Assembly: GCA_963681965.1 (NCBI GenBank)
Contig: OY820579.1
Coordinates: forward strand, 3,328,001-3,392,000
Source of the DNA: a bacterium
GTDB lineage: Bacteria > Electryoneota > JAOADG01
Direction: 5' to 3'
DNA length: 64,000 nucleotides
Shown: piece by piece, positions 1 through 64,000 of the stretch
How positions within the stretch are numbered: the first letter of the stretch is position 1
How the letters are laid out: the number at the start of each line of letters is the position of its first letter
Translations under genes and position numbers: made by a program
The notes under the pieces: model-generated
Databases searched by the model: none
Told to the model about the DNA's origin: nothing
What the model saw: only the letters and a program-made list of their open reading frames with translations

Positions 1-392
1 GGAAAAATTGCACGATCGTATTGCTGTAGGTCAGAACTTGTTCTGACCACCTCTTGTGTCCAAAATTGGTCGGGCGACTGCTGAGGGTCGACATTACGGC
101 AGGATACAGGATTCAAGAGAAGAAAGATCGCGGACTAAAGTCCGCCGCTACCAAAAATAATCACAAGATCGGGCGGGCGCGGAGGGACGCCCCTATGGAA
201 AAATTGTACGATCGTATTGCTGTAGGTCAGAACTTGTTCTGACCACCTCTTGTATCCAAAATCGGGCGGGCGACTGCTGAGGGTCGACATTACGGCAGGA
301 TACAGGATTCAAGAGAAGAAAGATCGCGGACTAAAGTCCGCCGCTACCAAAAATAATCACAAGATCGGGCGGGCGCGGGGACCCGCCCCTAC
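1..392. repeat. Tandem duplication (~196-bp unit, 1-196 / 197-392) of a composite REP-like array
   Basis: The two units are nearly identical. Each contains GTAGGTCAGAACTTGTTCTGACC, CGCGGACTAAAGTCCGCCGCTAC and a GGGCGGGCGC..CGCCCCTA palindrome. Confidence 0.9.
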
Positions 393-405
393 TTCATACT
401 ATGAA

Positions 406-1656
406 CTACTTTAACAGTACGATCTTTTGGATCTGAGTGAAACTGCCGGCGGTGAGACGGACGAAATAGGTACCGGTGGCGAGACTCTTGCCATCGAATG
501 TAAAGGTGTACTCGCCGGGATCCTGCTCGAAATTCACGAGTTTCGCGACCTCTTTTCCGGTCACATCGAATACACGGAGATCGACCTTCCCGCTCTTTGC
601 GACCGCATAGCGGATGGAAGTGGTGGCATTAAATGGATTGGGATAATTCGGTTTCAGCGAGAAGTTGGTGGGAACCGTTTCGCTGACACGATCGACGACA
701 CCGAGCGCCTGCGAACAGTCGTAGATGCCGATGTTGGAATCATCAGCCAGATAAATCGTATCGCCCACCACAGCACACTGGTTTGCTTCCCCGGGTGTAT
801 TGTAGAATCCGACTTCATGAGGGTTCGCTGGAATAGTGATATTAATGATTCGTAAACCCGTAGCCTCGGCAACATAGGCATAATTGCCGGAAACGGTCAC
901 GCCACGAGCGTAACCGGGTGTATCGTAGAAACCGACTCGTTGTGGGTTTGTCGGATTGCTGATATCGATAATCCGCAATCCTGCATAACAATCGGCGACG
1001 TAGGCATAGTTGCCGGAAACGGTGACACCATATGCACAATCGGGCGTATAGTAGAACCCGACTTGTTGCGGATTTTCCGGATTGCTGATATTGATGATTT
1101 GCAAACCCGAATACCAATCGGCAACATAGGCAAAATTGCCGGAAACGGTGACACCAACAGCATAATCTGGAGTAGTGCAGAAACCTACTGCGGTGGGTGC
1201 TGCTGGATTGCTGACATCGATGATCCGCAATCCTGCCATGGAAGCGGCAATATAGGCATAGTAACCGGAAACGGTAACACCATATGCACAATCGGGCGTA
1301 TAGTAGAACCCGACTTGTTGCGGATTTTCCGGATTGCTGATATTGATGATTCGCAAGCCGTAATCATGTGCGGCGACATAGGCATAATTGCCGGAAACAG
1401 CCACGTGATTCGCAAAATCAGGCAAATTGCAAATGGCTACTTGTTGGGGGGTTGCCGGATTGGAGATGCTGATGATTCGTAAGCCGGCATACCCATCGGC
1501 GACATAAGCATAGTTGCCCTGTAACGCTACCGCTTGCGAATTTGTCTGCCAAAATCGTCCGAGGCAGGTTACACCGGAGCTATCTTGCGCGAACGCAATA
1601 TTCATCGAGAGCAATACGAACAGGATACAAAATAGAAGGTGTCGCAGTGGTTTCAC
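406..1656 (-). CDS. Secreted LVIVD-repeat (beta-propeller) protein with T9SS/FlgD-like CTD
   Basis: Signal peptide, repeated 'GVTVSGNYAYVAD..GLRIIDISNP' units, and C-terminal 'PNYPNPFNATT...KIVLLK'. GTG start at 1656 follows AAGGA (ORF track starts at 1674). Confidence 0.9.
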   Translation of the reverse strand: MKPLRHLLFCILFVLLSMNIAFAQDSSGVTCLGRFWQTNSQAVALQGNYAYVADGYAGLRIISISNPATPQQVAICNLPDFANHVAVSGNYAYVAAHDYGLRIINISNPENPQQVGFYYTPDCAYGVTVSGYYAYIAASMAGLRIIDVSNPAAPTAVGFCTTPDYAVGVTVSGNFAYVADWYSGLQIINISNPENPQQVGFYYTPDCAYGVTVSGNYAYVADCYAGLRIIDISNPTNPQRVGFYDTPGYARGVTVSGNYAYVAEATGLRIINITIPANPHEVGFYNTPGEANQCAVVGDTIYLADDSNIGIYDCSQALGVVDRVSETVPTNFSLKPNYPNPFNATTSIRYAVAKSGKVDLRVFDVTGKEVAKLVNFEQDPGEYTFTFDGKSLATGTYFVRLTAGSFTQIQKIVLLK

Positions 1657-1788
1657 AGGTAGTTCCTTTCTCAATGATAGCAGTGCAATCGGTTCGTTAT
1701 CGGATTATCGGGATGGTAATATGATAGTATAGGATCAAAACAGATCCAAGCGAAATTCCTGCCAAATCGTAAATATTCGCTGCATTCA

Positions 1789-2199
1789 GTAGAGGCGGGT
1801 CCCCGGCCCGCCCGTTCTTGTATCTTCTATCTTGTATCTTGCAGTAGGGGCGCCTCCCCGCGGGCGCCCGGTCTTGTATCTTTATTTTTTTATCTTTTCC
1901 CACCACCTACCACCCACCCCCCATCACCCATCTTTACCGTATGTCGGAATTTATTCCGACTCTTTCCTTTTCAAGTAGTGGCGTATTGAATACTCTCCGC
2001 GGGCGCCTCCGCGCCCGTTTCGGGCGGTTCGCGAACCGCCCCTACCAAAAAGGATAAACAGAATAATGAGTAGGTCGCCACATGCGCCGAACGGCGCATT
2101 CGCAATGACAAATCAGGATACAAAAACGGGCGGGCATGGGAGCCCGCCCCTACTACTGCAGAAAAGATAACAGAAAGGGCGTATGCCATACGCCCCTAC
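1789..2199. repeat. Mosaic REP-like palindrome array
   Basis: Several GTAG(A/G)GGCG..CGCCC hairpins, GTATGTCGGAATTTATTCCGAC and GGGCGTATGCCATACGCCCCTAC, separated by TCTTGTA and CCACCCA heptamers. Confidence 0.85.
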
Positions 2200-2226
2200 G
2201 ACAAGATACAAGATTATAAAAAAATA

Positions 2227-3573
2227 CTATCGTCCCTGACGTAGCGTATAGGAGAATTTCTTCTCGCCCATCGCCGGAATCCGCACAGTGAATTCCTGCT
2301 CCGACGCACTCTTCTCCACCGGCGCAATCGTCGCATCGCGAATCGACCACTCCCCGCCCGACCGCGCAGTCGCAATCACCGTGACATCCGACGCTTTCCG
2401 ATTCTTCAAAATCACCTGATAATCCGTTTCCGTCACACCGACCGAGATCTGACGATACTTCTTTTGAATCGTTTCCGCCGTCACATCGAATGCATTTCCC
2501 ACCGTCAATTTCACATCGCTGTTGATCGGCGTGTGATCGATCCGGTCTTCTCCGATAAATTCGCGATTGCCCGACGTTTCCGCTTGGAACAGCCGCACCC
2601 GCCCTGCCGGCATCGGAATTTCCAAGCCCGATGGTTTGTCCGATTTGAACAGAACTTTCACACTCACCTGCTTGTTGCCGGGCTGAATATCGTAGCGGTA
2701 TTCCTGCGAATACGGCACATTCGCCGCCGTCAGCAGTGAAATCTGTTTCCGTTCGCGATCGTTGATACTGCTCGGTCGCTGCAATTCGTACAAATGATAT
2801 TCGAATAAATTGCGCTGTTCGAATTGCGGCGAAGGTGCCGCATCAACCGCCATCTCCATCGCCATCCCGCCGCGCGCTTTGTACATCCGGTTCATATCCT
2901 GCACCCGGTTCACATCGCCCGCAATCAATTTCAAATTCGCATTCGGATAACTGCCGCCGCTGTTATTATTGATATCGACCCACCCCTGCAGATCTAGTTT
3001 ATTGCCTGATGGCGGCAGCACGGCGATATATTCCGCCGCCCAACTGATGCCGTTCGTCGTATACGAGAGTTCCGCCGATTGATTCGATTTACCGCGATTG
3101 TCGATATGCCAAATCAACGTCGGTTTCATGTACAGCCCTTCGGAATTGCCCGGTACCAATATCTGCCGGATTCCACTCTGGATGATCCGCATCTCTTTCG
3201 CGGTTTCGAGCACGATGCCCCAGCCACTCGATGTCAGCAATTTCCCCGAAACGACATTCCCTTCCTGCATCACGATGTCGACCTGCTCGCCCAAGCGCCG
3301 CTGCAATAGCCGCTCCTGACTGACCAGATCGTATTCGAAATTCTGCTCAATCACATACCCATTCGACAACGACAACTTCACCGAGGTCGGATCGATATTC
3401 GCCGCGACATCGGAGATCGAAATCTTGTTGCCATCGTCGATCGTCACATCGCGCACTTCGCGCACCACTGCGATATCGTTATTATAAACCGTCAGGTGGA
3501 TCGATCGCTCCGCGGCAATGACCGGCAGCGTTAGCAGCAATCCCAATAAAATCGTGATGATCGTCGTTTTCAT
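2227..3573 (-). CDS. DUF4139-domain secreted protein
   Basis: Signal peptide and family motifs 'LTVYNNDIAVVRE', 'EQNFEYDL', 'FEYHLYEL', 'FIGEDRIDHTP'. Confidence 0.85.
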   Translation of the reverse strand: MKTTIITILLGLLLTLPVIAAERSIHLTVYNNDIAVVREVRDVTIDDGNKISISDVAANIDPTSVKLSLSNGYVIEQNFEYDLVSQERLLQRRLGEQVDIVMQEGNVVSGKLLTSSGWGIVLETAKEMRIIQSGIRQILVPGNSEGLYMKPTLIWHIDNRGKSNQSAELSYTTNGISWAAEYIAVLPPSGNKLDLQGWVDINNNSGGSYPNANLKLIAGDVNRVQDMNRMYKARGGMAMEMAVDAAPSPQFEQRNLFEYHLYELQRPSSINDRERKQISLLTAANVPYSQEYRYDIQPGNKQVSVKVLFKSDKPSGLEIPMPAGRVRLFQAETSGNREFIGEDRIDHTPINSDVKLTVGNAFDVTAETIQKKYRQISVGVTETDYQVILKNRKASDVTVIATARSGGEWSIRDATIAPVEKSASEQEFTVRIPAMGEKKFSYTLRQGR

Positions 3574-3602
3574 AAAGATATATCCTCGTCGGTTGTGCAG
3601 AA

Positions 3603-4028
3603 TTATTCCGATTTCATCCGTTGTTTCACCTTCGGCGCCAATTCATCGTCGGGATAGTCGCGCAGGAAACGTTCCCATTCGGCTTTCGCTTTATCCAATT
3701 TGCCCAGTTTCATATAACATTGACCGAGCATGAACCGGGCGTGTTTCTCTTTGTTGGAATTCTTGACGGACGCCGCCAGTGCATACTCCGCGGTAGCCTC
3801 TTCGACGCGACCGAGACCCAATAGCGCCTCTCCCGACCAGTAATGAAAATTGCCGGTAAGCGTATGATTGCTATAGCTCGTTGCCAGTTCCCGGAATTCC
3901 TTCAACGCTTCCAGCCGCTTCCCCTGCTGCATTTTTTCCAGTGCCGCGGTGTAGCGCGCATTCACATCGACTGCGAACGCAGTCACGGAAACGCAAAGCA
4001 GTAACAAGATCAAAATGAATTTGTTCAT
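3603..4028 (-). CDS. Periplasmic TPR protein (YbgF/CpoB C-terminal-like)
   Basis: Signal peptide and TPR helices 'NFHYWSGEALL', 'ARFMLGQCY..LG', 'LRDYP'. Confidence 0.8.
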   Translation of the reverse strand: MNKFILILLLLCVSVTAFAVDVNARYTAALEKMQQGKRLEALKEFRELATSYSNHTLTGNFHYWSGEALLGLGRVEEATAEYALAASVKNSNKEKHARFMLGQCYMKLGKLDKAKAEWERFLRDYPDDELAPKVKQRMKSE

Positions 4029-4100
4029 CGGAAAATCCTGTGTCTGTGGTAACGATTATTTTCGTCACCACAGACCTTGTATCAATTCAAACGTGAAATC

Positions 4101-5576
4101 TTACGGAACCCGGATCAAAATATCGATCCGGCGATTCTGGATCCGACCTTCGCGGGTACTATTGTCCGCAATCGGTTTCTCGGAACCGTATCCGGTCGAA
4201 GTGATGCGGCTTTCGGACAAGCCGAGATTCGATCGCAAATAGTCGGCAACTGCAGCGGCACGATCCTGCGATATTTTTTTATTGCGTACTTCATCACCCG
4301 ACGAGTCGCTGTGACCTTCGACAACAAACGAACAGGTGCTGAATTCCTGAAGACCGGAAACGACTTTATTCAGCAATTTCTGCATCGCATTCGTTACATT
4401 CGACGAGCCTGCCGGGAACGACAATCCGGACAATCGCAGCAAAATCGTACCTTTCGGATCGACAACGCTGGCTTTCGCTTCCTTGGCTGAGAAATTGTCG
4501 GAAAGCAGCGTGGCTTTTTCGACAATCATCTTCTGTCGCTTCAATACGTCGGATTCGCGCTGGGCAATACCCAACCGGCTTTCCAGTTCGGCGACGCGAA
4601 GTTGCGTCTTCGACAATTCGCTCTCAAGACGGGTGCGGGTATCCTGAAAATTCTTCTCGAGGAATGTATACTTTTGATCTTTCAGTGACATCTGCGATTG
4701 TGCCGCAAGCCGAAGCGAATCGATCGCCAGCAGAATTGTACGACTGGCACCGTCGGCACCATCACTCCAATCCAAATCCAGATTCATCCGGCGCGAGAAC
4801 CCGAGCAAAAACTCTTCGTAATAGAGAAAACCTTTTTCCCAACCGCTCTTCTCTTTTTCGAATTTCTTTGCCATCTCGGCGATTTTTTGTGCGTGCTTCC
4901 CTTCCATCGTCGCTAATTTGGCAGCTTCTTGTGCCTTTGCACCGGTATAGGCATTCTGCTTCAGCATATCTTCCGCACTTTGGAGCGCTTCCGCTGCCGA
5001 ACGGAAGGTCAAAGGCGAGTAGGTTTCCGCGCCAAGTTTCCGGGCAGATTCAACAGCGTCACGGGCACTGCGCAATACCGTATTGCGAACCGCTTCGGTT
5101 TCGGCGCGATTGAACCGGTCGATCATCTCCCGTTCCCGTTTTCGCGCTGCATCCAGCGAATTGTCTTCCAAATCGCCGATCACTTTATCCCACAAATCCT
5201 TCGCGTTCTCCCATTCTTTCTTGGCGGCGGTCGGTGCATTCATTTCCATTGCCCGGGCGCGAGCTGGAATCACTCCGGACAATACTTTATGTCCGATATC
5301 GGCGGTTTCGCTCGCTTTCTTCGCCTGATCGATCGCACGGTTGAGCAGTGCATCGATATCCTTCTGGGCTTTTTTCTTCGCAATTGCTTTCTTGGCATCA
5401 TCAAGTGCCTCTTTCGCCTTGCCCAACGTCTTCGGACTCAAGAAATCGGCATCGTTCGAATCGGCTTCGGCAATGACTGCTTCGGCTTGGTCTTGAAGTT
5501 GCTGCGCTAAGGCGGGAACCATCGACATCGTTAGAAAAGCAGCAATTATGCAAAGAATAGAGAATTTTTTGGTCAT
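4101..5576 (-). CDS. OmpA-family peptidoglycan-binding protein with long helical (DUF4398-like) N-terminus
   Basis: Signal peptide, Ala-rich helical region, and OmpA C-domain 'VEGHSDSSG...ISQDRA..V...GYGSEKPIADN...NRRIDI'. Confidence 0.88.
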   Translation of the reverse strand: MTKKFSILCIIAAFLTMSMVPALAQQLQDQAEAVIAEADSNDADFLSPKTLGKAKEALDDAKKAIAKKKAQKDIDALLNRAIDQAKKASETADIGHKVLSGVIPARARAMEMNAPTAAKKEWENAKDLWDKVIGDLEDNSLDAARKREREMIDRFNRAETEAVRNTVLRSARDAVESARKLGAETYSPLTFRSAAEALQSAEDMLKQNAYTGAKAQEAAKLATMEGKHAQKIAEMAKKFEKEKSGWEKGFLYYEEFLLGFSRRMNLDLDWSDGADGASRTILLAIDSLRLAAQSQMSLKDQKYTFLEKNFQDTRTRLESELSKTQLRVAELESRLGIAQRESDVLKRQKMIVEKATLLSDNFSAKEAKASVVDPKGTILLRLSGLSFPAGSSNVTNAMQKLLNKVVSGLQEFSTCSFVVEGHSDSSGDEVRNKKISQDRAAAVADYLRSNLGLSESRITSTGYGSEKPIADNSTREGRIQNRRIDILIRVP

Positions 5577-6081
5577 CGTGATCCTCTTTAGTAGATGTTA
5601 GTGAAGATATTTAATATAACAAATTTCCGACGATGAATGTTAGAACTTGAGACCGGATAACATAAATATCGCTGTAAAGGAATATCCAGCGAATTGAGTT
5701 AGAAAAATCAAGATTTGGTCCGAAATTAAGTACTCTAACAGTAATGAATGCGATTTTCTTGATTAAGAGGGTATTTATCGAATCGACTTACTACAGGATT
5801 CGGAATATTATGGTTTAACTTCTGAATATTTCCAGAATCTCAACCCTCGGTATTGCGATATTCGAAGTACTTCAATATGTTAACTCAGCCTTGAATACTT
5901 CGATTTTCGAGTCCATTCTTAAATTGAAGCATTGATTCCTCTTCGATTGCTACTGATTTTCACGATTAGCAAGTACTATTTCTCGAGATCGCAATAGCCC
6001 TTGATGAAGGGGCTAGGAAGCTCGATGTAAGGTTTCTGATAGATTAGATCGTTCGATATAACTTTCGATGAGGTTCCATGA

Positions 6082-8742
6082 ATGACTACCGGTAATAATC
6101 AAATATACCCATCGTCTTCGCGAAAATTAAGTCTTCGCTTCATCACGGTTGCGGTAACATTGATTATTCTCGGGATTGGGTTGATGTTCTCCTGGTTCGA
6201 AGCCCATTCGGAAATCCGTAATCTGAATGAAACGATGCTCGCGCAAGCTCGAATGTTGACCGAATCTTTGGATCGCGATCGCATTACCCGCTTATCTGGA
6301 ACACTTGCCGATACGGCTTCTTCGGACTACAAATTCCTGCGCGAAAAAATCATTCGCATTCGCGAAGCGAATCCCAAATATCGGTTCATGTATTTGATGG
6401 GCAAACACGGCTCCAGTAAACCCTTCTTTTACATGGGTACGGCACTGGAAAATTCCACCGATTACTCTCCTCCCGGACAAATCTACGAAGAAGATTCACC
6501 GACACTGAATGCTGTGTTCGCGAAGAATCAAGCGAGTATCAGTCCGCCGTTCAAGGATCGGTGGGGAACTTGGATCAGCACACTCATTCCTATTACCGAC
6601 CCGAACACCGGAAAAGTAATTGCGGTATTTGGAATGGATGTCGATGCTGCCGATTGGCGATTGCAAATCATCAAGGGCTCGATTCTCCCCTTTATCATGG
6701 CAATTATCGCAATTGTACTCATCGGCGCCGGTACCGAAAATATCCGACGTCGACAATTGGCTACTCAAATCGCACTGAAACAGAAAGCTGACGATCTTCA
6801 GCGCGAAAACGAAGAATTTCGCCTGCGGATTTTCGAGCATTCGCAGATTCCGATTGTGGTGATTGATGTAGCGACCTTCAAGATTATCGAATGCAATCAA
6901 GCAGCAGTCGAAATATTTGGTTTGAATTCGCGCGATGAGCTAATGGCAAGTTCCCCAGTTACGGTCTCGCAGCCTTTCCAATACGACGGAACACCATCCA
7001 GTGATAAGGCGAAACGCTACATTGAAAAAGCGATTCGGGACGGTTTGGTCGTTTTTGATTGGCTCCATCGCAGACCGAATGGCGAGATCTGGGATGGTGA
7101 GATTCACTTGATGAGTTTTCGGACTGGCGATCGTCAGATGGTGCAGTTTACGATTTCCGATATCACCGAGCGAAAACGGGTCGAGCAAAAATTACGCGAA
7201 GAACAGGAATTTACTTCATCGATACTCGAAGGGATTCCCGGTCTGCTATACATCTACGATGACGCCGGACAAATCGTGCGCTGGAACAAGAATCTGGAAA
7301 TTTTATCGGGATTCCATTCCGACGAAGTGAATTCGATGAAAGTTACCGATTGGTTTGGTGGCAAACAGCCGGATACTTCAATTGTCGAGAATGCGATTAA
7401 AGAGGTACTGGAATCCGGTATCTACACTTTTGAAGCAAATCTTGTGACGAAAGACGATCGATCCTTACCATTTTATTTCACGTGTGTCAAATTGATTGCC
7501 GGAAACAAGCGGTACTTTACCGGTATCGGCATCGATTTATCCGAACGGAAGCAAGCCGAACTTGAGAAGGATAAGCTCCAAAAACAATTACTTCAATCGC
7601 AGAAAATGGAAGCAGTCGGACATCTTGCCGGTGGCGTAGCCCACGATTTCAACAATATGCTCGCTGCGATCATCGGCTATTCCGAAATGGCGCTTCTTTC
7701 CACACCGCCGAAATCGAAACTGCACGAAGAAATTCTCGAAATTCATAAAGCCGCCAACAAGTCGGCGGATTTAACCCGTCAATTGCTCGCATTCGCTCGT
7801 CAACAACCGGTTAAACCGGTTATTATCAATCTGAATCAAACTGTCGATGGGATGTTGAAAATGCTTCGCCGCCTGATCGGTGAAGACCTCGAATTGGATT
7901 GGAAACCGAGCGGTACGATCTGGAATATCGAAATCGATCCCACTCAGATCGATCAGATTCTCGCGAATCTGGTCGTGAATGCCCGCGATGCGATTAAGTC
8001 GATTCGACCCATCGGAACGATCACGATCAGCACGGAAAATTATCACTGTAGTATCGACGATCCCAGTCGTCCGTTCGATCTACCGGCAGGACAGTATGTG
8101 CGACTGAATGTCAGCGATAATGGCTGTGGAATGACCAAGGAAGTACTGCAACAGGTATTCGAACCATTCTTCTCGACCAAAGGGGTTGGAAAAGGTACCG
8201 GTTTGGGTCTCTCTACGGTATACGGTATTGTAAAACAGAATAAGGGTACGATTCATGTCTACAGCGAACCGGAAGTCGGTTCGACATTTTCGATCTTCTT
8301 TGTTCGACATGAAAGCGACGAGATTAAAACGCAATCTATCGTTGCCAACACCCATTTTCGCAGCGGATCGGAGACGATCCTATTGGTCGAAGACGAGCAT
8401 ACTATTCTCAATCTGGTGGAACAGAGTCTGAAAAATTTGGGATACAATGTCATTGCTGCCGGGAATCCGGTACAAGCGATTGCTCTGATTAAACAGAATT
8501 CCCACTCGTTCGATTTGGTGATTACCGATGTGATCATGCCGGAAATGACTGGTCGGGAAATGGTGCTCGAACTGGTGAAGTTGCGGGACGCGTTTAAAGT
8601 GCTTTATATGTCTGGTTATCCGGCTGAAGTCATCGCGACGAAAGGGGTTTTGGATGTAAGTGTCAATTTCATTCAAAAACCGTTCTCATTGATCGATTTT
8701 TCGATGAAAGTCCGATCCATCCTCGATGCGAAGCTGGCATAA
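6082..8742 (+). CDS. Membrane hybrid sensor histidine kinase (Cache-like, 2 PAS, HisKA, HATPase, REC)
   Basis: Two TM segments, 'LAGGVAHDFNNML', 'FEPFFSTKGVGKGTGLGL', and receiver 'ILLVEDE...DVIMP...SGY...KPF'. Confidence 0.93.
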   Translation: MTTGNNQIYPSSSRKLSLRFITVAVTLIILGIGLMFSWFEAHSEIRNLNETMLAQARMLTESLDRDRITRLSGTLADTASSDYKFLREKIIRIREANPKYRFMYLMGKHGSSKPFFYMGTALENSTDYSPPGQIYEEDSPTLNAVFAKNQASISPPFKDRWGTWISTLIPITDPNTGKVIAVFGMDVDAADWRLQIIKGSILPFIMAIIAIVLIGAGTENIRRRQLATQIALKQKADDLQRENEEFRLRIFEHSQIPIVVIDVATFKIIECNQAAVEIFGLNSRDELMASSPVTVSQPFQYDGTPSSDKAKRYIEKAIRDGLVVFDWLHRRPNGEIWDGEIHLMSFRTGDRQMVQFTISDITERKRVEQKLREEQEFTSSILEGIPGLLYIYDDAGQIVRWNKNLEILSGFHSDEVNSMKVTDWFGGKQPDTSIVENAIKEVLESGIYTFEANLVTKDDRSLPFYFTCVKLIAGNKRYFTGIGIDLSERKQAELEKDKLQKQLLQSQKMEAVGHLAGGVAHDFNNMLAAIIGYSEMALLSTPPKSKLHEEILEIHKAANKSADLTRQLLAFARQQPVKPVIINLNQTVDGMLKMLRRLIGEDLELDWKPSGTIWNIEIDPTQIDQILANLVVNARDAIKSIRPIGTITISTENYHCSIDDPSRPFDLPAGQYVRLNVSDNGCGMTKEVLQQVFEPFFSTKGVGKGTGLGLSTVYGIVKQNKGTIHVYSEPEVGSTFSIFFVRHESDEIKTQSIVANTHFRSGSETILLVEDEHTILNLVEQSLKNLGYNVIAAGNPVQAIALIKQNSHSFDLVITDVIMPEMTGREMVLELVKLRDAFKVLYMSGYPAEVIATKGVLDVSVNFIQKPFSLIDFSMKVRSILDAKLA

Positions 8743-8802
8743 CCTGCCACATCCCATTGTGGGATCTTTCATCTTTTCCCAACACCTACCACCCATCTTT
8801 TC

Positions 8803-9046
8803 GGTGGCGCAGGCCTCCGAGCCTGCGATCATGTTCTTTTCAGTAGGTCGGAATTTATTCCGACTCCTCTTGTGTCCAAAAATGAACGGGGGCATGCGGG
8901 GATGCCCCCCTACTTCAGGACACAAGAAGAAAAGATAACAGAAAGGGCGTATGCGATACGCCCCTACGGTAGAAAAAAGAGCGGACTATCGCCCCCACTT
9001 CAGGATGCAAGATTCAAAAATACGCGGACTAAAGTCCGCCGCTACC
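8803..9046. repeat. Mosaic REP-like palindrome array
   Basis: GTGGCGCAGGCCTCCGAGCCTGCG, GTAGGTCGGAATTTATTCCGAC, GGGGGCATGCGGGGATGCCCCCCTAC, GGGCGTATGCGATACGCCCCTAC, GCGGACTAAAGTCCGCCGCTAC. Confidence 0.85.
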
Positions 9047-9089
9047 TTACTGAATTGTCAGGCTAAAGCCTAACCCCCGAATACAGAAA

Positions 9090-9109
9090 GGAGGGCGCTA
9101 GCGCCCTCC
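9090..9109 (-). terminator. Probable intrinsic terminator of the MFS gene
   Basis: GGAGGGCGC-TA-GCGCCCTCC hairpin just downstream of the stop codon. Confidence 0.5.
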
Positions 9110-9137
9110 CCATCCGGAATTTTTAAGAACCACGCGA

Positions 9138-10715
9138 CTAGTGACTCGCACTCCCTTTCGCATTCGGGAAGGCAAACCAGATCTTCACCGCTAGTACTGT
9201 ACCCAATACCGCGAAGGGAATCAGGAACATTTGCCAGGCACCCCATCCACCCTTTCCGGTGAAGAGAATGCCGAATACCACGACCCAACTGACGACCAGC
9301 GAGACACTCGCGGCAATCGGGTAAGTCAGATTCGTGCGTTTGACATTGATCATGATCAATGCGAGAATCAATGCGGCGACAATCATCGGACCGACTACCC
9401 AGCCGAAACTACTCATATTGCTCGAGGTCAGGTAACCGATACCGAGCGACTGCAACCCCGTGCCGAGGTAAACCATTCCGTCGATCATACCGACAGCAGT
9501 ACCAGCCGCTTTGCGACCACCGAAATCCATCGTCGATGTGCCGGAGAGCATACCGTGGACGCCGATCACCGCCATCATCATCACCGCGATCGTCCAACTC
9601 AACACCTGAATATTCTGATAGAAGAATGCCGCGACGATCGATCCCACAATGAGGATCGAATACTGTAGCGCGGCAACCGGACCACGACGGCTACCGAAGA
9701 GGTGATCCGACACCCAGCCTGCCAGCATGCCGCCGCAAACACCGGCAATCAGTTGCACCAGACCCCAATTCGCTTCGATCATCGGGCGATCGGTGATGAC
9801 TCCGGACTTCACCAACTCTTTCACGTAAATGGTGTACCAGTGCATCATACCGTTGCGCATCACACCGGAACAGAATTCAATCATGGCGATCGTCAGCATG
9901 ATCGGGCTGGTGATGATTTTCTTCAGCACGACCGATAACCGGAAGGTTTCGTCGGTATCGCCGGAACTGGCATCGCCGGTATCGAAATCGGGATGACCGG
10001 CTTTCGAAGGTTTATCGAACACGACCAAATAATCGATGATGGCAAACACTACCAAAATCGCTGCGGGAATCCAGAACACCCACCAAGTCTGATCGGTGGT
10101 GGTGCCAGCGATTCCGAATACCACCCGGATCGCGTATTGCAACCAGCTCAAATCTTTGAAATGAGCCACGGTTGCTGCTGCGATGGCATCACCCCAATCG
10201 AAGGCGAAGTAGAGACCCAATGAGATCAGAATTCCGAAGATCCCGCCGAAAATACCGCGCTCCCGGACATGGAACCACGATGCATTCACCTTCACGATCG
10301 ATACGGCACCGAACGATTGGAAATACATATTGGCGGCGTATAGGATCGAAAACAGCAGGGTGCGGTGGGCAAACAGCGCGCCGGTTCGATCGCCGAGGAA
10401 GGAGTGGGTAAACATGCCGAGCAGCAAATTCATGGCTGCAACACCGATCGCGCTCACCAGAATTGCTTTGCGACCCCCCATCTTGTCGGTCAACGGTCCA
10501 TTCAGCAGAAAGGCAAAGGCATAGGTGAAGGTTCCGGCGGCGAAGATGATGCCGAAATCCTCTTTCGTCATCAAGTCGCCCAGCGCATTTTTGGCGACGG
10601 TCAGATTGTACCGACCCATGTACAGGAAGGCGTACGTCAGACCCAACGGAAACCAGTTGAAGAAGCGTCGGACTTTGTAACTACTGGAATGCAGCGGTAC
10701 TTCGGTTGCAGACAT
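9138..10715 (-). CDS. MFS transporter, GlpT/UhpC (organophosphate:Pi antiporter)-like
   Basis: About 12-14 TM helices, 'YMGRYNL', 'GPLTDKMGGRK', 'GWVSDHLFGSRRGP', 'AAGTAVG'. ATG at 10715 preferred over the ORF-track start 10757. Confidence 0.85.
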   Translation of the reverse strand: MSATEVPLHSSSYKVRRFFNWFPLGLTYAFLYMGRYNLTVAKNALGDLMTKEDFGIIFAAGTFTYAFAFLLNGPLTDKMGGRKAILVSAIGVAAMNLLLGMFTHSFLGDRTGALFAHRTLLFSILYAANMYFQSFGAVSIVKVNASWFHVRERGIFGGIFGILISLGLYFAFDWGDAIAAATVAHFKDLSWLQYAIRVVFGIAGTTTDQTWWVFWIPAAILVVFAIIDYLVVFDKPSKAGHPDFDTGDASSGDTDETFRLSVVLKKIITSPIMLTIAMIEFCSGVMRNGMMHWYTIYVKELVKSGVITDRPMIEANWGLVQLIAGVCGGMLAGWVSDHLFGSRRGPVAALQYSILIVGSIVAAFFYQNIQVLSWTIAVMMMAVIGVHGMLSGTSTMDFGGRKAAGTAVGMIDGMVYLGTGLQSLGIGYLTSSNMSSFGWVVGPMIVAALILALIMINVKRTNLTYPIAASVSLVVSWVVVFGILFTGKGGWGAWQMFLIPFAVLGTVLAVKIWFAFPNAKGSASH

Positions 10716-10868
10716 AGGACACTCGAATTTGAATGTGACGACAAAACCACTCACCACGCGAGCGGTTCTACAAAGTATTGCGAAATCGTAGACTTTACAA
10801 GATCAATCGGTCATTTCCGGTGGTTGAGCTTTTTCGACCAGTTTATTGAATTGCTATTATTATTTCCT

Positions 10869-11395
10869 GTATGGGGGCATCCCCGCATGCCCCCGTTCTT
10901 GAATATTTTTTTATCTTTCCCAATCACCCATCACCTAACACCCAACACCTATTCCCGCCACTCATCTTTTCCGTGGGTCGGAATTTATTCCGACTCCTCT
11001 TGTGTCCAAAAATGAACGAGGGCATGCGGGGATGCCCCCATACTGAAATGAAGAGTCGGAATAAATTCCGACTTACCGAAGAGGATCGCAGGCTTGGAAG
11101 CCTGCGCCACCAACAGGATGGGAGTTGGGGATTAGGAATTGGACATTGGGGGAAAAGATCGGTAGCGGCGGACTTTAGTCCGCTCTATTTTCTGCTTTCT
11201 TTGTAGCTGCAGGCTTCAGCCTGCGTTGTTTTTTCTGTTTATGACACAAGAGGAGTCGGAATAAATTCCGACCTACAGCAATACGATCCTCCTATCACAC
11301 AATCTTTTAAGGAGGGGCGACCCTCCGCGGTCGCCCGCTCTTGTATCTTTTTTCCCCCAATACCCACAACCTACCACCCACCCCCCATCTTTTCG
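10869..11395. repeat. Mosaic REP-like palindrome array
   Basis: At least 8 palindromes from the same families, with TGGGGAT/CCACCCA heptamer tracts. Confidence 0.85.
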
Positions 11396-11455
11396 CTATG
11401 TCAAAGAACCACCACCATTGTAACCTTTCGATTACAACGGTATAAAAAAAAATCT

Positions 11456-11800
11456 TTATGCGGCGGCGCGGGGTGGTTCGTGTTGCGCCGTCAGATCGAA
11501 GGAATACCAGAAGGCGATAAATTGCGGATCGACCCGGGTGCGCTGCTCATGCACATATTTGTGGCTGTGGACATACCCCTTTAGCCGCACGACCTGACCG
11601 ATGGTTGCCTGTGCGACGAAGCGCTCGGCAAGATCCCGGAACAAGAGCACATTGTGCCATTCGGTTTGTTGCTCGCCGCGATCGTTCGGACGGGTGGTGG
11701 TGGCGATATTGATTTTGCAGAAACTGGTTTTGCGACCGGGGATAAGCGGTGAAATGGCGCCGATACGCCCTTGCAGCCACCATTCATTGATATCGGACAT
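11456..11800 (-). CDS. ssb: Divergent single-stranded DNA-binding protein (OB fold), no acidic tail
   Basis: 'DIN...LQGRIG', 'NIATT...GEQQTEWHNVLLFRDLAE', 'GQVVRLKGY'; AAGGA RBS. Confidence 0.8.
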   Translation of the reverse strand: MSDINEWWLQGRIGAISPLIPGRKTSFCKINIATTTRPNDRGEQQTEWHNVLLFRDLAERFVAQATIGQVVRLKGYVHSHKYVHEQRTRVDPQFIAFWYSFDLTAQHEPPRAAA

Positions 11801-12000
11801 GGTTGGATTCCTTTCGCGGAAGATACGGTGAGATTTTTTATAAAAGAGTCTTTGTTGGTCAAAAATCGCAGCAGTAAGCGTCGGAGCTGGATGGTTGGTG
11901 ATATTTGATGATGTGAATGCACAGTGCCAATGGAAGTTTTAATCGTTTTTTTCTTTTCCCCACTCCCCAACACCCAACACCTATTCCCCATCTTGTATAT

Positions 12001-12029
12001 AATATAATACATTTTTAGGCAAAAGTCAA
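12001..12029 (-). promoter_or_regulatory. Sigma70-type promoter upstream of the ssb-like gene
   Basis: TTGACT-17 bp-TATATT on the minus strand. Confidence 0.55.
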
Positions 12030-12514
12030 GAGTTATTTTTGATTCGGCAAAATAAATTCGACACAATTTTAAGCATCCATTAATTATTCAAAACATATAA
12101 ATTCAAGAATTGCCTAATTCACCAAACCGGAATCGGACTCTCGGAAGCATTTACATTACAATTCTAGATAAGTGTATTATTTATATTGAATTATCGGAGT
12201 TATCCACCAGTGATGCCGAATTTATCACCGGAAATTGCGATTAAATGATGTATTCACAACAATATAAAGATGTCAACCGAGTCTTTATCTCTAGAGTCTT
12301 CTTTAGAGTCTTTACTCTAGAGTCATACTGCGAGCAAAAAAAGAATCTTTAGAGGTAACGAGGAAAGATACAGAAGATTCCGAGTCCAGAGTTTTTAGTG
12401 GACTCTAGAGTCCTAAAAAGAAGATTCTAAAGAAAAACTTGATTGCGAGTTTTTTTTGCTTCGCTCACGCGCCTACCGGCGCGACCACCCCCAACCCCCG
12501 CCAGCGGGGGCTAC

Positions 12515-13466
12515 AAGATGGGTGGTGGATGGTAGGTTGTGGGCGTTGGGGAATAAAAAAAAAGAGAGCGGGCGGACACGGGGGTCCGCCCCTACTAAAA
12601 AGATTGGGTGATAGGAGGATCGAATTGCTGTTGGTCAGAACTTGTTCTGACCACCTCCTGTGTCTTGTCTTTGGTGGCGCAGGCCTCCGAGCCTGCGTGC
12701 ATCTTCTTTTCCGTAGGTCAGAACTTGTTCTGACCACCTCCTGTGTCAGGAAGTATGTCGGAATTTATTCCGACTCCTCTTGTGTCATAATCAGAAAAAA
12801 AACGCAGGCTGAAGTCTGCGGCTACAAAGAAAGCAGAACTTAGAGCGGACTAAAGTCCGCCGCTACCGATCTTTTCCCCCAATTCCCAATTCCTAACCCC
12901 CAACTCCCATCCTGTTGGTGGCGCAGGCCTCCGAGCCTGCGAGTATCTTCTTTTCCGTAGGTCAGAACTTGTTCTGACCACCTCCTGTGTCAGGAAGTAG
13001 GTCGGAATTTATTCCGACTCCTCTTGTTTACATATCAGGATACATACTCGGCGTCAGGCGCTGCCTGCCGCTTCGGGCGTATGCCATACGCCCCTACGAA
13101 AAATGGGTGGTGGGTGGTAGGTTGTGGGTATTGGGGTAAAAAAGATACAAGAGCGGGCGTTCGCGGAGGGTCACCCCACTGCAGGATACAGGATCAAAAA
13201 AGATACAAGAACGCAGGCTGAAGCCTGCGGCTACAAAGAAAGCAGAACTTAGAGCGGACTAAAGTCCGCCGCTACCTATCTTTTTCCCCAATTCCCAATT
13301 CCTAACCCCCAACTCCCATCCTGTTGGTGGCGCAGGCCTCCGAGCCTGCGTGCATCTTCTTTTCCGTATGTCGGAATTTATTCCGACTCCTCTTGTTCAC
13401 ATATCAGGATACATACTCGGCGTCAGGCGCTGCCTGCCGCTTCGGGCGTATGCCATACGCCCCTAC
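12515..13466. repeat. Large mosaic REP-like array with internal tandem duplication
   Basis: About 15 palindromes; block ~12820-13098 recurs at ~13228-13466 with one module missing. Confidence 0.9.
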
Positions 13467-13480
13467 GGAAAAGAAAAAAA

Positions 13481-15088
13481 TTACATCCGGAAAACCGGTG
13501 GATTGGTCAATCCGATCGGTGCATTCAGCGCCGCGCTGATCCCCAATGCCAACTGTTTGCGGGTTTCCGTCGGATCGAGAATGCCATCGTCCCAGAGCCG
13601 CGCGCTGGAATAGTAGGGATGCCCTTCACGCTCGTATTTGTCGAGAATCGGTTGCTTGAATGCCGCCTGTTCCGCCACCGACAGCCCTTTCCCCTTGACC
13701 GCCAGCGCATCCATCTTCACCGTCAACAGCACATTCGCCGCCTGCTCCCCACCCATCACGCTGATGCGCGAATTCGGCCACATCCAGAGCATCCGCGGCT
13801 GATACGCGCGCCCGCACATACCGTAATTCCCGGCACCGAAACTGCCACCGATGATCACCGTGAATTTCGGCACGGCAGCCGTCGCAACCGCCTGCACTAA
13901 TTTCGCGCCATCTTTCGCAATTCCACCCTGTTCATACTTCTTTCCGACCATAAAACCGGTAATATTCTGCAAAAACAGTAGTGGAATCCGTCTCTGCGTG
14001 CATAATTCGATGAAATGTGCTCCTTTCAACGCCGATTCACTGAATAAAACACCATTATTTGCCAATATTCCCACCGGATAGCCGTGAATCCGCGCAAAAC
14101 CGGTCACCAACGTATCGCCGTAGCGCGCTTTGAATTCATGCATCCGCGAATCATCAACCAGCCGTGCAATCACTTCCCGGACATCGAACGGCTTGCGCGT
14201 ATCGCGCGGTAAAATCCCATAGAGTTCGGAAGGATCGTACAACGGATCGACCGGCGCGACGATATCGAGCTCGGCATGCTTCACAATATTCAAATTTTCG
14301 ACAATGCTCCGGCACAATTCGATCGCATGTAAATCGTCGACGGCAAAATGATCGGCAACGCCGCTGATCCGGGTGTGGACATCGGCACCGCCCAGCTCCT
14401 CCGCCGTGACCACTTCCCCAGTCGCGGCTTTCACCAGCGGCGGTCCCCCCAAAAAGATGGTGCCATTCCCCTTGACAATAATCGTCTCGTCGGACATCGC
14501 GGGTACATACGCGCCACCGGCAGTACAACTCCCCATCACCACTGCGATCTGCGGAATCCGCGCTGCCGACAAATTCGCCTGATTGTAGAAGATCCGTCCG
14601 AAATGATCGCGGTCGGGAAATACTTCATCCTGTCGAGGAAGAAACGCACCACCGCTATCGACCAGATAAATGCACGGCAGATGATTCTCCAATGCAATTT
14701 CTTGTGCGCGCAGATGTTTCTTCACCGTCAGCGGATAATAGGTTCCTCCTTTGACTGTCGCATCGTTCGCAATCACCACGCATTGCCGACCACTCACTTG
14801 AATCACTCCGGCGATAATACCTGCGGCAGGAACATCCTCGCCATAGACCTCGAATGCGGCGAGCGGCGAGAATTCCAGAAACGGCGTCCCCGCGTCGCGC
14901 AGCCGGTCGATGCGCTCGCGCGCTGTCAGCTTGCCGCGCTTGCGATGTTTCTCGACGGCTTCCGCCGAACCCATCGCATGAATCCGCGCCAACTCTTCGT
15001 TCAATGACGCTGCCAGCGCCAGATTGTGTTCGCGATTCGCGATAAAATTCGGATCACTCGTTACGATTTTCGAGACTATTCGTTCCAT
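13481..15088 (-). CDS. liuB: 3-methylcrotonyl-CoA carboxylase, carboxyltransferase subunit
   Basis: '[26 protein letters not shown]', '[13 protein letters not shown]', '[10 protein letters not shown]', ends 'VFRM'. Confidence 0.93.
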
Positions 15089-15149
15089 TTGGTGTACTCA
15101 CTCTGAAATGATTCAATTGTATTTGTCGATATCCCGATCAAAAAAACAG

Positions 15150-15531
15150 ACACAGGAGGCGGTCAGAACAAGTTCCGACCTACGAAAAGACGATCGAGCG
15201 GATCGCGAATCGTCTTTATTTTTTGTAGTAGTGCCCAACTCCGATTGGGCATCTTGTAATCTTTTTTCATCTTTACCGATTGAAAAGAGAAAAAGATAAA
15301 ACGACAAAAGAGCCGATTCGGAGATCGGCAGTACTGCCCAACTCCGATTGGGCATCTTGTATTCTTTCCCTCTTTCGATTCCGATGGGTAATGAGGAAAG
15401 GATACAAGATACAAGATTCAAGATCGCAGGCTCGGAGGCCTGCGCCACCACAAGATGAAATGATACAAGACACGGGCAGACACGGGGAAACGCCCCACAA
15501 GACACGGGCGGACACGGGGGTCCGCCCCTAC
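15150..15531. repeat. Mosaic REP-like array inside the liu cluster
   Basis: GTAGTGCCCAACTCCGATTGGGCA (x2, one variant), CGCAGGCTCGGAGGCCTGCGCCAC, GGGCGGACACGGGGGTCCGCCCCTAC, and CAAGATA heptamers. Confidence 0.85.
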
Positions 15532-16400
15532 TAAAGAACAAGAAGCGAGCGAATGAAAGCGCCGGCAGCTCGCACTTGATCGAGCTTCATATTCGTCGCA
15601 ACATCGTGATCGTCGCACCATGAAATCAGCGCTTCGGTGCTAAGATTGCCGCTCGCGCCCGGCGCATACGGACAGCCGCCAATCCCTCCGGCACTGGTGT
15701 CGTACACCCGGATACCGTGTTGCAGCCCCGCTTCGACATTGCTAAGAGCATATCCAAAAGTGTCGTGGAAATGTAGCGCAAAATCGGTGATTGCCCACTC
15801 CTTCGGCAAGCGTTGCAACAGCGCCGCAACTTCGTCGGGCTGCGCTTTACCGATGGTGTCGCCCAGCGAAATTTCATCGATCCCCAACCGGAATAGTTGA
15901 TCGATCACCGGCAACACTTGTTCCGGATCGATCTTCCCTTCATACGGGCAGTGCCAACAGGTCGAGAGGTATCCGCGCACGCGCAAATCTTCCGCCTTCC
16001 AGATCGGTTGCATCTGCTCCAGCCGCGCGATACTCTCGGCAATCGTGCAATTCGTATTCTTCTTCGAAAATGTTTCGCTGGCGGCGACAAACACGGCGAC
16101 CGACCGGAATCCGGCATCGATCGCGGCTTCCAGTCCTTTTGTATTCGGTACCAGCGCCGTGTAGACCGTCATTCGACGCTTCCGGATTCCGGCAAAGACC
16201 TCCGCGCCATCCCCCAACTGCGGCACCCATTTCGGCGATACGAAACTGGTGACTTCAATTTCAGGCAGTTCGGCGCTGGATAGTAGATCGATATACTTGA
16301 TCTTGTCGGCGGTTTCGATTCGCTGCAGAATGCTCTGCAAGCCATCGCGCGGACCGACTTCGACAATTCGAATGCTGGGTGGTAATTTTTTCTCACTCAT
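15531..16400 (-). CDS. liuE: Hydroxymethylglutaryl-CoA lyase
   Basis: 'EVGPRDGLQ', 'TSFVSPKWVPQL', 'LHFHDT', 'GGCPYAPGASGN'. Confidence 0.93.
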   Translation of the reverse strand: MSEKKLPPSIRIVEVGPRDGLQSILQRIETADKIKYIDLLSSAELPEIEVTSFVSPKWVPQLGDGAEVFAGIRKRRMTVYTALVPNTKGLEAAIDAGFRSVAVFVAASETFSKKNTNCTIAESIARLEQMQPIWKAEDLRVRGYLSTCWHCPYEGKIDPEQVLPVIDQLFRLGIDEISLGDTIGKAQPDEVAALLQRLPKEWAITDFALHFHDTFGYALSNVEAGLQHGIRVYDTSAGGIGGCPYAPGASGNLSTEALISWCDDHDVATNMKLDQVRAAGAFIRSLLVL

Positions 16401-16920
16401 CGATTATTTCTTTCGGCATAGCCATCACCGCGAGGGTGCTTCCCAGATCGACCCGATCGCCGACCGCGAAACAGACGCGCTCGACGATTCCCGCGACTGG
16501 CGCGTTCAGCGTGTACTCCATCTTCATCGCTTCCAGTACAATCACCGGCGTATTTTGCTCAAGATTGTCGCCGGCATTCACGTAAATTTTAATCACTTTA
16601 CCCGGCATCGGTGCACGAATTTCCGGATCGAATTCCGGATTCTTGCCGTGATCGATGCGCTGTTCCGTCCCTTCGCGATCGACCCGGCGCAAGACATACG
16701 AATTCCCGCGCCAACTGATGAACCGGTCGTCGCCCTGTGCATCGACATGGCAATGATAACCGCGACCGGCAATCCGCACGTCGAGTCGCGTCGATTGCCG
16801 CTCATCCAGCGTGATCGAATATTCTTTGCGATCGATCGTTGCCAGCCAAGTGTGATCGTCCTTGCGAATGATCGCGACCGGATACTCTTTCTCGGCGGAA
16901 GCATACCGATACTCAGCCAT
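16393..16920 (-). CDS. Stand-alone biotin carboxyl carrier subunit (C-terminal part of MCC alpha)
   Basis: 'APMPGKV...EAMKME' biotinylation motif. Confidence 0.9.
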   Translation of the reverse strand: MAEYRYASAEKEYPVAIIRKDDHTWLATIDRKEYSITLDERQSTRLDVRIAGRGYHCHVDAQGDDRFISWRGNSYVLRRVDREGTEQRIDHGKNPEFDPEIRAPMPGKVIKIYVNAGDNLEQNTPVIVLEAMKMEYTLNAPVAGIVERVCFAVGDRVDLGSTLAVMAMPKEIIDE

Positions 16921-18415
16921 GATACACCTCCTCGCGCTGCCACGGTGAAAACGGATCGGATTGAAACGAGAATCCGGTGGTCGAGATGCCGCGATCTTCG
17001 TTGCGGAGGAATTCGCTTAACGCCGCCAATACCAGCGCTTCATCGGGAATATGTTGTTCCGGAGCGCGCCACTGATCGAAGTGTCGGGGGATGAATCCGG
17101 TATCGGTCTCGCCCATACGAAACGCGGGATGCTGCAATACTGCTCGTAGAAATTGGATATTGGTTCGCACCCCACCAATGCCGTAACGTTCCAATGCCCA
17201 ATCGAGTCGCTCGATCGCACTTTCCCGCGCCATTCCGAACACGGTCAATTTCGCGAGCAGCGGATCGTAAAATAGCGATACCGGCACACCGGCGTGAATC
17301 CCCAAATCGTTCCGGATATTCACCCCTTCCGGCGGATCGAGGTAACGGATGGTTCCGGTAGACGGGAGAAATCCGGTTTCCGGATCTTCGGCATAAATCC
17401 GCACTTCGATCGCGTGTCCGTGCTGCTGCAATTCGTCCTGTGTCCACGGTAACGGTTCGCCCATCGCAATTCGCAGTTGCATCTTCACCAGATCGATTCC
17501 GGTCGTCATTTCGGTCACGCTATGTTCCACCTGAAGACGTGTATTCATCTCGAGGAAATAATAATTCCCGGTGGCATCGACGATGAATTCCACTGTTCCG
17601 GCATTGGAATAACGCACTGTTTTTCCGGCATTGATCGCGTCGCGACACATCCGCGCGCGCAGTTCCGGCGTGACGAACGGCGACGGTGCTTCTTCGAGAA
17701 TCTTCTGGTGCCGCCGCTGGATACTGCATTCGCGTTCGAAGAGATGGACGATATTACCGTGTTCGTCGCCAAGAATCTGCACCTCGATATGACGGGGATT
17801 GACGAGATATTTCTCGATGAACACGGTATCGTCGCCGAACGCGTTCTTCGCTTCGCGTTTTGCCGATTCCAGCGCATCCACCAGCCCGGCAGATTCGGTG
17901 ACAATCTTCATCCCTTTGCCGCCGCCGCCGGCAGACGCCTTAACCAGAATCGGATAACCGATTTTTTCGGCTTCGTCGCGTACCCGCTCGAACGACGCAT
18001 CGTTCCACTGGAACCCCGGAACGACCGGTACACCCGCCTGCTGCATGATTTCGCGCGCCCGTGTTTTCGAACCCATTTCGGAGATGGCAGTCACCGACGG
18101 ACCGATAAATTCCATTCCGGCACTGCGAACGGCTAGTGCGAATTCGGCATTTTCCGAAAGAAACCCGTAACCGGGATGGATCGCATCGACCTGCGCATTC
18201 CGCGCAATATCGATAATCAACTTTTGATTCAGGTAGGTGTCAACCGGCGATTCGCCCGGCAACTCGTAAGCTTCATCCGCCCAGTGCAAGTGCAATGCGC
18301 GCTCGTCCGGCGTTGAATAAACGGCGACCGCTTTCATCCCCAATTCCTGAATCGCTTGAATCACCCGAACGGCAATCGCACCGCGATTCGCAATCAATAC
18401 TTTTTGAAATTTCAC
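16913..18415 (-). CDS. liuD: Biotin carboxylase subunit of 3-methylcrotonyl-CoA carboxylase
   Basis: GTG start 'VKFQKVLIANRG' overlaps the upstream TGA; 'HPGYGFLSEN', 'GGGGKGM', 'ECSIQRRHQK', 'EMNTRLQVEH'. Confidence 0.9.
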   Translation of the reverse strand: MKFQKVLIANRGAIAVRVIQAIQELGMKAVAVYSTPDERALHLHWADEAYELPGESPVDTYLNQKLIIDIARNAQVDAIHPGYGFLSENAEFALAVRSAGMEFIGPSVTAISEMGSKTRAREIMQQAGVPVVPGFQWNDASFERVRDEAEKIGYPILVKASAGGGGKGMKIVTESAGLVDALESAKREAKNAFGDDTVFIEKYLVNPRHIEVQILGDEHGNIVHLFERECSIQRRHQKILEEAPSPFVTPELRARMCRDAINAGKTVRYSNAGTVEFIVDATGNYYFLEMNTRLQVEHSVTEMTTGIDLVKMQLRIAMGEPLPWTQDELQQHGHAIEVRIYAEDPETGFLPSTGTIRYLDPPEGVNIRNDLGIHAGVPVSLFYDPLLAKLTVFGMARESAIERLDWALERYGIGGVRTNIQFLRAVLQHPAFRMGETDTGFIPRHFDQWRAPEQHIPDEALVLAALSEFLRNEDRGISTTGFSFQSDPFSPWQREEVYHG

Positions 18416-19206
18416 TCCGGTTTCTCCACCCAAATCGGTTGACGCTTTTCGAGGAATGCCGTGATTCCCTCTTTCCCGTCGGGACTCATCCGGGCGGTAG
18501 CAATCGCCGTCGCCGCGGTATTTGCGTAATCCTGCGGGGCTACCGGCAGCAGTGTGCGGGCATATTTTTTCATCAATCGCTGTGCCGCAGCCGAACCCTG
18601 CAGGAATAATTCCAGTTTCTGCTGCGCCGCGACATCGAGTAACTCGTTTGCAACAACTTCGTGTACCAGTCCGATCTGCAGCGCTGTTCTGGCATCGAAG
18701 CGTTCGCCGGTGACACCAAGCGCGAGAAAATTCGAGTACCCAATTTTCCCGATCGTATACGGTCCAATCACCGCCGGAATGATTCCCAATCGTACTTCCG
18801 ACAGCGAGAATTTGGTACTTTCGGCAGCGACCACGACATCGCACACACTGCACAAACCGATCCCGCCACCCATCGCAGCGCCATGCACAATGCCGAGAAT
18901 CGGGATCGGACAATCGTAAATCGCGCGATACATTTCCGCCAACTGTAATGCAGCTTCGCGATTGGCGGCATAGTCGAGCGCGGCAGCTTGACGCATATAG
19001 TCAAGATCGGCACCCGCACAAAAACTTTTTCCGGAGCCCTGCAATACGATTACGCGAATCGATTCGTCTTTACTCAATTCGGTGAATTCATCGGTCAATT
19101 CGGTAATCATCGCCTCGCTGAAGGCGTTGTGCACCTCCGGACGCGAGAGCGAAACGAAGACGACACTTTGCTTGCGCGCTACGTTGAGTGTGGTAAGTTG
19201 AGACAT
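18412..19206 (-). CDS. liuC: Methylglutaconyl-CoA hydratase (crotonase family)
   Basis: 'RPEVHNAF', 'FCAGADL', 'GGGIGL', 'LSEVRLGIIPAVI', plus operon context. Confidence 0.88.
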   Translation of the reverse strand: MSQLTTLNVARKQSVVFVSLSRPEVHNAFSEAMITELTDEFTELSKDESIRVIVLQGSGKSFCAGADLDYMRQAAALDYAANREAALQLAEMYRAIYDCPIPILGIVHGAAMGGGIGLCSVCDVVVAAESTKFSLSEVRLGIIPAVIGPYTIGKIGYSNFLALGVTGERFDARTALQIGLVHEVVANELLDVAAQQKLELFLQGSAAAQRLMKKYARTLLPVAPQDYANTAATAIATARMSPDGKEGITAFLEKRQPIWVEKPE

Positions 19207-19242
19207 CCTTTTCCCCCCGGAAAGAAATTCTGCGATATACGA

Positions 19243-21324
19243 TTAATCGATGTTTGCGAGATCCTCGATGGGAGCCTGACATTGTCGATTGTGGCAGCGA
19301 TACAACACGGTTCGCCCCGCGACGCTATTCTTATCGTTGCATAGATCATGCAGCAGTGCTGGAATCGGTGCGATCGTCAGTGCCAGTTCGCGCTGCGGAT
19401 AGTATTTTCGTTGTACCGCATTGATAAAACTGCAATCGTCACCCGCGATCACCCATTGCGCGGCGGGACGATCCAACCGCTGAACGGCTTGCAGCGCCAT
19501 TCCCAGCCCATGCGGCATGCGGGTCAATTCCGCGCCGATCGCCTTCATCGCTGTAAGCGCTACCTGATAAAATCGGTCGTTGTTGGTTAATGCATGTAGC
19601 CGGAGCCACAGCAAAGCCGCGGCAGAATTCGCCGAGGGAATCGCCTGATCGAAAAATCCAACCGCGCGCACACCGCCGACCGGATCTTCCGACATCGCCA
19701 CCAAACCATTCGGCAAGACAAACCGGTCTATGAGTGACAAGGCGATTTCATTGGCGGTTTCGATCCACTTTCCGATTCCATCGGTCTGATAGAGGTCAAT
19801 GAGTCCGGTGGCTACCGTCGCGAAATCCAGTGCAAACGCCTGCTCCAGCACTTTGTTCTGTAACCGTGAATGGGCAAGATTCTTCGAAGCATTCCATTCG
19901 GACACCAAACGGGTCGCTAATTTTTCGGCAACGGTATAATACCGCGAATCGCCCAGATACACCGCTCCGGCTGCGAGTGCGGAGAGTGCCATCCCGTTCC
20001 AGTCGGTCAGAATTTTATCGTCGCGCCGCGGTGCAATGCGTTGGCTGCGCGCCTGATACAATCGATCGCACCATTGCTTAACCGATTCGGATAGTTGTTC
20101 CGGCGTCCGGTCGAAGCGAGCCGCGGATTCGGTGATCGCGCGTTCGGGAAAGAGGATCGATTGCCCCGGCTCGAATGTTCCTTCCTCCGTCACCTGAAAG
20201 ATGGTGCAGCATTGCTCGCCATCGCGTTCGCCCAGCAGATCGATAATTTCGCGTTTACTCCAGACGTAAAACGCCCCCTCTTTTCCAGCACTATCGGCAT
20301 CGAACGACGACGCGAAGCCGCACTCATCCTCAATCCACAATTCGCGGAGCATCCAGTCCAGTGTCGTGCGCGCGGTCTCGATCAAATCCGCGCGATCGAA
20401 TGCACTTCCAGCATGAAGATAGATCGACACCAGTTGCGCATTGTCGTAGAGCATTTTTTCGAAATGCGGCACCATCCAGCGCGCGTCGGTCGAATACCGC
20501 GCAAAGCCGCCGCCGATCTGATCGAACAGCCCCCCGTAGCGCATTTTTTCCAGCGTGAGTAGAACCACTTCGCGCGCATCCCGATTGTTATCGGATACGG
20601 CATATTCCAGGAGGAAGCGCAACAACATCGGTTGCGGAAATTTCGGTGCGGGACCGAAACCGCCATTGTTGCGATCGGCAGTTTCCAAAATCATGGCGCG
20701 GGCACGCTCGACGATTGCCGCTAGATCGATTTCGGAACGCCGCTCGGCAGTGGCGTCGCGCTGGAGATAATCGAACAGTTGCTGTCCCGTTTCAAGGACA
20801 TCGCGCCGTTGCGTTTGCCACGCTTCGCTAATCGCTTCGCAGACTTCCCGCCAGCTCGGTCGACCGTACATCGCCTTCGGTGGAAAATAGGTGCCGCCGA
20901 AAAACGGTTTCCCGTCATGATCGACAAACACATTCAGCGGCCAGCCTCCCTGACCGGTCAGCGCCTGAATTGCCGACATATAGATCTGATCGATATCGGG
21001 ACGCTCTTCGCGATCGACTTTCACACAGACGAAACTTCGGTTCATCAGTTCGGCAATAGCGTGATCCTCGAACGCTTCCCGTTCCATGACATGACACCAG
21101 TGACACGACGAATATCCGATCGAAATCAGCACTGGAAGATCGCGGCGACGCGCCTCTTCGAATGCCGATTCGCGGTAAGGTTGCCAATCGACCGGATTGT
21201 AAGCATGTTGCAATAAATAGGGACTGGATTCGGCAATCAGCCGGTTGGCTTTGCGCTCGAAAGACGTAGAAGTCGTATATAACCGCGATGCTGGAGTACC
21301 ATCGGGCAGGATCAAGCCACTCAT
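19243..21324 (-). CDS. Thioredoxin-domain / alpha-alpha barrel protein (YyaL, DUF255)
   Basis: '[14 protein letters not shown]', 'CHWCHVM', '[10 protein letters not shown]', '[11 protein letters not shown]'. ATG 21324 follows CAGGAG. Confidence 0.9.
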
Positions 21325-21682
21325 TGAATCTCCTGGTGTTGTAAATGATACGTGAAAAGTTGTTGAAGATACAGAATCTTGATTAATTTTGACAAACAAT
21401 TCACCATCTCTCTGATTCTTGAATAACAATCTTTCGATGCTCAACTGTGCGCGTGAAATAGTTAACAAATTCCTGACAAATTTCGATCCGAACCGATTAC
21501 CTTGATGGTGTGGTGGTTTTTGAATATTTGTTCTGAAGATTCGGTGTTCGGCATTGCCGAACAGGTACAGACAAGAGTGTCTGTACTTACAGAAACCGCC
21601 TGCGGGCGGACACGGGGGTCCGCCCCTACTAACGATCACCATTCAATTTTATGAGATACTCGGTAATGAACCGGAGCTTACA

Positions 21683-23368
21683 ATGAAAAAGAAAATTCTA
21701 TTTTGGTTGAGAAGTCTCGGATCCAGTGTCGGCATCGGATTGATCGTACTGATTGCGTTGTTCTTTGTCGGATTTTCCTACTTTATCAGCATGGTCAGTT
21801 TAAAATCGGAGACTGCGGTCGATCACGAGAAATTGCGATTCATGTCGCACGATTTATCCAATGTTCTCACCGATCTCAGCGTCGAACCGTTCCGATCGTA
21901 TATCGATCAATTCCAAGCTTCATCGGAACAGTACGAAATGGGCGATATCAAAAGGCTCGTGACTGATTTCTCGGCAAAGCCGGGAGTGAAAAATGTGTAC
22001 TGGGTCGCTCCCGACTCGATTCTGATTTCCGCACATTCATACGCAAATCGCGAATGGCTTGCCGCATACCTCTGGGAAAAAAGGATGGCGTTCAACAGTA
22101 ACCCTTCGCGCGTCGGACGGCAAACGGATAGAATCGGTTTTCGATCCTATCTGGCGAAAGACGAACGTGTCTATCTGATGGGGATGATCCTTCCGGTTAA
22201 AAAAAAGCATACCGATTACAAGAAATGGATGCACGACAAAGCGAACTTCGGGAAATTTCTGATCGTTGAATTCGACCCGCAATTCTTTCACCAGACCATT
22301 CAGAATCACATGGACGCGGCGATCTCGCAATACAGCATCTTTTATGGCTGGACTTATCCCGAAATCGTTCCGTATTGCGGTTTTGGTATCATCAATCGAC
22401 AGATTCCCACCGACACGATCTGGTGGCATGGAGCGAAGAAATTCCGCGCCACCGCCGAGTGGCACTCGATGGTGCAGGGAACACCCGCCGGCGGCGAATG
22501 GTTCGATTGTCAGGTCTACCGTTCCATCAGCAATGAGGAGTACACTAAACGCAACTTCGGCACCAAAGCACTTCAATTTACCCTCAATGCCATCGCGATT
22601 CTCACAGTAGTATTTTTGCTCATCCTCTTAATGACGTACTGGAATACCCGCCGACTCTGGCTGGCACGCGAAACGGCACTCGATTATCTGGCACATTCGC
22701 TGAAAACACCAATCTCGCGCATTCGGTTGCGAGGCGAAATTCTGGCGCAGAAGCGGGTTGAATCGGAAGAAGTCGAACAGGCGACACTACACGGCATTAT
22801 CGACGAATGCGACCGGATGAATCGGACGGTTCTGAATTCATTGCTGATTGTGCGCGGCGAGATCAATCATGCCAAATTCAGTTCTGTTTCGTTAACGGAA
22901 TTGCTCGACGAGATAAAGAACAGTTGGAAACCGATATTCGATTCGGCACTGATCGATTTCACAGTAACCAATTCTCTCGACAATATTCATCTCCGCGGAA
23001 ATCGCGAATTGCTGGTCGTGCTCTGCGATAATTTACTGGACAATGCGTTCCGTGCCATCCGTAAAATGCGGCAGAGTGGGTCGGACAGCCCGATGACAGT
23101 TCAGGTTTCATTATCGGAGATGTCACCGAATGGAATCAGATTAACATTCGAGGATAGCGGAACCGGTTTCGATTCGAAACAATTGAAGCGTATTTTGAAA
23201 CAGCACTATCTTCCCGGAACCAGCAGTGAAAGCGATCCCGGAATCGGCATCGGGATGAGTCTGGTGAAGGAGATCGTTCAATTGCATCGCGGAAAAATCG
23301 CACTATCGAATCGCGCCAGCGGCGGTGCCGTCGTGACGATCGATTTTCCGCTCGACCTCAAAAAATAG
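21683..23368 (+). CDS. Membrane sensor histidine kinase
   Basis: Two TM segments, H-box 'LAHSLKTP', 'NLLDNA', 'EDSGTG', 'GIGIGMSLV'. ATG 21683 follows GGAG. Confidence 0.88.
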   Translation: MKKKILFWLRSLGSSVGIGLIVLIALFFVGFSYFISMVSLKSETAVDHEKLRFMSHDLSNVLTDLSVEPFRSYIDQFQASSEQYEMGDIKRLVTDFSAKPGVKNVYWVAPDSILISAHSYANREWLAAYLWEKRMAFNSNPSRVGRQTDRIGFRSYLAKDERVYLMGMILPVKKKHTDYKKWMHDKANFGKFLIVEFDPQFFHQTIQNHMDAAISQYSIFYGWTYPEIVPYCGFGIINRQIPTDTIWWHGAKKFRATAEWHSMVQGTPAGGEWFDCQVYRSISNEEYTKRNFGTKALQFTLNAIAILTVVFLLILLMTYWNTRRLWLARETALDYLAHSLKTPISRIRLRGEILAQKRVESEEVEQATLHGIIDECDRMNRTVLNSLLIVRGEINHAKFSSVSLTELLDEIKNSWKPIFDSALIDFTVTNSLDNIHLRGNRELLVVLCDNLLDNAFRAIRKMRQSGSDSPMTVQVSLSEMSPNGIRLTFEDSGTGFDSKQLKRILKQHYLPGTSSESDPGIGIGMSLVKEIVQLHRGKIALSNRASGGAVVTIDFPLDLKK

Positions 23369-23382
23369 CGATTGCGAATCCT

Positions 23383-24084
23383 ATGGCACAAATCTTAATC
23401 ATCGAAGACGACGCTGTGATCGGAGAAGCGCTCCGGTCACAGCTCGCGATGGAAGGATTTGCCACGAAGTGGGTGACGAACGGTCGTCAGGGATTGAAAG
23501 AGGCGTCCTCCGGTGCGTACCAGCTCATTCTGCTAGATCTGATGCTGCCATTGCTCGACGGCATGCACATCCTGAAACGGATTCGCGAACAGAAGGTATT
23601 GACTCCCGTTATCATCGTTACCGCGAAAACCGCCGAAGCGGAAAAACTGTCCGGCTTTCAACAGGGATGCGACGATTATGTCACGAAACCGTTTTCGATC
23701 ATCGAGCTGATCGCCCGGATCCGCGCGGTATTGCGGCGTTCCGGCTATCGCGAGGAACGCAATCCGATCAGTCTCGAAGGACTGCTGATCGATCCGAATC
23801 AACGCACCGTAACATATCGTCAAACTGCAATCGACCTCGCGCCGAAAGAATTCGAATTACTCTATCGGCTTGCAATGCGCCCCGGACAGGTTCTTGCACG
23901 CGATTATTTATTCGAGCAGATTTGGGGCGAGCAAACCGATTCGACCAATCGCACCGTCGATACGCACATCGCATCGCTGCGCAGTAAATTGGAAGCGGCA
24001 CAATTCAAGCAATACACGATTGTTGCCTGCTATAAAGTTGGCTATAAACTCATCCAATCGCCGTCCTTTTCTCAGCCGGATTAA
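23383..24084 (+). CDS. OmpR-family response regulator
   Basis: Receiver 'ILIIEDD..DLMLP..DDYVTKPF' and winged helix 'RTVDTHIASLRSKL'. Confidence 0.93.
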   Translation: MAQILIIEDDAVIGEALRSQLAMEGFATKWVTNGRQGLKEASSGAYQLILLDLMLPLLDGMHILKRIREQKVLTPVIIVTAKTAEAEKLSGFQQGCDDYVTKPFSIIELIARIRAVLRRSGYREERNPISLEGLLIDPNQRTVTYRQTAIDLAPKEFELLYRLAMRPGQVLARDYLFEQIWGEQTDSTNRTVDTHIASLRSKLEAAQFKQYTIVACYKVGYKLIQSPSFSQPD

Positions 24085-24141
24085 TCAACAAATAGTAATT
24101 CCGTAACTTAATTATCATTAATCCAAATTTATGCTTCATCT

Positions 24142-24452
24142 GTCATAGGGATAACGGAAGGGATATCGCGGTTTGGGTTGACCTTCTGGATGTGCGTCGG
24201 AGGAAGACACTTCAAGCTGTGCAACTGTTGCGGTCAAAACTGCTTGATGTGCGTGACGTGAGACGAGTCGGTTGATCATGAGTGATTGCCGAATTGTTTA
24301 AAATGGGTAGAACACCGATTACACCCGGTTAGCAAGATCTGATCCCGGGAGAGCGATTAGATGGTCGCTGCTTATTTCCAAGGTGTAGTCGTTTCCGTCT
24401 TATGGCGCGTTTCCGATCGGGAAAATGGCTGACGAAAGTCAGCCATTTTTTT
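24142..24452 (+). ncRNA. Putative structured non-coding RNA, family not recognised
   Basis: End-to-end pairing, several G-U-containing stems, a -10-like TATGCT at 24130-24135, and a strong terminator. Confidence 0.55.
24422..24452 (+). terminator. Intrinsic terminator
   Basis: AAAATGGCTGAC-GAAA-GTCAGCCATTTT followed by a T-tract. Confidence 0.85.
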
Positions 24453-24490
24453 GTTTTCGCAACTTGTGAAGATAAGTAATTATCATCAGT

Positions 24491-24802
24491 AGTAGGGGCG
24501 GGTCCCCGCGCACGCCCGTTGAGACAATGCAGTCTTCTGTTTTTGTCTTTGCGAGGAACGAAGAGAAGAAACATGCGTAGCATTTTCGTAACGTAGTGAC
24601 GAAGCAACCGCGCAGCGCTCACTGAAGGTAAACTCCTCTTTTGAATCTAATAATAAAACTACAAGAGTAGATTGCCACAGCCCCTGCAGGGCTTCGCAAT
24701 GACAGATCAACAAAATGGGTGTTGGGTAATGGGTGGTAGGTGGTGGGAAAAGATAAAGAAAATGATTCAAGACCGGGCGGCCGCGGGGAGCCGCCCCTAC
24801 TA
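24491..24802. repeat. Mosaic REP-like array
   Basis: GTAGGGGCGGG..CGCCC hairpins plus TGTC(A/T)TTGCGA..GCAA-type palindromes. Confidence 0.8.
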
Positions 24803-24873
24803 CCGATTACAACTTTTTTTTAGGTAATATTTTATCTATTAATGCAAACAAGAATCACGGATGGAATTGCGAC

Positions 24874-26001
24874 TCACAACAAAAATTGCGTGATCGCATT
24901 TTCCCGCACCAATCCCGCCGTCGTTAAAATCAATCGGCGATCATTCACCACTCCCCACCCTTGTGCAACGATCTTTTCCACGCGCTCCGGATCGACGGAA
25001 AATTCACATCCCGACAAATCCAATCCGGTACTCAACCGCAAACTCATCGCGATCGTTTCGATGCGATGTTGTTCGTCGCTGATCGGTTCCCAGCCGGAAT
25101 CGCAGACGGCATCGGGCAGTGCCGCCGACCACTGCTGCAAATCGGAGCGATTCGCGTAGCGGGCAACACCGTCGTAACCGTGTGCCGACGGACCACAGGC
25201 GAGATACGGGATCCCCGTCCAATAGGCGAGATTGTGCTGCGACGCGTGACCGGGTTTCGCAAAATTAGATAGTTCATATCGTGAATAATTGGCGTTGCCC
25301 AGCAACTCGAACGACAATTGCAGTTGCCGTTCGGTCAGCGTTTCCTCGGGCAATGCGAATTCTTCGCGCAAGAACCGTTGCCAGTAGGCGCTTCCCGGCT
25401 CAACGATCAATGAATAACAGGAAATGTGATCGAATTCCAGTGCGACTGCCTGCCGTAGGGTATCGATCCAATTCGCTTCGCTGCCGAATGGAAGTGCATA
25501 GATCAGATCGCAGGAGACCGATGCGAACCCCGCATCCCGCGCAGCATCTACCGCCAGTGCCGCGTCGCGCGGGGTGTGTGCGCGTCCCAATTGTTTCAAC
25601 TCATCGACCTGAAAACTCTGGACACCGAGCGAGAGCCGGTTGATTCCGGCAGCGCGAAACGCGGTGAATTTGTCGCGATCTTCGGGATTGGCTTCGAGCG
25701 TGATTTCGGCAGTGTCGGTCAATCCATAGCAGCGCCATTCCGCAATCCACTCCGCGACGATTGCCGGATCGAGCAGCGATGGTGTTCCGCCGCCGAAATA
25801 GAGTGTGAAGGGGGCACGATCGCGAAACGCGGGGTGCTGCCGTCGCAATCGCCACTCTTGCGGCAGCTTGGTGCAGAAGGCGTCCAGTTGCTTCGCACCA
25901 TCCGTACGCAAATAAAAATCGCAATACGGGCAACGCTTCCGGCAGAACGGGATATGCAGGTAGACGGCGTAGTGGGGTTGATCATGGTTAAGCGCATACA
26001 T
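24874..26001 (-). CDS. hemW: Radical SAM heme chaperone HemW
   Basis: 'YLHIPFCRKRCPYCDF', 'GGGTPS', 'YELSNFA', 'HNLAYW'. Confidence 0.92.
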   Translation of the reverse strand: MYALNHDQPHYAVYLHIPFCRKRCPYCDFYLRTDGAKQLDAFCTKLPQEWRLRRQHPAFRDRAPFTLYFGGGTPSLLDPAIVAEWIAEWRCYGLTDTAEITLEANPEDRDKFTAFRAAGINRLSLGVQSFQVDELKQLGRAHTPRDAALAVDAARDAGFASVSCDLIYALPFGSEANWIDTLRQAVALEFDHISCYSLIVEPGSAYWQRFLREEFALPEETLTERQLQLSFELLGNANYSRYELSNFAKPGHASQHNLAYWTGIPYLACGPSAHGYDGVARYANRSDLQQWSAALPDAVCDSGWEPISDEQHRIETIAMSLRLSTGLDLSGCEFSVDPERVEKIVAQGWGVVNDRRLILTTAGLVRENAITQFLL

Positions 26002-26194
26002 AATTCAATATATCACATTTACTTGATTGTATGACACACGATTCTGATCGCGGACGCAGAAATATTGGTATCCCAGAAAACGGTGGCAAAATATTCAGAA
26101 TTCAGATAATTTGCTTTACATGCATTCTTAGATAATATATATTAATTGGGTCAGATGTGATATTTATTCAGAATACTATGAAGTGGAGTGACTG

Positions 26195-28297
26195 ATGTGC
26201 CCTTCGCGAACTCTTCGAACCCCGATTTATATTTTTCTAACACTACTCACAATTGTCCACGTACCCAGATGTTATGGATTAACCTGGGAATGGCAAAATT
26301 CGCTCCCGCAAGGCAATCAACTCAATTCAGTGGTATTTATCGATTCCACGACCGGTTGGGCAGTCGGAGCGGTGGGAACGATTATCCACACGACCGATGC
26401 CGGAAGCAGTTGGACAATTCAGGAAAGCGGAACAATCAACACCCTGAATGATATCACATTCTCCAACCCCCAAACCGGTTGGATTGTGGGCGATTCCGGA
26501 ACAGCACTTCAATCGACCGATGGTGGCAGACATTGGTTCAGTCTATCTTTAAATTCTGGTCGCGGTATCTGTATCAAGTTTATCGATCCGTTACATGGCT
26601 ATCTCGTCGGAGGGTATGGCGTATTGCGCACTACTGATGGCGGAAACCGGTGGACTAGGGTCAATACACCTGTCGGCGGAATCGCTTTTGTCGATACGGC
26701 AAATGGCTGGGTGGTAGGTGGCAATAGTATCAGCAATACCACCAATGGCGGTCGAAACTGGTCATGGACCACATTGACGAATATCAGTCAACTGAAAGCG
26801 CCTCAATTCACTGATATCAATCACGGCTGGGTTGCTCATAGTCGTGGAGTCATTCGGACTTCCAATTCCGGATATAGCTGGATTCCATCATTGAATATCA
26901 GCATTGCATTCAATCATCTCACTTTCATCAATTCCAGTATCGGCTGGGCGGTCGGCGAGCGTGGTCGTATCTACCATACCACCAACGGGGGACTGTCCTG
27001 GATCCAACAGACCAACCCCGATACAACTGCCAGTTTACATAGCGTTTCGTTTACCGATGCGCAAAACGGGTGGATAGTTGGCACTGTGAACTATTATAAC
27101 TCCATCATACTACGCACGACCGACGGTGGCGGACACTGGCAGGAAATAACGCAGGGTACCCGCCGATCGCTTCATCAGTCGGTGTTTTGCGATTCCCGTA
27201 ATGGTTGGGTGGTGGGAGATACCGGAACTATTCTTCACACATCCAATGGCGGACGAAATTGGGAAAATCAGCTCGGAGATACGAATACAGATCTCTATCG
27301 GATTTCCTTTCCCGATACGTTAAATGGCTGGGCAACCGGGTATCATAACACAACAAATTCTTTATTCCATACATCCGATGGCGGTATTCATTGGACTAGT
27401 CAGACCTTTGATTCGATTTACTCACTCGATAAAATATTTTTTGTCGATCGTTTCACCGGATGGATTGCAACTGGATCTTCGTTCTTGCATACCACGGATG
27501 GCGGGAACAACTGGCTTCATCAACCATCGGGAGCCTACTATATCCACGATTTCCAATTTATCAATGCCGATACCGGCTGGGCAGTGGGAGATATCGGTCG
27601 TTTTTATTGGACGACTGACGGTGGAGACAGTTGGAACAATCAAGTGATCGGATCCACTCGCGATTTTACTAGCCTCACTTTTACCGATATTCGAAATGGC
27701 TGGATCGTCGGGGTCAATGGCACGATCCTTCACACGACAACTGGCGGAACCGGGTGGATGTATCAGTTTTGCACCCCACTCGTGGATCTGATCTGCGTCG
27801 CGTTTTGCGATTCCCTTAACGGATTGATTGTCGGTGCGAATGGGAGTGTATTTCGAACCACAAACGGCGGAAATATCTGGGAATTTCAAACGCGAATAAC
27901 TAATTCGAATTTGACGTCAATCACGTACCTCGACACCAATCACATTTGGATCGTCGGTGAAAACGGTACTATTCTATTTTCATCCAATGGTGGTACTACG
28001 TTTATCGAAGACCACAGCGCGATTTCCCATCCGACCAGTTTCAACCTGATTACGATTTATCCTAATCCATTTAACGCAACCACGACGGTATCGTACACCA
28101 TTCCGAAGACAAGTGCGGTGACGCTGAAGTTGTACGACGTGAATGGTCGCGAGGTCGAAACACTCGTGAACACCAATCAGAAACCGGGTACATATCGCGT
28201 ATCAATCGATGGCTGTAGACTTGCCTCCGGCACCTACTTCGCACAACTCAGGGCTGGCAATTTCTCGCAAACCCGTAAAATTGTATTGTTGCGATAG
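26195..28297 (+). CDS. Secreted YCF48/BNR-repeat beta-propeller protein with CTD
   Basis: Many 'GW(A/I)VG..GTILHTTDGG..W' repeats and C-terminal 'YPNPFNATT...KIVLLR'. Confidence 0.9.
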   Translation: MCPSRTLRTPIYIFLTLLTIVHVPRCYGLTWEWQNSLPQGNQLNSVVFIDSTTGWAVGAVGTIIHTTDAGSSWTIQESGTINTLNDITFSNPQTGWIVGDSGTALQSTDGGRHWFSLSLNSGRGICIKFIDPLHGYLVGGYGVLRTTDGGNRWTRVNTPVGGIAFVDTANGWVVGGNSISNTTNGGRNWSWTTLTNISQLKAPQFTDINHGWVAHSRGVIRTSNSGYSWIPSLNISIAFNHLTFINSSIGWAVGERGRIYHTTNGGLSWIQQTNPDTTASLHSVSFTDAQNGWIVGTVNYYNSIILRTTDGGGHWQEITQGTRRSLHQSVFCDSRNGWVVGDTGTILHTSNGGRNWENQLGDTNTDLYRISFPDTLNGWATGYHNTTNSLFHTSDGGIHWTSQTFDSIYSLDKIFFVDRFTGWIATGSSFLHTTDGGNNWLHQPSGAYYIHDFQFINADTGWAVGDIGRFYWTTDGGDSWNNQVIGSTRDFTSLTFTDIRNGWIVGVNGTILHTTTGGTGWMYQFCTPLVDLICVAFCDSLNGLIVGANGSVFRTTNGGNIWEFQTRITNSNLTSITYLDTNHIWIVGENGTILFSSNGGTTFIEDHSAISHPTSFNLITIYPNPFNATTTVSYTIPKTSAVTLKLYDVNGREVETLVNTNQKPGTYRVSIDGCRLASGTYFAQLRAGNFSQTRKIVLLR

Positions 28298-28349
28298 GGA
28301 ACAGATCGGTGTTGGGGATTGGGGAAAAGAAATTAATAGAGATACAAAA

Positions 28350-28892
28350 ACGGGCGCATTCGTTAGCTAACAGACGGTCGCCCGTTCTTGTATCTTGTAT
28401 CCTGCAAAATTGTTCAACTCCGATTGGCAAATCCCTTCTTTTCCGTAGGTCAGAACTTGTTCTGACCATTTCTTGCATACTGATTGTGTCGTTACGAAGC
28501 CCCGCAGGGGCTGTGGCAATCTTCCTGCTGGAGATGGCCCTTCAGTGCCGTAATCTGTTCCTCTTTTTTGAGAATCATTGGAAAGAGAAGCAACAGACAA
28601 AGAATCAAAAAAACAAATGATACGGGCCTAAAGGGCCATCTCCGAAAAGAAGGGGATACAAATTTGAATTCGAGGGAGTGTGATTTATAGGGGAATTTTC
28701 CGGACACAAGAGGATCGCAGGCTCGGAGGCCTGCGCCACCAACAGAATGGGTGGTAGGTGTTGGGGATGGGGATTGGGAAAAGACGAAAAGAGTAGGTTG
28801 CCACGTCTGCCGCTTCGCGTCGTCCTCGCAACGACAGAACAGGATAAAGGAAAAAAATACTAGAACGGGCGGACACGGGGGTCCGCCCCTAC
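28350..28892. repeat. Mosaic REP-like array
   Basis: Same palindrome families, some degenerate, with heptamer tracts. Confidence 0.8.
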
Positions 28893-28974
28893 TGAAAAAG
28901 GATCTACGTGAGTTTCCGCCTCACAAAAAAATGAAATTTTCCTCTCTCGACGATATTTGCTTACATTATCCCCC

Positions 28975-30795
28975 ATGCACCCTTTTAAACGGTTACTTCT
29001 GCTCGGTCGAGATCAGTGGCGTCTGCTCCCGCTGGCTCTGTTCGCCGCGATCATGTACGTGGTCTCGAACAGCGCTGTGATGTGGATCGTCGCCAGCTTC
29101 CTCACACTGATCTTCTCGCCCGACAAAGCCCCGTCCGCGCAAGCCTTCAACGGCGACTGGTCGAATATCAACGAAGCGCTGAAAGCGTTCACCTGGCAGG
29201 TGATCGGCGGGGGCGAACCGTTCGACAAGATCAAACGTGTCAGTATCCTGATCCTCATCATCTATACCGTCGCCGGTGCCAGCAAATTCCTGCAGGAACG
29301 AACCCTCGCGCTGATCGAACAACGGCTCGCGCTCCGCGTCCGCGAAAAGCTGTACGAGCACTACTTGAAACAGGGTCTCGGTTTCTTCCACCGCCGTAAA
29401 TCCGGCGAATTGATGACACTGCTGGTCAGCGACGCACAAACACTGAATCAGAATTTGACCAAAGTCTTCGGGATCTTCCTGCGCGATCCCGCCATCGTGA
29501 TCCTCTCGTTTGTGCTGCTCGCCGCGATCTCGTGGCAACTGCTCCTGCTCACCTTGATCATCGGTCCGCTCGCCGGCTTCGTGATTCAAACCGTCGGCAG
29601 CAGCCTGAAGCGCAAATCGACCCGGTTGCAACGCGCACTGGAAGAACTGACGGTGCTCATCAGCGAACGGTTGAACGGCGTACTGCTGATCAAATCGAGC
29701 GGCACGGAACAGCAGGAAGGTCAACGCTTTGCCGCAGCGAATCAGATGGTGTTCAAGCGCTCGTTCAAACAGCGCGAATTGGATATTCTCGGCGTGCCAC
29801 TCACTGAAGTGGTCGGCATGGCGATTATCGTCGCGATCCTGCTGGTCGGCGGGTATAATGTGACTCAGACCGGAAACATGGGTTCCGAAGATTTCATGCG
29901 GTTCATCGTGATCATGTTCTCGATGCTCGCACCGGCACGATCGATCGCGAATGGCTGGGCATCGCTCAGTATCGTTACCGCCAGCGGCGTGCGGATTTTC
30001 AAGATGCTCGACACCGACGAATCGCTGCCGCAGACCACTACCCCGAAACCGCTGTTGGAAGCGGCTCAACCGATTATTTTCGATAACGTCAGCTTTAGCT
30101 ACGATCCCGCTCTGCCGGAAGTAGTCAAGGGAATGTCGCTGGAAATCCAACCGAATGAGACGATTGCGCTGGTAGGTTTGTCGGGCGCCGGGAAATCGAC
30201 CCTGTTCTCGCTGCTGCTGCGGCATTACGACCCGAACAGCGGCACGATCCGGCTGGGCAACAACGATATCCGCGACTATTCGCTGACCGACTACCGCCGT
30301 AAATTCGGCGTCGTCACACAGGAGACGATCCTGTTCCACGACACGGTGGCGTCCAACATTGCCTATGGCTGCGAGACGGCGACCCGGGAAGATGTGATCG
30401 CCGCAGCGAAACTCGCGTATGCCGACATCTTTATTCATCAGTTGGAAAATGGCTACGACACCATCATCGGCGACCGGGGCGTCCGGCTGTCGGGTGGTCA
30501 GCGGCAACGTATTTCATTGGCACGCGCCTTCGTTCGCAATCCGCATTATATCCTCCTCGACGAGGCGACTTCGAATTTGGATAGTGATAGCGAAGCATTG
30601 ATCCAGCGTGCACTCGATAACATGAAGAATTTACAGACGTTAATCGTGATTGCACACCGTCTGGCGACGGTTCGAAATGCCGATCGGATTGCGTTGATCG
30701 ATCAAGGGAAGTTGATCGATGTCGGCAGTTACGACGATTTGAACAACCGTTGCGAACTATTTTCGCGACTTAGCAAACAGCAATTTCTTTCGTAA
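28975..30795 (+). CDS. ABC exporter, fused permease/ATPase (MsbA-like)
   Basis: TM domain, Walker A 'GLSGAGKS', 'LSGGQRQR', 'LLDEATS', 'IAHRL'. Confidence 0.92.
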   Translation: MHPFKRLLLLGRDQWRLLPLALFAAIMYVVSNSAVMWIVASFLTLIFSPDKAPSAQAFNGDWSNINEALKAFTWQVIGGGEPFDKIKRVSILILIIYTVAGASKFLQERTLALIEQRLALRVREKLYEHYLKQGLGFFHRRKSGELMTLLVSDAQTLNQNLTKVFGIFLRDPAIVILSFVLLAAISWQLLLLTLIIGPLAGFVIQTVGSSLKRKSTRLQRALEELTVLISERLNGVLLIKSSGTEQQEGQRFAAANQMVFKRSFKQRELDILGVPLTEVVGMAIIVAILLVGGYNVTQTGNMGSEDFMRFIVIMFSMLAPARSIANGWASLSIVTASGVRIFKMLDTDESLPQTTTPKPLLEAAQPIIFDNVSFSYDPALPEVVKGMSLEIQPNETIALVGLSGAGKSTLFSLLLRHYDPNSGTIRLGNNDIRDYSLTDYRRKFGVVTQETILFHDTVASNIAYGCETATREDVIAAAKLAYADIFIHQLENGYDTIIGDRGVRLSGGQRQRISLARAFVRNPHYILLDEATSNLDSDSEALIQRALDNMKNLQTLIVIAHRLATVRNADRIALIDQGKLIDVGSYDDLNNRCELFSRLSKQQFLS

Positions 30796-30875
30796 CACCT
30801 CGGGTTAGAGGCGTTTGCATAATCTGTAAGTAGTTAATTTATAATTAGTACTGATTATTTGAAAAGTAGTTCGGC

Positions 30876-30904
30876 TTGACAACTCGATCGGAATACACTA
30901 CCTT
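30876..30904 (+). promoter_or_regulatory. Sigma70 promoter of tRNA-Phe-rplU-rpmA
   Basis: TTGACA-17 bp-TACCTT. Confidence 0.7.
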
Positions 30905-30948
30905 TCGATTTGCATTCTCGCGCAAGCTGTTGCGCGAAGCATTTTCAT

Positions 30949-31024
<76 letters not shown>

Positions 31025-31061
31025 GTTTCGTCTTTTTTTATCCAGATAGGATACTTACGTC

Positions 31062-31373
31062 ATGTACGCAATAGCAGAAATCAGCGGCACGCAAATCAAG
31101 ATCAGCAGCGGCGATATCGTTCGTGTCCCGCATCAGAAACTCGATGTCGGTACCAGTATCACGATCGACAAATTCCTGTTCGCCGTCAAGGACGATGGCA
31201 CTGTCGCGCTGGGCAAGCCGTATTTGAACGGTTCCGCAACCGCGACCGTCGTCGAACACGACCGCGACCCGAAAATTCATTTGCTCCACAAGAAACGCCG
31301 CAAAGGCTACATCAAGCAGGGCGGACACCGGCAGCAATTTTCAATGATTAAAATCGAATCGATGGCGCTCTAA
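31062..31373 (+). CDS. rplU: 50S ribosomal protein L21
   Basis: 'MYAIAEISGTQIK', 'KKRRKGY..GGHRQ'. Confidence 0.96.
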   Translation: MYAIAEISGTQIKISSGDIVRVPHQKLDVGTSITIDKFLFAVKDDGTVALGKPYLNGSATATVVEHDRDPKIHLLHKKRRKGYIKQGGHRQQFSMIKIESMAL

Positions 31374-31399
31374 GCGCAGCAGGGAATTTGGAGTAATTC

Positions 31400-31711
31400 A
31401 TGGCGCATAAAAAAGGTGTCGGCAGCTCGCGTAACGGTCGCGATTCGAAACCGAAGATGTTGGGTGTCAAGGCGGCAGGCGGCTCGTGGGTCGTACCCGG
31501 CAATATCATTGTTCGGCAGCGTGGTACGCAGTTTCATCCCGGCTTCAATGTCGGTATTGGACGCGATCACACGATCTTTGCGAAGATCGAAGGCAAGGTC
31601 AAATTCTACAAGCGGATGAATCGCAAGTGGATCATGGTCGAACCGGGTCTCAAGCCGTACTATGTCGACGATATCGAAGAGACCGAGATTGTGGCGGAAG
31701 TCGCTCAATAA
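31400..31711 (+). CDS. rpmA: 50S ribosomal protein L27
   Basis: '[16 protein letters not shown]', 'IIVRQRGT', 'GRDHTIFA'. Confidence 0.97.
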
Positions 31712-31732
31712 ATTTTTTACAATTGATTTTCG

Positions 31733-31764
31733 AAAGGCAGGCGGCAACGTCTGCCTTTTTTTTA
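31733..31764 (+). terminator. Intrinsic terminator after rpmA
   Basis: AAAGGCAGGCG-GCAA-CGTCTGCCTTT followed by a T-run. Confidence 0.85.
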
Positions 31765-31981
31765 TATCCCGATAAATTAGCTTGCGATTCCGAAAGTCGA
31801 CAACTACATTTTTACTATCATCATCTCTTTTCTGTTCTATTTTTTGAAAATAAGTTGTTATCGATAGTAGAGGCGGTTTGCGAACCGCCCGCATGTCAGG
31901 CGAGACCAGACACCGAATCCCTACAATTTATTTCCAAGAACCTCAATCATACTCTATCCCTATTTCTTTGCCGGAGTTGCC

Positions 31982-33277
31982 ATGAATCGCTCGAAGCTAT
32001 TTCTCTTCGTCATCACTCTATCCATGCTGATTGTCTTATCGGGATGGGCACAGGATAGTAGCGGGGTTAATTGTTTGAATCGCTTCCAAATTAGATCGCG
32101 AAGCGTCAAAGTGAGCGATGATTATGCCTATATAACTGCAGATTCTGTTCTAACTATTTTAAATATTAGAAATATCGATAGTTGTTTCATAACAGGAAGC
32201 TGTAATTTACCCGCTGAAATACTTGGATTCGACAAATCTGGTAATAATTTATTCATTGCGACAGATTCTGCTGGGTTAGTCGTACTCGATGTTTCCAATC
32301 CCCTCCATCCTTCAATTACAACTTCACTTTCGCAAATTGTGTGCAATGATATCGCCATTCATGGTAATTTTGCTTTTATTGCAACGCTGCAAGGGTATTC
32401 AGTGATTAATATTCAAAATCCCGACAGTATTCGTATGATTGATTCACAAATAATCGGATTCGGTGGGTCAAAAATTGCCGTGAATGCCAATAAAGTATAT
32501 TTATTGGCACCCAATTTTTATGGTAATAATGATATGGATATTTTCGATATAACCAATCCGATTTCTCCGCGTTTTGTTAGAACACTTATGAGTGGTTACT
32601 CATCTGGTTTCACTGCTGTCAATTGCGATAATATTCGAACGTTTGTAGGATCGATGGAAAGATATACTGACAGTCACGGATTTGAGCATAGAACTTACAC
32701 TTTTAATATTCTAGACATATCTGAAACAGGTGATGTAGTTGTCGAAGGCAGTTGTAATGTTTCAGGCTCTATTTCTACGATTAAATTAACAAATGAATTC
32801 GCACTGATCGTCGATGCGACACAACGATTAACAGTGTTAAATATTTCAAATCACTCTAATCCAGAAGTCATTGGTTACTATGACACTCCAGGAATCCCAA
32901 GTGATGTAGCAATTGTGGGTAATGTCGCATTCGTCGCTGAAGAAAATCAATTAGCTATCTATGATTGTTCCCAAATACTCAGTGTCGAGAAACGCTTCAG
33001 CGAAACGAACCCAATTTCTTTCGCATTTCTGCCGAATTATCCCAACCCCTTCAATGCCACAACAACCATCAAGTATGCGATTGCACAGACCGGGAAAGTG
33101 TCGCTGAAGGTCTTTGATTTGACTGGCAGGGAAGTCACGTCGCTGGTCGATTTCCGGCAGGATCCCGGCGAGTACTCCGTCAAATTCGACGGTAGTCGTC
33201 TGGCAGCAGGGACATATTTTGTGCGATTGCAGGCGGGTGCGTTTAGTAAGACGCAGAAGATTGTGCTGTTAAAGTAG
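31982..33277 (+). CDS. Secreted LVIVD-repeat protein with CTD (paralog of 406-1656)
   Basis: Signal peptide, 'AQDSSGVNCL', 'GLVVLDVSNP', 'GYYDTPG', and CTD 'PNYPNPFN...KIVLLK'. Confidence 0.88.
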   Translation: MNRSKLFLFVITLSMLIVLSGWAQDSSGVNCLNRFQIRSRSVKVSDDYAYITADSVLTILNIRNIDSCFITGSCNLPAEILGFDKSGNNLFIATDSAGLVVLDVSNPLHPSITTSLSQIVCNDIAIHGNFAFIATLQGYSVINIQNPDSIRMIDSQIIGFGGSKIAVNANKVYLLAPNFYGNNDMDIFDITNPISPRFVRTLMSGYSSGFTAVNCDNIRTFVGSMERYTDSHGFEHRTYTFNILDISETGDVVVEGSCNVSGSISTIKLTNEFALIVDATQRLTVLNISNHSNPEVIGYYDTPGIPSDVAIVGNVAFVAEENQLAIYDCSQILSVEKRFSETNPISFAFLPNYPNPFNATTTIKYAIAQTGKVSLKVFDLTGREVTSLVDFRQDPGEYSVKFDGSRLAAGTYFVRLQAGAFSKTQKIVLLK

Positions 33278-33963
33278 GGGCGACCCACTGCGGTCGCCCA
33301 CATTATTTTGGGTAGGGGCGGACTCCCGTGTCCGCCAGCATTATTTTATGGTAGGGGCGGTTCGCGAACCGCCCGTATCGCCTGAAGGTTGCACAAATTT
33401 TTATTATATGCACGGGATATAACAGCATTATTTTAATTGTGAATCCGATTACGATCGTTTATCTAGATCAGACACGGGCGGTTCGCGAACCGCCCGTGTC
33501 TATTCAAGATGCACAAACCGAAAATGAGGAGATTACCTTCGGTGAGCCCTTCGGAGTTGCTTCGTCATTCCACTTCGGAAGTGCTTCGCACGTTCCTACG
33601 TTCGTTCCTCGCAAAGACAAAATCAGGATACAAGATACCTGAAGATTGCTTCGTCACTTCGCTACGGCTATCCGCCTACGGCGGATGATCCTTCGCTGCG
33701 CTCCTCGCAAAGACAAAATCAGGACACAAGATACAAGAGTAGATTGCCACAACCGCCGATGGCGGCTTCGCAACGACAAATCAAGATACAAGATTCAAGA
33801 ACAGGTTGCCACAGCCGCCGATGGCGGCTTCGCAACGACAAATCAGGATACAGGAAACAAGATTCAAGAAAAAAGATATAAGAGCGGGCGGGCGTGGGAG
33901 CCCGCCCCTACCGAAGAAGATGAAAAATATACAAGAGCGGGCGGGCGTGGGATCCCGCCCCTA
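33274..33963. repeat. Mosaic REP-like array
   Basis: Three tandem GTAGGGGCG..CGCC hairpins, four (G/A)TTGC..TCGCAA(A/C)GACA elements and two GGGCGGGCGTGGG..CGCCCCTAC. Confidence 0.88.
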
Positions 33964-34188
33964 CTAGAATACAAAATGCGGGAGCGCGCACCGATGTGAA
34001 AGATTGCGATTGAATCGCATGCATTAATGCTGTAACGAGCAATATAATCCACGAATTCAAATCTGGTTACAACCGTTATTTTAAATTCTCATAATAAATT
34101 CGTGATTATTTTGTTAACTGCCTATCAAAGCGTATGTTTTAATTAATCAATTGCATCATCTGCTTTCCTCAACCAATCAGGGTGACAT

Positions 34189-36723
34189 ATGAAAACTATT
34201 CCGGTCGTCATCGCTTTCATTCTCGCACTGCTGCTCGCATCTTCCGTTCTGGCACAAATTCCGACACTGACCACTACGGTTCCCCTCGATGTGTACGGAA
34301 CGTCCTGTACATCAATCGTGTCTTCCTATCCACCAATGCTGAACGGATATGTCTGGCGAGGCACACTGGCGGGACGCATCGCCCTGAATGGTGCCACAGT
34401 GAGTTCGGTATCGTTCCAACACGGACCCACTACCAGCTATGGGCAGGAGATCGTTACAACGGCTTACGGAACTGCAACCAACGGCGATCGTGTTTACGGT
34501 GCAGATATCCAAGTTGCCGGTTTCTCGCTCTATTATCACTATCGTCTAAAGGTAGTTACCGAGACCGGAACCTACTACGGAAACGATCTCACCTTCGTGC
34601 CGATCTACCCGGTCTGTGCCGGTTTCACCATAGAACGTCCGTGCAGCGATAGTCCAACGATGGCTGTTTACAGCACGGTCAATCGATCCCCGTACACTAT
34701 CACTGCCCAATTCCAGAGTAACGCGATCCAAAACGAAATTATTTGTCTACCCGGTAGTATAAACGAAGTTTATGGCTACAAATACGCGGTTGCGAGTTTT
34801 CAATTTACGGTGCTAAGTGAAACCTATTTGCTGCAATACTTAAGCAACAATCAAAGCTGTATGGAAGACCCCAACCAGGCGAATAACGTCTTTATCAACC
34901 CGCTGGGTCGGACATACTGGAATGAAAATGGCGAAAACCGTAATATCGCAATTTTTGAAATTTATAATCGGAATACGATTGACATGCCACTGCAAATTCT
35001 ATCCGCAACGAGTCTATATTCGGTTACCGTTCCATCCATGTCTCGCGTAATAGTTTTTACTGAAGATATGGCCGAACTTTCCTTTAATGGCGAAACATTT
35101 ATCGCTGCGAATGTTTCGACAATGCCTTGGCCGGGCATTGCAACCGTTACCGCCGTCGCCGGCAATTCGACTTCGAATTCGGCAACCTTTACCATCAGCA
35201 ACAACGACGCGGTAGCACATGACGTCAAGTTGGCCAATACCACGGGACTGTCGCACAGCTATTCACTGGCGGCGTATGCATCGCAAACGGTAACAATCGA
35301 ACGCTCGAACTGGAACCTCAAATTGCTACTTCCCAATTCGATCGAGATTGGATCGGTCGATAATTATCTCACTGTCGGGACGGTAGCACCGGGTCCGAGC
35401 ACAGGAATTTCCGTTTCACCAGATTTGCTGACGGTACCCTGCAATAGCTCGACCCGCACTCTTAGTGTATCGAATCCCGGATCCTGGACGGCTACCAGCA
35501 ATCAAACCTGGGCGACAATCAGTGCCGGTTCGGGAAGTGGTAATGCAAGCATGACAGTCAATTTTGCCACGAACAATTCCTCATCTCGCACTGCAATGAT
35601 CTTGTTTGTCGGCGGTGACAACTCCCGCGATTCAGTATTAATCACACAGGAACCGTTGGTTGCCAATGCGCTCAATTTCGACGGTGTCGACGATTATATC
35701 AGTGGTGCGACCAACTGCGACACAACGTTGGCAAACGGGTACACGATCGAAGCGTGGGTTAATCGCGACGGTATCACCACTCCCGCTGCTATTCAATTCA
35801 TCTCCGCGAAGGGTATGGAACAGTTGGAAATCCATCTGAATTATCCCTCGAATAATTTCCGGTTCATTCCTACCACCAGAGTCTATATCGATGCCACTTG
35901 TTCTTTGCCGCTGAATGAGTGGGTACATATTGCCTGCAGTTATAATCCGATCACTGCGGAAGCACATTGTTACGTGAATGCGGTTGAAGTTCCTTCGACG
36001 AACAATGGCAGTAATCCGTTGACCACGTCAGTGAACCGTTCGGGTGCTCCACTTACCCTGGGGAAGCGAACATACGGTGGCTACCAGTTCAAAGGGAGCA
36101 TCGATGAATACCGGCTCTGGTCAGGGATTCGTACGCGCGAACAGATTTCAGCAAACATGAATACCCATCTCATTCCCGCTACCAATCCGACATTAGTATG
36201 TAGTTACAGTTTCGATCAAGGTGACGGGGGTGGTCCGAATAGCGGCAGAACGTCAGTATTTGATGCGACCATCAATAATTATGAACTGATGTTGAATAAT
36301 TTTGCGCTTACCGGAGCTACGTCGAATTGGGTTACCAGCGAAGCGCAGAGCGGGAACAATACCGATCCATTGGCGCCGGCAAGCCTGTCGGCAGCAGTCA
36401 CGGGTTATAATGTGAACCTCAACTGGTTGCGCGTGAATATGGATACCTACGGCAATCCGGTGACAGTCACCAATTATCTGATCTATTTCCGGAACAGCAA
36501 TACAATTCCGTGGCAATTTCTCGCTTATACGAGTGGCGCGGATGCGACCAGTTATGCACATAACGGGGTGGTCCGATTCAGTCCGAGCATGTATTATCAT
36601 GTCACCGCCTTCTCCGGCAGTGGTTTAAGCAGCTCGACCGATGCATTGCGTGCTCTGCGACCGGGAATGACCAAGATGCAGGTGGAACGGCAGCTCTACG
36701 GCAGGTTCCATACAACGAAATAA
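34189..36723 (+). CDS. Secreted multidomain protein (BACON-like, LamG/ConA-like, C-terminal Fn3-like)
   Basis: Signal peptide, 'WTATSNQTWATI..GSGSGN', 'NALNFDGVDDY..TIEAWV..WVHIA..FKGSIDEYRLW', 'VNLNW..VTNYLIY'. Confidence 0.8.
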   Translation: MKTIPVVIAFILALLLASSVLAQIPTLTTTVPLDVYGTSCTSIVSSYPPMLNGYVWRGTLAGRIALNGATVSSVSFQHGPTTSYGQEIVTTAYGTATNGDRVYGADIQVAGFSLYYHYRLKVVTETGTYYGNDLTFVPIYPVCAGFTIERPCSDSPTMAVYSTVNRSPYTITAQFQSNAIQNEIICLPGSINEVYGYKYAVASFQFTVLSETYLLQYLSNNQSCMEDPNQANNVFINPLGRTYWNENGENRNIAIFEIYNRNTIDMPLQILSATSLYSVTVPSMSRVIVFTEDMAELSFNGETFIAANVSTMPWPGIATVTAVAGNSTSNSATFTISNNDAVAHDVKLANTTGLSHSYSLAAYASQTVTIERSNWNLKLLLPNSIEIGSVDNYLTVGTVAPGPSTGISVSPDLLTVPCNSSTRTLSVSNPGSWTATSNQTWATISAGSGSGNASMTVNFATNNSSSRTAMILFVGGDNSRDSVLITQEPLVANALNFDGVDDYISGATNCDTTLANGYTIEAWVNRDGITTPAAIQFISAKGMEQLEIHLNYPSNNFRFIPTTRVYIDATCSLPLNEWVHIACSYNPITAEAHCYVNAVEVPSTNNGSNPLTTSVNRSGAPLTLGKRTYGGYQFKGSIDEYRLWSGIRTREQISANMNTHLIPATNPTLVCSYSFDQGDGGGPNSGRTSVFDATINNYELMLNNFALTGATSNWVTSEAQSGNNTDPLAPASLSAAVTGYNVNLNWLRVNMDTYGNPVTVTNYLIYFRNSNTIPWQFLAYTSGADATSYAHNGVVRFSPSMYYHVTAFSGSGLSSSTDALRALRPGMTKMQVERQLYGRFHTTK

Positions 36724-36821
36724 TTTTTCAATGATAGTGTCTATTTATTTCTAATTGTTGTTGTTTCAGTGTAATGTTTCGCCTGATCTCGGGCTAACTA
36801 CAGGATAGAAAATACAAGATT

Positions 36822-36890
36822 CGGGCGACCGCGGAGGGTCGCCCCTACTACAAGACACAAGAACGGGCGGACACGGGGGTCCGCCCCTAC
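36822..36890. repeat. Two REP-like palindromes
   Basis: GGGCGACCGCGGAGGGTCGCCCCTAC and GGGCGGACACGGGGGTCCGCCCCTAC. Confidence 0.85.
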
Positions 36891-36990
36891 TTTCGATTTC
36901 AACCTTTACATGAGAACCACGACTTTATGCAATGGGCGGCAAGATTGCCGCCCTTTCGATGTAAAACGGTCTTCGAATCGTATATTGTAC

Positions 36991-37671
36991 ATGATGACTA
37001 CACCGGCACAATTGCGGATCGACCCGCTCCCCATCCCCTACCCTGACGCGTATCGCGAGCAGCAACGGTTGGTTGCGCTTCGTCAGCAGCAAGAGATTCC
37101 CGATACGTTCTGGCTGCTGGAACACCCTCCTGTGTATACATTTGGTCGCAGCGCCGGGACCGATGCCGAGGCACTGGAGAATCTGCGCTGGAACGAACAG
37201 CAGCGGATTGCGGCTGGGATTGAGTTGTTCGAGACCGATCGCGGCGGCGACATCACCTATCATGGACCCGGTCAGATTGTTGGCTACGGCATCGTCGATC
37301 TGCAACCGCGCGGAAACGACATTCACCGCTATCTCCGCGATCTGGAAGAGGTCATTATCCTGTCACTGGCGGCGTTCGATCTGCACGGCGAGCGCGTAGC
37401 GGGTCGGACAGGCGTCTGGGTGCGTGGTGCAAAGGTGTGTGCGATGGGAATTCGCATCTCGCGCTGGGTGACGATGCATGGCTTTGCGCTGAATGTGCAT
37501 CCGAATCTTGCGCATTTTACCGGGATCGTGCCGTGCGGGATCGGCGATGCACCGGTGACTTCGCTCTCGCTACTTTTGCAACGTGAAGTAACACTGGATG
37601 AGGTAAAGCCCGTATTGATCCGCTCACTCGCCGAAATATTCGAATGGGATTTCGTTCACAAACCCACCTAA
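36991..37671 (+). CDS. lipB: Lipoyl(octanoyl) transferase
   Basis: 'LLEHPPVYT', 'DRGGDITYHGPGQ', 'KVCAMG', 'HGFALN', 'IVPCGI'. Confidence 0.95.
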   Translation: MMTTPAQLRIDPLPIPYPDAYREQQRLVALRQQQEIPDTFWLLEHPPVYTFGRSAGTDAEALENLRWNEQQRIAAGIELFETDRGGDITYHGPGQIVGYGIVDLQPRGNDIHRYLRDLEEVIILSLAAFDLHGERVAGRTGVWVRGAKVCAMGIRISRWVTMHGFALNVHPNLAHFTGIVPCGIGDAPVTSLSLLLQREVTLDEVKPVLIRSLAEIFEWDFVHKPT

Positions 37672-37781
37672 ATTTCTTCATTAAAAAAATTCTTCGCCAT
37701 TTCCATCCAGCAAAATTGGGTATATTATACCTACCTCAATGGTATTCAGTTCTCATTCATAATCACTGGAGCGAAACCAGT

Positions 37782-39311
37782 ATGTCCACGAAAAATATCA
37801 TTGTTCATTCCCCGGAAAACTGCGATCACTGCGGTGTGTGTGTGTCGGTTTGTCCCGAAATAGTTTACCGTCAGTCCGATCCGAAAGCAGCCCTCGAAAT
37901 CGCTCATCCCGATCGTTGTTTCGGGTGTATGGCGTGTGAAGAAGATTGCAAGCAGGGAGCTCTTCAAATCTACCGGCTGCCGGATACGATGTCGATGAGT
38001 GACCTTCCAGCGCCGGGTGCTGAGTTGGTGCCCGACCAATGTTACGAGCTCGTTATCGTCGGTGCCGGTCCAGCCGGACTGGGTGCGGCAATTCGCGGAC
38101 GGATGCTCGGTCTGACAGTGGCGGTTCTGGAACGATTACCCTCGGCGAAACGCGCACATCATCCCGATGGCGGCGTGCTCTTTTCACCGAAGGATGTCTA
38201 CACCATGACGGTCTCCGATGCCGGTTTCCGGTTGGAAGAACTCGCAATCGATTTCCCCCGCTCGATCATTCACGAAACCTTGTACGATTTCATGTTCATG
38301 GGTCCGGAAGGGCAGCGAACAGCACCGCGCACCACGAAATGGGACGGGTTCATCGTCGTCGATAAACACGGTTATTGCGAAACCATGGCACAGAAAGCAC
38401 TACAACTAGGTGCGACGATTGCCTACAATACCCGGGTGAAAGCGATATCCCAACCCAATCCCGACGGCACGCGCACGGTAACGATGGCGAACGGTTTGAG
38501 TGTACAAGGTAAAGTTGTTATTTCGGCGGAAGGGATTTCCGGTCAGTTGACACATGAAGCCGGTTTGAAAGTGAATGCGGAGAAAATCGGTTGGGGATTT
38601 GCACCGTATGCCAGTTTTCCAGCGTTAGCAAAACCAAACCTGACAGCGGGATTTATGGTCGGACCGGGACCCGGTAAAACACCCGATCATCCGATACCCT
38701 ATTTGTCTTATCTCTCCAGTGGTCCCCATGCCACCCATTTCGCCACAGGACCGATGCAACAGTCCAAGGTGCGACAACCGACAGAACCGTCCTCGGTTAT
38801 TCTTAAACGGCTAGTGGAAAGCGACCGGCGGGTTGTTGCAGTATTCGGCGATAAACCCGATCTCGCGAATGTGGAAATCGACGGGTGTCGGGCGCTGGTT
38901 CGGAAATTACCGAAACGCTTGGTGGCAGACAGTCTGATTGGTGTCGGGGATGCGATCACCACGTGCGGGATGATCACGAATGTGATGGCTGTGAAAACCG
39001 GCGATCTGGCGGCACAAGCGGCGCACAAGGCGATTGCCGGGGGAGATGTGTCGGCGGCGGGATTGCAGTCGTATGAAACAGCGATCTGGAAACTTCAGAT
39101 GTACAAAGGGATGTCGTGGATGAACAAACTGCTGTTTGAAGCCCCGTTGCAGCTTCCGGAACGTGAATTGAACGACATCTACAACGCGATGAAGCCGCTG
39201 CAACTGGGTCGAATGCAGGCGGGTGAGTTGATGCCGTTGCTCACATTCTATTTGGGTTTACTACCGAAAATGATCATGAATAAATCGTTCCGGTATTATT
39301 TCACTCCGTGA
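37782..39311 (+). CDS. 2[4Fe-4S] ferredoxin fused to an FAD-dependent oxidoreductase (GGR/FixC-like)
   Basis: 'CDHCGVCVSVCP', 'CFGCMACEEDC', 'IVGAGPAG', 'SAEG', 'VGDA'. Confidence 0.8.
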   Translation: MSTKNIIVHSPENCDHCGVCVSVCPEIVYRQSDPKAALEIAHPDRCFGCMACEEDCKQGALQIYRLPDTMSMSDLPAPGAELVPDQCYELVIVGAGPAGLGAAIRGRMLGLTVAVLERLPSAKRAHHPDGGVLFSPKDVYTMTVSDAGFRLEELAIDFPRSIIHETLYDFMFMGPEGQRTAPRTTKWDGFIVVDKHGYCETMAQKALQLGATIAYNTRVKAISQPNPDGTRTVTMANGLSVQGKVVISAEGISGQLTHEAGLKVNAEKIGWGFAPYASFPALAKPNLTAGFMVGPGPGKTPDHPIPYLSYLSSGPHATHFATGPMQQSKVRQPTEPSSVILKRLVESDRRVVAVFGDKPDLANVEIDGCRALVRKLPKRLVADSLIGVGDAITTCGMITNVMAVKTGDLAAQAAHKAIAGGDVSAAGLQSYETAIWKLQMYKGMSWMNKLLFEAPLQLPERELNDIYNAMKPLQLGRMQAGELMPLLTFYLGLLPKMIMNKSFRYYFTP

Positions 39312-39378
39312 TTGATTTTTAAGGGTAAGTAGCGATTAATTGGGGTGATTGACCCTCCTTTTAACGACTTCCGGCACC

Positions 39379-39407
39379 TTGACAATAGATGTTAAAGCGA
39401 GTACATT
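39379..39407 (+). promoter_or_regulatory. Sigma70 promoter of tRNA-Thr
   Basis: TTGACA-17 bp-TACATT. Confidence 0.7.
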
Positions 39408-39468
39408 GGGTATCGCAAACCGACGGGTGCTGGTTTCGTCGGTATGCCTAAATTTTGCATGTGTTTTC

Positions 39469-39541
39469 GCCACCTTAGCTCAGTTGGTAGAGCAGCTGAT
39501 TCGTAATCAGCAGGTCTGCGGTTCGAGTCCGCAAGGTGGCT
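39469..39541 (+). tRNA. tRNA-Thr(CGT)
   Basis: GCCACCT/AGGTGGC acceptor stem, anticodon loop TTCGTAA, GGTTCGAGTCC T-arm; CCA not encoded. Confidence 0.96.
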
Positions 39542-39671
39542 CTAGTTGGGGATTAGGTGGTGGGTGTTGGGGAAAGATAGTAGTTGGTGATTGGTGATTG
39601 GTGCTTAGTTATAAGATGAAGATTTTGCGCGACTCGATGGGTCGCGTTTTTCATTGATTGAAGTTGACCTC

Positions 39672-40655
39672 CTATCGAATTCGTTCGGGGTAAACGATGT
39701 TTAGCGCAGATGTCTGAATTCGAGCAAAATCTTTAATAAACTTCTCTCGAATTTGTGATCTTTGAAAGAATTTATAGCCTCGAACCGTATCGATATCCGC
39801 TGCGATGATTTGTTGATCAAATATCCATATCTCGGAAATACATGTTTTGGCAAGATTCACCAGCGAGTCTTTATTCACAGTCGGAAATGGTTTAAATCGC
39901 TCCCATCGCAAAGTATCGGTCACGAATGAATCGAAAGCACTCAGAACAGGCGGTTCGAACAGCAACAACCATTTGCGAATTAAGGAATCTTGACTTGGAG
40001 TATAGATCGTGGGAATTTGAGTGTAATCGATTAGATGAAGTGAGCGATACAAGCCGTAACAATCTAAATAAAACGGTTTCGGATAGTTCACAGAATCGAC
40101 ACCAAATTCTCTAATCAATTCAGAGTGCCTTCGATTAAACTCACGCTGCCAAAGAACTGAATCTGGATAAATCAGCGAATCCTGAATTGAAGTTTGCAAT
40201 ACATTGAAATCGCGAAATTTTGCAATCGTATCCTCTCGAGCATAAAAGTAAATATCGCTGCAAAGCGGTAATCTGGTTACTAATTGAGGATCACTAACAT
40301 TATACATATCAAATTCTGTAGAAATGTGATAGATACCAGGCTGATTAATTTGAATTTCCAAATCTAATGAATCCAAATGTTTGCCGTTCATAGATCCTCG
40401 CCAAATGGTATTTCCGCTTAATAGAGTTAAATTTTCAGGTAGAGTAACCTTGATTTGACAAGAATCGGCGTGAATAGAATATCCATACTCGACATATAGA
40501 TGAAAGGGAGTGGCAAAGTGAAGCGGGTAGGATGTATACAAAGCTGTCCCATAACTCATCTTGAGACTCGCATAACAATTCTTGTTCACTGTGAATACAC
40601 CAGTAATTACGGTGAACAAAAACGTTAATAAAAAAAAAGGTATCTTCCCTCGCAT
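39672..40655 (-). CDS. Hypothetical exported protein
   Basis: 327-aa ORF, AGGAGG RBS, hydrophobic N-terminus; no family recognised. Confidence 0.7.
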   Translation of the reverse strand: MRGKIPFFLLTFLFTVITGVFTVNKNCYASLKMSYGTALYTSYPLHFATPFHLYVEYGYSIHADSCQIKVTLPENLTLLSGNTIWRGSMNGKHLDSLDLEIQINQPGIYHISTEFDMYNVSDPQLVTRLPLCSDIYFYAREDTIAKFRDFNVLQTSIQDSLIYPDSVLWQREFNRRHSELIREFGVDSVNYPKPFYLDCYGLYRSLHLIDYTQIPTIYTPSQDSLIRKWLLLFEPPVLSAFDSFVTDTLRWERFKPFPTVNKDSLVNLAKTCISEIWIFDQQIIAADIDTVRGYKFFQRSQIREKFIKDFARIQTSALNIVYPERIR

Positions 40656-40861
40656 ATTACCTCCTAAATAATTGATCTAGTTTATAAAATATTGCTTGAT
40701 GATTGTGTCGCATGTGTAAACATTATCATACGATACTAAGCATCTGAAAATCTACTAAATAATGAATAATATATCTTCACACATGCGACACTACTTCTTA
40801 GCAAAGGTCTAAATCATATCAAAATGCGCGCATATCGCATTTCGACAAATCAACTACCAGA

Positions 40862-41059
40862 CTACTTCAGCAACACAGCTTTCTTTGTTGCAACAAATTC
40901 CGGTGACTTCATCGTAATGAAGTAGATACCGGTGCTGACTTTCATTCCGCTGGAATTATTGCCATCCCAGGTGATGCGATAGCTGCCGGTAGTATAGTCT
41001 TTATCGGCGAGCGTCTTCACCAACCGACCCAATGCATCGTATACCGATACCACTAGCAT
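40862..41059 (-). pseudogene. Orphan CTD (FlgD-Ig-like) gene fragment
   Basis: 'VYDALGRLVKTL...WDGNNSSG..VSTGIYF...KKAVLLK' with no passenger domain; abuts an IS remnant. Confidence 0.8.
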
Positions 41060-41305
41060 TCCGAAGTTGAATCAAGCGTTGAAACGACCGCAAGTCAACT
41101 GATAGAGCTTTGCAAACCTGATCCTTGGAAAATCCCAACAAGAGCATTTTGATGCCTTGAAAACGACAGTGCTCGTCGTGATCGACCGAACTTCGAAGGG
41201 TCTCCTCGATGTCGTCCAAAGTACCATTCGCAGGATTAGGAGATAAAGGTCGCATGAAATAAAGATAAGAAACAATGCGACACTATTTATGAGAAGCGGT
41301 ATAAT
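41060..41305 (-). mobile_element. Transposase 5' remnant, probably IS630-type HTH, with terminal sequence
   Basis: 'EHCRFQGIKMLLLGFSKDQVCKALSVDLRSFQR' HTH-like; end motif TATACCG(C/G)TTCTCATAAAT shared with the copy at ~56345-56363. Confidence 0.6.
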
Positions 41306-41493
41306 GGTAATTGCGTTAAGAGCCACATTGTCTCAGTTAGACATTTATCGCGAGCAGCGTTATCGAATTTATGTTCGATTGCAGAAATCGATGCCTGAGC
41401 AATTTGAGGGGAATCTGCCCCACAATCGAGCAAATTCTTTACTTCAGTCCATTTGCGGGTGTTTGGAAGTTTGCCTAATCTTAAATGTCCCAT
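41305..41493 (-). pseudogene. Truncated conserved hypothetical gene ('MGHLRLGKLP..RKW') interrupted by the IS remnant
   Basis: The protein-like ORF runs into the IS end after ~63 aa. Confidence 0.5.
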
Positions 41494-41554
41494 CAATTCA
41501 CCCAACCTTTACTAGATGAATAATCAAGAACTAATGATATAGGACTAAGAGTGA

Positions 41555-41587
41555 AGCAACCGCCCCACCTTGCGGCAGGGCGGTTTT
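41555..41587 (-). terminator. Terminator-like palindrome after giant gene B
   Basis: AACCGCCCCACCTTGCGGCAGGGCGGTT; identical core at 48439-48470. Confidence 0.65.
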
Positions 41588-41606
41588 AATAAGAGCAACA
41601 ATAAAT

Positions 41607-44600
41607 TTACTTCAGAAGCACAACTTTCTTGATTGCGTGATAATTATTGCTCTGAAGTTTCAGGAAATAAACTCCACTTCCTACTTTGTTGCCAGTTGCC
41701 GACATGCCATCCCACCGCGCGTCGAATTTGCCGGCGGATAGAACTCCTAATTTGTGATTGTACACTTCGCGACCCAATGCATCGAAAATGGAAAATTGCG
41801 TTGCACCAGCTTGAGGCAATGTAAACTGGAATACTATGGTTGAATTGAATGGGTTGGGATAAGGATCGCTCAAAGTATATTTCAATGGAATTGTTGAAAA
41901 TTCCTTTGTAGTAGTAGTTTTCGAATACAGCAATTGGTGCAAAGCGTCGATATGGTCTTCACGGCGAACATATTTTACCATCTCCATCGCTTCGCTACTC
42001 TGTTTCTCTTCCGGACCCATCACCGGTTCCAGAATTGCCATCGCAATCACTGCTGCTACAGAATCCTCGAAGCTAATCGGTGCGATCTGGAATTGACGAT
42101 AGACGATATATGCCTTTTTTGGATCGCTGTGCAGCAGTGCGAGTAGTGGTTTGTAGTTCCGAACCACGGGGAACATATCGGTTCCCTCATAGCGATGCTG
42201 CAAGCTATCCAAGAGTTTCATATTGTCATCGAAAGACCACCCAAGTTCCCTGTTGGCGACGAACAATAACGGAACTGCATTGGCTCGCAACGACCAATCG
42301 CCCCGGTCGTCGGTCAATAATGATAGGAAATAATTCGACGCTGATCGGAAATCGCCTCGCGCCATATACTCGATTCCGGTAGTATCGTTGACTGGATAGG
42401 GCCACATTGGATCGTCTGGAGGAAATGGCAAACGATTGCGGAACAGTGAAACGGGATTGTGAATTTGCTCTCCATCGGGGTGCAACCCGTACATTTTTCC
42501 GGCAATTATATCGGTGTCGCGAGTACCCCACCAGATGCCGTTGTACTTATGATCGATTGCGACTGGAAGCATTAAATTCGTTCTTCGAACCAGTGGAATT
42601 TCATCCTCCAAATGCGTTCGGAAGATTGAGTTGTAAGTCATATTGGGTGCGGGTTCTTCCTCCGAAATCGCCCGCTGGAAGACTTCTGCAGCCCCATATT
42701 CGAATCGACGAGGATCGCCGTTGTAGTGGATGGGATGTTGTGCGTTGTCGAAGACGTGATTTCCATGATGGTGGATTATATTCCATAAATATGGACTTCC
42801 ACCTCCGGTCATTAGGATGCCATTTTGGTCGTTACTGTCGATCGAGCATTCTACAAACGTCGGCATTGCATTATCGGAAACAAGAACTCCGTTTCCAACG
42901 TTCGGATCTGTCGATTCTTCGTACCGGTTGCTTTTTGCGAACCGAGAATAATAAATCTTGTTGTAGCTTTGAGCCAGAGGGACAAGCTCCACCGTGAGCG
43001 CATTGCCGTGATGAATGTTCAATACCGTATCGCGAGTCAATGTGAACGTGGACTGGCGGAGATGAATGCCAGACGCATTGCTGGAGATATCATTGATATA
43101 CTGACTTTCACCATAGATTTTGGCATCTATCAACGTTATCGAACTGAGGTCGGAATTGGGAGTAATTACCGGTGATAATCCATCGTTGTTACCTCCGGTG
43201 TTGTCACAAAAGACGTATTTCGAATAGTGTCGGTGAAAGTAAGCATCATTTTCATTCATAAACAACCGGTTAACTTTTAACCAGGTATCTTGCCAGTACC
43301 GGGTTGCCGGCACTTGGCCTAAGTTTTCTTTCAACCATATCCCGTACAATCTCGTAAAGCCATTTGAGTTCTGAAATCGGTACAGAGCGAGAGAGTCGAT
43401 GTATACCGGGCGGTTTTCAATTCGAAGACCACTATAAATCGAGTCGGTCGTTCCCTCCGTTGAGTCGGGGATAATTACTAGTTGAAAAAATCGCAAGGTG
43501 TCCAACAGTTGTCGATTTGAACCTAAGATCGTTAATCCACGCCTGACGTTATCCAACTTGATTCGGTAATTAGTTCGAGGCGAGGACGACGTCTGTTCCA
43601 TTCTCAGGAAAGGCCAATCATTAACGAAGAACGATGGACGTAAATTGTTAAAACGTTTCCAAGTTCCCCCGGTAAACCGATGCCATCCTGCGACCGAATC
43701 GTTGAAATAATATGGGTTGGTAGAGGTTGAGCTACCATGTGCATAGAGTGTACCTTTTACAATGACAGTATCGCGGGATCGCTGGAATATTACTGTACCT
43801 GCCTCGATATCCAGTTGTCCTTCGCTAGGAACGTTCCAGTTGTTAATTGTCTGATAGGTATTGCTTTTTAGTTGACCCTCAACTTTAATCGAGCTGGTCG
43901 ATTGTGCATTGGTACCGATGATCGATACGCTGCCAGCGCGCCAATGTTCCCGATAATTGTTAAAGTTGGTCGGTGAAGGGTTCGATGAATTGTAACCTTC
44001 TCCACCAAATGCACCGAGATCGCCTCGAGTACCATCGTAGTCGCGAGTGGTGCTGGCTGTGGTACTTCCAGCATTGATCGCAGCCGAATTCCACAGCAAG
44101 TGGTATCGGAAACCCTCGTTGTCTGCGTTCACGTCGGTTAGCACTTTCGCATCGCCAACAGTGTGTGTGGTCTGTGGTAAATTCGAGGGAACAACCAACG
44201 TTGCCCAGGTTGGTGTGATACCTGCCAAATCGTTCCATGCCTGACAATAGGAAAAGGCTGCAGGGATGGAATTCAGGAATTTGTAAGCTGTAGAAGCGGT
44301 ACTATGGATTTGCGAGATATTTCCATAACAAGTGGTTGAACCGGCACCAGTCGACCGATCGACGTAAACGTTGTCGACCTGCGCGGAGACCGATAAAAAA
44401 GTGTTTTGACGAATGAAGGATTGAGTCGTATTGGACTGGTCGACAATTTTCAATCCAAAATATGTGGGATTGTGCACGACATTTCGTTCGAAGTATGTCG
44501 GCGGAGTACGAAGATAGACACCACCTCGCGCTCCGATAAACTCGTTATATCTCATGATCAACGGATTTCCGCCATTCGCTGCCGACCAGATAAAATTGGT

Positions 44601-47521
44601 GTCGGTATTATTGATAAACCGGCAGTAATTCACATAAATTCGATTCAAGTCGGGAGGGGTAAACGAGCTGGCGATGTCGACGCCATTTCTCGCGTTGCTT
44701 TGAAAAGTGGCAGCTACGAAATAGATCGAGTGACAACTTGGTGGTGTTGTTTCATCGATTCGAACACCACTACCGCCATTTGAAAAAATCCACGGACCAG
44801 CATTGCCTTCGAGTACGTTGGTGGGGTACATCAGGACACCGAATTGAGCGTAAGGTACTAAGTGCAACGATGTGGCGATCGCATTTTGATCCAGATAAAT
44901 TCCATGCGACAGGTGCCCGGAAATAGCGCCACCAGCGACTACAATCGAAGCGGTATTCCCGGTTTCCAGAATGCCGACATTTTGAAAGGGACCATTGAAG
45001 ATGCAGTTGGTGTCTATCAAAGTGCTGTGCCAATCGTTCATCCAAATTCCCGCTCGGGCAAACGGTCGTTCATTGGGATCGGTGGCTCGATTATTACAGA
45101 TAAATTTGCTGTTTCGCACGACGACCGAATCCAATCCAAAATTCAATGTGGCGACCATATTGGGTTGCGATGAAACCAGATACCATTGTAATTGTTGTCT
45201 GATATTTGTGCACTATTTGTCTCCACATAATTGTCGCCAAGATGATCGGTTCTGCGACCGGTTAGCGGTAGAGCATCGACATAGATTCCGTTGTGAAGGT
45301 TCGCTAGGATAAAAGCGCTGTTAATTATCGCGCGGTTCATATATCCGCAGATGTAGATACCATCGGCAGTGTGATTGATAATTTTGGTGAATCCGGCAAA
45401 TCTAAAGATTACCGGATCATTACCGCAACCACCCATCAACATTTCAATTGAACCGGTTCGCTGAATATCGATATCGTTCCGCTCGGCATAATCGGAATTC
45501 AACGCAATTCCGTGTTCCAATACTTGGGAGTTGCCGGCATTTCCTTTGAGTGTGACGTACCCGAAATGCTTAAACGCATTATCGCGAAATCCGTAGACCT
45601 GATTCCCCGCGATATCGCTTTGGAAAATCACACTGCCTAACTGGTTGGCATTGAAGTAAACTGAATCGAACTCGCTCGCACCACCCGCCAGAATAATCCG
45701 GTTGGAATCTGCCGAATTATATCGCTCATTGGCGGTCGTCCGAATTAGGATGCCTGCCAGTTGGTTGTTGCGAACGCGGCTATTGAGTGTCCTGGTCTGA
45801 GCAGTTTGTGCATTCGATTTAAGGATGATTTCGTGTTTATCGCCCAGTACATCAATACCACTCTGCGCGTTGTCATCGATCGAACACCCGGTAAGATACA
45901 TCGTACCATTGTAGATATTTGCCATGTTACGAGGATGATTATCGTCGTTTTGATCGTTGCTGCGCTGGTAGCAGCCTTGTCCTCGAACAGCGATACCCGA
46001 GCCTTTATTATTGGCTACGCTGGCATCGTACATGGTTAGACGATGAATGCTCGTGGTAAACGGCCAATCGTTAGCTGCTTTAAAATAACCCAATCGAATA
46101 CCGTGAATCTGATCGTCAGAGGGATCGTGCTGAACTTGATTATTGAACTCAGTTCCACAGCCTTGAATGGTTGCCCAAACCGGAGCCGGCAAAATGGGAT
46201 CGGGTAGGTTTTCGGTAGAAATGCGTTGGAATTTAAAACATGAAAAGCGAGCAGCGGTTCCCGCCGGGATGTTGTTTTCTTCATAGTCGTCGTAAATCTT
46301 AATACCATTCGAGAACACATTTTTAATGACAGTATTCTCGATTCTCGCCATTATCGTCCCACGGACAAAATTAATTCCATTAGCTTCGTGAGCCGGGGCA
46401 TTTACCTGCAACGCTCCCACATTATAAATTCGGCTACTGGAGATAAAAACATTCCGATCACCATCTTCATTGGGATCCGTCCCATCGGGGTAAACCCAAT
46501 TCGTTCCGATCCGAATCGCATCGAATCCTGTTGAATCGATAGCCAAACCCGAAAGAACGATTGAATCTGGGGAATTATTATCATGTAGCTGAACCATGTC
46601 TAAATAAATCCCCGAACCGGACAGGTTTTGAAACAATACCGAGTCTGTCGGACTTTCTGCCGGTGGGTGGATATTCAGTGAATAATCCACAAGAGTATCG
46701 GAACAGAAAATACCATTTCCGCAATGATCGATTGCCGGTTGGTCGCGCCTGATGGATCCGATTATCTCGGTATACTGCTTACCTCTACCTACGCGACGTA
46801 GAACAGAACCCATCAGAGACGGTTGCGTGGCACCCTGGTTGTATCCGAAATTAGTGAAACGGCAATTCTGTAAGATCACGTGTGCATTGAGGCTATTCTG
46901 GAAATCTGTAGCGGTTCCGTTAATAAGGATACCGTCCGATTGAGAGTTGGGGAATCCTTGAATTTGACTATTCGTCAGCGACAATGTCAATGTAAGTGGA
47001 TTCTGCTGCAACTGATGCACGTAGATTCCATTTCCCTGAATGCGATCGAAGACCGAATTGGAAATGTTCAATGTCAATTGTCGATTGGGTATGAATGTTT
47101 CAATTATAATCAAACCTTGAAGCGGATTCGTGCTTCCAAGATCTGAAAAGTTACAGTAAGAAAAAGTGTGAGTCTGGATAATATTGGTGTTAGCACTGTC
47201 TCGTAATCCGAAGAAATTTTCGCCGGGAGATGTTGTGGTCGCATAGATTGGATTTCTCTCGGTACCATTCAAACTGAGCGCCCCACCATTCAATATAATT
47301 TTTCCCGAAGGTCCAAAATTGAGCTGAAAAGGGGTATCCGTTGAATTGATCGTGAAACTATGTCCATTGTGAATGATCCAGGTACACATTATATCCAGGC
47401 TGGAGCCAGTTGCGACGTAGTCGAAATCGATATCTACGGTTTGTGAATATACGTTGGATTGAAAAAGCAGTACCGGTAATAAAAGCAGTAAAAACGAGAA
47501 TTTCTTCAACTTATTCTTCAT
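41607..47521 (-). pseudogene. Giant secreted parallel beta-helix protein with CTD, split by a frameshift at ~45180 (ORFs 45143-47521 and 41607-45158)
   Basis: The N-part has the signal peptide and the C-part has the CTD; the two parts are colinear with the intact 48491-54751 paralog. Confidence 0.8.
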
Positions 47522-47747
47522 AGTTTACTCCTTGGTTGTTGTAGGATGATCTTGTAAAGAGCAGTGAATTCTAGGTAATCTAACGAAGTGTGTGGGCAGT
47601 GCGGGGAGTACAAATGCACGAGACAGTGCATAAATTAATGTAAAATATTATGTTTTCCAATTGTTTGAGTGTGCGAGCTGATTTCGATTGTCTTTGCTTT
47701 ACATTATGACATTTCGATCCAACAAAATCTCATGTTAGGAGTGTGGT

Positions 47748-47894
47748 TTATAAGAGCCCATTTATATACTTCTGATCTAACCTGATTTCTTGTACGAGTG
47801 TTAGTGGCAGAGGAGTCGATTTCCACTGGATGTGACCATTGTCAGTTAGTTTGCGATACCAGATAGTACCCCGCATAAACAAAGATAACGGCAT
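47748..47894 (-). pseudogene. Possible N-terminal arm fragment of a tyrosine integrase
   Basis: 'MPLSLFMRGTIWY..LTDNGHIQWKST' resembles integrase N-termini of the L(Y/F)KRG.IW....NG.....ST type. Confidence 0.35.
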
Positions 47895-48022
47895 TGCAGA
47901 CCCTTTCTTGGTTGGAATATCTCCAATCTTGGGTGAAGATTCCGACCACTCAAAGCAGACGCGACTCGGAAAAGCGCTTAATCGAATTAAGGGACGCATC
48001 TTCGGGAATCTTCAAATCGAGA

Positions 48023-48385
48023 TTATACACGATAACATGCCTTCCCACGATAAACTGCCTGAATTAGCTCCGACGGAGTCGGTTGCTTCTGCTCAGTTGC
48101 AGCATAGTTTGCTAGCAGTACCGGGTTCGAGTAGTTCGCATTTTCCAATAGCAACTCATACCCATCTTCGCTGGCAAGATCGGAAATCAAGTGCAAGTCG
48201 CAGACCAATTTGTCGGAAAGCTGCTCATCGCTTTGAAGTAATTTCTCGAGTATCTCTTTTCCATTTTGTTCGCCCAATTTCAGATCGTGAGTCTCCGGAA
48301 AGCACTAGAATAATTCGGTTAATAGCGGTTGTGGAATTCCATTCAGTACGCGCTGATTCGTGAAGTAATTGACATTCTTACGCAT
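48023..48385 (-). pseudogene. Degraded hypothetical gene, paralog of 55503-55736
   Basis: AAGGAG RBS, then ATG 'MRKNVNYFTNQRVLNGIPQPLLTELF*CFPET...LSDKLVCDLHLISD' with an in-frame TAG at 48305-48307. Confidence 0.6.
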
Positions 48386-48438
48386 CGTTAATCTCCTTTA
48401 CTTCATCTCGTTGCAATATTTTCATTCTCTATAAAACA

Positions 48439-48470
48439 AGCAACCGCCCCACCTTGCGGCAGGGCGGTCT
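48439..48470 (-). terminator. Terminator-like palindrome after giant gene A
   Basis: AAGCAACCGCCCCACCTTGCGGCAGGGCGGT. Confidence 0.65.
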
Positions 48471-48490
48471 TGAACTGTGAAATTCGGTCG

Positions 48491-51400
48491 TTACTTCAAC
48501 AGCACAGCTTTCTTCGTTGCAACAAATCCCGGCGCTTTCATTGATACAAAGTAGACACCGGATGCCATCCGATCGGCATGCCATGAAATTTCATGGGATC
48601 CCGCCGTCAGATTTCCTTCATGCAACACTTCTGCTTGCCGCCCTTGTGCATCGTAGAGAATTATCGAGACCCGATCGTTCTTCGGTACATCGAACCGGAT
48701 ATGCAATGTCGAGTTGAAAGGATTCGGATAAACCGAGTTCAACGCGAAGGTTGCCGGAATCGTAACAAGATGACCTTCGGAAGGTGGTTGGGATTGCGTT
48801 CTCCTTGCCTCATTAATCGTATGCATTACTTCATCGACTCGATTTACATGACGACTCATTGCAGCCAATTCTGAGGTTACGCTGAATAATTCCGATTCGG
48901 GTCCCATTACTGGATCCAAAATGGCTAATGCATATATCGCCGATAACGAATCTTCTAGACTTAATGGCGCAATACGGAATTGCTCGTATTTCTCCATCGC
49001 TTTATCGGGATCGTCGTTCAAGAGACATAGCAACGGTCCGTAATTCCTTACCGCTGGAAACATATCGGTTCCGGAAAAATCCTTTTCCATTGTCTCTTGA
49101 ATGGCAAGATTATCCTTATAGGATATTCCCCGATATTTATTGGCGACAAAATAAAGTGGTACAGAATGCGACCGAATGTGCAACGGCAATTCTTCATTGT
49201 ATATCGCATCATAGAAACATTGCGCTGCTCCGGGATAATCCCCATTCTGCAGCTTCCCGATTCCGTCAATGGTTCGATATCCATAGAAACCGCTTCCAGG
49301 GATGCATGGCAGTGGATTGCTGTACATCGTTCGGTCGTGTGTGTTCGGATCGGGAGGTTCGGGTAGCATTGCGCGTGATTCGTCTACATCCCGGACATAG
49401 TACATTCGTTTGTGCAAATTCGTTGTATCTGATCGGGGATCCATCATCGGTGGTGTGTTCGGATCCAGTTGGTTCCAGAATACCGCGTTGTAGAACGAAG
49501 CAGTCGGGTTGTCGTCGCTGTAGTTCATTCTCCGAATCAACGGGTTTTCACGAACCTCGTTGAATGTTGTATAGATCGAGTTATTATCGAACATCGGTGC
49601 TGCTTCGGTTGAAAGGGTTGCAGCATGAAAAACTTGCGCTTTCAACAATTCGCGACCATTTTCGGCGTTTTCGAAGTTGTCGTATACTTCACTTCCAAGA
49701 TTTTGAAGAGACGTATTGACAAAAGCAGGATGCGATCCCATTTGCGAGAATAAACCGTAAGAAGCATTTCGGTAAATTTGGCATTGTATGAAAGTCGGAT
49801 ACGAATTGGAATAACATACGACTCCATTACCGTCATGCGTCCTGCTTCCATTTTCATCCGTTGTCGTCGATCGCGCGAAGGTACTATTCGAAATAGTATT
49901 ACAAAGTGGGTATAAATTGGCTATTTGAGATAGTTCCAACGCATTTCCTTGCTCGATTCCTTGAATTTCGACATTGTCCATCATGAATGTGGAATTTTCG
50001 ATTCGAATACCCGAATTGGAAACCCAGCCCATGCGTGGATCGATTTGAGGCGAATGCCCTTCTCGAGGAGTTATCTGAGCATTGGACAATATGAATGAGT
50101 TGCGATCGTCATTTGGCAATGGATTTGGATTGCCCTGAACGCAACTCAATAAATTCTGGCAATAGATATAGCGATTGTAGTTGTTAAATTGATAGTTAAA
50201 AGTGAGATTCGAGATCGACACTTTGGTGTCTTGCCAAGGGGGTTCCCGATTCGTGTTTTCACTCATCCAAATCCCGAAAAAGGGAACTGGTTCGGAATTT
50301 TGATATTGATGAATCACCAACCCGTTGAAAGCTGCTTCACGATTCCTGATATGCAATGCATAGCCGTAATCCTCATTCGGAATGCGTAACCAATTTTCAG
50401 GAATGATTTCGACATCGTTAAATGACAATCCATACCCTAACTGGTTGGTCGGACCAAGTATCGAAACACCAGATGTTATTTTCTCGACTAGAAGATGAAC
50501 AATCGGGAGCTGAGCTAAATTTCCATTCCCATCGAAAATCATCGTCTGCCAATTCGATGGCTCGAATGCAGCGTAAGTCAACCGTTCTCCTTCGCGCCCG
50601 CCATATCGATTGAGACGATCATGCTGATAAACATTTTTACCCCATTGACCACCGGTGAATCGATGAATTCCCGGATTGACAACTGCCATCCGGTAACCAT
50701 TGACTCCTTCGAAGCAGGAGGGTGCATCTTCGATCATATTAACCACGCCGCTGAAAGTTATATTGGAGCGTTGCGGTTGATAATCGACAAAGTCCCCTTC
50801 GATGGTTATTGAGGCATTGGCGGGAACTCGCCAACTGTTTGCAGCTTGATAGGTACCACTCTTAAGGTTGGATGTTATTTCAATCACTTGATTTGGGTTG
50901 TTATCGGCGATAAGGAGCACATTCCCAGCCCGCCAGTGGCTGCGTTTGTTTTCAGAAATCAACGGATTTGGAATAGGTGGATAGAGCAATTCAGAATTTG
51001 TCGGATCGGGAAAACTTGGGACGAAATTCCCGCTGAAAGCTCCCAAGTCACCACGAGTCCCATCGGCATCGCGCGAACTAGGATCTACAACAGATCCCGC
51101 GTTGATCGCATCGGAATTCCATAACAGGTGGTATTTGTACTTTTCGAGCAGCTCGCTAGAATTGATAAATACCCGAGGATTGCCTGTTCGATGTGTCTCT
51201 GGGCTAATCGTTCTTGGAAGAACCAACTCCGTCCACGGTCGAGTTCCATCCCACGCCAAACAATACGAGAAATCAAAACCGGTTGGATTATCGGGATTGA
51301 ATTCATAAGCATTTGGTTGACTGGGATTGTTCGGACTGACCACACTGATATTCCCGTAAACAGTCGTCAAACCTGTAAATGGCTGTAGCCGTTCAAAATG

Positions 51401-54400
51401 CAAACCGGTTGCTCCAGTCTGATTACAAAGAACAGTATTCTGAATGACTTTGGAATCAGATGCCAGCACTTCTGAGATCGATATCCCACATATACTCGGA
51501 TTATCGATCACATTATTTTGAATAGTTTTGTAGGGTGCGTTTATCTGGATACCGTATCCAGCACCTACAAATTCATTAAAACTCACATAGAGATTCCGAT
51601 AGCCCAGTGACGTATTCAGCTTGAGGTTCGCCGAATTGGGATAAGTAGTACTACTATTGTTAACGAACCTACAATTGTTAATTAAACTGTTTCCAGTATG
51701 CGGCATAGGATCTAATTGGAGCCAATACGGAAACCGGGGTATTGGAGGTCGAGTTCGCATGCTCGAAAGCATGGCGTTACACTCCACACCACCTTGAGGA
51801 TTATCTCGGAAAGTCGCCAATTTTAAGTACAACGCATGCGGCAACGGATTCTCACATGACTGAGCATCGACTTGAATTCCTCGAATCGAATTGTTGTAAA
51901 ATTCCGGTCCAACGTTCACTTTACTGGGTGTTCCCTGGTAAGTTGCAGGATAGTATAGCACGGATTGAAAAAAATTGTTATCCATTGCCAATTGAACGTC
52001 GGATGCGTTTTCATCGATGTGAAAACCGTACAGTTGGTCGTAAAAAGCCCCACCCATAATCAGGTAATCGTTTGCGACACCCGATTCAAGTAAACCGTTT
52101 CGCTGCGGTGTACCGTAAAATGCGTTACCATTTCCTTCGAACCGTCCACCATTTTGACACATCCAGACCCCAGCTCGGGCGTCATTTGTCAACAACCGGT
52201 TATTGTGCGAAAATGTACATACATTTACGATCAGATAGGAATAACCAAACATCGGATTGACTGAACAATCGGTTCGAGATACTACATACATACCGTTCAA
52301 CCCGTTGCCGTCAACCAGACAATTTCCCATATTGATTTCGTGATATCCAGCACCGTCTTCACGATTTTGATTGGAATCAGGGCGTTCTTCAAATCGTAAC
52401 CCGTTCCAATAATTACCCGAGATTTCAGCTTCGATATAGAATAAATTACCACGTCCTTTGCTCATCACCCCATCTCGAGTGTGATCATATATTTGAACTC
52501 TTCCCATAAAAGAGTATGTTTGAGTTGGATGCTTTGGAAGTTCTATTCCTATATAAGATCCCGATGGTAATATTTTAGCTTGATTACGATCAGCGAATTC
52601 GGAATTCAAAGCAAATCCGTACTCAGCAGGTTCATGTTGATTAGTTGTTAAAATTCCTTGGATTTTCACACCACCAAAGACATAAAACCCGTTTTGGTAA
52701 AACCCGAATTCACCTAAATCGCCATCACCAAATTCTTCGGCGATTATTCCACCACCCTGATTATGACGAATTTCAACAGGTACACTGTCAAGCGCACCAC
52801 CAACCAAAATCCGATTGTTATTCGGTATCGCGTAATTCGGTTGATAAACAAACATCGTATCTAGGAGAATTCCTTTACCTAAATTATTTCTGATAAAGGC
52901 ATGAAGATTACGAAAATTATCCGTCTGTTGTATGCGGGCTTGAGAATGAACGAAGACACTGTTATCGATGCCCTTAATGTGAATACCGTGTTGTTCGTTG
53001 TTGTCGGTAGCGCAGCCATTCAATTCGATACTGCCATAATATTTCGCATTTTCTGTTGGATAAGTATTATGCGAAATTTCACCGGTATTCGGATTGATAT
53101 AATACGAAAAGCCCTGCCCCCGCATCGCAACACCTGAACCGCTATTTTGCATGATCGCAGCATCGTAACAGTGAAGTCGACCGAAGGTTTTAAAGACCGG
53201 CTGATTCAGTTCATTTACCCATGGATACGACCCCGTCCTGATTCCATGGTTTTGGTCATAAATCGGTGGATTTGCTGGTGTAAATCGATACCCGCACTGT
53301 TGAATTACAGCCCAGGGATAAATGGTTGGTTCGACAGCAGGATCCAATACAACCGAGTTGTCTGTAATCTTGCGCCTAAAACTAAGATTGGAATAAGTGG
53401 GCGCTTTCCACCAACTTGCAGGACGACCTGCCGGGAAAACTTCGGTATAAAACTTGATACCGTTGGAATACACATATTCGATTCGGGAATTGACGACATC
53501 GCATTCGATCGAACCACGATAACAATAAATACCATTGGCTTCGAAATGCTCGTCATTGTCACCGGTTTGAAGGGAACCGATCTGTGAAATCGAACAATCC
53601 TCGAGATACATCCTTCCTTCGTGTCCACCGGGTGAAAGAAATCTATAATCGGTTGTGGTCGTAACGAATTCTGTTCCTACTCGGATACCATCGAGACCGG
53701 TATTGAAAAGACTTAAATTGTAGGCAGTGATTCCGTCGGCAGCAAATCCTAGCGATCCGATCCAGCCAGCATCAACCCAAATACCGCTTCCCGACAAATC
53801 ACTGAAGGTCGTGGTTGCCCGAGGATTACCTGGCTGAATATTGATAGAAGCTTTAAGTTTGTCGCCACGACAGGATATGCCGTTGCCACAATTTTGAATC
53901 ACAGGCATCGTTAGGACTTCATTACTGACATAATCGCCATTCCGAATCGCGATCTCCTGTGTACCCGCTCCAATTCGCTCGATTGCCGATCCAAATGGTC
54001 GATCAGTCGAATAAATTTCGTTTCGAACCGGTTGTCCGTAGCCAAAATTATCAATATGGCTTTGTTCCATTTCAATTGAACAAGATAAACCGATTGAAAA
54101 TGCTGGATCAGTTGCCAATCCATCGTCGGCTCGAATATAGAATCCGGAAAAAAGCGGATCTGCACCTGAACCGCTCATATACGAATGTAGAAATGAAATA
54201 TTTATCGATCGAAGAGTCGTAGTTCCGGTTGGATGTTGTTGGATTACCGATATACCGTGGGATGGACAGCTATTGAAAGTACAATGATTGAAAGTAAGTT
54301 GCGGTGTCGTGGGTGGGTTTGCTTCAGACCTAGACATTTTGACCTTTATCACCGCATTCCCTTCTTCTACAGCGTTTGGTGTAGAAGGGTTAGCGCCTAA

Positions 54401-54751
54401 TCCCCAGAAAGTACAATATTGAAAGGTCCCATTTGTTACATTCCGTGGATCTGAATCTTTCATCATAATAAATCCACCAGAAGTACCTTCTGCTTGAACA
54501 ACGTTGATTCCATACAGCGAATTACCGATGAATTCAATGCTATAACCATTCATCTGAAGACAGGCGTTATCGAAGAAAGTAATCGTGATTGGCCAGCTAT
54601 CGGTTTCAACGTGAATATTGTGATCCATTTCGATTACCCCATGTACTTCAGGGTAATCGGGCCATGGTAGCGGTTGAGCGAAAACAGATGGGATAAACAA
54701 TAAAACCACCATTAGAAAAAAGAGGAAAATCAAATTGCATTTGTTACACAT
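48491..54751 (-). CDS. Giant (~2086 aa) secreted parallel beta-helix repeat protein with helical segment and CTD
   Basis: Signal peptide, many 'N...GI' beta-helix turns, 'DADGTRGDLGA', and 'YPNPFNST...KKAVLLK'. ATG 54751 follows AAGGAG. Confidence 0.88.
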   Translation of the reverse strand: MCNKCNLIFLFFLMVVLLFIPSVFAQPLPWPDYPEVHGVIEMDHNIHVETDSWPITITFFDNACLQMNGYSIEFIGNSLYGINVVQAEGTSGGFIMMKDSDPRNVTNGTFQYCTFWGLGANPSTPNAVEEGNAVIKVKMSRSEANPPTTPQLTFNHCTFNSCPSHGISVIQQHPTGTTTLRSINISFLHSYMSGSGADPLFSGFYIRADDGLATDPAFSIGLSCSIEMEQSHIDNFGYGQPVRNEIYSTDRPFGSAIERIGAGTQEIAIRNGDYVSNEVLTMPVIQNCGNGISCRGDKLKASINIQPGNPRATTTFSDLSGSGIWVDAGWIGSLGFAADGITAYNLSLFNTGLDGIRVGTEFVTTTTDYRFLSPGGHEGRMYLEDCSISQIGSLQTGDNDEHFEANGIYCYRGSIECDVVNSRIEYVYSNGIKFYTEVFPAGRPASWWKAPTYSNLSFRRKITDNSVVLDPAVEPTIYPWAVIQQCGYRFTPANPPIYDQNHGIRTGSYPWVNELNQPVFKTFGRLHCYDAAIMQNSGSGVAMRGQGFSYYINPNTGEISHNTYPTENAKYYGSIELNGCATDNNEQHGIHIKGIDNSVFVHSQARIQQTDNFRNLHAFIRNNLGKGILLDTMFVYQPNYAIPNNNRILVGGALDSVPVEIRHNQGGGIIAEEFGDGDLGEFGFYQNGFYVFGGVKIQGILTTNQHEPAEYGFALNSEFADRNQAKILPSGSYIGIELPKHPTQTYSFMGRVQIYDHTRDGVMSKGRGNLFYIEAEISGNYWNGLRFEERPDSNQNREDGAGYHEINMGNCLVDGNGLNGMYVVSRTDCSVNPMFGYSYLIVNVCTFSHNNRLLTNDARAGVWMCQNGGRFEGNGNAFYGTPQRNGLLESGVANDYLIMGGAFYDQLYGFHIDENASDVQLAMDNNFFQSVLYYPATYQGTPSKVNVGPEFYNNSIRGIQVDAQSCENPLPHALYLKLATFRDNPQGGVECNAMLSSMRTRPPIPRFPYWLQLDPMPHTGNSLINNCRFVNNSSTTYPNSANLKLNTSLGYRNLYVSFNEFVGAGYGIQINAPYKTIQNNVIDNPSICGISISEVLASDSKVIQNTVLCNQTGATGLHFERLQPFTGLTTVYGNISVVSPNNPSQPNAYEFNPDNPTGFDFSYCLAWDGTRPWTELVLPRTISPETHRTGNPRVFINSSELLEKYKYHLLWNSDAINAGSVVDPSSRDADGTRGDLGAFSGNFVPSFPDPTNSELLYPPIPNPLISENKRSHWRAGNVLLIADNNPNQVIEITSNLKSGTYQAANSWRVPANASITIEGDFVDYQPQRSNITFSGVVNMIEDAPSCFEGVNGYRMAVVNPGIHRFTGGQWGKNVYQHDRLNRYGGREGERLTYAAFEPSNWQTMIFDGNGNLAQLPIVHLLVEKITSGVSILGPTNQLGYGLSFNDVEIIPENWLRIPNEDYGYALHIRNREAAFNGLVIHQYQNSEPVPFFGIWMSENTNREPPWQDTKVSISNLTFNYQFNNYNRYIYCQNLLSCVQGNPNPLPNDDRNSFILSNAQITPREGHSPQIDPRMGWVSNSGIRIENSTFMMDNVEIQGIEQGNALELSQIANLYPLCNTISNSTFARSTTTDENGSRTHDGNGVVCYSNSYPTFIQCQIYRNASYGLFSQMGSHPAFVNTSLQNLGSEVYDNFENAENGRELLKAQVFHAATLSTEAAPMFDNNSIYTTFNEVRENPLIRRMNYSDDNPTASFYNAVFWNQLDPNTPPMMDPRSDTTNLHKRMYYVRDVDESRAMLPEPPDPNTHDRTMYSNPLPCIPGSGFYGYRTIDGIGKLQNGDYPGAAQCFYDAIYNEELPLHIRSHSVPLYFVANKYRGISYKDNLAIQETMEKDFSGTDMFPAVRNYGPLLCLLNDDPDKAMEKYEQFRIAPLSLEDSLSAIYALAILDPVMGPESELFSVTSELAAMSRHVNRVDEVMHTINEARRTQSQPPSEGHLVTIPATFALNSVYPNPFNSTLHIRFDVPKNDRVSIILYDAQGRQAEVLHEGNLTAGSHEISWHADRMASGVYFVSMKAPGFVATKKAVLLK

Positions 54752-55502
54752 TCTCAATCTCCTTTATTGTTCTCGGTTCGAGAATTGAAAAAATGAATTT
54801 CTGATTGAATTGTTCAGTTGTAAAGGTGAGTAGCTAAAAAAATCGTTTCCAGATTAGTTCGATTGTATTGATTCGCTCTATAGAAATAATATTATGATTC
54901 GAAGTTGAACATTAAGCCCAATTTCGAGAATCACAATAAAGTTAGTAACAAAAAATAAATTACTTAGACTATCAAGACGTAGTGAGTCTGCAAATTGATA
55001 GCTAAAGGCTTGATGATGGGAAATGGATTATTAACCCAACAATAATGATCGATGCAATTCTCAATAAAACGAACCGTATTTCTGAGTATTCGCACTTATC
55101 TTGCTGGATTCATTAATCCTTATCTCGCCGATCCTCATTTATTTTAAGCTGAAATGTAGGAGATCAAATCGACTTTTATAAGTCGTAGTATCGGTCGAAA
55201 ACTTACTCATTGAGCATTAAATATTATTGTCATGTGAAAGGTAGCAATTCACGTTTATCTATGCAATGAGTTATCAATTAAGACAAATGATTAATTAATT
55301 TTTGTTTAATATCTTATATCAACGTATTATATTTCAATACAAGTATATTTTTATTTAGTTGACAATAAGACTTATTATCGCAACTCCAACCATTCTACAG
55401 ACGTCAACAGGTAACATTTCAATGATTAACCTGAGGTGAACAATCGTCGGATGAAAATAAATTTGCGTAGAAACAATCGAGATCTATGTGAACGGTTCAC
55501 TT

Positions 55503-55736
55503 TCATATTCGTCGATCGCTGAGTTGATGCAACCGAAAGTACAACTCGTCGGAAAGCATCTCCTCATTTTGGATAAACGCATCATCAAGAACTTTGTTGG
55601 TCTTATCGAAAAGGTCTAAGTGACGGGTCTCTGGGAACCGATCGAAGAATCTAGTGAGTAGCTCTTGGGAAATCCCTGACAGGAAACGCTGACTACGAAC
55701 GGACTGACGGATCTGGACATTGCAAAATCTCATCAT
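55503..55736 (-). pseudogene. Gene remnant paralogous to 48023-48385
   Basis: 'SQRFLSGISQELLTRFFDRFPET...LSDELYFRLHQLSD'. Confidence 0.5.
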
Positions 55737-55938
55737 AAGTAATGAATAACTACCGCATGAAGATTAACTAAGATTAAATAATTATTATATAATATAAATG
55801 CTTATGCAAAATTATACACATAAGTATTAATGGTAATAATAATATGATTGTTAACAGTTTTTGGAACACAGTCACTGTCGATAAAAGATAAAACGACCGC
55901 CCCACATTCCTGTGAGGCGGTTTTAACTAGAGCTGTAA

Positions 55939-56365
55939 TTACTTTACATCTTACTTCGTGGCGACAAATCCTGGTTACTTCATCGTGATGAAATAAATAC
56001 CGTTACTAACCTTCATACCGCTGGAGTTATTGCCATCCCAGGTGATGCGATAGCTGCCGGTAGTAAAGTCCTTATCGGTGAGTGTCTTCACCAACCGACC
56101 TAACGCATCGTATACCGATACCACTAGCATTCCGAAGTTGAATCAAGCGTTGTGACGACCGCAAGTCAACTGGTAGAGCTTTCCTTGGAAAATCCCAACA
56201 AAAGCATTTTGATGCCTTGAAAACGGCAATGCTCGTCGTGATCGACCGAACTTCGAAGGGTCTCCTCGATGTCGTCTAAAGTCCCGTTCTCGGGATTCGG
56301 AAATAGTGAGCGCATGACATAAGATAATAAAACATGCTACTAGATTTATGAGAACCGGTATAATT
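55939..56365 (-). pseudogene. Second, more decayed copy of the IS remnant + orphan CTD block
   Basis: Direct repeat of 40862-41305 with internal stops (MK*PGFVATK*) and a small deletion. Confidence 0.8.
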
Positions 56366-56686
56366 GTTCAGTTCTTCGAGAATTTTCGCGACTCGACAAC
56401 TTGATTGATCGAAATTGCTGCATCCTTTCATCAATGTACCGAGCAGATAGTATCAGGTGTCAGTTGTGTAACAAAACACACTCATGGTTTCTTCGAATCG
56501 GACAAAAGCGATATTTTTGAATCAGTATTATTTGGGCACAAAGAAACCGCCTCACTTATTGATGAGGCGGTTTTAATAATTTTTATAAGTGATTCTTTGA
56601 ACTGTGTCGATCTGATCAATGAAAAACCGGAAATGCCGATTCGGCAAAGAACCGAATATTTTTAGATCATCGTCGTATTCAAGATG

Positions 56687-58357
56687 CTAGTGATTATTAC
56701 GCTCTAACGTAAATTGTTCGACGGCTTTAGATAATACTACCGTTTCATTTGCCAATTTCGCTGCTGCAGTAGCAGATTTTTCCGTTATTTGTGAATAGCT
56801 CTCGGATAATTGCGTCGCTTCGGCAACCACTTCTCTAATACTATTCACATCTGAAACTTGCTCTTGGCTTGCATTCGAAATCCAATCGATTAATTTACTG
56901 ACTTGATTAACCGATTCGACGATTTCGATCAATGCACGATAAACGGCATTGGTTAGTTCCTCACCCTCTTTTACTCGCTGAATGGAACTCTGAATCAGCG
57001 TATCCGTTTTCGCCGACGAACCGTGCGATTGTTCAGCGAGATTCTGAATATTCTTCGTTAATTCCTCGAAGCCGACACCTGCCGAATCTACGTGTGCCGC
57101 TTCGACAGCGGCGTTGATCGCAAGGAAATTGGATTCAAAAGCAATTTTATTCATTTCCTTAGTTAGTGTAACGATCGAATCTTGACTGATTGTATTGCTA
57201 GAAGTCGATGTTGTCGAAGATGTTGAAAAATCGTCTTCGATTAAATTCGCCAGTTCCTTACATCGTAACGATAATTTTCGAACTTCTCCTGCAACGACAG
57301 CAAAACCGCGAGCAGAGGCACCTACTTTTCCCGCTTCAGTAGAGGCATTCTTGGTCAATGAATCAGTCTGAGCTGTCACCGAATTGATTTCCTGCAAAAT
57401 GACTTTCGTACCCTCTGATGTCTTTAAAATATCGGTCATCGCTTTGCGTAACGAATTCATTGCTTCGTTACCCTTGTCAACCGAAGCTTTGGCTTGGTTG
57501 GAGATTTGCTTGCTTTGAAGTGCGCTTTCCGAAGTCTGCTTTGTTCTAGTGCTAATTTGTGCAAGATTATCCGAAGAAGATCGTAAGAGATTCGATTGTT
57601 GAATAGCGCCGAACATTACTTCTTGATTTGACGCAGTAATCTGTTCACCGACCATCGAAACGTTGACGACAGCAGATGCAACTTGCGAAAATGCCGAATG
57701 CAATGCAGTTAGCGACTTATTGAGAGCCTTCTTGATCTGAGCATGTTCGCCGCGGTATTTTCCATTCATCCGAATAGTCAGGTCGTAATCGGAAAGCTTG
57801 TTAAGCACATTATTGGCTTCTCGAACCGGATCGATCGTAGCGTCCAGGATTTCATTAATCCCCATGATCAGATCTTTCCAATTGCCATCGTAATCCCAGT
57901 CGTTGCCTCGGGTTTGCAATTTTCCTTCTTTGACGGCACGAATCAAATTTTGCATTTCGTGATGCATTCCGTATAGCACCGCTAAAAAGGTATTCAGGTT
58001 TCGTTTGATATCGTTATATTCACCGACGTATTCGTCGACGATAAAATCGGGAATCTTCCCGTGTGCAATTTGTTCAATTTGATTTGCCGTTAATCGTAAC
58101 GGATTGACCAGCGAATCCAGCATCGAATTAACGGCTGTAATCAATTGTGCCGAAGTTCCGGAAAATTGATCGGGATCGCCTCGTTCGCTTAGTATGCCGT
58201 TATTCATAGCCTCAGTCAAGCGGATAATCTCTTTAACGGCAAGGTCAACTTCGGAATGATTTTGGGTCAAATCTGATTTTCGATCGTTGTCTTTTTTAAC
58301 GGAAACAACCGAAGATTTTGATTTTGACGCTTTGACAGAGGGCATTTTACCGTTCAT
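56687..58357 (-). CDS. Soluble methyl-accepting chemotaxis protein (poly-HAMP-like, duplicated signalling tip)
   Basis: No TM segment; HAMP-like repeats; 'RGFAVVAGEVRKLS' and 'ESNFLAINAAVEAA'; 'ISNASQEQ'. Confidence 0.88.
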   Translation of the reverse strand: MNGKMPSVKASKSKSSVVSVKKDNDRKSDLTQNHSEVDLAVKEIIRLTEAMNNGILSERGDPDQFSGTSAQLITAVNSMLDSLVNPLRLTANQIEQIAHGKIPDFIVDEYVGEYNDIKRNLNTFLAVLYGMHHEMQNLIRAVKEGKLQTRGNDWDYDGNWKDLIMGINEILDATIDPVREANNVLNKLSDYDLTIRMNGKYRGEHAQIKKALNKSLTALHSAFSQVASAVVNVSMVGEQITASNQEVMFGAIQQSNLLRSSSDNLAQISTRTKQTSESALQSKQISNQAKASVDKGNEAMNSLRKAMTDILKTSEGTKVILQEINSVTAQTDSLTKNASTEAGKVGASARGFAVVAGEVRKLSLRCKELANLIEDDFSTSSTTSTSSNTISQDSIVTLTKEMNKIAFESNFLAINAAVEAAHVDSAGVGFEELTKNIQNLAEQSHGSSAKTDTLIQSSIQRVKEGEELTNAVYRALIEIVESVNQVSKLIDWISNASQEQVSDVNSIREVVAEATQLSESYSQITEKSATAAAKLANETVVLSKAVEQFTLERNNH

Positions 58358-58405
58358 TTTATTCTCGCTTGAAAATGTGAATAGGCAAATAGTAGTAATC
58401 AATCG

Positions 58406-58909
58406 TTACGATAGTTCACTCAATTCAATCAGATTACTCTGTTTGAGAATTCGAATTACAGTATCCATTGTCGGTTGAATTGCATCGACGACACATTCAT
58501 GCATTTCGGATCCCAATTCATCGAAGTTGCGCCCTTCAACCCCGATAAAAATCGTTCGATTCGGTTTTGTTTCGGGCGCGAGTGACGAAGCAATATCCAA
58601 CGCTTCTTTCAGACCAATTCCGTGGATTGATACGGCTGCATCGGACCGAAAAGGCAGATCGTCACCCTCTAGGATCGAAATTGTACCTGGTGCGTTACCG
58701 AACCGAACTGCATCGATAACAATCAATAAATCTTGCCCGGTTAGCAAATCGATCAATTCAAAACCGCCAACACTGAGAAATAACAATTGTACCGATGATG
58801 GTAACGACCGACCGATTAGTTTCCGGTAGATATGCCAACCGACAGCATCGTCGCCAACCAGTTCATTCCCAATGCATACTATCAGGACATTGTTAGACAA
58901 TGGTCTCAC
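58406..58909 (-). CDS. Hydrogenase maturation protease (HycI/HybD family)
   Basis: 'CIGNELVGDDAVG', 'VIDAV..G.APG', 'SIHG'. GTG start overlaps the upstream stop. Confidence 0.92.
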   Translation of the reverse strand: MRPLSNNVLIVCIGNELVGDDAVGWHIYRKLIGRSLPSSVQLLFLSVGGFELIDLLTGQDLLIVIDAVRFGNAPGTISILEGDDLPFRSDAAVSIHGIGLKEALDIASSLAPETKPNRTIFIGVEGRNFDELGSEMHECVVDAIQPTMDTVIRILKQSNLIELSELS

Positions 58910-59364
58910 CGAATTTTCATGTGAGTGCGGCATTTCTTGGCATCTGGTTCAACGTCGGATTTTACCGGTCGAAAAGTCAACTCATTGACAATACCGTCTA
59001 AATAACTGTGAAATAATTTACACAACGGTCCGCCAATCGGAAGATTCCGGTTTTCACAAACAGCCCGAATGGCACACCGTTCAATTCGCATCTCGATATT
59101 GTGGTCTTGACAAACGTAAGCGAGGTCGAAACCGTGTTTGAAGTATTCGGAAACCGATTGCATCACATTTTCGGCGTTCGGATCTGCCAGATAGATCGGG
59201 ATTTTCTTCGCCATCTCGCGACCGGTAATTCGACCGACCGAACCGGTTGCACCACCCATTAAATCGTCGATCGTATCGGAAAATATGTCCAGCAAAAAAG
59301 ACAATTCTGCGAACGCATTTTCGTGATCGACCATCGTGAGATCTTTTTCTGTTCCGGCGTTCAT
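58906..59364 (-). CDS. V4R-like (Cys-liganded small-molecule-binding) protein
   Basis: 'GRITGREMA', 'RCAIRAVC', 'GPLCKLFHSYLDGIV', final Cys. Confidence 0.7.
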   Translation of the reverse strand: MNAGTEKDLTMVDHENAFAELSFLLDIFSDTIDDLMGGATGSVGRITGREMAKKIPIYLADPNAENVMQSVSEYFKHGFDLAYVCQDHNIEMRIERCAIRAVCENRNLPIGGPLCKLFHSYLDGIVNELTFRPVKSDVEPDAKKCRTHMKIR

Positions 59365-59612
59365 AGAAATTTTCCTATCCGGTCGGTAAATTCACGATCG
59401 CGGTAAAAGTTCTTAGTGATATGGTATTCGAAATGCGTGATAGCATGAGACGGGCAAAGATAAGAGCAACTTAAACAGGCAATGCAGTCCTCGACTGTTT
59501 TCACACTGGCTTTCATCGTCATGTCATCGAATGCGAATACATCCGTTGGACAAATATCGACACACATCTGACACCCACGACATGCTTTGTCGTGAATTTC
59601 AATTCGCAGCAT
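59361..59612 (-). CDS. 2[4Fe-4S] ferredoxin
   Basis: 'CRGCQMCVDICP' and 'CIACLSCSYLCP'. Confidence 0.92.
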   Translation of the reverse strand: MLRIEIHDKACRGCQMCVDICPTDVFAFDDMTMKASVKTVEDCIACLSCSYLCPSHAITHFEYHITKNFYRDREFTDRIGKFL

Positions 59613-61029
59613 CGACTACCCTCCCGATTTGTCGAATCGTTTCGCCATTTCGACGAATATCGATCGTTAACGGCATTTTTCCAGCAGCATGAGTAGCACA
59701 TGAGAGACAGGGATCGTAGCACCGAATGGCAAACTCTACCGCATTTAGTATTTCTTTGTCATTTTTTCTTAAGACATGCGAAGTCGCTGCCTGCATAATA
59801 CCACGATTGATTGCGGTGTAATTCTGTTGGGTCGCAACGATAAGATTTGCCGATCGTACGATACCGTCTTCGTCGATTTCATAATCGTGAATCAAGGTAC
59901 CACGTGCCGCTTCGACATGACCGACACCGCGACTGCCACGGAATTTCACCGGGATCCGGGTTTCACCCCAGATTGCCGAATTGTCGACAAGGCGTCGCGC
60001 GTTTTCACAGACATAAATTAATTCGATAGCTCGGGCATAAATATGCATGATCGAGCAGTGACAGGGATGACCGAATTCCGCCCGAAAATCAAGCATTTCT
60101 TTGTTCGCGAGCGGGGTGTCGATCGAATCGATACTATTAATTCTACTCAACGTACCAACGCGGTAAGATTGCTGTTCGCTACCATTCAGAACAAACATGG
60201 GTTTCATGTAAGACCAATCCAGTGCCGTTTCTGCGATGTATTGGCAGTAATCCTTGGCAGCATATTCGTGTTTTGTAACCCCTTTATCATCAATGATGCG
60301 TAACTTCCCGTCATATAAATTCATGCGACCATCTTGAACTGTCCCCATATACCAACAGGGAATATTCCAAGTGGCAAGAATTTCTGGATTCGCCTCCATT
60401 AGTTTTCGGAAGAGCGATTTAATCACGGGAAGAAGCTCACAAGCTAACTTGAGTGCTTCGTCGGTCCATTCGACCAACGTCTTGTGTTTTTCATGATCGA
60501 GAGTAAATGAAATTCCTCCAGCAACCGACGTTACTGGGTGAATACCGCGACCACCGATCATTTCGTTGATTTTTTGACCGAGTGTTCGAAGTCGGAGTGC
60601 TTTTTTAGCGATCTCCGGTACGGCATTCACTACCCCGACTATATTTCGGGTTGCCGGATCGGAATCTAATCCCATCACCAAATCGGGACCTGACAAGACA
60701 AACAGCGATAAAACATGGGAATGAATGATGTGACCCATATATAACAGTTCACGGAGAATTTTCGCAGCGGGTGGCGGAGTGACGCCAGCGGCTTCATCAA
60801 GCGCTTTGGAAGCTGCTAGGTGATGTGCAGATGGGCAAACACCGCAAATTCTGGCAGTGATCAAAGGAACACGATCGGCTTCGACACCGACGAGGATCCG
60901 CTCAAAGCCACGCAGCTCGTTTACAACCAAGCCACCATTGATTAATTTTCCATCGTCGTCAATATCGAGAAATACCTGAGCATGACCCTCGATGCGAGTC
61001 ACTGGATCAATTGCTATTGTCCTACTCAC
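59599..61029 (-). CDS. mvhA: [NiFe] hydrogenase large subunit, group 3 (MvhA-like)
   Basis: 'PVTRIEGH', L1 'RICGVC..H', L2 'YDPCLSCATH', plus a cleavable C-terminal extension. Confidence 0.9.
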   Translation of the reverse strand: MSRTIAIDPVTRIEGHAQVFLDIDDDGKLINGGLVVNELRGFERILVGVEADRVPLITARICGVCPSAHHLAASKALDEAAGVTPPPAAKILRELLYMGHIIHSHVLSLFVLSGPDLVMGLDSDPATRNIVGVVNAVPEIAKKALRLRTLGQKINEMIGGRGIHPVTSVAGGISFTLDHEKHKTLVEWTDEALKLACELLPVIKSLFRKLMEANPEILATWNIPCWYMGTVQDGRMNLYDGKLRIIDDKGVTKHEYAAKDYCQYIAETALDWSYMKPMFVLNGSEQQSYRVGTLSRINSIDSIDTPLANKEMLDFRAEFGHPCHCSIMHIYARAIELIYVCENARRLVDNSAIWGETRIPVKFRGSRGVGHVEAARGTLIHDYEIDEDGIVRSANLIVATQQNYTAINRGIMQAATSHVLRKNDKEILNAVEFAIRCYDPCLSCATHAAGKMPLTIDIRRNGETIRQIGRVVDAAN

Positions 61030-61964
61030 AGTTTCTCCTCTTCTACTTCTTCGATCCATTTCTTGATCAGAAAGGTCGGTTTTTGTCCGATCATTTTCGA
61101 AGCCATAGCATAGGCATAATGCGATTTTGCTTGACGTTCGATCGTTCGTTTGATATCTGTATCGGGAATCTTAGTCAACCGGCTCATTCGATCTGCCAAC
61201 TCGGTTCTGATGTCGCGATTCGGTTCGGTTAGCACTTGCATCGTCGGTCCAGCGCATCCGGTACAGGTTACGCCGTTGATGGGACAAGGAGCTAAGCAGC
61301 GATCCAAAGTAATCGAACCGAGACATAAATATCCTTGGCTCAATAAACAAGTCTCTTTTTCCGGTATCCCATCGTGATTTTGTTTCAATTTCGATACGTC
61401 GGTTTTCTTCATCGTCCGTTCACAACTCGCACAAACCGATTCATCTTTCGCCTTAGGCGCTCGATCGTTCACCAGAGCTAGTAGCGCATCGAAGATAAAC
61501 GCGGCGTGTGGCGGACAACCCGGTAAATACAGATCGACCGGTATTACTTCGTCTAGCGGTGTTACCAGTTTCTCAAGTTTGGAGACTTTCGACATCGGCG
61601 ATGTGTGGGTTACCGTGGTTTTATTCTCTACGTATACGGTATTCAAAATATCTTCGCGAGAATAAACAATGCTTGCGCCGGGAATTCCACCGTAAGCAGC
61701 ACAGGTTCCGAATGCTACGATCTTCTTGCAGCTTTTACGCATTTCGATCGCGGCATGACGATCATGCTCGCTACGGATAGCTCCCGAAACTAATCCCAAG
61801 TCGGCGGGAGGATAATCTTTGATATCCGTTAAAACGGGACAGTGTTGAATCTCGGCAACGCCCAGGATATCCAGAATCTTTTCATGTAAATCGACGATAC
61901 CGACATGACATCCGCCACAATCGCTCAACCATTCAATGTTGATTTTAATTTTTTGAGCGCTCAT
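61026..61964 (-). CDS. mvhG: [NiFe] hydrogenase small subunit (MvhG-like), no Tat signal
   Basis: 'DCGGC', 'GTCAAYGG', 'LPGCPP', 'CASC', 'CLL..GYLCLG..T...C.A.C....CTGC.GP'. Confidence 0.9.
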   Translation of the reverse strand: MSAQKIKINIEWLSDCGGCHVGIVDLHEKILDILGVAEIQHCPVLTDIKDYPPADLGLVSGAIRSEHDRHAAIEMRKSCKKIVAFGTCAAYGGIPGASIVYSREDILNTVYVENKTTVTHTSPMSKVSKLEKLVTPLDEVIPVDLYLPGCPPHAAFIFDALLALVNDRAPKAKDESVCASCERTMKKTDVSKLKQNHDGIPEKETCLLSQGYLCLGSITLDRCLAPCPINGVTCTGCAGPTMQVLTEPNRDIRTELADRMSRLTKIPDTDIKRTIERQAKSHYAYAMASKMIGQKPTFLIKKWIEEVEEEKL

Positions 61965-61990
61965 TTGTCGTCTACTCCAGTATAAGTCAA

Positions 61991-62512
61991 TTATGATTGC
62001 ATTGGTTGGGAACCGTTTTTAGTAGTGTCAACAGTAACTCGTTTATAACACGCATTCTCACCAGCGTGAATAATCTCCAAGGTCGATAGATGACCGGTGA
62101 TCGATTCCAATGCTGCTGAAATAAACCCGTTTGAGATATGACACAGCGAGCCTTTTTGCGGGTGACCGTATCGGAACAGTGCTTGTCTAATCATACAATC
62201 GCGAAAGACCAGCATCACTTCGTAACCATTCTCTTTAACGACTTTGAGTTCGGGTTGAGTAGAAGGTTTAAAACACTCGATGTGCCACATACATTTATTG
62301 GCTATGAGTAACTCATTGACTTCGAGCAACGCATCTTGGATATCGTCGGTGTGCTTCGCATTTTGCGATAAGTTCTGACCTAATTTCTCGCCTGCTTTAT
62401 AACAGATACTGGTTGCGGTTTCGCCTAACGTTTCCTCCATCCCACATGCTAAGGCACCGAGAAAATTCATCGTTTCTTGAACTAGTTGTCGCTGAGTTTC
62501 CAGGTTATCCAT
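61991..62512 (-). CDS. V4R-like protein
   Basis: 'AGEKLG', 'FRDCMIRQ', 'SLCHISNGFISAALE..TG', 'GENAC'. ATG 62512 follows GAGGTG. Confidence 0.72.
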   Translation of the reverse strand: MDNLETQRQLVQETMNFLGALACGMEETLGETATSICYKAGEKLGQNLSQNAKHTDDIQDALLEVNELLIANKCMWHIECFKPSTQPELKVVKENGYEVMLVFRDCMIRQALFRYGHPQKGSLCHISNGFISAALESITGHLSTLEIIHAGENACYKRVTVDTTKNGSQPMQS

Positions 62513-63043
62513 CTGCGTCACCTCTTGAGAGATAAGTCGTGCAATTTCGCCATCTCGATATGAATGAGATCTTCCGATCAATATTTCCGTTTTAGCTTAC
62601 AGTCGGTATCGGCTTTGTCAGTTTACGCAGGTAGGATAGGACGATTAGTTGTAAACGATTGAGTCGTGGCTGTAGTATTATTGGTTGATTAGATGAGATC
62701 GCATTCACCCTTTCAAAGTAGTTCGTGGATTTAAAGAAGGACAATTGAAATCGTCTAATGTTAAAGCGAGATCAGGGCTGTCACAAGTATTTTCGGAGAA
62801 AACGGAAGAATTCTTTACGCTCATTTACAAAATATTTCATATTGTTACTGTTTTAATTTAATTTGTACTGTATACTAATTGTAATCTTAGCGAATTTATA
62901 TCGGTGCTGATGAAATTTTTATGTAACATAGATCAACATTTCTTGTTCATTTTCGACTGATACAGTAATTTGTGAAACGATATTGAACACAACATATCAG
63001 TAAGAATCTGACTGAGTCATTTTAAATTGTGGCTACTTATACT

Positions 63044-63060
63044 TGCATAACGGATGCCCA
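63044..63060 (-). promoter_or_regulatory. Possible sigma54 (-24/-12) promoter of the hydrogenase-MCP operon
   Basis: TGGGCATCCGTTATGCA (GG-N10-GC), with palindrome TGATCAC-AC-GTGATCA ~70-80 bp upstream. Confidence 0.35.
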
Positions 63061-63280
63061 ATTGGCACTGACAAAAACTCTTCTTCCCCCACAATTCACT
63101 ACAGGTCGTCGTTATTCCGATTTACTGATCACACGTGATCAATCGTCACAGAAGAACTGCTTGACTTCGACTCGAATTTGTCTAGATTAGTACAATTGGA
63201 TTAAAGTTCAAAGTCACCTATATCCGTTAGCAGTCGATTTTTGAAATCCATATTTGACACCACTTCCGGGAATCAAAAAA

Positions 63281-63338
63281 GTAGAGCAGCTGATACATAA
63301 TCAGCAGGTCTGCGGTTCGAGTCCGCAAGGTGGCTCTA
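63281..63338 (+). pseudogene. Truncated tRNA-Thr copy (attR-like)
   Basis: 56/58 identity to 39487-39544; lacks the 5' acceptor strand; anticodon loop mutated to TACATAA. Confidence 0.88.
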
Positions 63339-63862
63339 ATTGGGTGGTGGGTGATGGGTGGTGGGAAAAGATGGTAGTTGGTGATTAGTGCTTGGTAAAA
63401 AATTAGATGCGGCTCATTGGGTTGCGTTTTTCATTTTAGATCTATTGCAATCGTGCAAGAATATCTGCGGTTCATGGGCAAGAATCTGATTAAAGTGGCT
63501 TCGGATATCTTTCACCACGCAATCGACTGATAGCGAAATTGAGACTGTTAATACAATAATACAATGCGAATATGGAAGCGATAGCGAAATAAGCTTGATA
63601 TTTCACCATAACATCCCCGGAACGAACTATCTACTGGGCATTTCCACGTTATCCCGGTTTCTCCATCTTATTATGATCCAGCTAACAGCAAAATCGTGCT
63701 AAAAAACAACACAACTAGTGCATTTTATCCCTACATTGTCTTATCTTTAATATTACTAATATTGCCAATTACTGTCCTGTAGAGTGGATAGCACGATAGC
63801 CCTTTGAATTTTAGACCTGATTTCCACCTAATTCGCATCTCGACTCAACGCCCGGAGTCCTT

Positions 63863-64000
63863 ATGGTACGATCTTTACGACGGCTGTACTGCTACACCGC
63901 CCCCGCTGGAAAACGCTCTCTGCTGTCGATCGCGCTACTGGTGCTGGTATTCTGCTCGCTTCATCCTGCGATGGCAGCTTCTTCACCACGCTCTCCCGCG
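63863..64000 (+). CDS. 5' end of a secreted or membrane protein (runs off the window)
   Basis: GGAG RBS, open frame 'MVRSLRR...SLLSIALLVLVFCSLHPAMAA'. Confidence 0.6.
   Translation, partial: MVRSLRRLYCYTAPAGKRSLLSIALLVLVFCSLHPAMAASSPRSPA

Follow-up and report, generated by a model that had tools for sequence, protein, structure and literature searches.

Seven minus-strand genes at 56687..62512 of the 64,000-nucleotide stretch of DNA analysed here (the window) may form a self-contained signalling module built around a cytoplasmic [NiFe] hydrogenase, by which the cell would respond to H2 or redox poise; we put the probability of this reading at roughly 55%. Direct computation gave the gene content, the clade of the hydrogenase, the co-inheritance of a methyl-accepting chemotaxis protein (MCP) with the hydrogenase cassette, the V4R fold, and the finding that the genome carries Che and flagellar genes. 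The electron path, a V4R switch, the contact between V4Rb and the MCP, and the behavioural output are steps that we infer.

Organization of the operon

The ORF listing contains all seven genes as laid out in the preliminary description, which had reported a co-oriented, mostly overlapping set in the order given below (reading from high to low coordinates). Adjacent genes overlap at four of the six junctions (-4, -14, -4, and -28 nt) and are spaced apart at the other two, by 26 nt at one and by 3 or 48 nt at the other, where the value varies with the MCP start chosen.

61991..62512 (ORF 61991-62581), minus strand: V4Ra, 173 aa, predicted V4R/Bet3-fold protein (ORF listing, alignment, AF2, Foldseek)
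61026..61964, minus strand: [NiFe]-hydrogenase small subunit, MvhG/VhuG-like (Pfam, NCBIfam, Cys alignment)
59599..61059, minus strand: [NiFe]-hydrogenase large subunit; probable start 61029, giving 476 aa (Pfam, NCBIfam, tree)
59361..59612, minus strand: ferredoxin, 83 aa, 2x[4Fe-4S] (Pfam Fer4_7 and Fer4)
58906..59364, minus strand: V4Rb, 152 aa, V4Ra paralog (hhalign, alignment, AF2, Foldseek)
58406..58933, minus strand: hydrogenase maturation endopeptidase, HybD/HycI type (Pfam HycI, TIGR00072)
56687..58402, minus strand: soluble MCP, 571-aa frame; ATG start 58357, giving 556 aa (Pfam, NCBIfam, hydropathy)
57653..58225, minus strand: HAMP_2 array of the MCP, approximately residues 60-250 of the 571-aa frame (Pfam HAMP_2/HAMP stretches, invariant columns)
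57248..57391, minus strand: MCP hairpin-tip motif 1, keeping GFAVVAGEVRKLS, pre-tip half degenerate
57014..57157, minus strand: MCP hairpin-tip motif 2, keeping IAFESNFLAINAAVEAAH, post-tip half degenerate
56543..56574, strand unassigned: 12-bp palindromic hairpin, possible terminator, 113 nt past the MCP stop (consensus scan alone, which found 11 hairpins against 7.7 expected)

No operon gene matches FlpD/MvhD, Hdr, or diaphorase profiles in Pfam or NCBIfam. The small subunit lacks the RR motif of a Tat signal, and no 19-residue window in any of the seven proteins exceeds a Kyte-Doolittle mean of 1.5; thus, all seven look soluble. These results agree with the earlier statement that the operon lacks such partner subunits, a membrane anchor, and a Tat signal. 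Such an arrangement goes far beyond what chance would give: all 50 close loci share its six-gene core. The full seven-gene order is found again in two relatives from the same phylum (V4Ra matches at 54% and 51% identity).

The hydrogenase and its conserved cassette

The small subunit matches Oxidored_q6 (Pfam) and scores 228 bits against VhuG, under the 450-bit cut-off (NCBIfam). Its 12 cysteines, sufficient for three [4Fe-4S] clusters, lie in columns conserved with canonical MvhG, from which it is set apart by three deletions and by a conserved C-terminus of its own. The large subunit matches NiFeSe_Hases (Pfam), scores 388.9 bits as VhuA-like against an 800-bit NCBIfam cut-off that it does not reach, and has MvhA (5ODC_F, E 7.9e-110) as its best solved relative. 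It carries the motifs RICGVCP and DPCLSCATH, the latter followed by a 29-residue C-terminal tail. The protease is recognized by Pfam HycI (62.8 bits) and TIGR00072 (109.4 bits, above the 47.45-bit cut-off) and retains the motifs GNxxxxDD, DAV, and SIHG. The proposal that this hydrogenase is proteolytically matured is borne out by the tail and the protease motifs. The tail and the dedicated protease, with the complete three-cluster relay and the ferredoxin, give the enzyme a fully catalytic appearance. Characterised group 2b H2 sensors lack both the tail and the protease.

The cassette was compared across 50 loci with large-subunit identity of at least 53%, and 30 further loci at 37-46% identity served for comparison. 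All 50 have the same order: V4R-fold protein, small subunit, large subunit, 2x[4Fe-4S] ferredoxin, V4R-fold paralog, and protease; the ferredoxin is seen in 49, the other locus (L090) ending within the large-subunit gene. The ferredoxin gene and the pair of V4R-fold genes thus accompany the enzyme across the clade (50/50), and neither MvhD nor Hdr occurs in any of these loci. In contrast, the 30 comparison loci follow the canonical pattern: in 23, a large protein with a ferredoxin-domain match, resembling HdrA in its size and place, precedes the small and large subunits, and 21 have a protease. In a tree of 83 large subunits, a branch of 0.66 (SH-aLRT 100) separates the cassette clade from the Hdr-linked clade, which places the hydrogenase, by sequence, in a clade that is sister to, and well separated from, the group 3c enzymes linked to Hdr/MvhD.

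It is possible, although rather unlikely, that the enzyme is a metabolic cytoplasmic hydrogenase in which the ferredoxin and the V4R-fold pair replace MvhD/Hdr as electron-transfer or substrate-binding subunits, for example to evolve H2 with ferredoxin as partner or to reduce some small acceptor molecule, while the MCP monitors enzyme activity (energy taxis) or merely shares regulation. In 26 of the 50 loci sampled, the cassette lacks the MCP (L034, with just 171 nt past the protease, is one of these); therefore, the cassette can do without the MCP and must serve some purpose in the absence of a chemoreceptor. The full relay, ferredoxin, and proteolytic maturation are those of catalytic enzymes, a natural ferredoxin-V4R fusion (P0144) fits an electron-transfer partnership, and the families nearest to V4Rb (see below) offer a lead in the same direction. 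However, none of the 50 cassettes contains or adjoins an acceptor module (Hdr, MvhD, diaphorase, or flavoprotein), and the transfer of electrons from H2 to ferredoxin alone is thermodynamically uphill. The host genome encodes two canonical MvhD-linked hydrogenases, both away from the operon, which already provide for metabolic Mvh/Hdr, as well as two other [NiFe] hydrogenases. Three different kinds of signalling gene are found repeatedly beside the cassette. Moreover, in the available portions of PMC7894505, Mvh is not needed for H2-dependent growth of Geobacter sulfurreducens: Hyb is reported as the sole uptake hydrogenase required, with no H2 consumption ascribed to Mvh.

The V4R-fold proteins

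Neither V4Ra nor V4Rb reaches Pfam V4R at E<=0.01, both showing sub-threshold ATC_hydrolase matches alone, but weak V4R matches occur in 15 of 24 V4Ra relatives. AF2 models (pLDDT 83.6 for V4Ra and 87.1 for V4Rb) give as top Foldseek matches the sensor domains of PoxR/MopR/DmpR and Bet3 for V4Ra, and BcsD, YslB, Bet3, and PoxR for V4Rb, with TM-scores of just 0.5-0.6 and identities of 8-18%. The predicted fold, together with the weak matches in relatives, suggests that the V4R label given earlier holds at the level of fold, although not as a Pfam family assignment. The two proteins are paralogs (hhalign probability 97.3%, E 2.3e-11), and each has an invariant Cys/His set among its relatives: C106, H117, C124, H149, and C155 in V4Ra, and C97, C103, C115, H119, and C145 in V4Rb. 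Tandem V4R proteins (P0209) also exist in nature, as does the fusion mentioned above. Among the feature-based clusters nearest to V4Rb are the rubredoxin-C-terminal and MJ0207 families; we treat this as no more than a lead.

An improbable reading takes the V4R-fold proteins as the true sensors, binding a small hydrophobic or aromatic ligand like PoxR/MopR/DmpR; the hydrogenase and ferredoxin would merely keep a Cys/metal centre reduced or reset, and the MCP would report ligand rather than H2. The closest solved folds are indeed the ligand-binding domains of those regulators, and both proteins are conserved with every cassette. However, similarity is low, BcsD, YslB, and Bet3 match too and are not ligand sensors of the PoxR type, and the constant attachment of a complete hydrogenase is left unexplained.

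The soluble chemoreceptor and its linkage to the cassette

The MCP consists of a short N-terminus, a HAMP_2 array (119 bits), and a signalling domain (MCPsignal, 108 bits). Neither a sensor domain nor a transmembrane segment was found by Pfam, NCBIfam, or hydropathy, as the preliminary description had noted for the sensor domain. The protein has two hairpin-tip motifs, the second lying 78 residues past the first. Local alignment to the canonical tip gives z 17.6 for motif 1 (0 of 500 shuffles as high) and z 15.4 for motif 2, and motif 1 aligns to motif 2 at z 5.5. By these alignments, the two tips represent a partial internal duplication whose complementary halves have decayed, not two full signalling domains.

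Complex prediction places V4Rb on the HAMP dimer of the MCP with an ipSAE of 0.53 (runs 0.53, 0.52, and 0.53), against 0.00 for the best of three controls; at least 92% of contacts agree between runs, with partner pLDDT of at least 81. In calibration, 58 of 80 solved complexes attained the ipSAE mark, as did 2 of 110 mismatched pairs, and passing scores of 0.60 or less comprised just 7 of the 80 solved complexes and both passing mismatches; a value of 0.53 thus falls in a band more often wrong than right unless the pairing is likely beforehand. The V4Rb-MCP run used its own alignments and two copies, whereas the calibration did not. The contact is therefore a weakly supported prediction.

Genomic linkage is firmer. 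The MCP follows the protease in 22 of the 50 sampled loci, and the linked loci form one subclade (23 rows, SH-aLRT 98) that covers this window, Geobacterales, Desulfobacteraceae, Acidobacteriota, and Latescibacterota. MCP identity across this subclade is just 37-48%, so the linkage is old. Among 151 Geobacterales genomes, an MCP ortholog occurs in 39 and V4Ra in 41, including all 39 with the MCP, counts that overstate independent events because kin are not independent. V4Ra occurs without the MCP in two genomes, once as a 41%-identical copy with an internal stop and once as a contig-edge fragment. Two genomes with MCP-less cassettes contain no MCP ortholog anywhere (best 46.7 bits versus 464-1126 for orthologs). 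The MCP and cassette are strictly co-inherited in the sense that, in these Geobacterales genomes, the MCP was never found without the cassette (39/39); the tie proposed earlier thus stands from the MCP's side but not from the cassette's. It is highly improbable that the MCP is an unrelated chance neighbour added on a mobile island: the tRNA-bounded, lower-GC segment with unrelated cargo and the lack of cheW at the operon fit such a view, which is contradicted by this co-inheritance, by the phyletic spread and divergence of the linked subclade, and by protease and MCP genes that abut or overlap in many loci and share a single reading frame in L030.

Other signalling genes adjoin the cassette elsewhere. 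In 13 Geobacterales loci, cheW lies directly upstream of V4Ra; none lies beside the operon in this window. In one subclade of MCP-less cassettes, a Roadblock/LC7 gene is directly upstream in 4/4 loci. In 4 of 22 Desulfobulbales loci, a divergent histidine kinase and a REC-DUF4388-Roadblock regulator are found near an MCP-less cassette, a sigma54 regulator being confirmed in two of the four; in 14 of the 22, no adjoining signalling gene was seen, and neighbours include PCMT, a trypsin-like protease, and LarA.

Genome context

A single CheA cluster (CheA, W, D, R, B, Y, and X) is present in the host genome, as are FlhA and HypD. The operon lies on a 24-kb segment of lower GC with unrelated cargo, between a tRNA-Thr gene and a copy of its 3' end:

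39469..39542, plus strand: tRNA-Thr(CGT), left edge of the putative island
63281..63344, plus strand: direct repeat, right edge of the putative island (tRNA-Thr 3' 56 nt and downstream bases, 95% over 64 nt)

The repeat supports the view that the operon is island cargo, but no integrase was found on the putative island.

Comparison with known systems

The nearest known system is the Mvh cluster of G. sulfurreducens (GSU2416-2423), alluded to in the preliminary description and here located in the literature; the cluster and its MCP, annotated 'MvhV', are named with no function reported in the available portions of PMC7894505 and PMC8691401. By sequence, with equivalence drawn through other Geobacter loci, the operon is the counterpart of this annotated but uncharacterised cluster. 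Geobacter, Geomonas, and Desulfuromonadaceae loci have the identical gene set and order, from V4R-fold gene through MCP, with large subunits 59-63% and MCPs 37-43% identical to those of the window. What is new here is the operon in a Bacteroidota-related lineage without the adjoining cheW of the 13 Geobacterales loci, its location on a tRNA-Thr-bounded segment, and the two MCP tip motifs.

Group 3c MvhAGD-HdrABC (5ODC) shares the Ni-Fe motifs, the 12 small-subunit cysteines, the cytoplasmic location, and maturation by a protease. The window enzyme differs in having a ferredoxin and two V4R-fold proteins instead of MvhD/Hdr, in its own clade (stem 0.66), in VhuA/VhuG scores far under the cut-offs, and in the altered small subunit. 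DosM of Vibrio cholerae is a cytoplasmic chemoreceptor with a double signalling domain; it resembles the window MCP in being soluble with more than one tip motif, whereas the second tip here follows closely and the copies are decayed. In group 2b systems (HoxBC-HoxJ, HupUV-HupT), the state of a cytoplasmic [NiFe] enzyme is read by a signalling protein, according to the parts of PMC5037454 and PMC6978683 available. The likeness is conceptual, although four MCP-less cassette loci adjoin a histidine kinase; the window enzyme belongs to another hydrogenase group, has a tail and a dedicated protease, and has an MCP as output rather than a PAS kinase, with V4R-fold adaptors and ferredoxin added. HydDB [FeFe] group C2, 'chemotactic (putative)', is likewise genetically tied to an MCP, putatively in both cases, whereas the present enzyme is [NiFe]; the accessible part of the HydDB table lists no MCP-linked [NiFe] class and none for this enzyme (PMC5037454).

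Proposed mechanism

In the signalling module that we favour, H2 would be oxidised at the Ni-Fe site, and electrons would pass through the three small-subunit clusters to the ferredoxin, and so set the state of V4Ra and V4Rb, be it redox or conformational. The dedicated MCP, which has no sensor of its own, may then be contacted by V4Rb at its HAMP array and would modulate the single CheA/CheW pathway of the genome and flagellar behaviour. The flow from H2 via ferredoxin and V4R proteins to the MCP, as first proposed, keeps its conditional status, the lone physical hint being the complex prediction described above. Through this operon, the cell probably steers by hydrogen or redox state.

Operon organization and gene identities

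The operon consists of seven minus-strand open reading frames (ORFs), and four of its six junctions overlap, by 4 to 28 nt. Pfam and NCBIfam put names on five of the seven products; together with the ORF listing, these assignments show that the preliminary description gave the right gene list: V4Ra, small subunit, large subunit, ferredoxin, V4Rb and maturation protease (hereafter the cassette), followed by a chemoreceptor (MCP).

56687 to 62581, minus strand: seven ORFs of the operon (ORF listing)
minus strand: small subunit, Oxidored_q6; VhuG-like, 228 bits, under the 450-bit cut-off
minus strand: large subunit, NiFeSe_Hases; VhuA-like is the best NCBIfam match, 388.9 bits, under the 800-bit cut-off
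minus strand: ferredoxin, 83 aa, 2x[4Fe-4S]
minus strand: maturation protease, HybD/HycI type; TIGR00072, 109.4 bits, above cut-off
minus strand: MCP, 556/571 aa; HAMP_2 and MCPsignal, no further domain

The small subunit has no twin-arginine motif and none of the seven proteins has a TM-like segment, in agreement with the earlier claim that the operon encodes neither a Tat signal nor a membrane anchor. A promoter scan returned 17 sites versus 15.7 expected, from which no inference is drawn.

The hydrogenase and its relationship to group 3c

The large subunit carries the Ni-Fe ligand motifs RICGVCP (RxCGxC) at its N-terminus and DPCLSCATH (DPCxxC) at its C-terminus, and ends in a tail of 29 residues past the histidine of the latter motif, which fits processing by the operon's own protease. 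All 12 cysteines of the small subunit fall in the columns that hold the three-cluster ligands in canonical MvhG, from which this subunit differs by three deletions and its own conserved C-terminus. A suspected novel C-terminal extension on the small subunit was ruled out, since its C-terminus, once aligned, proved divergent in sequence but normal in length.

The solved structure closest to the large subunit is MvhA of the Hdr-Mvh complex (5ODC_F, E 7.9e-110). The window enzyme thus resembles group 3c (Mvh/Vhu) in its Ni-Fe ligand motifs and in having MvhA/VhuA as nearest relatives of the large subunit; however, its operon is devoid of the group 3c partners MvhD ([2Fe-2S], FlpD family) and HdrABC. 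This absence, recorded in the preliminary description, holds: none of the seven proteins matches FlpD or Hdr in Pfam or NCBIfam, and both FlpD/MvhD genes of the window genome, which encodes five [NiFe] large subunits, adjoin two other Mvh-type loci, at 4.037 Mb and 0.136 Mb. MvhD/Hdr is likewise found in none of the 50 cassette loci taken from the best 80 of at least 585 matches.

The large-subunit phylogeny that had been proposed as a check was computed as a quick maximum-likelihood tree (LG+G4) of 83 sequences, comprising the window, four same-genome paralogs and 78 of the 80 fetched loci; L059 (frameshifted, short) and L090 (partial) were left out. Enzymes with V4R and ferredoxin neighbours lie on one side of a branch 0.66 long (SH-aLRT 100). 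The 49 cassette rows and the 31 Hdr-linked rows form separate groups, each with an SH-aLRT of 100, and the latter group includes both MvhD-linked paralogs of the window genome. By this phylogeny, the cassette hydrogenase is a sister lineage to classical group 3c and lies outside the Hdr-linked clade. The enzyme also differs from the group 2b regulatory [NiFe] hydrogenases, whose large subunit has no C-terminal extension, which have no maturation protease and whose partner is a PAS histidine kinase, whereas the window enzyme combines the 29-residue tail with a protease gene in the operon and an MCP as partner gene.

Conservation of the cassette and its association with the MCP

A contig scan of genomes gave at least 585 confirmed matches, the best 80 of which were kept as loci. 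Within these best 80 of at least 585, the six-gene core occurs in order in 50 of 50 loci at 53% identity or above. Among the 30 loci at 37-46% identity, the arrangement is the canonical one: a large ferredoxin-domain protein, resembling HdrA in position and size, comes first in 23 of 30, the small and large subunits come next, and a protease is present in 21 of 30. In terms of gene content and order, the cassette is a distinct, conserved hydrogenase module.

Of the neighbours whose co-conservation the preliminary description had proposed to examine, V4Ra, V4Rb and the ferredoxin are present in all 50 cassette loci of this set (best 80 of at least 585), and the MCP follows the protease in 22. 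It is missing from 26 others, among them L034, which has only 171 nt past the protease, and loci L019 and L090 end before the position where the MCP would follow. A single subclade (SH-aLRT 98) unites the 22 MCP loci with L019 and the window; it spans Geobacterales, a Desulfobacteraceae MAG, Acidobacteriota and Latescibacterota. In 13 Geobacterales loci, cheW lies directly upstream of V4Ra; it is absent there in the window. The window operon therefore shares seven of the eight genes of the Geobacter mvh-type cluster, cheW being the missing one (phmmer E 1e-26 to 1e-217), in the same gene order, and falls within the MCP-linked subclade.

A reverse survey covered 151 genomes of the order around Geobacter hydrogenophilus (MCP ortholog at E ≤ 1e-40, V4Ra at E ≤ 1e-20). 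The MCP ortholog was found in 39 and V4Ra in 41 of these genomes; all 39 MCP genomes have V4Ra, and the two genes are spaced by about 4 kb wherever they lie on one contig (37 of 39 genomes). Of the two genomes with V4Ra but no MCP ortholog, one has a 41%-identical V4Ra copy interrupted by a stop and the other a V4Ra fragment at a contig edge. Scores of MCP orthologs range from 464 to 1126 bits, compared with no more than 78 bits for other MCPs, and the ortholog is absent genome-wide from two genomes with MCP-less cassettes. Within the window's own phylum, V4Ra occurs in 3 of 60 relatives and was not found in a same-genus genome (96% complete); two of the three positive relatives have the full seven-gene order, and the contig of the third ends inside V4Rb. 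Since kinship makes these genomes non-independent samples, the counts show tight co-inheritance and not the number of independent events. Comparative genomics can make no stronger case for a tie between the cassette and this MCP family.

V4Ra and V4Rb

V4Ra (173 aa) and V4Rb (152 aa), which flank the hydrogenase and ferredoxin genes, are paralogs (hhalign probability 97.3%, E 2.3e-11). The label 'V4R' given to them earlier stands as a predicted fold but not as a family match: at E ≤ 0.01, neither window protein reaches Pfam V4R, and only sub-threshold ATC_hydrolase matches are seen. Among 24 relatives of each, Pfam V4R is weakly matched by 15 for V4Ra (best E 0.0034) and by one for V4Rb, all sub-threshold, and ATC_hydrolase is matched by 18 of the V4Rb relatives (best E 2.2e-7). 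Profile searches of both proteins against PDB sequences gave nothing meaningful. AlphaFold2 models built from 24-row alignments are confident (pLDDT 83.6 for V4Ra, 87.1 for V4Rb), and Foldseek places both on the V4R/Bet3 fold (probability 1.00, TM 0.5-0.64, identity 8-18%), a fold that both proteins are thus predicted to adopt. The matches are the phenol-sensor domains of PoxR, MopR and DmpR, Bet3/TRAPP subunits, BcsD/CesD and YslB.

Alignments reveal an invariant Cys/His set in each protein, namely C106, H117, C124, H149 and C155 in V4Ra and C97, C103, C115, H119 and C145 in V4Rb. In V4R sensor domains of the MopR/PoxR type, cysteine ligands hold a structural zinc, and redox sensing by methanogen MsvR relies on cysteines of its V4R domain. 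By analogy, V4Ra and V4Rb could have either zinc-type or redox-cysteine chemistry.

The family is small: the V4Ra profile search found 115 clusters (50% identity) at E ≤ 1e-3 among 1.84 billion representatives. It includes P0144 (231 aa), in which a 2x[4Fe-4S] ferredoxin is naturally fused to a V4Ra-like domain, and proteins of about 300 aa with two V4R-like halves, e.g., P0209. These fusions argue that the ferredoxin works in contact with the V4R proteins and that V4Ra pairs with V4Rb. Longer, fused relatives of V4Rb were not found at E ≤ 0.001 among 7998 candidates, which is weak evidence. The V4Ra profile search also returned P0164 (722 aa), in which a TCAD9-containing region is joined to a V4Ra-like domain.

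The chemoreceptor and its predicted contact with V4Rb

The MCP consists of a short variable N-terminus, a HAMP_2 array (119 bits) and a signalling domain (MCPsignal, 108 bits versus a cut-off of 34.6); both a sensor domain (Pfam) and a TM segment (sequence scan) are absent. Across 20 orthologs, identity is 37-48% and many HAMP positions are invariant. An unexpected feature of the signalling domain is the presence of two hairpin-tip motifs, 78 residues apart and separated by a Ser/Thr-rich linker.

57014-57391, minus strand: two MCP tip motifs, residues about 338-463 of the 571-aa frame

Motif 1 retains the post-tip half (GFAVVAxEVRKL) and motif 2 the pre-tip half (NxLAxNAAVEAAH), so that the two copies have decayed to complementary halves. 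Aligned with the tip of a canonical MCP from the same genome, they score z 17.6 and 15.4, with none of 500 shuffles as high; aligned with each other, they give z 5.5. Both are kept in all aligned orthologs. A usual MCP has one hairpin tip and usually a sensor domain, whereas the window MCP has two tip motifs and no sensor domain. It is possible that the double motif builds a second small hairpin beside the tip, or a two-tip receptor. In L030 (5043-7115), from an uncultured deltaproteobacterial MAG, maturation protease and MCP share one open frame, which may be a real fusion or an assembly error.

Identity of V4Rb to the window copy is 38-51% in MCP-linked loci versus 28-37% in MCP-less ones, whereas that of V4Ra is 48-57% throughout. 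As V4Rb is thus the more divergent of the two between MCP-linked and MCP-less cassettes, it was chosen for complex prediction, with two copies of MCP residues 38-250. Of the co-fold of the MCP with its partners proposed earlier, the part run is therefore that of V4Rb with the HAMP region. The prediction reached an ipSAE of 0.53 (runs 0.53, 0.52 and 0.53; best of three controls 0.00), a score to which the calibration applies only roughly given the custom alignments and the two copies. The runs share at least 92% of contacts, and partner pLDDT is at least 81. In the calibration, 58 of 80 solved complexes passed the ipSAE mark, as did 2 of 110 mismatched pairs; the passing score was 0.60 or below for only 7 of the 80 solved complexes and for both of these mismatched pairs. 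The model weakly supports docking of V4Rb on the MCP HAMP array, adding a modest increment to a guess already likely from genomics.

Genomic setting of the operon

The operon had been described as cargo of an island, and a duplicated tRNA end supports this.

39469-39542 (with flank to 39570): tRNA-Thr(CGT), left end of the putative island
63281-63344 (with flank to 63365), same strand: direct repeat of the 3' 56 nt of tRNA-Thr and following bases, 95% identity

The hallmark of tRNA islands, an intact tRNA paired with a direct repeat of its 3' part at the opposite end, is thus present, and the anticodon region is altered in the repeat copy. The 23.8 kb between the copies (40-64 kb) have a GC of 0.36-0.475 versus 0.4735 for the genome. 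However, no integrase family was found among the island ORFs tested, and a 327-aa ORF beside tRNA-Thr matches no Pfam family at E ≤ 0.05. Besides the operon, the cargo includes two giant beta-helix proteins (1183 aa and 2088 aa) with type IX secretion (Por_Secre_tail) tails, together with ORFs that match no family. The repeat, the GC and the patchy distribution in relatives make horizontal arrival of the operon segment plausible. Just past the right repeat begins a 3879-aa ORF with LVIVD repeats (window 63863-64000 and beyond, L092:1863-13502).

The genome search for cheA/cheW, hyp and hdr/mvhD suggested in the preliminary description found CheA, two CheW, HypD and the two FlpD/MvhD genes that sit beside other hydrogenases. 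There is one complete chemosensory cluster (CheA, CheW, CheD, CheR, CheB, CheY, CheX and an HDOD protein), apart from which the genome has the second CheW, five MCP loci and FlhA. About 14-29 kb past the window end (G000:C1:3406001-3421000, L093) lies a chemosensory-type gene cluster with a receiver protein, a 998-aa MCP (4HB, several HAMPs), CheW, a PAS protein, a B12-binding protein, a URO-D/MtaA-like protein and a large PAS-GAF hybrid kinase, adjoined by a DDE transposase; it may be a corrinoid-linked chemosensory unit. Elsewhere (G000:C1:1390603-1401062), an 813-aa MCP lies about 6.6 kb upstream of the fifth, divergent [NiFe] large subunit (473 aa, on a long tree branch), a proximity that may be coincidence.

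Neighbours of MCP-less cassettes

In 24 of the 26 MCP-less loci, 94 flanking ORFs were scanned, with L034 and L039 covered on the upstream side only. In the Myxococcota/Geothermobacter subclade, a Roadblock/LC7 (MglB-like) gene lies directly upstream on the same strand in four of four loci, fused in L058 to DUF4388. In the Desulfobulbales subclade, a divergent cluster that pairs a PAS/GAF histidine kinase with a REC-DUF4388-Roadblock regulator is found in 4 of 22 loci; for L036 and L048, Pfam also confirms a sigma54 regulator.

L046:8128-8484, L049:8136-8492, L055:4292-4651, L058:7806-8567: Roadblock/LC7 genes
L036:3259-8067, L037, L048, L057: Desulfobulbales kinase clusters

PCMT lies upstream in 7 of the 22 Desulfobulbales loci. 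In further loci, the upstream neighbours are a VTT protein and a trypsin-like protease, or the opposite strand carries LarA/GntR downstream; none of these neighbours is an obvious signalling partner. Three kinds of signalling neighbour (Roadblock, kinase and MCP/CheW) therefore recur, though not everywhere. A single case outside this pattern is L081 (3558-9305, Myxococcota MAG), a canonical, cassette-less Mvh-type locus with CheB, MCP, CheW and CheA downstream on the opposite strand.

Proposed function and significance

The best-supported mechanism, to which we assign a probability of roughly 0.55, is that the enzyme would sense H2 or redox state and that the signal would pass via V4Rb to the HAMP array of the MCP and so steer motility; it is drawn from inference together with one weak structural prediction. 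The main rival, according to which the hydrogenase is a metabolic enzyme that the MCP merely monitors, appears unlikely. The accessible parts of the G. sulfurreducens proteomics papers (PMC7894505, PMC8691401) list Mvh (GSU2416-2423), with its MCP named MvhV, report that growth on H2 requires no uptake hydrogenase other than Hyb, and do not credit Mvh with H2 consumption.

Hydrogenase, Mvh and the locus tags do not occur in the main texts of a Geobacter chemotaxis comparison (PMC2577667), a 2021 review (PMC8396549) and a Tn-seq study (PMC5585712). As far as the accessible part of the HydDB paper goes (PMC5037454), the sensory classes are [NiFe] 2b (kinase-linked), [NiFe] 2c (diguanylate cyclase, putative) and [FeFe] C1-C3, of which C2 is 'chemotactic (putative)'; 3c is Hdr-linked, and the table has no MCP-linked [NiFe] class. 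A full-text literature search of main texts found no paper describing a V4R/MCP-linked group 3c-like hydrogenase system. In kind, the system is a variant, so far new, of known sensory hydrogenases, and the locus is a new member, plausibly acquired by horizontal transfer, of the Geobacter mvh cluster, which is annotated but functionally uncharacterised.

It is conceivable, if on balance doubtful, that the cassette is a third, independent class of H2/redox-sensing hydrogenase after [NiFe] 2b and [FeFe] C, with the V4R pair as a plug-in adaptor to varied outputs: MCP/CheW in the window and Geobacter, Roadblock/LC7 (MglB-like) in Myxococcota-type loci, and histidine kinase with REC-Roadblock and sigma54 regulators in some Desulfobulbales. 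Were this true, the window operon would specify a bacterial chemoreceptor dedicated to H2, the first of its kind, which has moved between phyla as a mobile unit.

In anaerobic communities, H2 serves as a central currency. To our knowledge, no bacterial receptor for taxis towards H2 has been reported, and the only characterised H2 sensors we know of are controllers of transcription. The findings point to an unrecognised cytoplasmic [NiFe] subgroup that current schemes file under Hdr-linked group 3c, a filing that may mislead metagenome metabolic reconstructions because the enzyme would be read as an electron-bifurcating Mvh/Hdr. They also offer a first plausible role for a small family of stand-alone V4R-fold Cys/His proteins, and the cassette module is a concrete, testable candidate for H2 taxis that is also present in genetically tractable Geobacter species.
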